Shown in pieces: positions 1 to 64,000 of a DNA stretch of 64,000 nucleotides. The notes beneath the pieces are model-generated. The model did no database searches, was not told where the DNA came from, and was given only the letters and a program-made list of their open reading frames with translations. Source of the stretch: Yuukianura sp. NJ FZ-2021. Its lineage: Eukaryota. Position 1 is the stretch's first letter, and every line of letters starts with the position of its first letter. The stretch is taken from the NCBI GenBank assembly GCA_046563655.1, contig CM102284.1:4650001-4714000 (forward strand), written 5' to 3'. Both the position numbers and the translations under genes were made by a program.

Positions 1-54
1 TGAAAACCGTAGAAATTCAAATTCTTTTGAAGTTAACATTTGTCGTTCCCTTAC

Positions 55-1058
55 GTTGCAAGCCATGTCTCCGCAGCATGCCACTCCACAGCAACAGCCA
101 CAAGCGCAAGGTCGCGTCACGTTAAAAATTTTGCGTCCACTAGCATCCAGAACGTAGAATACAAATGGTCGACCGGTTTTCCAGCAGCAAATTTTGCAGT
201 AGCTGTTGGTTTCGCAGAGCACAAAGAGGCGTTCCCCGTTTTGATCAAAAACGTCATACTTGAGAGCTTCATCGGAAGAAGGAATACCGACTGTGGAACC
301 AAAACAAAATGGTTGACCTTTTGACCTGAGTTCAACTATTTCTTATACCAATTTTGTATTGACAGAACTTACTTTCCAGTGGACTGTTGTTAATTTTCAA
401 GATGAAATGAGAAACGTTTTGCAGAATTAAGCCAAGGTCAACTGATGTCGGAGTTGGCATGAAGCTGACTTTCGGCTTATATTCGGCAAAACGGCCACTC
501 GATTTTTTAAGATTAAAATATCATCTTATATCAACTCTTGGGTGTAGATTCTGAATCTGAAATCCGTTTTTGGCGGTCGCACCTCCTTCTTAGTAAGATT
601 TATTAATTAAGATTCTAATTAACGATGTGAATTTCACATAAAGAATGAGAATTCCAAGTGTAACCAATGGATACCAAGAATTGTAGTTTGTTATACCCCC
701 GCGCCGAAGGCGCGCGTTAGGTTTGGTTAGCATTTAACAGCAACAATTTCTAATCTCCATTGGTTACATAATAAAAAATCTCATTCTGTATGTAAAATCC
801 TCATTAGAATCTTAATTAATGAATCTTACCAAGAAGGAGGTGTGACCGCCAAAAACGGATTTCAGATTCGGAATCTACACCCAAAAGTTGATATAAAACG
901 ATATTTTAATCGTAAAAAATCGAGTGGCCGTTTTGCCGAATTTGTTCCCTGACTTTCTTATTCGCATTTTCCTGATTGTTATTTTGGACATCGGGCAACA
1001 CTGGAGGAGTGGTTGGATTCGCGTTCGCCACAACGGTCGGATTCTGCGGCTGCGCCAT
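55..1058 (-). CDS. Phospholipid scramblase family protein, partial (continues past window start); coding segments 1058-954, about 475-373, 290-55; interrupted by the MITE at 474-948
   Basis: Manual translation gives a Pro/Asn-rich N-terminus MAQPQNPT..., then FMPTPTSVDLGLILQNVSHFILKINNSPLE and IGIPSSDEALKYDVFDQNGERLFVLCETNSYCKICCWKTGRPFVFYVLDASGRKIFNVTRPCACGCCCGVACC. This matches the PLSCR layout (KY.I...G..lf...E....C...CC....RPF...vlD..g..i..v.RP..C..CC). GT-AG intron 372-291 is phase-consistent; donor GTAAGG at 54. Confidence 0.8.
474..948. mobile_element. Mutator-like foldback MITE (475 bp) with long TIRs and 9-bp TSD
   Basis: Long imperfect inverted repeats (TTCGGCAAAACGGCCACTCGATTTTT... 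at 482 versus ...AAAAATCGAGTGGCCGTTTTGCCGAA ending 940), GG...CC termini, perfect 9-bp direct repeat CTGACTTTC at 465-473 and 949-957. Confidence 0.9.
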
Positions 1059-1290
1059 TTCAAACAAGAAACTCCAATTTAGAAACAACTACGGAAAAGT
1101 AATTGTCAAGTCGTCACATCGTGCATGTATCGCATATCCGTCGTCACTGAACGCCCTTGCTTGTTGTGTTTGTCCAGTTGTTTGTTTTGTACACTGGAAA
1201 AAGCGTTGCTAAGATAAAATTATCAAAAAAGTTAAACTTTAGTGCTAAAGATCCATTTATTTCTAGAAGTTCAAGACCTATAAAGTTTAG

Positions 1291-3391
1291 TTACATTGGG
1301 CAATTATGGGCCCATCTTGGAAATGGCGTTACATCTTTGATATTTGATCGTCCTAGGAGTAGCTGAAGTAGTCTGTCAAAGCCTAATCCGAAACCTCCAG
1401 AAGGAACTCCACCGAATTCTCGAAGTTCAAAGTACCAGGCCATGGACTGCTTCAATTTTCCAGAAGGATCCAGTGCCATAACGTTTGAATCCAGTTGAAC
1501 CATGTCGTTCTCCCTTAGACTTCCTCCGCAGAGTTCACCTATGCGAGGCACAAGCAAATCCACAGCTGAAACCTGTAGTTCACAATCAATTAACTCAAAT
1601 CAACATGAATATTATGAGAACGTGCTACTAAATGTTAGTAAAACTAGCTTACCAATTCGGGATCATCGATGCAACGTCTCATGTAAAATGGCTTGATGTC
1701 ACGAGGCCAGTTTACGACAAAAATTGGAGTGTCATCGTTCAGTTTTTCCACAAGAAATAGCTCTTGCTCTCGGTTTAGCCCTTGCCCGTCCAGTATCCGT
1801 GTTCCCATGTTGTCCTCAATCTGCTTTCGGGCTTCATTGAACGTCATGATGGTAAAACGTTTCTTGAGTATTCGCTCCAGGAGGTTCTGTAAATCAGATA
1901 AGTGAAATTTTAAATATGGAAAATTAATCAGCTCAATTAGTTTGATTGCTGCGCACCTTCGTGTCCTTTTGGTCTTCACAGCAGTAGTTCCATTCGCTGC
2001 TGGATTCAAACAGGATATGATTTATACAAAACTTCACAAGGTCCTCCATAACGCTCAGAATTTCTTGGATTTGATAAGCGAATGCAAGTTCGGCTTCCAC
2101 CATGTAGAATTCTGCTAGATGTCGAGTTGACTGCGCATTCTCAGCACGGAACACTGGGGACATTGTCCAAACGCGGTCGAGGCCACTGTGTAAACAAGAA
2201 AAACTTTTTGTGAGAAAGTTCAACATATTTTTCAGAAAAGCAATCAAATTCGTGAAAAATCTTACCCGACGGCGGCCTCCAGATGAAGTTGACTCGATAC
2301 TGTAAGAAATGCTCTGGAATTGAAAAATACTTCGTCAGGGTCTCTAGAAATGGTTTTCCCAGCATTGTCCCTACTGAAGGCAGTCGGCGCCATGTCTTGG
2401 ATGAGCTTCTCACTAAACGGTTTAGCAATGAACACTTCACCGGCTCCCTCGCAGTCATTGGCTGTTAGAACGGGGGTGTGGATTTGAGTAAAATCGTTTT
2501 GCGTAAAGAAATTATGAATGGCAGTCGATGTCGCACTCCTTAGACGCAGAAGAGAAGCAAATCTGTAACATCAAAGATCAACTTTTAGAAAACGTCTTTT
2601 CCTTCTGAAGCAGAAATCAAAACTGTTAGTTTTCTGGTTCCATGCCATTGTGTCAATTGAATTGTATCAACTGCCATTGTATCAACTGAATTGTGTCAAT
2701 TTGAATTGTATCAACGCTCAATTGTATCAACGGCTACTTGTATCAACCAACGTAACCAAACCTAACCTAAGCTAAATTAAGCATTACACTCGTTGACACA
2801 ATTAGTCGTTGATACAATTGACCGGTTGATACAATTCTAGTTGACACAATTCAGTTGATGCAATGGCAGTTGACACAATTCAATTGATACAATGGCGTGC
2901 TACCAGTTTTCTTACTTGCTATTTTTGAATCGAAGATGTGGATGTTGGCGGAGGAGATCCGGATCATGTCTTCCGAATTCTTTTCCAGCGAGAGGGTATT
3001 TCGTTTGGTCACAAGTTCCAAGGACTGTTACTGGAAATGTAGGATGAAGCTCCATCAAGTCTACGTTCCTTGGAGTGGGTACGAGGACTCCAGTAACATC
3101 AATTGACGAGTAAAGTGTCAAATCTGGTGGTTTGTCTTTGGCTTTGATGACAACTGGAATTTTATCCCAAGTAGATCCATCGTTGAGATCCACAAAGACG
3201 TAAGTCTTTTGCTTTCTCAGTGTTCGAACCCAACCCTGTAATAAAAAAATAAATGATTGTGAATAGTTTTTGCCAATAATTCTACTAAACTTTTTTAAAA
3301 AACAAACACAAAACTGAAAACTCCTTATGTATTGTTTCATGTGGATAAGGAGCACCAGACGCAACAAAACCGCGCGAATATTTGAGTTCAT
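1291..3391 (-). CDS. NARS2: Asparagine--tRNA ligase, mitochondrial type; exons about 3391/3236-2916, 2562-2266, 2185-1957, 1886-1653, 1572-1291 (5' end uncertain)
   Basis: OB-fold GWVRTLRKQKTYVFVDLNDGS; HTPVLTANDCEGAGEVF; TVSSQLHLE; motif 2 FRAENAQSTRHLAEFYMVEAE; KPFYM; GELCGGSLRE; motif 3 GGFGLGFDR...IKDVTPFPR; canonical GT-AG junctions. Confidence 0.93.
2636..2904. mobile_element. Foldback MITE (269 bp) in a NARS2 intron, TIRs built from ATTGT(A/G)TCAA subrepeats
   Basis: GGTTCCATGCCATTGTGTCAATTGAATTG... versus ...CAATTCAATTGATACAATGGCGTGCTACC; flanking direct repeat AGTTTTCT at 2628-2635 and 2905-2912; central AACCAAACCTAACCTAA. Confidence 0.88.
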
Positions 3392-3584
3392 TTCAGAGAA
3401 GGTTTTTAGAATCTCTGATTTTTTTTTTTTGCGAAATTCACAATTTTAAAAGTGCTGCTCTGCTTTTGAATTCTGAAAAGGTTGGTCAGTCATTTTCATT
3501 AGCATCGGCCAGGTCAGGGGTCACAAACGAAAAGGTTCCGGAGCTACTCGTGTCCCAATTTAACAATCAAAACTTATTTGCGAT

Positions 3585-4076
3585 ATGCCGGCATCGGAAA
3601 CAAAACCAATTTGCGACAACAGCGAGGCCGAGGCCCCCGCTGAAGATGAGGAAGTTGTGGTAAGTTTTGATTTTTCACGAATTCATAAGAGTTACCGTTT
3701 CATAGTGACCTTACTAACCTTTGACCTCTTTTAACAAATCAATTTCGCAAATTACTATCATTTCTAATTAAAGATACCAAAGTTAACCTGGTTTGCTTTG
3801 TAACAGGATCCCCATGATAAGCTGAGGGATGGCTGCAAACAAAAGCCCGAATGTGCTGCCTTGTTCGAGAAACTGACTACTTGCAATGACCGCGTCAATA
3901 GTCGAACCAAAACAGCTGAAACATGTGCAGAGGAACTAATTGATTTTGTCGAATGCGTTGACAAATGCGTAAGCGTGCTTTGAACACTTAAAATGGAATT
4001 CGATTTGAAATTTACAGTTATGATTATGGTTTCTATATTTTAGGCTTCAAAGAACTTGTTCAAGTATCTCAAGTAA
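3585..4076 (+). CDS. UQCRH: Cytochrome b-c1 complex subunit 6 (hinge protein); exons 3585-3659, 3807-3968, 4044-4076
   Basis: MPASETKPICDNSEAEAPAEDEEVV|DPHDKLRDGCKQKPECAALFEKLTTCNDRVNSRTKTAETCAEELIDFVECVDKC|ASKNLFKYLK*; acidic N-terminus, DP..LR.C, CNDRV, ETC.EEL.DF motifs; all introns phase 0 GT-AG. Confidence 0.95.
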
Positions 4077-4535
4077 CTCGACTTCCGTTTAGAATCCAAT
4101 TGAAATGAAAGTCCAATGAAAAGCACTTTAGAACTTCAAATGCTGTGTAGTAAGTCATATGAAACCAATCAGTTTGAAGAAGTGACACCTTGTCATCTGT
4201 CTAAACCAATTCATTAAATGTAATTGTTGAAAACTGGCTAATAATAAATGATGATGTCTGTAGTCGTTGATTCTGGAATTTGAAGTGTAAGGAATTACTA
4301 ATTTGAAAATTGTATTGTAAAATTAGTATTTACTTGTACTCTGACGTGTTGATCTGGTTGTCCTGTATGAAGAATTGTCTTTACATTGGTACGGCTGACC
4401 CCTGTATCAGTTGCTAGAGATTTTAGTGCTGAAATAGACGAAGACGGTTGAATTCGCATGTTTTGAAGTTTCCATTTGTTCAGTAGAACAAGTTGTCGAG
4501 TCCAGGTTGACGTTTGAGGAATTCCTTTTATCATA

Positions 4536-5662
4536 CCGTATTTTCCCAAATAGTACACCTGGTGTACTAATTTTGTTTTCGACTTCTGGGGGTGGTGTAC
4601 TATTAGGGACCTGGTGTATTATTAGAGACGGTGTACTAATTAATTTTTTAAGAATGAGGATTTTATTCTTAACTAAAACGTTTAGGAATCAGGAGAAAAT
4701 AATTTCTAAATTACTAAAAACTACTCCACTTCGTTTTCAGAATCCGTATCCACAGTGTCCAGCTCGTATTCTTCTTCTCCATTTAAGTCAATCAACACTT
4801 CGTTGTTGTTGTCTTCTTCAGGATCTTCACAAATCTGCAGATCCTCCTCCTTTTGTATATTCCTTGTCGGAATCTCCTGCTAGCCAAGAATCGTAAAGTT
4901 CGGTAAATACGAGCTTTGAAGGGTTTATTCCAGCACAAATCTGGAGCTTGAATATACTTTGTACATCCTCCAGGAATGACTGTCATTGTGGTGTTGTAGC
5001 CAATGAGTTCACTTTTAGTATATTCACTGATGTGACATTTGTAAGAATCCCATGCTAACAAACGATGTTTGAAGGAAAATCGTGTGTACACAGTTTTCAA
5101 CCACTCACGGGTCAGATCATCGTTCATCTAACCATTTGAAGTGCTACGAATTACGATCCCAGTTTCTGTAAACAAAATACTGTTTCAGTATGAATGTAAT
5201 AATGAGGAAAAAAATTTTTATTCACAACAATTACTCACCTAAAGCATTTTCGTTTCTAATCCATGTCCGAATACTCTGTCGATCAATGTTGTATTCTTTA
5301 GCTGCTGCAGAACTTGATTTATCCTTGGCCAATTTCAATACTTTCAATTTGAACTCCAGGTCAAATGATCTTTTTTTGTTGGGAGACATTTTAAGTAAGA
5401 ATACGAATTTTAAGTAAAACAATTTGGAGAAGAAGTAACGTGGAGATAAATACAACAAATGAAGAGCTATAATATTAGCTCAACTAACTTCTCCGGGTGT
5501 TATACTCCTAATGCTACATTACCAAAGACCCTGGTGTACTATTAGAGACCTGGTGTACTATTTGGGACGGTGTACTAATTAATTTTTCGGGCCCTGGACC
5601 TGGTGTACTATTAGGGACCTGGTGTACTATTTAGGTATGGTGTACTATTAGGGAAAATACGG
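4536..5662 (-). mobile_element. pogo-like (Tc1/mariner superfamily) DNA transposon, internally deleted and non-autonomous
   Basis: TIRs CCGTATTTTCCC(A/T)AATAGTACACC at both ends, flanked by TA (4534-4535, 5663-5664); multiple subterminal GGTGTACTA repeats; internal transposase remnants. Confidence 0.92.
4792..5389 (-). pseudogene. Disabled pogo-type transposase (Brinker-like HTH plus partial DDE_1)
   Basis: MSPNKKRSFDLEFKLKVLKLAKDKSSSAAAKEYNIDRQSIRTW (HTH); intron 5238-5166; ETGIVIRSTSNG*MNDD (TAG at 5130-5128 where Trp is expected); LLAWDSYKCH, VIPGGCTKYIQAPDLCWNKPFK; a frameshift follows PFKARI. Confidence 0.88.
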
Positions 5663-6402
5663 TATTTCAATTTCAGAATGCTCTCAAATTGAAAGTGGTC
5701 AGCGGCCAGCGCAAATCCAATTGTCAATTATTGTGTATTTCAATGGAAAAAATTGACGACCGAAATCTGTAAACTATTTGACCTGTGACCCCTCGACGTC
5801 ACCGGTTCCTCACTGGTTGAATTTAAAGTAAATTCACCAAAGAAAAAGGTAAACAAGTCAAATGCTGCTGGCCTTTTGCACATTGGATTGGGAAAAACAA
5901 CGGTAAAAACCAAAATCTTCAATTTGCATGATTTTATTGCCGCCGTTTTATTTCTCATGTCTCAGTGTGTTTTTACATTCACATTCTAGCGGGAAAATTT
6001 TGAATTTTTTGCTACCGCATTTTTCGAATTCCACCATAATCTCTAAACTGTTTTTTTAGTAGTGTTTATCATTTGAATTTCATTCGATTTCTAATTGTTT
6101 ACAGTTATCCAGCTGGCAATACTTGTTTCGCAGATTTGCGTAAAATTCGCGATATTCGTCGCCCGAAAAGGTAAATACTAAATAACTAATCGGTTTTGAG
6201 CACTTCACTGCAATTAATTGCCTACTTTACTTTAGCAGGAATCCGCGGCGCCAGCAGTATTGTGTTGGGAGAAAGATTTACGTCAGTTTCGTTGTTTACA
6301 CAGCGTAAATTACACGGTGTTGGTGTAATTGAACAACGTATCGGTATCATCGGTATCACTCAATTTTGCAATACACCGTGTTGTTCCCTCGGCTTCTAAA
6401 AA

Positions 6403-7590
6403 ATGGTAACATTTAAAGTACCGCCCACACCGACGTTGATGGAGAGCGGTGGAGTAGACGGATTCAAAGGTATGAAATGTTATTTGTACCGTTAAATGAA
6501 CATGAATTATATTTCCGTTTGTTGGTATATAATGTAATAACAACTGATTCCTTTTACCGCAGTACTGGAGTGGAAAATCAGCGAAGAAAGTACGCCAATC
6601 CGACACTTTTTTGTCAAAGAGCACAGAGCTAAAGGTGATGCGAGTCTGCGAAAACCCAATGGTCGTACATTGATAGTTATAAATGTTCCACCTTTAGTCA
6701 CTCAGGTAAATTAATCTCTCAAGGAAGTTCAAACTCACTTAAGTATTTACTAAATATTTCACCGTTGTCTTCAACAGGAAGGCTTAGAAAGAATGTTCAG
6801 TGTCTTTGGAAAAGTCCAGGACGTATTTATCCATCAGAATCCTACAATGACGTTACCAGAAAAGGAAGACCCATTCTTTCCGCTGCAAAAGAACATGATT
6901 ACTGGCTATCGGATGGCGTATATCGTTTACCAATTGGGTGCAAGTGTTGCAGCCATCCTGAAACTTAAACCTAGCGAAATGTCACCCCTAATCCTCGGAA
7001 AGACAGAGACTGGCTTGAAACGCTGGATTTCAATATACAACAGTAGACTAACGGACATGACAACATTGGAAAACCATGTCAAAACGTTTATGTTGAATTA
7101 CGAACAAGCCGAACTACGAAGAAAAGAAGAGGAAAGGAACAACGAAGGAAAAGTCGATGAGGATGGCTGGACAACTGTAACCCGAAGGTAATTTTTGGAC
7201 TCTGGCTAACCTTTTCCCCGAAAAAGTTCAAGTTTCTCGTTACAATTATGATTGAATTGGTTTTGAATTGCAGAGGTAAACGACCAGGAACAGCGAGAAC
7301 AGAAAAGACAGAAGAGAGGTTGAAGACAAAGAAGCGGCGACAAGAGAAGGAATTGATGAATTTTACTCCAACGCAGATCAAAGAAAGTCGAGCAAACCGT
7401 GAGTTCAAATGCAAAATCGTGTGCCTCCTTTACGATACAACTAAGAAACCTTCTCACTCTTGATTTTAATTAAAATACTTTCGTCTTTTCCAAATAATTT
7501 ACAGAGTTGCTGGAGCTGAAGAAGAAGTTTGACGATGACAAGCAGCGGGTGGCACTTCTGAGGCAACAAAGGAAGTTTAGACCATTTTGA
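6403..7590 (+). CDS. RRP7A: Ribosomal RNA-processing protein 7 homolog A; exons 6403-6469, 6563-6705, 6778-7187, 7274-7398, 7505-7590
   Basis: HFFVKEH...RTLIVINVPP RRM-like N-terminus; DEDGWTTVTRRGK; KELMNF..Q.KE; LLELKKKFDDDKQRVALLRQQRKFRPF* C-terminus; phase-consistent GT-AG introns. Confidence 0.93.
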
Positions 7591-7899
7591 CGAAGGACTT
7601 CTCCCTAGAAGTTCACATCAGGATTTTAAGTTCCCATTTTCAATAATTACACAGGGTCATCTCATCTTAACTAACTTGAGTCAACGATTTTTTTTTACAT
7701 TTTTTAATGCTAAAGTATCAGAGATCCAGAAATCGTTTGTCACAGTAAACTAAAATCAGATTTCCTGCCCCTCTATTCCCGACAAACAGATTTTGTCAGG
7801 ATCGGTACGAACCCTACGTTAAAATCGCGGGTTTCCGAACCGCGATATTCACATCACGTCTTCTCGTCGGTCGGCGGTCTGTTGGAGTGCAATTAACTC

Positions 7900-8200
7900 G
7901 ATGAATTCGTCTAAAATGGACGATACAACTTCTCCAAAATGCGCTCTGGATCTGTTGGCCGGAGGAAATAGTCATCAGTGCATTAGTCCAAAATTGACAA
8001 GCGGTAAAGTCGTTGGAAATGGACGGCTGGAAATTGGTTCAAAATTCACGTCGTTGCATTGGTCCAAAATCGACGACGCGAGAATCGTTCGTTCAAAATT
8101 TACGGTATTGTATTGGTTCAATTCTCAAGCTGGACGGCGGGAAATTCGTTTGTTCCTTCAGAAATAACGTCAGTGCATTGATTTGAAATAAACGGTAAAA
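7900..8200. repeat. Degenerate tandem array, unit about 25 bp (core GTCCAAAAT(C/T)GAC)
   Basis: Units such as TCGTCTAAAATGGACG, TAGTCCAAAATTGACA, TGGTTCAAAATTCACG, TGGTCCAAAATCGACG, CGTTCAAAATTTACG recur at multiples of about 25 bp. Confidence 0.6.
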
Positions 8201-8815
8201 TTTATCGCCTGTACTCAATTTACCGGTTAAATTGAGTAAATCCAGTAGTTGGTTAATTTACAGTCCAGTGAAGTGACGACGTAGACATGTTCGATGCCTA
8301 CATATTTTTATTAGAGGTCAATTACCGGTAAATATTAAAGGTGTCAAGTGGGCTAACACCTTTGACTTAATTGAGGTTAGGCAGTTGTACATATTGTAAT
8401 GCTGGTTGGGTGGGAGAGGGGTGTAAGTCGGCTGATGGAAGTGCCATTGGAGGAGATTGGGAAGATACGGGAGGCTCTCCCTCTCTTACTACTTCTGCCG
8501 TATGGATTGGGGATTGCCAGGAGGAGCTGCTTTTGGCAAGCACTTTCAGTTTCAATTCTAAACCCGGCACAAGAAGAGAAACGAACACATCTCTCCTTCA
8601 TCTGATCCACTTTGATTCAATCCATCATCTGTAGAGGGTAACTGGAGTTCCTTTAATCAGTCAGTGTACACTTGTCAACTGGGTCAACATCTCCCGTTAC
8701 TTGATTCATTCGCTGCTCTACGCAGTTGCCTGGTACTTACTGGAGACTGGATTAACTACTACGTAAGTTTGTGTGTTGGATTTACATCTGTTGCGGTCTC
8801 CACCGGTCTTTACAT

Positions 8816-8972
8816 TCAGTTTACACGAAGGATTATTGTAAAGTGGTTAACAAATCGTTTTCATCGTCATCGTTGGATATCTATTCTGGATCATCCGACG
8901 TTCAATATCCGATTCTTCGACGGTTCTCGGACTGAGCATCAATCTTTGCCAATCTTCAAGCAGATACGACAG
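8816..8972 (+). promoter_or_regulatory. Putative TSS (Inr-like TCAGTT) and non-coding first exon of the PKA-RII gene
   Basis: TCAGTT at about 8816; strong donor CAG|GTAAGT at 8972/8973; G/T strand skew begins downstream; acceptor TTTCAG at 17907 precedes the ATG exon. Confidence 0.45.
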
Positions 8973-11900
8973 GTAAGTCAAAAACTTACGTTATATTAAC
9001 GTTAAGGGCAACAGTCAATGAACTTTCATCTTCATGTAAGGGAATCTATGTAGTTAGTAGCTACCACGCAAAGACTCAATTATCATCTTCTCTGATTCAG
9101 TTCTATAAAAAGCTTAGACCTGCGATGACCTGGTCATAAAAGAAGATAATCTTATTTTTCAGTGTTCAGGTTCGCTTCAAGAATATCTTGATTCAAGATA
9201 ATATAGTAAGTTCATTCTAGTTTTGTGGAACTGCTACAAAAATTCGTTATGCAAGAGTTTATTTTGCTTTGATGAGTACCGGTAATGTAGTTTTTAGATC
9301 TTTGACTTGTCATTCACGCTAATACGAATCACCCAGTGTTGGGAAGGTCAATGGTCGAGTTACAGTTCAAATGATGACGTAGACTTTTTTCGGATATCAA
9401 TTTTTCATGAATTCATAAAAAGTATAGTTTGACAGACAGAAAGGTAAAACGTCATCGTTCGTTCTTAAAGTTCTGGAATCAATCGATCCATTTTTAGGAT
9501 TGATAGTCAAAGGACATGCACTAAAATAGAAGTGTTCTTTGAATACTTCATTGTAATCGTTTTTATCCAAGAAATCGATTATTACGACTACATTTAGAGC
9601 TTAGAGTAGAGCCAAATTTATCTGAACTTTCTGCTAAATTAGTTGATTCTAGCTATTCTGATTGTCTGCTACGTCACGGTTTGGTATTTTAAGTTATAAT
9701 TGTTCCGAGTTGGCTCCAAGTGCCAGAACCCACCGGCAAAAAGTTCTAGATTGCGAATGTTTGTTAGTTTTTTTGATGGAAGTGTGAGGGTTGAATAGGG
9801 AAAAAGATAAAAGCCATTGTGGTTTGCAATTTCATTCCTAGGCACGATGCAGCCAAGCAGATCGACATGTCTATTATCTTTTGACTAATCTATTCACCAC
9901 CTCTTTCAGCTCCACTTAAACCTGTAAGTGAGGAGACCTTCACTGAATTTGCTTACGCCCTCACCGCCTCTGCTAAATCTAAAATTACGACACTCCCTTG
10001 GCTATTATATGGATGGACTTTTGCAATTTCTGGATTGACTGTTGACGTAGAGAATTGTTGGATCGGATTTAGTTGACTCTTCAAAATTTTGCTAACGTCT
10101 ACACACTTCGTCAATTGTGCACGGTAGAATGGGGTGACATGCTTGATTAGATTAATGAACTGGGATTGACGACGGGATCATCTCATGTGAGAATCAATTT
10201 TCAGAATTCAGACTAAGCTAATCGTAATTTCACAAACACTTCACACTTTCGCTCAGGTTTTTCGTTTTTCTCGGGATATGGACATCGAGACTTTCGAGGC
10301 TTGAATCAGTATCGTCTCGAGAGCTTTAGCTTTATGTACCTAGGCAATTTCCTGAATTTCTGATATTCAATGCCAGGTTAGTTATGATGGTGAAGGTGAT
10401 TGATAAGTTAATGGTAACCAGACGCCTTTAACATTTTGTTTGGTTTTGAGCGTAGACTCAAAAGTATACAGGGGTTTCGGAAGATTCCCTAAATAAATAA
10501 TGTTGAAAACTGGTTGTGTTAGTTTTGGTGAAGGCCGTCACAATGGCCGTCATGTCAGTTTAGAGAGGTTGGGAGAATAGGCAGGGATCAGCATTACTGC
10601 GTTAGGACAACAAAACTTTTTGGATATGCCGAATGCCCTCAATTTCTGGATTCACTTTTAGAATGCTGTTTTTTCCACAATCGACAAACTACGGATGTAG
10701 TAACATCGAGTTTATGGTGGATTTTTTAAGCTTTTGGTTTTATTTCGTAACAAAACTTTTAATTTGAACGTATAAAGTGAAGCGTGTGCAAGGTCTGCTC
10801 GAAGTTACACAGATTTTATTAGTTTTCGTGCCTTTTCGGCTTCGAAAACATGCAAAACTTAAGCTATTCGTTTTTTTTGCTGATGGTCCAGGTTAGTTTT
10901 TATGAAGTGGATGTGAACGTGATCAAGGATTTCAGCTCTGTATCTCAAGTGATGGTTGTGTGAGTGAGGTCAAATTCATGTCATTTCGAGGCAAGTAACT
11001 ATTGATTACCGAAGTACTAAAAACTAAAGTAGAGCCTGTCGCTTATATTGGCAGTTTGAGTTATGGATAACAGAGTAAATAACAGTGACAGATTCATTTT
11101 TTGAGTTATAACTTCCTTTCGATCCAAAAAACGATGGACGTTCATATGCTTTCTGCTTTGGTGTCTCTATTATTTACAGACCAAAATTGGAGCCAAGTCG
11201 AAGTCAAGAGACGATTTTTTGCTTTTTGTGCGGCTCAAACTGGGTTTTGCATCAATTTTATTTAGTGGATCGGTGAACGTGAATTTGTAAAATTGATTTT
11301 TGTGTCAAATCAAGTTTCAAAGTCGTTTTTTGAAATGGAAATTGAGATCAGGGCAGGAGTGAGTGGCTTCTCGTGATTTTGAAATTGAAGGTCTTTGGAC
11401 TGATAATCGTTGCTTTTGGTTGATTCTGTTCTGTTGTGTAGATGAATTGAAACTTACACGTTATTCTTTGCTGCATAAAAGGCATTTTGGGGGCACAGTG
11501 TCAGTGACTTTTGGCCAAATTTTACTCAGGCTTCATTTTTTTACTACTGCTGGAATCTGTAGAGTCTGGACAAAACTGGTTATCAGTTAAGCCTTGTAGA
11601 TTAATAGCTACTAAAATTCAGGACAGTGCACAGTTTAGTGCGAAAATCCCTTTAAAAAGTGGTGAAAGAGGATTGAAGATGATGTGTGACGTGGTGGTGT
11701 ACAACTGATATGTACAGATTTATGTTATGTTCATGTTCTGGTCCTAAGTGGGTGCGAATGACGTTGGAACTTGAAGCTCAAATGAATTTACTTTTACATT
11801 GTATTACTATTTTTTGGTTTTAGTTTTAGCTAGAAGTGGACCTGAGTGTTTTTCATTTTAATTTCAAGTGTAAACTGCTGCTTTACTGTTGGAAATTTTG

Positions 11901-12717
11901 TGGTGCTCTGAGGTTACGTTGTGGTGTATTTGATATCAAAGTCAAAGAGTAAATGTGGAATTTTGTGAAGAGCAAAGGTGAAAGCTAACTTTTCCAAGCT
12001 AAACTAACAAGCCTAAGTTTTCCCGCATCCTGATTTTGGGTTGAAGATTTTGAAATATTCAAGTGCGTGGTGAAAGTCCAAAGTGTGCTTAGATTTTGGT
12101 TGTTTCGCGTTTTTCGGGATAGAAAGCAAGGTTTTGAGTTATTCTGAAGCTTTGAAGAACGAGATATTCATATTCAATTTGTCTCAAAGCGATAGAAGAC
12201 TGTAAAAGCGTATTAATAGTTAAAGGTCCCAGCACTGTAGTTGCTCCTAGTGCACTTTGGACGAATTCGTGCCATGAAATAGTCACTGTCACTGAGGGTT
12301 TTGGCGTTTTCGTTTTCTTTTTTTCTTCGTTTTCTTTTTTGGTTTTGTGCTCTCGGAAGCTAAAACGGACTGCCGAGAAGACGTCACAAGATTCTTGGTG
12401 TTCTGCAGGGTGATGTGCAATTTTTTCGCTATGTTGAATCTCCTTGAAGACGAAGAACGACGGGAAGTCATAGCTTTTATGCATTTCTTTTTACGAGGAA
12501 AATAGCGCATAGTACCGAATACGAAACTGCTAGTATGAGAACGTGAGAACAAAAATGAAGATGAGCTGGAAAATTTTCATGTGTTCTTGATCCATTTTTG
12601 GTTTCAAATTATTACTGTTCGGTGTTAAAGCGTGCAAGGGATAGAAGTGAGTGAGTTTTAGAAATCGCTCAATTTGAAAACTTTTTGACACAAATTGACA
12701 AATTTTTAGGAAATTCC

Positions 12718-12885
12718 GGTTCCAGGTAATTTGGTCGGAATTGGATTGGTCGAAAACGCAGATGTCGGCAAACCTAACCTACCCCTAGCGTTAGAAAGGT
12801 TAACCAAACCTAACCTAAATCCCATATACGCCTGCCGACCTCTGCCATTCCGACCAATTCACTTCCGACCAAATTACCTGCTACG
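12718..12885. mobile_element. Short Mutator-like MITE (168 bp) with 9-bp TSD
   Basis: TIR core CAGGTAATTTGGTCGGAA / TTCCGACCAAATTACCTG; termini GGTTCC...GCTACG; perfect TSD GGAAATTCC at 12709-12717 and 12886-12894; internal AACCAAACCTAACCTAA. Confidence 0.9.
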
Positions 12886-15800
12886 GGAAATTCCAAGTAT
12901 CAACCAGTAGGCTTTCCGTTTGGTTAGATTTTCCACTTGACGACTATAGGAATCAATGTCTACGTCATCGGAATCAGCAGACACAGATCGTAACTTCCCG
13001 GGTCCCGGAAGTAAGAAGCACAATGTGGAAAATTGCCAAAAATGAATCACGCCCGCCGCCAACTTTCCGAAATTCTTGTCAGAAACGGTATTTCTTACAG
13101 CCACCCAATTCGCGGAAGTGGATAATAACGTCTTGTCCGACGTAGGTGACGTGAGATCGCTTACGTCACTTAATCCGTGAAAATTGGCGGAAGGAATTTT
13201 TCTGGAAGAAAGCAAAAAAGCAATATGGGTTTACGAATAAATGGAGAAAGTTAGGGTTCTGCAGTTTTTTTTTCTTCATTTCAAGTAGCATTCTCGCTTA
13301 AGGTTAGGGTTCAGGGAGTGAATTTAGGCAAAACAGAATGAATGACGGATTTTGCTTGATGCTATGTTTGATCCTTGAGTTGGCTATTCGACCTACGTAA
13401 AAGATGAGGAGCACTTGACTTTCTCTTGGATAACAGTATGAGAAGTTACATACAGCTTAGGTTGTATTGGATCCTGAGAGAAATGGAGATGGGCTTAAGT
13501 GGACAGGCTCTTGAAGTTAATTAACAAAATTAAAGTGAATGTAGTGCGGGGGAGGAAGAAATGTGAGAGTCCCGGATACTTCCGTGTAGTGCCTGGAGGC
13601 GTTCAAACGATTTTGTGCTGGGAGTGTAAAAAAAAGTGAAAGTGCTGGAGCATCTTTTTTTTTAGCTTGTTTCTCTAAAAATCACAATGAAAATTGGTTC
13701 AACCCGGCAGAATAGACAGAATAGAATCACTTGCCAGAGGCGAGAGAAATAGTTTTATGGAGCTGTAAAGTTTTATGCATTGGAGCTGGAGGGTGTTGCT
13801 CTAAGCATATGTGAACTCGTTTGGAAATTGAGGCCGCTGTTTTTCAGTTCGGTGTAATCTATGAGAAACGACATTTACTTGTTGGAGTTGGAATTTCCGG
13901 GTTTCCGGAGCTTCAGTTCCCAAAAGATTCCCAGCTAAACCTATTTCCAAGAACATATCATAACCTAGAGAGAATCCAACCATGTACTACGATTAGCTGT
14001 TTTTTTGAGAGTGAGAGCAACAACTAAGCTTACTCCATCCGCTTATTCCTTAGTTTATACTTTAGGGAATAAAGTAGTTTTCGGTTGTAGGAATCCGGGA
14101 GAAGTAAAATCCGGAGTTCTTCGGGATGCGTTCTTTATTTAAAGGAAATTCGGGAGTCTCTGGCATTTCTGAGTTTGGAGAGTGGAGCTTAAAAGGAATT
14201 AGGAATGTGAAAGTAAGTTTTTTGTATAAGTCTTCATAGAAAGTGTTTCCGAGAAAGGCAAAGGAGGTTGGCGTGAGTTATGAATGAATTCCAAATGGAA
14301 TCTTAATTACGAAATATCTGTCTTTGTTCCTCTTGAATTATAACTGGCAATTTTGCAGAAATGAGATTTTAGTATGCTTTTTTGAAATTTTGAGACGAAA
14401 ACTATGCTTGGTTGTTTGAGGGGAAAGTAAAATGTGAAAGTGGGAAGAGTGAGCATTCACTTTTGTTGTTGAATTGTCTGATTTTGAAAGTTTTTTGAGC
14501 AATATTTTAAAGATTGGTGAGAGTTTGAAGGGTGAATTTAAAGTAGCCTTCGAAGTATTTTTAAGTGAGACATTATTTAGGGAATCACTGTCAGAAATTA
14601 GAAACTAAGCGGAAGGTGATGTAAATGATGTTTACCACTAATTTTGTGTCTAGTGATAATTTCGGCGTAGGTGTTAGAATGTTAATCACGTACTTAACAT
14701 GGGAAGGTCATATATGACGCGTGTGCTAAAAGTTACGGCGTTGAGGATTTTGAAGAAGATGCTCTGATTTTAATTACCTGAGTCCTATTTATATGCTGGT
14801 CCAGAGAAACAGGCAAAAGTGATTGAGAGGCGAATGTAATTTAAATGCAAATTCTAAAATTTAGTGTAGAGGAGGAACTTTGTTATGAAGTTAAGTTTGA
14901 GCATCTTCATCATCAAGTCATCCAAGCGTGAATTATTAGAGGAACACAAAAAACAGGGCAGTGTCAATTAATTCCAAAGCCGATTATTGCCTATGTTTTT
15001 GTAATTTATGGAGCAACGCGGGAGAGCGAAGGCGTAACTGATTTCGATTTTCCAAAAAAGAAAATCGCGTGGAAACATTTTCTAAGAGATTTTGTGTAAA
15101 GATTTCTAACTTTTACAAAATGATTTAAAAAGCGAGAAAGTTTTTGTATTTTGGGATTTTGGTGATGGATGTTTTGGAGAAAGTTGATTTTTTTTTAATT
15201 TTTTAAAAATTGGAAGTCGAAGTTTCTTTTTTCTCGTTTTTTCTTGGAGTGGTCAAAATGTGAAAAGTGAAATTTTTGTCGTAATTCAGTTTTTCTCTCT
15301 TTTTCTGGTTTCTTTTTCCGTTTTTGTTTGAAGTTGAAAGACAAGAGTGAAAGTCCTTTTACTTTGAAAACTTTGAAGGCAGAGAGAGCGAGAGAGAATT
15401 GTCGGGTGAAATGAGTGAATTTGATTAGTGCTGAAGCAGGAGAGTCACTCTTGGATGGATTCACTAATTTGATTAGCAAAGCCTTTGTCTACTACTGTCC
15501 AATCCAGAAGTATGGGGAGACCATTTAATTTTAGACAGAGAGCTACTTTTATTTACTTTCCATTTTCAATATGGATTAACTAACTGCCTCATCTGCTCCA
15601 TATTGTTCCGAATTTCACTGAATTTCGGAACTGCTTCGTTGAGGATATGGCAACTTTTTGAATTTTGACAACAGTGATGGTGACTGGAAACTTGTAAAGT
15701 TTGCGGAACTGACAAATTTCGAAATTGGACTTGAGAATTTTGAAATGTCAAAGTTGAACGGAGTTTAGGAGGAAAAGAAAGTGAACGAGGACGGAAGACG

Positions 15801-17233
15801 ACGAGATGTATTTTTTTGAGAGATTTTTTTTTCGTAACTGGGCAACCGCCACGAGGCGAAGATGAAACGGAACAAAAGGGAAAGTGACAGACGTCAAGGA
15901 GGATGTTTTGGAAGATGAGTTCGCTTAAGGACAATTTGGATGATTTAAGTTGTCGTGTGTTTTGATGGAGATAACAAATCAGACAATGTCAAAGGGCATG
16001 CCCTAGGAATTGTTTTTGAAATAGTGTTTTAGAAATTGTGTTGGCGCTGGAATGGATGAATTCTGCTTTGATGATGAAGTTATGCTGATGAGTGATGACA
16101 TATGACAGACGTAATGAGCGTTGTTGGTGAAAGTTGGTGATCCTGTGTGCTCTAGTGATGCGAGAAGTGTCCAATGTAGCGTTAAGTTTTAGTATGGTTT
16201 TGTACATTTGTACCATCGGTGACGGTGAGGGAATGAAACGAAACTAGCGCTAAGCTGGTGCTGTTGGGCCTTTGGGAGAAGAAGAAGCAACAAGCGACGA
16301 CTGGAGGAAGTTATATGATGATGGTCGTAATCCGATTTTGAAGAAAATAATCGATCCGTGACGCAAAACATGCACGAACCACCGTTACATAGTTAGTTTC
16401 TCGTCTATATTGTATTTATTCTGTGTTTTACAGAGTTCGACTTCCGTGTAATTTAAAAAGAACATGGTTTTCTGCGGGGATTTGAAATAGTAATTTACGT
16501 ATACCTGAGAGTTAGCCAGATCTCATCAACACCAAATTTTAAGTACTGCAGGGAGCTAGCGGGGCCGGGGCCAATCAAGACTAAATTTTTAAATTTTAGG
16601 TACTATTTAACATTTAGTACTACTATTTTTTGTTAGTTTCGCTTTCGGCTCATGTTCGCCATGCACCTATTCTCGTGTCAGTTTTTGTTTCGGATTAATT
16701 TTTTTCTTTCGGGTTTCAGCGTGAACGGAAATATATTTTGTTTGGTGCATGGCGATTGTCGTGCCATTCCACTCAAGGCTTTTACGTAGGTAGTGTTAAA
16801 GTACTGTGGAAATGAATGTAAACCTAAAGTGTTATTTTTAGTCTGTTAGTATTTGGGAAACCAATTTAGCACTTTGGGGGAAGAGAAAGTCTGCTTTCTC
16901 TTTCGTGTCACCACAACTTTCAACTTATTTTTGTTTTACTTGGACTTTTTCTAAAGCAATTGCTTGGAGCGAGTGCTGAAATTTGTTCTTCCAAGGAATG
17001 GCAAAGTAGGTCGAGTGGCGTATAAATAAGTTAAATATTGACTAGTTACTCAATTCGGCAATTCAATTGTCAAGAGTTTTAGTTTTTGAAAGAAATTTGA
17101 AACGGGAAAAAATACTTTGACCTTTTGACCCAGTACGAGGGCATTTCCGGAACAAACTTGTGGTGATTTATTTCAGGGTTTGGATGAAATTGGTGTTAAA
17201 AGTTTTAAGTGTGGTCTGGCTCAGGATCCATCT

Positions 17234-17560
17234 TTAAGTAGAAATCGGCTGGATCTTGTCACTGTCCGACTTAGAGTCGTCGCTTGTGTCGTCAGATGCT
17301 GGTGGTGCTCCTTTTGCTGCCAGTTCTTCTTCCAGTTGTCGAATACTGGCCTCTGTTGTTCTGAGAAAACGGACATGCTCGTTGTGGTAGCTCCTAACGA
17401 GATCTTGTCCATGCTGGATAGTTTCTTCATAGCCTTGGTCCAATTTGGCATGCCAGGGATGCAATACTGTCGTCTGGATGCCGAGAGCCGAAATACCGAC
17501 GACAAAATTCAAGTACGGCACTACAGAATTAATTTTTCTTCCAATGGATGACCCAGCCAT
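17234..17560 (-). CDS. Intronless 108-aa protein: single hydrophobic segment, HPWH motif, helical segment and acidic tail; nested antisense in a PKA-RII 5' intron
   Basis: GTCATGG start context; MAGSSIGRKINSVVPYLNFVVGISALGIQTTVLHPWHAKLDQGYEE...; more GC-rich and coding-like than the flanking intron; resembles (from recall, unverified) small uncharacterised fungal proteins with an NF.v..sAL.fQ..vLyPWH motif. Confidence 0.7.
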   Translation of the reverse strand: MAGSSIGRKINSVVPYLNFVVGISALGIQTTVLHPWHAKLDQGYEETIQHGQDLVRSYHNEHVRFLRTTEASIRQLEEELAAKGAPPASDDTSDDSKSDSDKIQPIST

Positions 17561-17963
17561 GACAGTTCTAGGAGAACGTGTGCCTTGATTAATCGATTAA
17601 ATAGTCAGTCACGACTTGATTAATCGATTGCTCACATTAAAACACGTCCAGCCTAACTTTCCCTCCAGTACTCCCCACACACCCCACACGGTCCACGTAA
17701 AATTTAGACGCAAATCAGATAACGTTTTAGAAAATTCTGTTGAGCTAGTTGGTTGTTTTCATTTTTATATTTGGAAACTTTGTAGCACCCGTTGCCATGG
17801 TGTTGAAATTTTTTGAGTTGTTTAAACATTTTAGTGTGTATGTTTCGAGGATTTTGAAAAAATCGGATTTGACTTGACTAACGGATTTTTGTTGTTCTAA
17901 ATTTCAGGAGGTGGTTGGATAGCTGTTGTTGAGAGACATCGAATCTTCTGAGTCAGTTTGAAA

Positions 17964-18347
17964 ATGGAGAATCGTCCAAGATATCGTGTTCCAGACGAAC
18001 TGCGTGAAACACTGCTTGACTTTACGATTGCCTACCTCCTCGAACGTCCCAACAACTTGGCCACATTTGGACTCAACTTCTTCCAGCGTCTAAAGGATGA
18101 ACATGAAGGTGGCGGTGGTACTGGTCCACGCCCTGCTCCAGCCACAGCCGTCAACGGCGGAGAGGAGAATGACATTGAAGGTAATTTTGCTCTAGACAAA
18201 CCCATTGTTGACTGGATTGTCCATTTTTCCATTGTGTACGTCATCGAGCAACCCGCCAATATTTATGACTTTGGAATTCTCTACTGTCGCAAGAAGGAAC
18301 GAGCGGCGGAAGCAGCAGCTTCGGCTATGGCCATCAGAACATATTAA
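17964..18347 (+). CDS. Predicted read-through isoform of PKA-RII with two tandem D/D domains (127 aa)
   Basis: The ORF stays open across the donor at 18181 and encodes [37 protein letters not shown], which aligns without gaps to the first D/D domain. Confidence 0.6.
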   Translation: MENRPRYRVPDELRETLLDFTIAYLLERPNNLATFGLNFFQRLKDEHEGGGGTGPRPAPATAVNGGEENDIEGNFALDKPIVDWIVHFSIVYVIEQPANIYDFGILYCRKKERAAEAAASAMAIRTY

Positions 18348-21300
18348 CTCGAGAGAATAGCTAAAGTTAATTCGAGGAAAGTTAACTAAAGTTATGCAGC
18401 CAAATCGCTCCAAAATTTCTGAAATTGCGGAAGAGTAAAGTGAAGTAAGAACGGAAATGGCGTTTCTCTCCTTGTCACGCTTTTACATTAACCTGAAAGT
18501 GTACTTTACTCTCGTTCTTCCCGTTTTTAAGTGGTTACTTATGATAGTTTCTCACGCTAGGTTGGAGTTTTAAGTTGGAGCTTAAAAGCGTTTTTCAGGA
18601 AGGAAACGCTAAAAAGTTTGGGCTGAACCATTAATTGTAAAGGTAATTAAACTAATTTAAAATCCAGGAAAAGTTGGACTAATTTTCGAACAAGCGAGGT
18701 TTTGCACATGCTATGCATGGCTGGATTTTCGTTTCGTGTACAATGGAGTCCTTAAAGTCCAAAGTTCTTACTTTTTTTTAACTTTGTGTAGCTTTTTAAA
18801 AAAAAAAGTTCTGAGATTGAATATGCTTTGGAACAAGTTTGAGAGTAGTTTTTCTTGTAAAGTTTAGTAGAGAGGAAACTAAACTTCAAATGGCACTTGA
18901 GTGTCAGGCTCCTCGTCCTTACAATTTGTAGGCTTTCCGGCTTTCTCATGTCAAGTTTTAGTTTTCCGAAAGTTTTCGGAAATTTCCGGACTAGTGACGA
19001 AGTTGTGCTGGGTGGATTTGATGTTAGTGAAGTGCAAAACTCTCGCGGAGGAAAGTAATTGGATTAAAACTCGAATTTTGTGTCATCAGTTTCATCTCCC
19101 CGTGAAGTTCGTAAATGTAGATAGGCTGTTTTCCACTTTTTAATTTTTCGGAAGCGGAGTTTTTTTTTTGTGAGTCTTAGCTTTTTAAAAAAAATGCTTG
19201 AAAGCTTAGGAGTTTTTTGAAGAGCTTTTTGGGAATTGAGCTTGAGTTGAAAGTGTAAAAAAAGAGAAAGCGATAGGGGCCCTTTTAAAATTTCGGGAAT
19301 GAAATTAGAACGCTACTGCAGCGCTGCCTGACTTTTAGTTAAAGGAAGAACAGGCTGATTTTTTATTTAAGATTGCTGGTTTTTTGAAAAGTGAACAATG
19401 GCTGCTGCTCTGTTCTCCTCTCGTGATCTTCTGTGACATTGTATGATTTAATTCATTTTGTTGTAAGGAAGAACGACTGGGCGGAAGTACATTATCATTT
19501 GACTGGAGTGCTCGTAGGAAGGAATAGGGAAAGAAATTGGGAAAATTTCCTCTTAGATGTTGGTTGGCTTTCTCTTTTTGCTTTTCCCGGTGGGAGTTGT
19601 CGGTTGCTTTTACTCTAGAAGAAGTTCCAGCCTAAAGGAGCCTAAAAACTAAAGAATCTCACTGGCGGAAGTAATAAGTGATCCTGTTCAAAGGTTCTAG
19701 TGGTTTTTTTGCTAACAAAAGTTTGCGAAAGACGAAAGAAAGCGGAAGGTTTTAGTTGAGTTTGAGCTGCTTTCGCTACTGGTCTTCGTTTTTGTTTGGA
19801 AATTGAATCCTGGTTAAGGTAACAACTCTGTGGTGGTGATAGCGGAAGTTTAGGAGGTTAGAAAAACAAAGTCTTACGTTTTAGGCGGGGAAGAAGAAGT
19901 TTTGAATGGCAACATGGTGCTTTCACTGCTTTCACTTGTGAAACTGAAGTTTATGTAGTTTTCGAATTGTGAAAGTGAGTGGAAGGTTTGAAAGAGAAAG
20001 TAAAGTTAGTTGGTGTGTGAAGGTACTTGAAGGGAAGTTGACTGTGGAATGGGTGTGCCATTTTTGTATTTGGAAGACTAAAGGTCAAGGTCAAGTTGAG
20101 AATACGCAAGTTATCTTCGTAAGATTGGATGGAGGAGGGGGAAGGTTAGTCGTTTCTTATTTTTAGACGAACCTTAGCATAAGGGTTATCATATTTCAGT
20201 TGCTGTTTAGTAAGTTTTTCTTGAGAGAAAGTAAAAATGGGTTGAGTTAGGTTAGTTTTAGGCTAAGGTCAAAGATCACATACTTCTCGTGTATCTTTCT
20301 AAAGCTTTGTGTGGAAGTGGGCAGATCAACAAGAGAAGAGACGGTGAAAATGAAAGAAAGTTAGTTTACACTTTAGGCCTTAAGGTTCAATGTTGAATCA
20401 GAAGAACTAACTTTGGACATTCTGGATTTTGTGGTTACTTTCCGTGTTTCCTTGTGTCAACTGTGTGTATTCTGTCACGTTTCTATTATTCTTTGGACTC
20501 TTTAGGTCTTGTGAGACTTTGGAAGGCCGTGCCGCTAGGATTAAGTGTTAGAAGGACTGTTGTGTGCTAGAGCGTAAGTGGGATTGTCTCTTCCTTTGGT
20601 TTCATTTTCTCAACACCTTAACTTTCTCGGGTTACAGTTAGAAAGGGGTGAGAAAGTGAAGAAATTCAATTCCCGGATGATATAAGATCCCTTATTCAAT
20701 GGAATTCTGGGAAAGAGACAAGTGGAAGTGGAGAAGATTCTGAAGTTCCACTTTCCCCATTGTCTTTTTCAGGATCTTTTGTCTTCGGCTTTGTCCGGAA
20801 GAAGTTTATTTCTCAAATCATTCTGGGAACAATGCCCTCGTCTGAGTTACTTTTTGAGTAGAAAAGTTGAGCGAAGAGGAATATAAAAGATTTATGGACC
20901 AACTGTTGAAAGATGGTAGCAATCTTGTGGGTTTATTTCTATGAATTTCTGAGATTTCTATGAAATGTTGAAAGAAAGTTGGTAAGTTTTGGCATATTTT
21001 CGTGGTTTGGGAGAAAGTTGTGTTAGGTTTGCCAAGAGACTGCGCTTATGAAAGATGTTCTTTGGTTATGAAAATTTTGGATCCATTTTGAATTTTGATC
21101 TTTTGAGACTGAATTTTAACAAAAGTCTTCTGAGACCTGGAGGGCTATGGTTCATCTGTTTCTGAGAAAATGTTGAGGTTACAAGCATTTTGGTGAAACT
21201 ACATAGACTTTTTGGTGGAACGGGAACTCTGGAAGTCTTTTGTTAGATAATTTGACTTGAACTTTCGGGCTAGAACTAGGCAATTTGGCTGTAAACTGCC

Positions 21301-24300
21301 TCCCCTAACGGCCTAAGTAAGGAGAATTATAATGGTTCAGAATCAGACGTCAGTTTCATCCGGGACCAGGGTAGTACACTCTGTCTTCACACTTTTTTTG
21401 ACTATGGATCTGTGGGACTAGAGGAATGGGACTAAAGAGATTAAGGGGGTACTCGGCAGGAGGAAAAGTTCCCTTCAAAAGTGCCTTCCATATTACTCGT
21501 GTCATATTTGGCAATGGAAGGCCTCAAATTGCATTCTTCATAAGTTTCCGGCCAGTAGCTGGATCCTGGATCCGTGGATCGTCAAGAGCAGTTTCACGGT
21601 GGGAACGTGCCAGGAAAGACTCTTCTTGGCACGGAGGTTCGTCGTAGTCAGCTATTCGGGAGACCAGTAGCAAAGGTCCTGGCCTAACTTTTACGTGTCA
21701 CTAGGTTAGAACTTCGAAGTTGGTGACGCTGAACGCTGGTCGCCCTAGGGTAAAGGCGAAACCTTCACCTAAACATGAACGTAGGTGGAGAGTAGCCTAG
21801 GAATTACCAGGAGCGATGTAAGTGACGTTCGTCGGTTCTGGATCTGTGCGAAAACCGCGAAGACATTTCTGGACTTGAACTTCCTCGTTGTGGTTTTCCA
21901 TTGAGAGTTCCAGACATGGACAAAGTGAACCAACTTCCTTGTTCTATACTACAATTACTCCTGCCTGGCCTGGGCAAGTCTATATGTTGGTTATTTTGAG
22001 ACTGGAGAGCAAGATAATTGATGACCTTTGACCTGCAACCTTTGAAATGTGATCCCGCCTTGACCTTGAGTGAAGACGTTTGATACGACTGAAAGTTGAG
22101 TGAGTCGAGATGACCTCTCGAGGGGGCTACAAAGTTCGGTCTGCTGGGGAATTTGTGAGTTGGTGAACGCTGGAACATAACATTGCAGAACATGAGTTTC
22201 ATTTCATGCGAATTTTACTGACTCTTTTCAAGTTGTGACTTTTGTGGGAAGTTTGGAGGCTGGAAATGCTTCAGCTGTTTGCTGCCTAAGTTCTTGCAGC
22301 GGAAACATTCCAGCGTTTCTTGAAATTTTAGAGACTTGGCTGTGAATGACGACGCTGCGGGATCACCGCTTGACGCTGTCAAGATAAGATGTCAGTGTTG
22401 GTTTGACGCTTGTGGGAACATCTGATCCAGCAAGCTTCGTCCTTAGCCTTAGGAAATTAATTGGAAGTGTTAAGATATTGTCGAAAGTGTAATAGGGTTT
22501 TGGTCTTAGTCTATAGGCTTTCTAAAGGAACGTCAACTCCAGTCGGAGCGACATTGACATCTGAGCAGGCTTATCGTCAAGGACCAGTTTTTGGTGGTTT
22601 TGTGGAAGTAGACAAAACTGGAGTCGTAGAAGTCAAAGTTAAGTGTTGGTGTTGATTTGGAAGTTTGTTGCGAAAGGAGCAAGATCTTGTTGAGGTGTGG
22701 CAGTGGCTTAGTTAGTACTAAAATTAAAAGTGGAAATGGAAATGTTCTCACCAGACGAAACCGCTGGGAAAGTTGGAACTGGAGGTAATTACATTTTATG
22801 GTGGATTAATTTCCTAAAAATTGGCTTTCTGTGTCCTCTACCTGGTAGCTTCTGATGGAGAAAGCAAATTTTGGTGCGTTTGGCAGTGGAATTGAACGGA
22901 GGAAGTCGTTTGGATCTTGACTTTCTCTTTACTCAAAGTTATTTGTGAAAGAGAAAGTTGGAAGACGGAGGGAATGGGAACTGATTTTTACTGGAGAGAA
23001 CTGAGGCGTGAAAATGATTAGAAATTGAACGTAGTTGGCAGTATAGAGACGCTACTACTAGATTCTCTCAGTTTCTAGTGTTCTATTGATTTTTTAGAAA
23101 AAAAGATGAGACTGAGAGGCTCAATTGTCAATCATGTGGAAATTGAAACCCAATGTATGACGCAGTACTAGTGTGGAAAAATTTTGGTGTACTTTGTAGT
23201 AGTTTGAAACTGGTTTTCTGGAATTCGGAGTTGGAATTTGAATAAATTCAATTTCTCTTCGTCTTTTGAAAGAGAAATATGTACAGAATGGAAAGATGTT
23301 TTTGTTTTTTGAAAGTAGGGTGCTTTATGGAAACAGAATTTTTATAAAGTTTGGAACGAAGATCTAAATTGAAGTTTTTTGTTTTTGATGCAGATGAAGC
23401 TCCTCCTCCCGTGCGTAACGTAGGACGAAGGAAATCCGTTTTTGCTGAGACGTACAATCCAGAGGAAGATGAAGATGACAAGCCATCAGTAAGTGAACTT
23501 TTCACCTTCACTGATTTCCCAAAGGCATTTTGAGTCTTTTGCTCTCTATCAGTTATAAAGTTCGGAATTGGAGAAAATGCGGGAGAAAGGCAGGAAGAGT
23601 TGTTTGGTTCAGAAAATGAGGTTTTTTGGAATGTAGCTTTCACTTTGATTTTTGTTTGTTTCGTTTTTTGTAAATATTGGTTTTAAGTTGAGTATTATTT
23701 CCGGGAATTCCAATCGGAGTTTTTACTTTTAACTTTCATTTTTAAATTACTGTTAGCTTTCTTTTTTTTTAGTTTGTTTTTTTTGAAACGGTGCCGCAGT
23801 ACTACTTGAAAAGTAAACTTCGGTGTATACTAGATTTTGGAAGCATGCGAATTTCAAAGCTCTTCAGTTTGGAAAGTTTGGCTAATTGGGTGGAAGTGGA
23901 AGTCATTTTCAGTGAGACGGCGGCAGGATTTGGGCTAATGGAGGATTTAAAGAAAATGTTCTGCGGAATTGATTCAGGCAGGAGAAAGCGAGTGAAAGTA
24001 GGAGCTTAAGGCTTGAGGCGGATTTAAACTTAAGTTTGCCCAATATTTGCACTATGGCGCTGGCTTGCTGGTCTCTGAAACCACTTTTTAGGCCTAGGCA
24101 GGTCGAATATTTGCATTTAAAAGAGCCTTAAGGGAACTAGGAAATTATGTTCTGCGTTTTCTTCCCGTAGGCATAAGCGATGTGAGTGAAAGCTTAACCA
24201 ACGTGTTTGAAATTTTGTTTTGCCAGGTATGCTCTAGACAGAAAACCTCCGTTTTACAGTTTAGGGTCTCATAAGAGACTGCGCTGAACGCTGAAAGGAA

Positions 24301-27300
24301 TTTTCATTTGAGCTGGTTGAAGTAGTTCCTGGAATTTGGGGATTTTGTAATAGAGCTTTTCATGTGCTCCTGAATAAGGTTCTTTTTTAATTACTTTTAA
24401 GAAATTGTTTATTTTGACTCTTGAGGAGGAAGAAAAAGATGGAAGAGTGGAAGGAAAGTTGTAACTAATTGAATTTATTTTTAATTTTCTAGGTAATTCA
24501 TCCGAAATCTGACAGCCAACGAGCTCGTCTTGCCGAAGCTGTGAAACATATCCTCCTGTTCCGTTCCCTTGATGGGGTAAGTAACAATGTTTTCAATTCT
24601 GCTTTCATGTTTTGAAAATTTTAGCTTTGTCTTGGGATTTTGAAACTTTATTTTCAACTTAAAAGTTGGGAGATGGAGGACGGAGGAGGAAGGATAGGAA
24701 TTGGTTTGAGATTTTGAAGTTTGTGCGAGAGAATGGCAGAATTTGTTTTGTCGTTGGAAAACTACAAAAGTTGGAAAGTTTTGTTTGTTGAAAGAAAAGT
24801 CAAGTTTGAAGTTGAACTTTTGGGGAACAAATAATTATTATGTTTGTTATCCTTCTGGACTTTTTTTCCCCGCTTGGAAAGTCTCAAATCCAGCAGAGAA
24901 AGTTAGGGCTGACGTTGTGTTGAGTGTTGGCGAGGTGAATGTGTCCGTGTTTCGCGTGACAGACCTCTGTAAGCCTGGAAGCCACGATTTCAAGACTTTA
25001 GTTGGAAAAGTTTATTTCTTTTTGGCAAAACGCAAAAGGAAAGCTGGAAAAGTGGCTGGAGAAAAGTGGAGGGCCTGGATGGCTTTGAGGTTCCTGGATT
25101 TTCCTTCTACTCTAGACGCCTTAAACCCGGAGGGTTAGCGTTTTTCCCGGGATAAAGTTGAATCTTCGGTGCCTTCATAAAACCTTTGAGCTTTGGTGAC
25201 TAAAAGTTAGAATATGGAACGTGAAAGTTGCCCTGGAAAGGTGAAAAGTTAATTGACAAACGAAACTTATCCGCGAGCTGAGCCTGGGTATCGAGTATCG
25301 ACTATCGTGATGTTGGCTTTATTTTAAGTTAGGTATGAGTATGTTAATTTCACCTGGATGTCGTGCTTTGTTTCTTTAACTAGGCGAGTGATGCTCTCCT
25401 ACTTAAGAATAAGCTCCCAATTAATGTCTACACGGGTAGTTTATTTTGGAAATGACTGAGAGCGTGAATTTGAGGGGAAAATGCTTTACTTGGAAGAGGT
25501 AGACATCCACATCAGTGTAAATCATGACGATGAAGGGAGATCAGGAGCCTAATATCATTAGTTTTTATATTGAATCGTCACGGTCGAGGAGTAGACGTCG
25601 GAGAGAAAGTCATTCACGTCCTGAAGTGGTTTTGGGAAGCTTTAAGTGTAGTCGTGATGATCTTCATTATATTTATCCACTGGGAGGGTTTTTCATTATA
25701 ATAAGTTTGAGGAACCTGGTTATGCTTTAGGTTGGGTTTTTATGACTTCCTTTTTCAGTTTATGTTAGGTTTGGTGCTTTTGACAGCGTAATGAAAGTCA
25801 CAGAATGAAAGGAGAGTAAGAGAAAGCAGAATGGAGCTGTCACCGGAAGGCGGGATTTTGGAAAGGTTAGAAGAGTGGAGAAAGTTAAAACATTAAATAT
25901 AATTAAATTACCTTGGAATTTTTAATTTTTTGAATGTAAAAGTTGGGTTTTGCATGGTAAAACATGAAGGAGAACTGAGGAAAAGAAATTTTACGTTTTT
26001 GAAATTTGCAATTTGTTCAGGGTTTTACATAAAATGAGGTTTTTCGCAATGCGGCTGGTGAAATTTAGTTTTCTCTTGGGTTTTGACTCTCTAGGAAGAA
26101 GGAATAAGGAATCGATTCATTGTTTGATGAAGACAAAGTGTGTCTGTCTGGAGAGGTGATTTACTTGGACACAGAATTGCTTCCTGGAAGGATACACAAA
26201 GATACAATATTACAATGGACAGCTTTTCCTTTTGTTTAGTTAGTCTTTTGTAGTGTGAGAGGGCTAAATAAACCGAGTGGTTTGGGAAAACCTAATGAGG
26301 CTGCTAATGAATATTCATGTTTTCCGGTTGGTCACTCTTCTGTTTCTAAAACCACGAGCTTGTTGGGAAGGCTAGTTTTACCAATTTTAGAAATTTGAGA
26401 CACAGCGAAATTTTCGAAAATTGGGAATCGAAAGTTGTGCTACTAAAAAGTTGTGAGTGAGGGAGAAATAATTTGCATTTCAAAAGTCTCTGGTTTTTTG
26501 GCTGGCGCGAATTTGCTATTGATTTTTCGCCAGTCTACTCTTTCTGATAATGATCAACGAGTGCTTTCTCTTTTCGGCATCTTGTACGTTAGGAACTGTG
26601 CATGGGTTGTGTAGGAATTTGGAATTTGGCGCTAATTGGAAAAACCATGAGTTAGGGGAAGGACTTGTTCCCTTGTGCCTTTGAGCCAAAACTTCCAGAA
26701 TTCTTCTGATGTTTGCTTTCTCTTTGATCACATTCACTGCTGGGGAGGTGACCATTATAAAACCTGAGCACTGGAGCAGATCTGTCTTCATTTAGTCCAA
26801 TGTTGGCCATTTTCTTTGACTTCCATTTTAGTATTTGCGTTTCTTCTTTCTAGCAGAGTATTCTATTTGAACAGGTCTAAGCTTCTATTCTTGTTCAAAT
26901 TTCTAACAAGGTTGATCCTAAAAGATGGATTTCATTTGACTAACAAGGAAACATGGAAGCTTAGACCCATTATTGTTGCCAAATGAGAAATGCTGAGAAC
27001 TCATGTTCTCAGATTTCAATTAGGGCTGGGAAATGGGAGAATCAAGGTCAAAAACGTTAGGAACTTGAGTGGAGAAAATAAAAATAAAAGTACTTTGTAA
27101 CGTTGCGTTCCAGATTCGCAATTATGTGGGGCAACATAATTGCGAATTTGGAAAGTAGTAAAGAGGATTTTGGTTGAAATTGTGGGAAGAAATACTTAAG
27201 TTTGGTATGCGTGGGAAGGAAGAAGAGAGGCTTAGAAGCGGATTGGTTGTTGAGGATGTTGTGCTCGATTTGGAAGTAATTGTTGTGCAGTTTAGTTTGG

Positions 27301-30300
27301 GAATTAGATTTTGGAGATTGGAGCTGAGTCTGAGGTTTTTAGACTACATGACTGCAATACACTTGGGAACGAGTTTTGTAGAATCTTCTGCGGTGCTGGA
27401 GGAGTGGATTAAATAAATGGTAAAAGCTTTGGAGATTTCATGCTCTGAGCAGTTTCTTTTTTGATTCTCCAGCGGAGACATGGGAGTAATTGAAAATGTT
27501 GAGGCGTTGATGTAAAAAGTGGTCGTGGTAAGCATTATTCTGTAAAGTAGATTTACCTTTCATTTTTGAAATGTTGCGCCAAAAGGCGTAGCAACCATCA
27601 CATCATGTTTTTCTTGGATGACTGGAGTTAAAGTACTATTTTACCTTGATGTTTTTTTTCCCCGGTAAGGTTTTAGGTTTTGTACTTTCTCCTTTGCCGC
27701 TTTCACTTTCTTGGAGTGCTTTGTCGGATTAAGGAAGAAGGGAACCTCATGATTTTTCCATTTGGAAAATAAGGGAAGTTGAAGGAGAAGGAAGCTTTTG
27801 GTTGGTTTTAAGGCTGGTGGGTTTTGGTGGGTCTCTTGATGGTTGGCGGTGGTGCTGGTGGGGCTCTTGATGGTTACTGGTGGTGGTGCTCGTGGTGGAG
27901 TTAGGGATAAGATGCCTGTCGATGAGCCTCGTTACGGAAAGCTATCGATCTTAAGGCCAGGGAAAGGCTGAAGCGTTTTACACTGCCTCGTAACTTTGTC
28001 TACGAGCGAGCTACACACAGCAAGGATCTTCTTCAAAGAAACTTTTGGTTTTGGCAGAACAAGAACTGCCGAATAGGTTTTTCTTTTAGGTCTATCAAAG
28101 TGGACGTAGGCTATCATTCTGTGTGTCCTTCTTGAAGATGGCTTCGTTGATGATGAAAAGTTTTACTCAGAGGCTGATTGGATACGAGATTGAAGTCCGG
28201 CGAAACGAGAACGGCCTTGTCGCTTGAGGCAGCTTTGGAGTCATGGTGACATGCTGAGACCAAGGTTCACCTGGAGAGATGGAGAAGTTAGTCAATATTC
28301 GTAAGGTAAAAGCTGGCATGAGCTATGCGATGAAGGAGCTAGGAGAATCGATCGGAAGTTTTGGATTCATATTCTGGGGAAAGGCTTACTACTTCGTGCT
28401 GCTTTTTAGGTCGTTGACAGAGAGAAAGCAGTATAGGAAGTTTGGTTCAAAACTAAAATGTAAAAGCTGTCAAAGACACGACGAGAAATTGAAACCCGCT
28501 GGGTGAAAGTTTTTGACATGACGGAAATGGCAACTGTAGAGAAATGAGAACTTTGGAAGTAAAACTTGGGATATAAAAGTGGCAACGAAGTACAAATCCG
28601 TGGAGGCTACTACATTATGTAGTAAAGTTAGAAAGTTACGAACATTAATGTGAAAATGAGTCATTGAGATGGTGATTAAGTAATGGAAAATAAATCTTGT
28701 TTTCCCCTGTGGGAAGGCGGTAGCAGTGTCGCTGGAAGTACCAGTACGGCCAGGATTTTGTAAGGTTTGGTGAATTTTAGGTTAGGCTAAAAGGTTAAGC
28801 CGGGCTGAGGATGCTCGGAGAAAGACAAATTTCGCTTTTAACATGTCTGTCTTTTGACTAATGCTTCAAACTGTTTTATTTTTCATGAAAAGGAAAGTGT
28901 TGTGCATAAAAATTTGAGTTCAGTGTCTGGCTGCTTTTTATAAAATGTGGCTAAATGGAGCTGGACATGGAAAGCGCTGAGAGTTTCCGTAGATTCAGCG
29001 TCACGACACGACGCGCTGTTTTGGCTTGGAGTTCCCATCATTCCCCTGAGTTATTGATTTTCTCTGCCTTTCTTCTGCTCGTTTTTATCATTTCCTTTGT
29101 CACGACGAAGGACTTTCTCCGTTTGAACTACTACTGCACGCTTCGGTGAGCGAACTGTGAATGCTACCTAGAAGATGCTGCTACTACTACGAGATGCTGG
29201 CTAGCAGTTCACCGCATTTATGCAATGGTTGCTTACAAGGAATGTAGATGAATGAATTTTACACGTTTATATAGGTAGTTGTACGCATTTCGTACGTAGA
29301 ACTTAAATTGAAAAAGAATAGGAATTCATCAAAGAGGGAAACTTTCCTCTCATTCAATTGGTAAACCCAACTACTAATATTTTTAGTAAATGCGTTTATG
29401 TAAATACGTAAATTTAGTAAATACTTCTGTAATTGATACATTACTACTCCACTATAACCGAAATTAACCTTCTCTGCCGATCATCAAACTATTAAATGTC
29501 ATCCGTCTGGATTTTTGCGTATATTTCAGTGTGTACTCCCACTTAGCGTCGATTGCAAGAGTCTTTATAAACATATTACAGTGGATTCTCTAAATAAGGG
29601 ACAGGAGCTCCTCCTCTTTCTCACTTTCACTCGAAGTCGCGGTACCGTAAAGTTTTAATTTTGGAGGGAACGTATGTTTCAGTTTATCGGCTTATTTTTT
29701 ACGATTGTTTTTTTTTGGTTAATTTTTTTTTTGGTGCGAAACAAAAGTAATTAGATAATTAAATGGAATTAACTAATATTAATATATATATATTATATAT
29801 ATATATCTGCGCACAACCTGCGCAACAGCGCACAACCTGCGCAACTGCGCACAACCTGCGCACAACCTGCGCAACAGCGCACAAACTGCGCAACTGCGCA
29901 CAAACTGCGCAACTGCGCACAACCTGCGCAACAGCGCACAAACTGCGCAACAGCGCACAAACTGCGCAACAGCGCACAAACTGCGCAACAGCGCACAAAC
30001 TGCGCAACAGCGCACAAACTGCGCAACAGCGCACAAACTGCGCAACAGCGCACAAACTGCGCAACTGCGCACTGTATATAATATATTATATTATATAACC
30101 TGTTTAATAAGGGTGACATTCACAACGTAATTTGCATATAATATACCATGTAATATTGATTCGTATATAGATATCACATATAATTAGCATTAATATATGA
30201 ATATTATGTATATTAATATTAATTATATACTCTGAACTTCGAAACAGGAAATTTTCATTAGAATGGTGTTCCTAGCCTTAAATTCCATATAACTGACCGT

Positions 30301-33300
30301 TTACCAGAAATCTTACGGTACTGGGGGAGGCGCCTACTACCAATCCTCCAATCGTGATTTTTTCCCTTATTTAGAGAATCCACTGTAACATTATTCTCCG
30401 CTAGTTTCCGTTTGTCTATTACGAACAGAACCAAGAAGTACTATGCATTTGCCGTAGTAGGTTACGATCTCGCGGTTATGTTTACTTCAACCCGGAGCTA
30501 GACGCGATTTTTTGCAAAACTTCACACACCCGGCTAGTAAATGTCAATTTTGCAAGAGAACCAACCTGGGCAGGCGTGGCGGAGCTGGTCTAACGCGATA
30601 GACTCGAAATCTATTTCCCTATGGGAGCACAGGTTCGAATCCTTTCGCCTGCGATTTTTTTTGCGCACCAAGTGCTAGGAACGATTTTACACCCTTTTTT
30701 AATTTTTATGCAGTATTTTTTACTTTTGTGCATGTGAATTAAAATGAACCAAAGTGAATGTGAAACAAAATGCAACAAAGACGGTATATTGAAAAAATTT
30801 AATTTTGTTTAACTTTAGTACATTAATTTCATTTAGTATTTCAATTTTTTGCATTTATCTCACCCTGCAATGCTAGAACACCACGCTCCAACTCTGAAGG
30901 CGGGTTATTAGGGATGGTGTACTAATTAATTTTTGCCCAGCTGAGAGTGATGTACTATTTCATTTGGAAGTGGTGTACGATTTGGAAATTTACGGTACAT
31001 ACACCAGATAAAGATACTGGATAATGTTAGCTAAAGAGACCTACGAAAAGAACCATCATCGCTAAACCTTGTTATTATTTTGTTGCGAACGAGAACTTAT
31101 TTCAGAAAGCCTTTCCATATAGCGTGTGGCGTGCCGTAAAATATTGCGAAATTTTGAGGTTTTGTGAAATGTAGTTTTGAGGAGAGCAAATAATTCTTCA
31201 GAGACAAAGACGAAACGGAAGGTCGGTTTTCCAGAGCTCGTTCTTCATGTTTGAGTAATTTTGGCTGGAAAATGTGGTGCTGGAAGGAAGATGATTTAGC
31301 TGCTGGAAAAAATGATGCTGCGCCAGCGATTTTTTGCTGTTTCGATTCTTTTGCCATTTTTAAGTGTAATTCTGCTGAGTCGGCTGTTTCATGACGGCGA
31401 ACGATCAAACTTTTTTTTTTCGAAGCCTGGAGATGTTTTGGAGAAAGCTACCTCTTTTATTTATTCGTTTAACGAGAATGTGGATATCGCTCTTGGCTAG
31501 AAACTTGTTTGAACAAGAATAGGATTTTTTTTTTAACTTTTTCTCTCTCTTTTCTGTGTTCAATTGGATTGGACGAAATTAAAGGTGACCAGTGACATTG
31601 AAGAGTCAGTGTAGCATTTCATAGTCAACGAAATTGCCTTAGTCTCTGGGGACAAGGTTCTTCCATTTCTGGAGATTTTAAACCTTTGGGGGAAAGCACG
31701 GACGCTGGAGTTTCCAGCTCTGTAACTTTGTACAGAAGGAAAATGTATCCTAGGATTTCCTCCTTTCTTCTGTACTTTCACTCACGTTTCAACCTAACTC
31801 CACTTGGCTCTTCCCTTTTTCCATGTTCCGAACGTCTTAAGCCTGCTCACGCTGAAACCTCCATCCTGAAAGTGGGAGAGAAACAACGGGGGTTTTTTAT
31901 ACAGTTTCTACTAGTATATTCCGTTTTTCAGTTCTAGATTCTAAATTCTAGTTTTTCAGCATCTGCTCTCTGCCTGAACAACCTGACGAAGCAAGTCTTT
32001 ACGAAATAGGCCGGAAATTGCTGAACAGAGACTGAAAAAGTAGCTTGTTTCGAATTCCAGCTTCAGTAAGGAATTACGAACATATCGAATCGTGAATTGA
32101 AATTTGATAGATTTTTGAAAGGAGATGCTGGTAATCAGGATTTGTACGTAAACGTAACGCGTTTTGAATTTCATGGCATCCAAAATTTATTCGGGATGAA
32201 TTTCGAATTTAGTTTCCAACGTCAGAAAAACTACTTCAGAGGAATTGAAAATTTTTAGAAATAGTACAAGGTCGCCTACGTAAGAATCTTGGATTACGTG
32301 CTCCAGTTAAGTTATTACTTTTGGTAATGACCTTGCAGGCAAAAATGTTTTTGCGACCGGAGAGAGATTCCAGATTTTCGCTGGAATTGGATTGGTTAAG
32401 CTGGATTTATCTCTCATTTTTGGTTGGTTTAAAGTTTAAATCTTTTTTGTCATCGCTTTAAGCGCAACAGGATGTTGTACGGCGCAGAGTTCGGGTTTTA
32501 GACGGAGACCTACTTTTCATCTTTGCCAGAACGAAAAAGATGAGGTTGATCTTGGGATGAAGGAAAGATGAAATTATGGAGCTTGCCTGCGTTTTTGAAT
32601 TTCAATCAGTTTCTCTCTTCTCTCCTAGGCCGAGTTTCAACAGCAAGATCAATTGAGAAGTTCTGGGTTGAGTCAGTTGCCTTCTCCCTTTGTATAGATT
32701 CTTGCAATCGCTGAATCGCTAATGTCTGGTGTTTGTTATGCTCTGAAGATGGGCTGGCAGTAATAGGCACAGGCTTCCGATTTCTGTTCTCCTTCTCTTC
32801 TAATTTTTACACACGAATGGACGTTTCCGACACTGGAATAGATCTGCTTGTCATGCTGAATTAGCTGCTATAATCGTTTTTAGCTGTCTAACGTTTTGTG
32901 TTGCTACATGCTAAAATTATATTGTACTCGGATCAGTTAGTAAGATTAATCGCTGCGGAAAATTGGAAAATGAAGGATTTTGAGATGTAATCGGAAATTG
33001 ACCTTGTAATGTCAGGACTTTTGGAAAGTGGAACGTATGCATGACAGAGCCGACATTTACAAATTTTGTCTACTAGAAGAAATTACCCATATCTTTCGGA
33101 TTTTAGCGTTTGGAGCGCACTTTAACTTTCTCTTGCGCTCCCGTGTGTGCTTCCTAACTGGTGTTCATTCCATTTGTAGGGATAATAATGGGAAGATTTT
33201 CTTTATGAATTATGTCCGTGGGCTTTCTTCCAGAAATATGCTTTGGGAAATGGAGAAAAGGCTTAGGGAACGTCATATACAACGGTAGGATATTAGTGGG

Positions 33301-35338
33301 AACTCTAAAGGCTGACGGTAACTTCGTAGTTACGAAGTTCATATAATGCCTTACATAACTTTTGCAGGGGAAAAGATCTGGGAAATGAGGCTGGAGGGGG
33401 AAAACTGTTAAATCCCTAGAGATTTTTTTTTTGGAAAACGAACCATGACTCGCTCTTTTACTTTATGATTAATTCTCTGATTTTTCGTTTTTTCTTTGTA
33501 GCAACAAATGCAAGAAGTGCTGGATGCCATGTTTGAGCGAAAAGTTCAGAAAAATGAGTATGTCATCACACAGGGTGAAGATGGAGACAACTTCTACGTT
33601 ATTGAGTCGTAAGTGGGAATTGTAAATTTTTTATTTCTTGTTGAGTTAATGGATGATCCAGTTGTGAAGGCGGAATTGGTTTAATAAATCTTCATCATTT
33701 TTGTCTTGTTGCAGAGGAAACTATAAAGTATACGTTCAAAATGATGGTGAAGCAGCTCCACGTGCCGTGGGGGGATATCAGGGCAGTGGAAGTTTTGGAG
33801 AATTGGCCCTCATGTACAGTAAGTTTGCTTCTGCGTTTATTATTCAAGTTTATCAGAAGAAGCGATGGTTGGCCTGTTCAACTTTCGCATCATAAAGATG
33901 CAGAAAATGGCTAGGTTTGATCTTGTTTATTTTCTTTTCCCTAGATATGCCAAGAGCTGCCACGGTTCAAGCTGAGTCCAATGGTTCACTCTGGGCAATG
34001 GACCGACAAACCTTCCGTAGAATTGTTCTGAAGAATGCCTTCAAGAAACGTCAAATGTACGAGACGCTCTTGAACCAAGTCCCGATGCTGAAGACGCTCG
34101 AAGTAAGTTTTTCGAATGCTGCGTAGAAGTTTTCTCAGGATTTTTGGATCTTATGCCCAGTATATCTGCGACCTCGGGCTGCACTACTGCTGCTGAAGAG
34201 TGTAGCTTCCTTGAAGTGGCCCATGCCTTTTCCAATTACGATTTAATATGGTGTTCTGGTGGCTGACGTCAGATTTGCCCCAGTTCTGGGGAAATGACGC
34301 CCCCACAAACAATGGGGAAAGAACTCTCATAATTGCAATTTTCATTTGTTCTTTTCCTCTTGTCTTTGGTGTGAGCGAGCTTCCCGACCCCAATCTCCTG
34401 TCCTTATGAATTGAATATTGACGGATGACACCAATATTCGACAGCATAAAAATAGAAAACGCTTATTCCAGGGCATTCCTTGTCATGACAAATCTAGGTT
34501 CCCTTTTGCAATCGAATACTTTAGATACGCCCCCTTGGTTAAGAGTTGTTTTCATGCTTATGTCCAGGAAAGCGCCTGACTGAATATTTATCAGAACGCG
34601 AAATGGATTCTTATGGATTCTGGTGCTAATAATATTTTGTTTATATTTCAGAATTATGAAAGGATGAATTTAGCTGACGCTCTCGTTCCCCGAAGTTACA
34701 GTAACGGTGAACTGATTATTCGACAAGGCGATGTGGCCGACGGAATGTATTTTGTAGAAGATGGAACTGTCCGTGTCGTCCGAGTTGACAACAATGGGGA
34801 AGAAAAGGAGGTAACACGGATCAGTTAATTCCATCATGTCTATGTAGTGTAAGTGGTGTTGACATTGGGATTGTTTGTTTACGTTACAGTTGACTCGCAC
34901 GTCAAAAGGTGGATACTTTGGTGAACTGGCTCTTCTGACGAGTAAACCCAGAGCAGCTACTGTTATGGCAGATGGGAATGTAAAAGTTGCATGTAAGTGC
35001 TATTCAAGTATTCAACTACTGCCGCTGTTAGCTTTGACTAAAATAACGGTTTCCGCCTTCAAAAGCAAAAAGTTGGACATTTTCCAGCTTTTTCTTTCGG
35101 AGAGAACGGATTGTACAATTCAAAGCTGAAAGCTGTGGATTCTGTTTAAAAAAGTTAGTGTTGCAGTAAACTGTGGATTCAAGATGTTTTTGCTTGTCTT
35201 TGTTTAGTTTTGGACGTGGACGCCTTCGAGCGCCTTCTCGGACCGTGCATGGAGATCATGAAGCGAAATGCGGAAGGCTATGAAAAACAGCTAATCCAAA
35301 TCTTCGGTTCAAAGAATAATATAAAAGACATACGGTGA
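17964..35338 (+). CDS. Pka-R2: cAMP-dependent protein kinase type II regulatory subunit; exons 17964-18180, 23394-23488, 24493-24576, 33502-33608, 33715-33818, 33945-34102, 34652-34810, 34890-34992, 35208-35338
   Basis: RIIa D/D domain [21 protein letters not shown]; inhibitor site with phosphorylatable Ser RRKSVFAE (type II); VIHPKSD; two cNMP domains with [15 protein letters not shown] and [23 protein letters not shown]; all nine exons join in phase. Confidence 0.96.
29579..30385. mobile_element. Tc1/mariner/pogo-type non-autonomous element (807 bp), TA TSD
   Basis: Perfect 23-bp TIR CAGTGGATTCTCTAAATAAGGGA / TCCCTTATTTAGAGAATCCACTG; TA at 29577-29578 and 30386-30387. Confidence 0.9.
29808..30074. 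repeat. GC-rich minisatellite, unit about 20 bp GCGCACAA(A/C)CTGCGCAAC(A/T), flanked by TA-rich tracts
   Basis: Directly visible tandem units; accounts for the repetitive ORFs called in several frames at 29759-30119. Confidence 0.95.
30570..30653 (+). tRNA. tRNA-Ser(CGA), intronic
   Basis: Acceptor stem GCAGGCG/CGCCTGC plus discriminator G; A-box TGGCGGAGCTGG; anticodon arm ATAGA-CTCGAAA-TCTAT; long variable arm TTCCC-TAT-GGGAG; B-box GGTTCGAATCC; T-run Pol III terminator immediately downstream. Confidence 0.93.
30905..30997. mobile_element. Orphan right-end fragment of a pogo-like element related to 4536-5662
   Basis: GGTGTACTAATTAATTTTT ... TGTACTATTT ... GGTGTACGATTTGGAAATTTACGG-TA mirrors the right end at 5569-5664. 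Confidence 0.7.
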
Positions 35339-37819
35339 GCGGGAATTGGCTAAGAAGACTAACGAATATTATCCCTACTAATTTATTATACTGACACCTT
35401 AAATGTTACACACAGAAATATCTTTGACTCACCCTATTCTTAAAACAACCAAAAAATTGAAAACTTTTTCTACACTAAAGGCTACAATGAACCCTGATGG
35501 AGAAGTAGGGACAGGGAGAGGATACAACAGAAATCAGACTCAAATCAGACAGAAGTAGGACACAAACACTTAGGAACACAAGAAGATGTAGGAGTTAGCA
35601 CTGATTTGCACTAAATACGCAAATGGAGGAATTTAAGAAGGAAGCGAGACTGATGAGCTGTTGAGGAATTAACACTGTTGTTAAAAACACACCACATAAT
35701 TCAGAGCTTTACCCCTTGACCCCCCTTAGAACCCCCGCAGGTCAGGAGGATTCATTTGTTTTCTTGAAGCTGGTCTTGGGAAACAATGAATTTCTGTTCC
35801 GGATCTTGTAAATTGACTGGACACAATTTCTAATTCGGGATTTTAAGAATGTGTAACTTGGTTAAAACATAGATTTTTAATTAACTTAGCTAATTTACCT
35901 ATCCCTGTTGTGTAATTCTTAATTGACAAATGTTGTAAGGTGTAAAACTCCCTTGACTTGGTTTGTAGTGTTCTAATAATTAAGAGAGGAAGCTGCTGGT
36001 CGGCAGTAATTCATTCACTTCCTAGATGTTTATTATAAGAATAATTATTATAATAAGAATAACAATTAATGCGGTGTTAAGCTGTGAAACTTCCATTAGT
36101 AATAATTAATTCCTGATTGCATAGCAATGGGTTTAATGATCAGTTAGACAAACTTAGAAACAAGATGTGGTTTAGGAGGATGAGTTTAATAGTCGATTGT
36201 AATTTAAACTTGTTAGTTGGGTGATTACTCGTGATTAATCGGGCTTGGATTGGGATGAGTGTTTCTTTGTTGGAATGTAACAAGACAAGGTTAATAAGTT
36301 GCAAAGTTTGTCTGCCGAAGAATTGCTGTGAAACATAACATTTACACCTGTGTTGTGCAGTAACTAATTTGTGGTTATCTGGGGGTGTAGTTAAGTGTTA
36401 ATTGAATTTTTAATTATTAATGCTATTCGAAGGTTATGAGTTAATCCTTTGTTGCTTTTGTTTCCAGTTGGAAGTGAACCACAACCTTGGCGTCCTTTCC
36501 AACCACTCAAAATTCTCCACATCCTCGAATTGCGGTTCCAAATTCCAAATCCCTGTGAAATTTCAACTAAATTTTTGCATAACTTTCCGCTTTGGTCAAA
36601 TTTTCTTTCTGTGAAGTACTAAAAATGAAAGCAGAGCAATAAATTCATGACGCAAACCAGGCTTTGCTAAAGTAGCTTTTTCTACCTCCACCTTTGCATT
36701 TATTAGCTTGTCTTACTTTTACCACTTTTTAGTTGAAATCTTTCTGTAATGATTGCCTATTTTCTTCATTTCTTTTCGAAACGCTTATTTTAAAACCAAC
36801 CTTACTATTCCTGATGTTGCCGCAGCCTCTCTAACCCATATCATGAAATAACCTGACCTAAACACTTACAAATTGAATTAGGACCTTAAATGAAAGTTGT
36901 AAACTAGGTCGATTAATCCGGTTAACTATTGTCCGAATTGAAAACAAAGTTATGGAATTGTCTCATAACATTGAAGTAATAATTGTGTAAACTAATTTAG
37001 ATGTCTAGGGCCAAGTGAGTAAACGGGGAGTGGTACAATGATAAACTGTTTTGTCAATATCCGCAAATCGTTCATTATTCCCTGCTTGATTGTTATAATT
37101 TAAACCTTGTTTTGTTTCTGGATGAAAAGTATTTGATTTTAGTTTAAAAAAAAAACAAATGCAGAATGAGCATTTGGAAACATTTTCAACAAAAATAAAA
37201 AATTGTAAAGTCCAAAGACGAAATTTAGCTTTAGTTTTAAAAATTAAGGACGTTAAACATTAAACCACGACGAGTTAGCTAATTATTAGTCTCTCAAATT
37301 TAATGTTAACCTCACTCTGTTTTGGTTTGCTCACTTATGATCATTATTAAAAAGTTGCTACCGAATTTCAAAATTCCGGGAGGTGAGAGGTTTTTTATTT
37401 CTGCAACTTACACGCCATATAAAAATTAAATTCTTTCTTGCAACGTAGTTATGAGAAAACAAGCTATACAAAACCAGTAAAATTTTTAAATGCCCTGAAC
37501 CAATAGCAAGAGAAAAAATAAAAATTTTCAATAAAATATAAGTATTCAGCAACTTAATTATCATTGAAATAAAAATAATAACAAGTGCCTGGCATTTGTA
37601 ACTTAAAAATTTTGTTGTCCATTGATTTAAACTTGAAAAGCAATAAATTTCATGAATTTTTTCAAAACCAATTTTGAAACTATGCTTTTGGCAAAATTTT
37701 TGCGCTGAAGTATGCGAAATCCTGTTCTGGAACTTCAACCTGTTGATGAAGTTGAAGAAATTGCGAGAAAGTTGAAATTTTCGGAAAATTGTGATTTGAG
37801 GAATTGCGAAGTGTCAGGA

Positions 37820-39000
37820 GTGAGATCGGACGATTTTAGATAGGGGATTGTACAAAGCCAAAAGGGCTTCCCCCTTTTTGGACTTTTGTATAAAAAGAAA
37901 GGCCGCCAGCGGAAAAAAAAATTGAAGAAGGAGAGGAGCCTTTTTGGATCGCCGAATCCCCGCATAGCTCCGGACAGTTTTTCAGAGAGCCTCCAACCCT
38001 ACAATGCAAAATCTCTTTCCAAAAATTGATCAAATTCAAAAACTTAAAAAATGCATATCTCAAGAATGGAATGTTTTATCAAAGTAATCTCTTCACACCT
38101 AAACTCAGAATGATCTTAACAATATTTTAGCACAAAAAACCGAAATCAAGAATTAGGTTGATTTTTTTTTATTCTCTTCATAAAAATTTTGAGGAGGCGT
38201 TATTTGCAAAATTTGCGCAGTCCGTTATGCGAAAAGATGTTTTGCAAGTTGAGTCGAGCGACGGAGTAGCAGAAACTTTGCAAGATTGATTTCTTTTTAT
38301 TTTTCTAAAACGGGACAAAATTATTAACTGTGCTTCTGTTTCGCAAGTTTTTAAATTCTTTTCCGGATAAGGATCGTCTTAGAAAGCAGAAAAGGCATAC
38401 GGTACAAACGTTTTTTATTTCGAAATTTGAAAACATTTTAAATTTCACCCAAGTGCTCCTTATTATTGTTCAATCAAAAAAAGAATTTAAAATTTAAAAA
38501 AAGAATTTTAAATGTAAGATTATTTGCGAATTTTTATGCGAAATTAAGTCTAAAGATATTTGCAAAGAAGATAGATGCAGGAGATGTACTATCGATGGAC
38601 TTTAGTAGTAGAAATGTACTAGCCGTGGAAATGAGCGTGAGCTCCAAGCTCAAGTTTTTAAAGAGTCTTTTACATGGGAGGCCTTCGGGAGAGCAGAAAA
38701 GTAGACAGGGGATCGTACGAAGCGAAGAGGCGAGATAGGTCTTTTGCTCTTGTGTGCTTTTTGTATGGGAAGGCCACCGGAGGGAAAAAAGTTGAGGAAG
38801 GAGAGGAACCTTTTTGGATCGCCTAATCTCCGCATAGCTCCGGTCAGTTTTCAAGCAGAGCCACAACCACAACTTCACAATGGAAAATCCATTTCCAAAA
38901 TTTGAAAAACTTTCAAAATTTATATCTCACGAACGGAATGCAATAAATTGCTAATTCCTTCGCGAATAAATTCAGAATAACCCAAAGAATGTTCTGAACT
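37820..39000. repeat. Diverged direct duplication (blocks of about 300 bp, offset about 870 bp), probably a TE remnant
   Basis: Shared anchors CCTTTTTGGATCGCC (37939, 38809), CGCATAGCTCCGG (37961, about 38831), TATCTCA.GAA.GGAATG (about 38057, 38923). Confidence 0.75.
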
Positions 39001-41263
39001 GCAAAATCAATGCAGGGTCGAAATTGTGACACAGGTTTCGAAATTTGCAATTAGTGTGGATTCAGTTTTTATTAAAAAGATCGTGTAAGTGCTTAAGCGC
39101 GAAAGTGGTGAAATTAAAATTGCAAAAGTTGTGTTTTTATTTTTCTGTCGAAAATCTAAAAGAAAACATTACAATCAAATATTTAAATTCGTTTTTGCCT
39201 TGTTTTACATTGATTTAAATTGATATTTCGGGTTTTTTAAAGTTAAACTCAGAAAATTATGAAGGATTTTTAAAAATGTTAAGCTACCCCAAAATTTTGA
39301 TAAAATTTTGAAAAAATTGAAGGCTATAGCCTTGTTATTTTATTTTTGTTGCCAATTTTTTTTCCTTGGGATTTTTATGATTTTAAAACATTGTCGTATA
39401 AATGGATGTCCCCAGACGCTTACGTTCAGGCATGGATTTTCAAAATTCAACTTTTGAAAATTTGTATCTCAGGTCATTTTTTTATGAACAATTAAATTAA
39501 ATTAAAATTAAAATTTAATTGAATAAAAACTGAATTTAATTTAATTTAAAAAAAATTAAATTATTGTTTCTCTTGTTATCTCTTCACGCTGTTTAAAAGT
39601 TCTCCAGATTTTGCATTGGTAATTTTGGCTTGAACATCAGGGAAGAATATTTCTAATTTTTAAGTGGCGTCGAAGTTGTAACAATAAATCCATATTCCTG
39701 TTATTGCATTTCTATCAAAATCAAATTAATTGCTTAGTATTGCGTAACAAAATTTCATGTAATTTACATTGTGCGAAAACTTCGCAACAAAACCAGCTTG
39801 AAAACCTAACCTTCATGTTGAAAACGGGAAGATCATGCTATCGTACACAATAAAATAATTTATAACGCCATTTTTCAAGCAGTTTCTTGTTTTATTACAC
39901 TCAAGGTTAATTTTTGCGTTGCAATTTCTCAACTGCAAGCAATTCATAGTAATAAGTGTAGTAGGATTGTTCCTCAAAACAAATAATAACAAGAAGTGAG
40001 TTAAATTAATCTTTAAAAGTAAAAGAAATTAGAGCAACAAGAATATATGAAACCCGTTTGAAAACAAATCAAGTTCATTAAACTACAAATTAGACTAAAT
40101 ACAACTAGGAATTTTTTCTGCTTCCTCTCCTAACATCTTAGCTAACTCAGCTCCTAAGTTAACTAAAAAAGAAGCTAAATTAAGGTACAAATCACCATCG
40201 TAAATTCTCAATCTACCAAAAAATTTGACGTATTTAGCAAACCCTTCTCATTTAAAGTTAAACTCCATTTGAATTAGTCGCTGTTTTACAACTGAATTAT
40301 TTTCTGATTTACGCCGTTCAAATAAATATCGTTTTAAACGATATGTTAACTTTAACAAAACTGAACAAAATAATAACTTTTAGCTACTGAGCACATATGT
40401 TTCATAAGAACAGCTTTTTAGTGTAGTACTTAATTAATGTTAGTTTTGCATTAGCAAAAAACGTCTCAAAAAGATTATAAAAGACAACATAAATCCATAC
40501 GCTTGCAAAATGCAAAAACATTCTAAAATCCTACAGAATCCTTCAAAACTCTAAAAAAAAATCTTCTAAAATTAACAGAGGAAAATAAATTTTCCATAAA
40601 TCATAACAAAGAGTGTAATCAAATAAAGAACTTATAAATACCTCTTTTGCCGTTACTGAGATTTTCGTCAATTTTAAATTGACGCTTGAAACATATATAC
40701 GACTAATCAACGACGACTGGGGACTTGACACTAACGTAAGTAATTAATTCATTTTACAAAGTCATTTCAAATGATTAGAGTCCCTCTACCCCTATCTAAT
40801 TTACACTCAAATGGAACAGAAATGAACACTTTGTTATTTTTTACATTTGAACAATTTGGTTTTGATCTTGGGATCTATTTATACTTAACAGGCCAGCGGA
40901 ATCCACCCTATCAGAGCACTTATTCTTCACACTGCTTTAAAAATGTGTGAAGCAAATGCTGTTTAAGCATAATTCCCTGCCTGATTAAATTGACCTTTAC
41001 AAAGTGTTAACCTCCCAAGTAAGTTAACAATGGCAGTGAAGAGCTATTTGAGATGAGTTCATTAGAAAACCTAACATTAACAACACTTTTACATCCCATT
41101 TACCAAATTAGTTAAAAACACCCATCAATTCATGGACTTTGTCAATTAATGAACAAGTTTAACAACAAACCTAAGACTATTGTGTGCTAATCGTTTCCCC
41201 TTCCTGTGAAGCCTGTCTTTGTACACTCTATATCAATTTGCTGTCCATGACGCAGCAACTTTC

Positions 41264-58740
<17,477 letters not shown>

Positions 58741-61411
58741 GAATGTCAAGGACTCCAGGAGGATTTAGGCACTGAGGGACTACACTACCACTTAAGGCAA
58801 ACTAACCAGCAAACCCCAGAATCACTTTCACTACTTTAGCACTTATCACTACTCCCTAAACTATTTCTGTAATGTTTTGTACTTGTGTTTAACAGTTGGA
58901 GAGTGACCTTTGGGCGGTGGATCATGTTGTGGTGGGGCCAGTTGCTCCGACGATCCTGTCGGTGTCCAAGTACTTGGATGGAGCAGTGTGTCGGCGGAGA
59001 GAGGCAGTAGAATAAGGCATTGGCCTAAATAACCTCCGCTGACTCCACTACTATACACACTCTATACTGAACTGAAGTGAGGAATCCCAGGCTGCAACTC
59101 AATGTTTATCAACGGAGGCTCCATTCCGGAATATGGGAGGGTGGGTACATCCCAAGACACACAGCAAAAAGAGGGATACTCTCTCTCTTCTTGTCTCACG
59201 TACACGCACAAAATGTAAAAGTTAAACGTATAAAACCCTCTCTTTTTTCTCTTCCCTATATGCAAGCACTTCACTTTCAAATTCGGCGCCTCCAAAATTA
59301 TACCCTCCCGCCTACCATAATCAAGCATAATTGCTAGCTATTTCGCGATTGTTAAGTTATTCGCGAATTGTAACTTTAACTTTATATATTTTATTAATTA
59401 ACTGAACAAATATGAGGTGAATGACAACATGCAGTTGCTCAGACTTAGTCATTCTAATGTGGAACTGCGCTGAACGAAACCGGATTTGGTTCGACTAATT
59501 TTATCCTTCCTGTGCGAAAAAGTGCAATCAAACAATCCACCATTTGTTTTCGTAAATTGCCTTTTAAAAACCGCATCAAACGCTTCTTTCTTGTTCAAAA
59601 TTTTTATAAGTTCCTCGTTTTCGGGAATGAATTTATAATAGGTTGGGGATAGGTTTAAAAAAGGCATTAACTTTTGGTTATTAAGTTTACAGTCAAAAAA
59701 ATAACAGAAAGTTATGTCATGTCCTAGCGCGGATTAGTGTAGTACTAGTGGTTGATGAGAATTTATAGTAATATTTAATACATTATAATATGCTAATTTT
59801 TTAATTATATATTTTTAAACCATTACATAGTTATATTAAATCTTTAAATTCTGCTAGCAGGGCTTTCCCTTTCCCTCTTTCATCTTTTCATTTAAGCGTT
59901 GCGATACATGGGCCATCCAGCGAACTGAGGATTCTAACAAACATTTCTGAGATGGACCTAAATATAGCCACTAGATGTCACTGGTACACTGTGCTAAAAT
60001 TAAAAACGACGCGAAGCAGATCTTCCTGGACAAAGTTCGTGTCAGGTTATGCAAGTGATGTAGAGAAAGCAAAATGAGGTTACGGTTAGGTCGAGAAGGC
60101 AACGACCATTGACATGTTTGGCATTTTGGTCCAGTTGGAATTCCGGAGGCTTCGTGAACTTTCTCTCCAGGGAAATAAGGCCCGATAAATCAACCATCCG
60201 AAAACTGTTTTCCATTCCACAGAACGCAAGACATGAACCACAAAGGAAAACAAAACACATTCCCAATTTTACTCAACAAGCAATCCAACTTTTAGGAAAT
60301 ACTTTGTACTTTTCTCTGGAAGGATTTGGGCCAGGACAAGATCAAAAGATCATTCTCCAGTTCCACTGCAACTTCCAGAAGTCTGGGTTTAAGGTCCAAA
60401 ATTCTGGAAGAAAAAGCAGAGGTCAATTTTTTATTCCCCCTCATCGGACTTACCCCTCTGCGTCCATTTCAATCTCCTAAAAAAACAATAGGCTAAGAAA
60501 GTCCAGGGAGATGAAGCTGACTTTCCCTAGTGGTTTTGGTGGATTTTATGGTTCGGAAAAACAAAATGGAACTGCCAGGTCATCCATCTTTATTTCAGAA
60601 ACAGGTCAAAGGTCGTATCGGTTCAACTTACTTTCCATTAAACTTTTTTCAACTATTAAGCCGAGCTGACACATGGATTGGCACAGCTGCCTAAGTGTTC
60701 AACTCGTAAAAAACATATTGCCAAGTGGAAATTGAAAAATAAACTACATAATTTATGCATTATATTTTTTTATTCCAATAACAATAATAAATCATAATTA
60801 TAAGTTGAAAATGAAAAAAAATAAAAAAAAAATAATAATATTTTGAGAATGAAATTTCATGCTGACTTCCACGCCGCCCAAAAAAAAAAGATATTTTGTG
60901 TGCGTCTCTTTTATTCGTTCGCCAGAAAAAGTTTTGAGTGGCGTTAGCTTTTTTTTTATTCCTCAAAAATTAATTTTTGGAAATTCCAATTCAAAAATTT
61001 TGTTGATCAGCTACTGTTTGCCACCGTTTTTGAAATCTCCGGACAAGGCTAGAAGCGTAGAAGACAAAAACACTCACAGTTGCGTTCACAAAGATGACCT
61101 CCTTGGTCTTGGTGGTGACCTTCATATGTGGAATCGCAACATTGTCAATAGCGTGAATACAAAGAAACTGACTCACAAATAATAAAAAGTCTGTTCAGAC
61201 TTACACTTTACATCCGTATCTGCAACTTAACTTTTGAATTCGCTTTCCTTGCATTTTGTTAACCTCTTGACCCCTTCACTAAAGGCCACTTCTGTAATCG
61301 CACATAAACGCAAGTTCAATCTCAATTTCCTGAATTTCATCCAACAATTAACTTTATTCTTTTATGGTCATTACTTACTGCAAAACGCAATTTTTTTTAA
61401 AAGCGACCTTG

Positions 61412-61419
61412 TATAAATA
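61412..61419 (+). promoter_or_regulatory. TATA box of Cys-rich peptide gene 1
   Basis: TATAAATA 85 bp upstream of the ATG at 61497; paralog 2 has TATAAATA at the same distance. Confidence 0.65.
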
Positions 61420-61496
61420 CTGAAATCAGCGATGAGATGTTTCGCAGACATATTTTAGCTTCTGGTGCTAATAATTCGTCAATTAAGTCTTGAAAG

Positions 61497-62023
61497 ATGA
61501 GCCGTATAACAGTTTTGATTTTTGTAGCCATTCTGATCTCTTTCAACAATGAACCGGCTGAAGCAAAAATGGGTAAATTAAACCTATTTACACGCCTAAA
61601 TTTTAAAATAATTAAAAATACCGTATTTCCTCGCATAATTCGCAGTCGCATATTGAATAAAGGTATTACTAATTTGACTGATCACTTTGGTGACGATTAG
61701 GGTTGGGACGCGGACTGACTTGTCTTCTGAACCAATGTGGCCCACCAACTGGTGTATTTACGATTTATTGCCACTTGGGTTGCTTAGCAGCAGGTTGGAG
61801 CTTGGGCGGCACTTGTACATCATTTATTCCTCTTGGCTCATCAATTCCTAACGCAGCACAGTGTCAATGTAACGGAATCGGCGGTGTTGCTACGCTGAGT
61901 ACGATACCAATCGTATGCAGGGTCGCATGTCCGGTGGCTTGTGGTACTTGCGGGAGGCCACCCCTGTCATCGGCATGCGCCGCTAACGGAGCCACTGGAT
62001 TGACTGTCTGCAATTGCAATTAA
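61497..62023 (+). CDS. Secreted cysteine-rich peptide 1 (14 Cys, defensin-like spacing); exons 61497-61572, 61701-62023
   Basis: Signal peptide MSRITVLIFVAILISFNNEPAEA; phase-1 intron; mature region GLGRGLTCLLNQCGPPTGVFTIYCHLGCLAAGWSLGGTC...CQC...CRVACPVACGTC...C...CNCN*. Confidence 0.85.
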
Positions 62024-62822
62024 AGTTTACTTTGACTTTATGTAAGTTAAATAGTTGTATGCAGTAAGTCTCTGGTACAATTTCCAAAAGAAAATTGGTT
62101 TGTCCAAAGCAGGGTTTAGTTTATTAAAAAACTGTTTAAATCAGTTTTTTTCATTCTTCAAAAATTCATTTTTCTCAAAAATTGCCAAGATATTTTCTTT
62201 TAAAAATGATTGAAAACGCGTTGTCGATTAATTCAAAAGAAGTGAAAAGGCAAGGTGGTAATTGAAGTTTCAAGATTTCAAAATGAATTCATTAATTCTA
62301 GGGTTTATGTTAGCTTAAGTAAATAATTCAAGATCTAGATTGATCCGGTTCGTCACTAAATTCCAAAAGCGTGTTTTTTTAATTTAAGCTTAACAACATA
62401 CTTCTTAGCCTAGTCTATTCCAACCGTGCATGAAATTTCTAGACTTCCATCGTAGCCTGTGTGAAGTTCTAACGTAGAAACACATTTTTAAATTAAATTT
62501 TGTCTAAACAAGAAAGTTCATTCACTTTGCATACATAATTTTCAGTTTTAATAAGCCTATTCTTATTCGTGGAACAATTTTGACCTCTTGACCCCTGCCC
62601 CAACTAATGTTCGTTTTTAGAAATTCGCAAATTCACTTTCCACTCCCTGCCTTTCTACACACACAAAAGTCCACAAATTTGTGCGTCCTTTAGCGCATAA
62701 ACAAAATTAAGATGATGCCTATGCACAAGAATTACTTTAGTGTATAAACAAAATTAAGCCTGTTTTTGATGCACGATCATAACTTTTTTGCATAAGCAGA
62801 TTTTTCTTAAACAACTATTGCC

Positions 62823-62830
62823 TATAAATA
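62823..62830 (+). promoter_or_regulatory. TATA box of Cys-rich peptide gene 2
   Basis: TATAAATA 85 bp upstream of the ATG at 62908. Confidence 0.65.
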
Positions 62831-62907
62831 TCAGAACTTTCATGAAGATTGTTACAGACGCAGTTGAATTTGGTCATTTTGTCCAAAATAATTTGCACCC
62901 TCGTAAG

Positions 62908-63448
62908 ATGAAGCTTATCGTTTCGTTTGTTTTTGGAGCTCTGCTTTGCCAAAATGCTCCAGTTGAAGCCCAATTATTAGGTAAACTAAAAACTAAAACA
63001 AAATTTTAAATTAACTAGTTCTAGATTAAGTATTTATAACTTACTGAAAATTAATTTCGTTCTTAAATACCAACTTGACTGATCACTTTTGCCTTGATCA
63101 GGGCTGGGGAATGGGCTGACCTGTCTGCTGAACCAATGCGGTCCAGCGGACGGTGTCTTTACCATTTATTGCAACGAGGCCTGCGTACTACAGAAATTTG
63201 ACTCCGGTACATGTACTTCGACAGCAGTTGATGGCGCATCAAGTCCAAACGCAGCACAGTGTCAGTGTAACGGGAAGGGTGGAATTTCTGCGCTGAACAC
63301 GATACCCATCGTATGTAGCGTCGCATGTCCTTCCGCCTGTGCCACTTGTGGGAATCCACTGCTGGCATCCGCTTGCGGAAATAGCGACGCCACTGGATTG
63401 ACCTACTGCAATTGCAACGCAACTAAAAGTTATCTTGAACTCTACTAG
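62908..63448 (+). CDS. Secreted cysteine-rich peptide 2 (paralog of gene 1; second exon absent from the ORF track); exons 62908-62980, 63102-63448
   Basis: MKLIVSFVFGALLCQNAPVEAQLL|GLGNGLTCLLNQCGPADGVFTIYCNEACVLQKFDSGTCTSTAVDGASSPNAAQCQCNGKGGISALNTIPIVCSVACPSACATCGNPLLASACGNSDATGLTYCNCNATKSYLELY*; same intron position and phase, all 14 mature Cys conserved. Confidence 0.87.
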
Positions 63449-64000
63449 AGAAAGCTGTAGGCGATTTGTTCAAACAAAATTTAACAAAAACAAGTTTTTC
63501 TGAAATAAAAAACATTGGGTTTTTCAATAAATTGGTTAATACCGATTCTAAAAACACGCCTTATGGCTTTTGTGACTTCAAAAAGTTCGTTTGTGTTTGC
63601 TCGTTTGGTTCGTGCCATTAGTAGATCAGAAAATTTTTAAGAAAACCCTATTCCAGCGTACCTATTTTAATTTTGTGCTTACCTAATTTCTGCTGACTTA
63701 ATTTTTCTGATCTAATGGCTTGCCTCAAATTGTGGAATGGTTTGTTTTCTCGGTTTTTTCTAGAAAATTTTCACAAGTATTTTCTTAACAAATGACCTGC
63801 AGCAAAAGAATTTAACAGAAACCAAATTATGTTTTTCGTGACGGTCTTGTCCTCCTTCGCTATTAGAAAAAAAAATCTAAAAAGAGAAAGCAGCCAACCG
63901 CATCATCCAGAGATTCCGCGCAACGCGGACAAACAGTTTCAGTGCTGCTGGTTTCAAAAATTTTGTCACAAAGCACACCGTTTTGGTAAACACATTTTAA

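Follow-up and report, generated by a model that had tools for sequence, protein, structure and literature searches.

The window, by which we mean the whole 64-kb stretch of DNA that was analyzed, holds at its left end the beginning of a phospholipid-scramblase-family gene on the minus strand; the gene exits the window at this end, and its remainder lies outside. Coding starts at an ATG (1058-1056), and the first part of what is now an interrupted exon (949..1058) specifies a P/Q/N-rich N-terminal segment. The second part of the original exon (373..473) ends at the donor AAA|GTAAGT (GT at 372-371) and is followed by an ordinary intron of 82 nt (291..372; GTAAGT … TTCCACAG) and by the next coding exon (55..290), all on the minus strand. 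The translation of exon 55-290 matched the Pfam Scramblase profile PF03803 with an E value of 1.6e-10 (41.2 bits, cut-off 25.4) over profile positions 44-104 of 221, position 44 corresponding to residue 10 of the exon. The Atlas clusters nearest to the scramblase translation are themselves scramblases (0.91); when the exon-3 translation was compared with longer proteins, six candidates shared words with it and none scored. Exons 2 and 3 of the gene are intact in the window and show no sign of decay.

The neighboring gene (1330-3445, minus strand) encodes a class II aminoacyl-tRNA synthetase of the D/K/N type, with matches to tRNA-synt_2 and to an OB-fold anticodon-binding domain, and its introns are short (70-80 nt). 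Exons of three further genes were recognized by their domains: a protein with an RRP7 C-terminal domain at 6754-7191 (plus strand; E 1.3e-9), a RIIa-domain protein at 17952-18347 (plus strand; E 3.7e-5), and a DOT1 histone methyltransferase at 48441-48803 (minus strand; E 2.9e-29). An open frame at 4792-5127 (minus strand) gave a weak match to DDE_1, a pogo/Tigger-type transposase domain (E 3e-4; 20.8 bits, below the cut-off of 22), and is probably a decayed transposase remnant. A tandem array at 29809-30072, made of 14.3 copies of the 19-bp unit GCGCACAAACTGCGCAACA with 90% matches, yields long open frames that are spurious.

The first coding exon of the scramblase gene is interrupted by a 475-bp insert (474..948) that lies between two exact copies of the 9-mer CTGACTTTC; a repeat search gave a start-to-start spacing of 484 for the two. 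The gene-downstream copy of this target-site duplication (465..473) reads CTGACTTTC on the plus strand, and its nine letters fit either side when 464 is joined to 949. The gene-upstream copy (949..957), which on the minus strand reads GAAAGTCAG, contains the GT of the candidate splice donor discussed below. Removing 484 bases in silico leaves a single open frame (...NKKVSFMP...) through all three pieces of the gene. A preliminary description of this DNA had drawn the element and its 9-base duplication at these same limits and had placed the insert inside a coding exon, and on both counts it was right.

The insert is near-palindromic. Its left long inverted arm (481..619, 139 nt) pairs with a right arm (803..941, also 139 nt) that is 94% complementary to it, shorter inverted pairs inside the element reach almost to its center, and self-alignment of the element with its own reverse complement gave 81.9% over 474 columns. 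A 24-base subterminal core has exactly two exact occurrences in the 64-kb window, one at each end of the element, against an expectation of 0.00. The outermost seven bases, read inward, are GGCTTAT (474-480) at one end and GGAACAA (942-948, other strand) at the other, so that four of seven agree, and an AG (477-476) is present at one end only. Stop-to-stop frames that touch the element reach at most 73 amino acids, and no transposase gene was found, as judged from the list of open reading frames. The central loop carries the motif AACCAAACCTAAC (716..728, minus strand), which adjoins a short GC-rich hairpin (~700-720) and is common to two other palindromic elements in the window. With inverted repeats near both ends, a target-site duplication together with a one-copy empty site, a small size, and many copies (the empty site and the many copies are taken up below for public DNA), the insert is a MITE-type transposon in coding sequence, i.e., a non-autonomous DNA transposon of the MITE or foldback-like kind.

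Within the 64-kb window, a scan with the core combined with self-alignment found no second copy of the element and no fragment of more than 26 bases. Exact scans with the 24-base core of metagenome, viral, and prokaryote-genome collections gave 0 matches each, and in the insect MITE literature no fitting family with a 9-bp duplication was found. A duplication of this length would presumably fit the MULE or Merlin superfamily.

Two further palindromic elements were noted. The second (2635-2905; arms 2634-2715 and 2825-2906, 90%; GTTTTC at 2629-2634 and at 2906-2911) is intronic in the class II tRNA-synthetase gene, its start falling about 10 nt beyond a donor assigned by eye, AA|GTAAGA (GT at 2915-2914), and the third (~12709-12894) has arms of 62 nt that are 84% complementary and 62 nt apart. 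All three palindromic MITE-like elements carry the 14-mer TAACCAAACCTAAC in the central loop, and the sequences surrounding it are unrelated. The 13-mer AACCAAACCTAAC, which contains CCTAA units, is exact at 716-728 (minus strand), 2754-2766 (plus strand), and 12802-12814 (plus strand), and is found with one mismatch at 25764-25776 (minus strand); these are four matches at up to one mismatch, where 0.16 were expected.

Five public runs cover the locus, all of them taken as DNA, four from one sample and one from another study with another organism label. Positions 1-2500 of the window were compared, at 85% likeness, with the runs X1, X2, X3, and X5; X1-X3 are from one sample, and the compared runs span two studies. 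In each of the four, one contig joined 464 directly to 949, with 484 bases skipped and nine letters shared. The shorter side of this joint measured 21 letters in X1, 44 in X2, 255 in X3, and 41 in X5; counting a bridge as firm at 31 letters or more, X2, X3, and X5 pass, and X1 falls below. The X3 joint sits in a contig of 44,374 bases that extends across the neighboring gene; over 949-2500 (1,552 bases), 59 letters and 19 gaps set this contig apart from the window. Depths of the empty-site contigs were 130.8, 115.6, 48.1, and 2.6, values that are not convertible to allele frequencies.

Haplotypes around 949-2500 are strongly diverged, and especially so at 1018, where six window bases are missing from the sole contig in all four runs. 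This is an in-frame indel (ANAN vs. AN), and it means that the window's own exon-1 haplotype was present at 1018 in none of the four runs, bearing in mind that contigs show presence and not absence. The scramblase N-terminal segment also differs between haplotypes by a Thr/Ala change at 1010, a 1-base indel occurs at 1072, just upstream of ATG 1058, and at least two further haplotypes exist at 1063-1084.

The empty site thus coexists with the filled allele in the same or a very close organism. Because it is found in other DNA, the insertion is young and not fixed, and the failure of the window's exon-1 haplotype to appear at 1018 in any of the four runs fits an insertion that is not fixed. The preliminary description had called the insertion recent and had proposed a search for the empty site in other individuals; contigs of all four DNA runs, from the two studies, supply it, with firm bridges in three.

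The same runs show that the element belongs to a multi-copy family and that the boundary at 948 is common to other copies. Summed contig depth in X1 was 4,356-49,574 in the bins of the element and 162-493 in the flanking bins, a 10- to 250-fold excess that implies no copy count, and several contigs agree with the element as far as 948 and continue into unrelated sequence, leaving loose ends behind 948/949. The element bin that includes the AACCAAACCTAAC motif had the highest depth in all four runs. We also entertained the idea that the family has symmetric ends and that the right end seen here is aberrant, some contigs of other copies leaving at 941 with ATAAGCC. It was dropped: these contigs may be reversed left ends lying on the right arm, which is 94% alike, and three X2 contigs match through 948.

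When the insert is retained, the frame that opens at ATG 1058 runs, as had been predicted, into an in-frame TAA within the element (906..908, minus strand; ORF 906..1088), which is reached after 50 codons; the long reading frame is therefore broken. We think it probable that the window carries a young, segregating insertion allele in which the long scramblase frame has been lost in this way. In outline, a 475-bp non-autonomous cut-and-paste MITE, long-armed and hairpin-forming, would have been mobilized in trans, and a staggered 9-bp cut would have been made in the first coding exon of the scramblase gene, at the boundary of a short disordered N-terminus and the scramblase domain. That placement follows by arithmetic from the PF03803 match, according to which the insertion should lie at about the start of the profile, behind the short P/Q/N-rich N-terminus. 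The filled haplotype would have lost the full-length frame, stopping after 50 codons, and its transcript would carry a perfect-like RNA hairpin of ~230 bp. For the long protein, the filled allele is most likely a loss- or reduction-of-function allele. It need not be null, because a downstream in-frame ATG (458..460, minus strand), which by arithmetic would fall some 3-4 residues past the point where the Scramblase profile begins, would give a product that keeps nearly the whole domain; use of this ATG or minor cryptic splicing would soften the effect of the insertion, if anything does. The cryptic splice pair 953/476, which is considered below, would on this account be at most a minor by-product, like imprecise transposon splicing, and not an established intron. 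Imprecise splicing of transposon insertions in exons is known for Tc1 in C. elegans.

The insertion could instead be tolerated without being spliced if the functional start is ATG 460 and the sequence upstream of it is a leader or a dispensable N-terminus. The element would then affect nothing but the 5' portion of the mRNA, for example through its translation efficiency or through a new transcription start within or beyond the element. By the arithmetic given above, ATG 460 would stand approximately at the start of the Scramblase profile, and the N-terminus before it does vary between haplotypes, both by the 6-base indel and by the Thr/Ala change at 1010. Without the insert, a run of 48 codons from the upstream stop to ATG 460 is free of stops; because 6.3% of shuffles are open too, this is only modest evidence of coding. 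However, the upstream frame is open, begins at the first ATG that follows a stop, and reads into the domain in phase; the sole indel within it has a length divisible by three, the 1-base indel at 1072 lying outside. In addition, many extra upstream ATGs and a long predicted hairpin would precede ATG 460 in the filled transcript and should hamper scanning. We regard tolerance without splicing as unlikely.

It has also to be asked whether the insert is an incipient intron, i.e., whether the spliceosome efficiently removes 953..476 and yields a functional protein with Pro-Lys added, the intron itself being still polymorphic. The candidate donor (AAA|GTCAGG; GT at 952..953, minus strand) lies within the target-site duplication, and the candidate acceptor (…GCCGAATATAAG|CC; AG at 476..477, minus strand) lies two nucleotides inside the element end. 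The upstream exon would end after the AAA at 954, in phase 0, and splicing from 953 to 476 would remove 478 of the 484 added nucleotides; the six that stay behind would encode Pro-Lys (...NKKPKVSFMP...), in frame. Pairing each of the 24 GTs from the ATG to the far end of the element with each of the 26 AGs between 957 and the exon's end left eight pairs that keep the frame and meet no stop, with 953/476 ranking first among them by a crude consensus count that involved no trained model. An additional point in favor is that the site is in a poorly constrained N-terminal segment, which also has the in-frame 6-base indel between haplotypes, so that two extra residues should be tolerated there. It speaks for the reading, too, that a TTAAT stands 37 nt ahead of the candidate AG. 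Precedents in kind are described in PMC9860276 and PMC3443670.

An in-frame arrangement is nevertheless easily come by. For acceptor 476, it is necessary only that a donor GT occupy offsets 2-3, 5-6, or 8-9 of the 9-mer target, and 19,879 of the 127,982 9-mers of the window (15.5%) do so; at that rate among random targets, the in-frame possibility alone is no signal. Nor are the sites themselves persuasive. The donor agrees with the consensus at six of nine positions and has C at +3, and of its bases the insertion has altered none but that at +6. The intact exon already contains this GTCAG, unused, and it occurs again at 469. The acceptor ends in AAG, with A at -3, and its pyrimidine fraction is 0.53 over -20..-4. 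By comparison, three neighboring introns, identified by eye and then tested for frame, have lengths of 82, 80, and 70 nt, donors GTAAGT, GTAAGC, and GTGCGC, and CAG at every acceptor, and in the one tract of theirs that was measured the pyrimidine fraction is 0.76. On this crude count, the candidate donor and acceptor look weak beside those of neighboring real introns. Competing AGs are present at 465 and 498, out of frame with donor 953. The element itself contains a donor with a better core, TTG|GTAAGA, at 829, past the stop. The only branch-like sequence is TTAAT at 516-512. The arithmetic of the 953-to-476 splice, the restriction of the AG to the acceptor-side end, the competing AGs, and the weakness of the acceptor had all been set out in the preliminary description, and each was reproduced; even so, in-frame removal of the insert holds only on paper.

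RNA folding bears on the same question. For RNA 465-957, the predicted fold has an energy of -288.4 kcal/mol, compared with -102.3 ± 5.8 in 100 shuffles (z -32). The predicted stem covers all of 481-619, including TTAAT at 516-512 and the UUUU before the acceptor, and leaves only the last AUAAG and the donor region unpaired. Recognition of a 3' splice site requires that U2AF and U2 read the branch and pyrimidine region. Such a hairpin would therefore cut both ways: the two splice dinucleotides would be unpaired and side by side at its foot, but the branch and the tract, on which U2AF and U2 depend, would be buried in the 139-bp duplex, which is 94% paired. In its most favorable form, the argument for splicing is that the hairpin loops out the insert and joins the GT of the duplication to the AG of the element end, so that carriers would produce a working scramblase lengthened by two residues; if true, an AG two bases from the end would predispose this MITE family to the creation of introns. 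We regard this proto-introner variant, like efficient removal of an incipient intron in general, as quite improbable; the empty site in every run compared (4/4) also weighs against it. The preliminary description had left the choice between a new, introner-like intron and a recent null allele. Of that proposal, a recent MITE insertion in coding sequence is supported, whereas the introner-like gain is a conjecture whose signals look weak and lie mostly buried in a predicted hairpin, and whose in-frame layout is expected in 15.5% of random targets.

An assembly artefact, in which the element was simply misplaced by the assembler, is scarcely credible: the element is multi-copy, and among the contigs listed none bridges the filled junctions (which is no evidence of absence), but a misplaced repeat would lack an exact 9-base duplication of a single-copy target, and the empty-site contigs carry one copy of the 9-mer. 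The exact duplication and the precise empty-site contigs together indicate a true transposition, neither a chance repeat nor a misassembly.

We thus return to a disrupted, segregating allele as the preferred explanation. The counterweights to it are those already met, namely that 953/476 is the best of the eight pairs, that its dinucleotides would be unpaired at the foot of the hairpin, that introners provide precedents, and that exons 2 and 3 are intact.

Among known systems, the introners of Micromonas, Aureococcus, Symbiodinium, and others resemble this element in being small and non-autonomous and in having inverted ends and a target-site duplication (PMC9860276). According to the same source, there are introner families in which the 3' site lies in the element, the 5' site comes from the duplication, and a few codons are added; an Aureococcus introner adds 12 bases, or four residues. 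A GT..AG that is supplied by the element and its duplication and that restores the frame is likewise found here in 953/476, at the chance rate given above. Introners are, however, defined by many near-identical copies spliced from unrelated genes, whereas this element stands only once in the window, and its candidate signals look weak. Unlike introners, moreover, this element has 139-nt arms that would bury the branch and pyrimidine region. We have not filed it as an introner, the defining features of which are splicing in vivo and many sequence-similar introns. Introners were extended to many transposon orders in a 2025 study (PMC12130899). In the main texts of PMC9860276 and PMC12130899, the word "arthropod" does not occur, and a reference or a rate estimate is the only place where "insect" does.

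Among the ways in which introns can be gained, transposon insertion has been listed as one for which the evidence, from Oryza, Drosophila, Oikopleura, and Zea, is indirect (PMC3443670). The maize Ds/dSpm alleles (Giroux et al.) are alike in that a DNA transposon sits in an exon, cryptic GT/AG sites lie near its ends, and a small in-frame scar is left; the Ds/dSpm and Tc1 cases rest on cDNA of the mutant alleles, whereas ours is read from genomic DNA. The introns of Fritillaria borealis and of euglenids are thought to be MITE-derived, with inverted ends that pair in the RNA and juxtapose the intron ends (PMC11282704). Those introns have non-canonical ends and lineage-specific splicing, whereas the candidate ends here are canonical GT..AG. 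Insect MITE families, as collected in iMITEdb, share with this element a length under 800 bp, AT-richness, terminal inverted repeats, a target-site duplication, and multiple copies (criteria of PMC5199201), and it differs from them in that the outermost seven bases of its two ends are not alike.

As it stands, the locus is a clean and ordinary case of an active MITE family making a segregating exon insertion, and the filled allele provides a useful marker as well as a naturally occurring mutant of the scramblase gene. Should the in-frame junction be present in RNA of carriers, the two alleles would offer a direct before-and-after comparison of intron gain from a transposon in one population, which is rarely available outside protists and fungi. 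They would also allow a test of the effect, favorable or adverse, of a long RNA hairpin on the recognition of weak splice sites. Even if it is spliced, the insert would add one more case to a mechanism already known, valuable because both alleles coexist.

Follow-up and report, generated by a model that had tools for sequence, protein, structure and literature searches.

D/D domains are modules that need two chains to make an AKAP-binding surface. A single unit spans about 40 residues folded as a helix-turn-helix, as in the RII D/D homodimers (2izx, 2hwn, 1r2a and 4zp3; yeast 6xqk), and the accessible part of the D/D superfamily paper (PMC8339350) describes the known RII D/D bundles as symmetric two-chain dimers. 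The same paper reports that the SPA17-ROPN1L D/D heterodimer binds AKAP18 at nanomolar affinity, making an unlike D/D pair a high-affinity AKAP-binding module. SPA17 and ROPN1L are R2D2, or D/D-only, proteins; these have an RII-type D/D without an inhibitor site or cAMP domains, are encoded by separate genes and carry one D/D per chain. Truncated decoy isoforms, of which C. elegans DAF-2B is an example (accessible part of PMC10234397), keep a binding module and lack the signalling part. Where such decoys arise by intron read-through or intronic polyadenylation, the intron usually adds few arbitrary residues.

The locus described here, a PKA type II regulatory subunit gene, resembles each of these systems and departs from each. 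Its predicted 127-aa product, like the R2D2 proteins, has RII-type D/D units and neither inhibitor site nor cAMP domains; unlike them, it would come from the RII gene, as one of its isoforms, and would carry the two units on a single chain. The two units are unlike, as in the SPA17-ROPN1L pair. Since they share a chain and are identical at only 8 of 30 positions, any bundle that they formed would be intramolecular and asymmetric, in contrast to the RII homodimer. Compared with decoys made by read-through, the intron here would contribute an entire domain, conserved and folded, as a second version of the one in the exon. In the literature searched, in which subscription journals were thinly covered, we came across neither a chain with two D/D units nor an RII gene with a short D/D-only isoform, and the literature on Collembola and PKA, on intronic polyadenylation with D/D or AKAP, and on Drosophila Pka-R2 isoforms held nothing relevant. 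The phrase 'two RIIa domains' in PMC3494852 refers to RI versus RII domains and not to a tandem, and in the accessible part of PMC8339350 'tandem' is used of cAMP pockets only. A sequence-only reading of this DNA had known of no description of the arrangement, and none turned up in the literature searched. What would be new is an architecture and an origin for a known domain.

The gene lies on the plus strand of the window (the whole stretch of DNA analysed, 64 kb, from a springtail-like genome), and exon 1 and intron 1 host the finding. A spliced RII protein of a relative (L003, 394 aa) maps by tblastn across the window from 17964 to about 35335 with its residues 1-391. The coding part of exon 1 occupies 17964-18180 (ATG at 17964; 72 codons plus 1 base, phase 1). 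It is preceded by a putative 5' UTR part of the exon at 17908-17963, which follows an acceptor-like ...aaatttcag|G with its AG at 17906-17907; a similar acceptor, ...aatttccag|G, stands 5' of the ATG in the related locus L001. Exon 1 ends at GAAG|GTAATT (18180/18181; donor 18181-18186). The same end point is joined to the RRKSV exon in three spliced relatives (L003, L004 and P0015), with the canonical donor in all three. Exon 2 (23394-23490; acceptor ...gatgcag|AT, donor CAG|GTAAGT) is situated 5.2 kb 3' of exon 1 and encodes the inhibitor site with its phosphorylatable Ser (RRKS at 23426-23437, RRKSV to 23440). The remaining exons, for the cAMP-binding domains, extend over 24493-35335, bounds that are approximate and come from tblastn segments (L003 residues 111-391). 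Pfam domains, scanned on the L003 protein, comprised RIIa and two cNMP_binding stretches (145 bits). With an N-terminal RIIa D/D, an RRxS inhibitor site and two cyclic-nucleotide-binding domains, the locus is, judged from sequence, an RII gene.

Unit 1, the canonical RII D/D domain (residues 6-46, 17979-18101), was recognised by Pfam RIIa, by AlphaFold2 (AF2) modelling and by structure match. The RIIa profile covers residues 13-46 at 23.8 bits in the 127-aa ORF, against a cut-off of 22.4, and scores 21.2 bits on exon 1 alone. A tblastn search of the 64 kb revealed one copy of exon 1 and, besides that copy, the second unit described below (18204-18302, E 0.024).

Several other features were recorded in and around the gene. 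A tRNA-Ser with anticodon CGA (84 nt, 30570-30653, plus strand; Rfam 54.1 bits, also called by ARAGORN) is located in an RII intron on the same strand as the gene. The same long intron contains a tandem array at 29809-30072, with the 19-nt unit GCGCACAAACTGCGCAACA in 14.3 copies at 90% match, which yields long spurious ORFs in all frames. About 370 bp 5' of the RII start, a 120-aa open frame on the minus strand (17234-17596) may be an exon of a divergent neighbouring gene; Pfam gave a single match for it, a weak one to DUF6594 (E 0.035, 14.5 bits, below cut-off). In the relative L004, the coding frame is lost at about 1100-1260, after ..SVPMLKTLE, into intron-like sequence, and L004 looks like a partly spliced transcript retaining a later intron.

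Beyond the exon-1 donor the reading frame stays open. The ORF at 17964-18347 encodes 127 aa, of which residues 73-127 (55 codons) lie past the last full exon-1 codon, and it terminates at a TAA (18345-18347). Unit 1 is followed by a Gly/Pro/Ala-rich linker (residues 47-73, 18102-18182), whose last codon is the Gly codon G|GT spanning the donor and whose length and sequence vary among relatives. Next comes unit 2, a diverged second D/D-like unit (residues 74-111, NFALD...YCRKK, 18183-18296) recognised by homology, conservation and the AF2 model, and then a C-terminal tail (residues 112-127, with the stop 18297-18347) defined by translation of the ORF. The stretch 18181-18347 contains seven GT dinucleotides, the last at 18286 within the Cys codon that closes unit 2. 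The sequence-only reading had described an open frame of about 55 codons, a linker of about 28 aa rich in Gly, Pro and Ala, a gap-free alignment of the two units with 8 of 17 core residues identical, and no GT between unit 2 and the stop; each of these descriptions proved accurate.

The likeness of the two units was evaluated in several ways. BLASTP of residues 1-72 against 73-127 returned a gap-free alignment of 30 positions, 8 of them identical and 21 positive (27.7 bits, E 9e-7). The Smith-Waterman score of unit 1 against unit 2 was 54, a value reached by none of 5000 shuffles of unit 2 (mean 19.0, sd 3.5, maximum 46); the best other window among 1014 windows of 55 aa, taken from intron 1 in six frames, scored 37. 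On these comparisons the likeness is beyond chance. In register the units share 46 of 102 nucleotides, which agrees with the earlier remark that the resemblance is at the protein rather than the DNA level and, being so low, points to an old duplication.

Assignment of unit 2 to the D/D family depended on the sensitivity of the method. The Pfam RIIa profile (PF02197), proposed in the sequence-only reading as a check on the extension, gave no match to window residues 73-127 even at E<=10, and among 14 unit-2 sequences it matched one, at E 0.12 and below the gathering score. Profile-profile comparison, in contrast, was clear: hhalign aligned the unit-2 profile with the unit-1 profile with a probability of 98% and an E of 2.8e-13, the 39 aligned columns being in exact register. 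The unit-2 profile also recovered the canonical D/D of Orchesella (93%, E 3.5e-7) and Folsomia (95.4%, E 1.8e-8). Against the PDB it returned ten sequences at E<=10, all of them RII-alpha D/D chains and each weak (E 0.13-0.53). By the sensitive tests, and not by the Pfam threshold, unit 2 is thus homologous to the canonical RII D/D. The BLASTP, shuffling and hhalign results agree with the old D/D duplication that had been proposed, and indicate that unit 2 is a true, old and diverged duplicate of the D/D unit. Orthology of unit 2 to SPA17, ROPN1, ROPN1L or CABYR is unlikely, because unit 2 appears to derive from RII exon 1.

AF2 modelling of the 127-aa chain with an alignment of 17 sequences produced four helices at a mean pLDDT of 80.7 and a pTM of 0.70. 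The helices span residues 11-27 and 32-48 in unit 1 and residues 79-95 and 100-126 in unit 2. Both units reach a pLDDT of roughly 90 or higher, with about 95 in unit 2, and only linker residues 51-68 fall below 50. The unit-2 model superposes on the yeast PKA D/D 6xqk_A (Z 5.4, rmsd 1.1 A, 47 of 47 residues aligned over 76-123) and on the PKA D/D fusion 5h78_A (Z 5.5, rmsd 1.1 A, 51 aligned), both in the top 4 of a structural search of 48,161 chains (VIA; query residues 76-127), where Z below 8 is common for helical models and a Z of about 5.5 lies in that range. The unit-1 model matched 2izx_B at Z 4.1 and rmsd 1.6 over 41 residues. Foldseek against the PDB had no match at E<=0.001. We take the structural match as supporting evidence for unit 2 and not as proof. 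Unit 2 is predicted to fold as a D/D-type helix-turn-helix, and the earlier suggestion of a D/D-like fold is to that extent upheld by the model.

We then turned to relatives. A first search with the 127-aa ORF against proteins of 69-223 aa gave 23 matches that share a near-invariant exon-1 peptide. One (P0015) is spliced onto the RRKSV exon. Nine contain unit 2 (P0001-P0006 and P0008-P0010; 116-172 aa), with a stop 3-22 residues after it and the unit-2 consensus LDxxxxxW[IL]xxFxxxYxxExPxD[IL]xxFGxxYC. The other thirteen (P0007, P0011-P0014 and P0016-P0023; 13 of the 22 unspliced exon-1 ORFs) have no unit 2 or are cut short. A search of all representative proteins with unit 2 alone gave seven matches at E<=0.001. 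Six are short chains of 121-176 aa with two matched stretches each, one for either unit, and four of these were new (P0025-P0028). A match in P0024 (1103 aa, nine matched stretches) was taken as spurious on account of its repetitive sequence. Three close variants (P0029-P0031) were added. In all, the read-through ORF with unit 2 occurs in 16 other short predicted proteins of 116-188 aa, which are ORF calls or gene models, mostly on short contigs, and do not constitute evidence of expression. Together with the window they form an alignment (A2) of 17 tandem sequences, the relatives being 33-69% identical to the window.

Across the tandem sequences W84, Y92, P97 and Y107 are invariant or nearly so, and the stop follows the conserved Y-C by 3-37 residues. 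At the donor codon most sequences encode Gly and a single one Ser (xGT), consistent with conservation of the donor. Conservation goes further in P0006/P0010/P0027/P0028, a subgroup that shares the tail ..NEKxRWAY[AN] and the place at which the frame stops. All named proteins among the matches are from springtails, and Allacma fusca CAG7728033.1 is the only one that carries unit 2. The gene models Folsomia candida OXA41722.1 and Orchesella dallaii CAL8103237.1 do not contain it; in them the unit-2 profile finds the canonical D/D only. The expectation that unit 2 would persist in the orthologous introns of relatives was therefore borne out in part: it is kept in the 16 other proteins and is absent or cut short in 13 of the 22 unspliced relatives. 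Among the springtails sampled, unit 2 appears to be confined to a part.

Two lineages show further variation. In P0010 (residues 88-132), and likewise in P0027, P0029 and P0031, the linker is lengthened by a conserved insert of some 50 residues, ..ELxDGGVVSKAEFRxKIxTxHALDIAKIGAG... AF2 predicts a helix at residues 105-120 of the P0010 insert at pLDDT below 50; docking of this segment on the D/D units is an idea only. In P0009, unit 2 has a 9-residue insert in the turn between its helices, and in its close relative P0012 the sequence breaks off after ..ILDDMV, where unit 2 begins, either at a stop or because the contig ends. Unit 2 may be decaying in the P0009/P0012 lineage.

Selection was assessed with the DNA of two relatives, namely L001, at 73% protein identity, and L002, at 50%; the RII contigs L003 and L004 are spliced and resemble cDNA. 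L001 is DNA or unspliced RNA, as judged from its upstream acceptor and intron sequence, and has no bearing on a mature short message; its record prefix is shared with the spliced L004. Between the window and L001, pS was 0.66-0.77 in every part, near saturation, and over the window and related loci it ranged from 0.64 to 0.85; as several pairs had pS of at least 0.75, at which dS is not estimable, pN and pS are given instead of dN/dS. Between the window and L001, unit 1 had a pN of 0.04, and the linker and unit 2 each had 0.21; the pS of unit 2 was 0.77. In unit 2, first, second and third codon positions account for 9, 6 and 22 differences, respectively (binomial p 0.001). By blastn the two loci align over 17960-18295, from 4 bases 5' of the ATG to just past YCRKK, and no further except for the 66-nt block described below. 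In the tail, 5 of 11 residues are identical and third-position changes are present.

Despite saturated synonymous sites, the frame and the hydrophobic pattern are kept between the window and both related loci. An unconstrained stretch at such divergence would lose frame and likeness, and unit 2 therefore appears to be coding sequence under purifying selection, weaker than that on unit 1. The proposal that selection had kept the duplication is in line with the pN of 0.21 against a pS of 0.77, the third-position excess and the conservation in relatives. Were the extension instead a decaying relic of a tandem exon-1 duplication, or a chance ORF, never translated, the lack of a Pfam match on unit 2 and its absence from many relatives would be readily understood. 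However, frame, stop region and hydrophobic pattern are kept at saturated pS in 17 sequences that share only 33-69% identity with the window, differences are in excess at third positions, and DNA likeness ends directly after unit 2. We regard a relic or chance ORF as very improbable, and these same observations argue for selected coding sequence.

How could unit 2 be translated? It has no in-frame ATG before M122, which rules out a separate start codon. A cassette exon was likewise ruled out, since unit 2 begins about 2 codons past the donor and the acceptor ...ctctag| (18195) would leave a 15-nt intron. Having neither a start of its own nor a cassette exon, unit 2 would be translatable only from the exon-1 ATG, on a message in which the donor is unused. 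Such a message could arise by retention of intron 1 or by cleavage and polyadenylation inside it. The exon-1 donors, GTAATT in the window, GTAACT in L001 and GTACCA in L002, are off consensus at +5 in three of three, and three other donors read in the RII gene of the window are GTAAGT. These hexamers fit an inefficient, regulatable exon-1 donor, though few loci were compared and the read-through codons also restrict which bases can occur there. Poly(A) hexamers 3' of the stop (window +299 and +716; L001 +697 and +1072; L002 +719 and +964) are no denser than the window background of 1.5 per kb and are uninformative. Exon 2 was not found in the downstream 1.1 kb of L001 and 3.1 kb of L002.

Intron 1 also contains a block of 66 nt (19430-19495, no strand assigned) that is 75.8% identical by blastn to L001 3052-3112. 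It lies 1.08 kb after the unit-2 stop in the window and 1.04 kb after it in L001. An AATAAA is present in the L001 copy and not in the window copy. L001 ends 15 nt past the block, which may be longer.

Splicing could also include unit 2. A longer exon 1 using a candidate alternative donor in the Cys codon (T|GT, 18285/18286; GTCGCA, 18286-18291) would gain 35 codons and place a second D/D in full-length RII, before the inhibitor site. The GT at 18286 is the only other one in the phase of the canonical donor (phase 1), TAC TGT is kept in all three DNA loci, with T|GTGAAA there in L001 and L002, and stops within 3-37 codons are what chance would give in an intron. Yet the window hexamer GTCGCA is a poor donor, and in P0027 Tyr replaces the Cys, which excludes the GT. 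The tail past the Cys is coding-like between the window and L001 and is kept to the stop in P0006/P0010/P0027/P0028. Moreover, unit 2 was found in no protein over 188 aa in the searches of longer proteins, which is weak evidence, and the search of the whole library gave short forms only, apart from the repetitive P0024. An alternative donor in the Cys codon seems to us improbable. The reading we prefer is a short isoform that runs through the exon-1 donor to the stop at 18345-18347.

In that short isoform, a donor-skipping message would encode a 127-aa chain composed of a D/D unit, a disordered linker of about 28 aa and a D/D-like unit, without the inhibitor site and the cAMP-binding domains. 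The AF2 models bear on whether the two units pack together. In the window model 93 of 127 residues have pLDDT of at least 70, at the pTM of 0.70 given above; in the P0010 model 81 of 172 residues do, at a pTM of 0.50. A single unit makes up only about one third of the chain in the window and about one quarter in P0010, so that these pTM values imply that both units are confidently placed. From the definition of pTM, we infer that the models hold the two units in one fixed arrangement. A prediction of unit 1 (residues 1-50) and unit 2 (73-127) as a complex scored 0.02 against a mark of 0.34; it was run without the tandem alignment and without controls and counts neither way. Most likely the two units would close into an intramolecular, asymmetric version of the RII four-helix bundle.

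A short isoform might also be made and work in trans, one or both of its units pairing with D/D domains in other chains, either full-length RII or further D/D proteins, and giving cross-links or RII 'half-dimers'. One exon encodes both unit 1 and the D/D of full-length RII, which are therefore identical; D/D domains of different proteins can heterodimerise (accessible part of PMC8339350); and the linker is long and disordered, and much longer in the P0010 subgroup. Against this stand the pTM values of both single-chain AF2 models, which fit an intramolecular arrangement, and the general principle that a tethered partner is present at very high local concentration. Action in trans is in our view unlikely, and closure of the two units upon each other within one chain is the arrangement considered below.

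In mammalian RII, AKAP-binding determinants reside in the stretch N-terminal to helix I. In unit 2, L77 of the LD motif is nearly invariant; its counterpart in unit 1 is V9, which lies in that stretch ahead of helix I. A tandem product of this kind could sit on AKAP helices, or cover the D/D of RII itself, while bringing no kinase. On balance we lean towards a conserved short tandem-D/D isoform made by intron-1 read-through, with unit 2 as selected coding sequence, an intramolecular bundle and possible occupation of AKAPs. A bolder proposal, tentative and on present evidence rather doubtful, is that in springtails a weak donor of the PKA-RII gene is skipped in a regulated manner to give a natural D/D pseudo-dimer made of a single chain, that this chain binds AKAP helices and tunes or competes with PKA-II anchoring, and that it has been kept over deep Collembola divergence, with an extra conserved linker segment in one subgroup.

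If the short isoform is real, a natural protein with two unlike D/D units per chain would be a new architecture of the D/D domain and a natural template for single-chain AKAP binders. The locus also illustrates that 'intron' sequence just 3' of a donor can hide a whole conserved domain, which gene models miss or call as a stray short gene. For the springtails that carry unit 2, the RII gene would encode in its own intron an inbuilt, kinase-free competitor of PKA anchoring, and control of PKA localisation by a splicing choice at a single donor would become directly testable.
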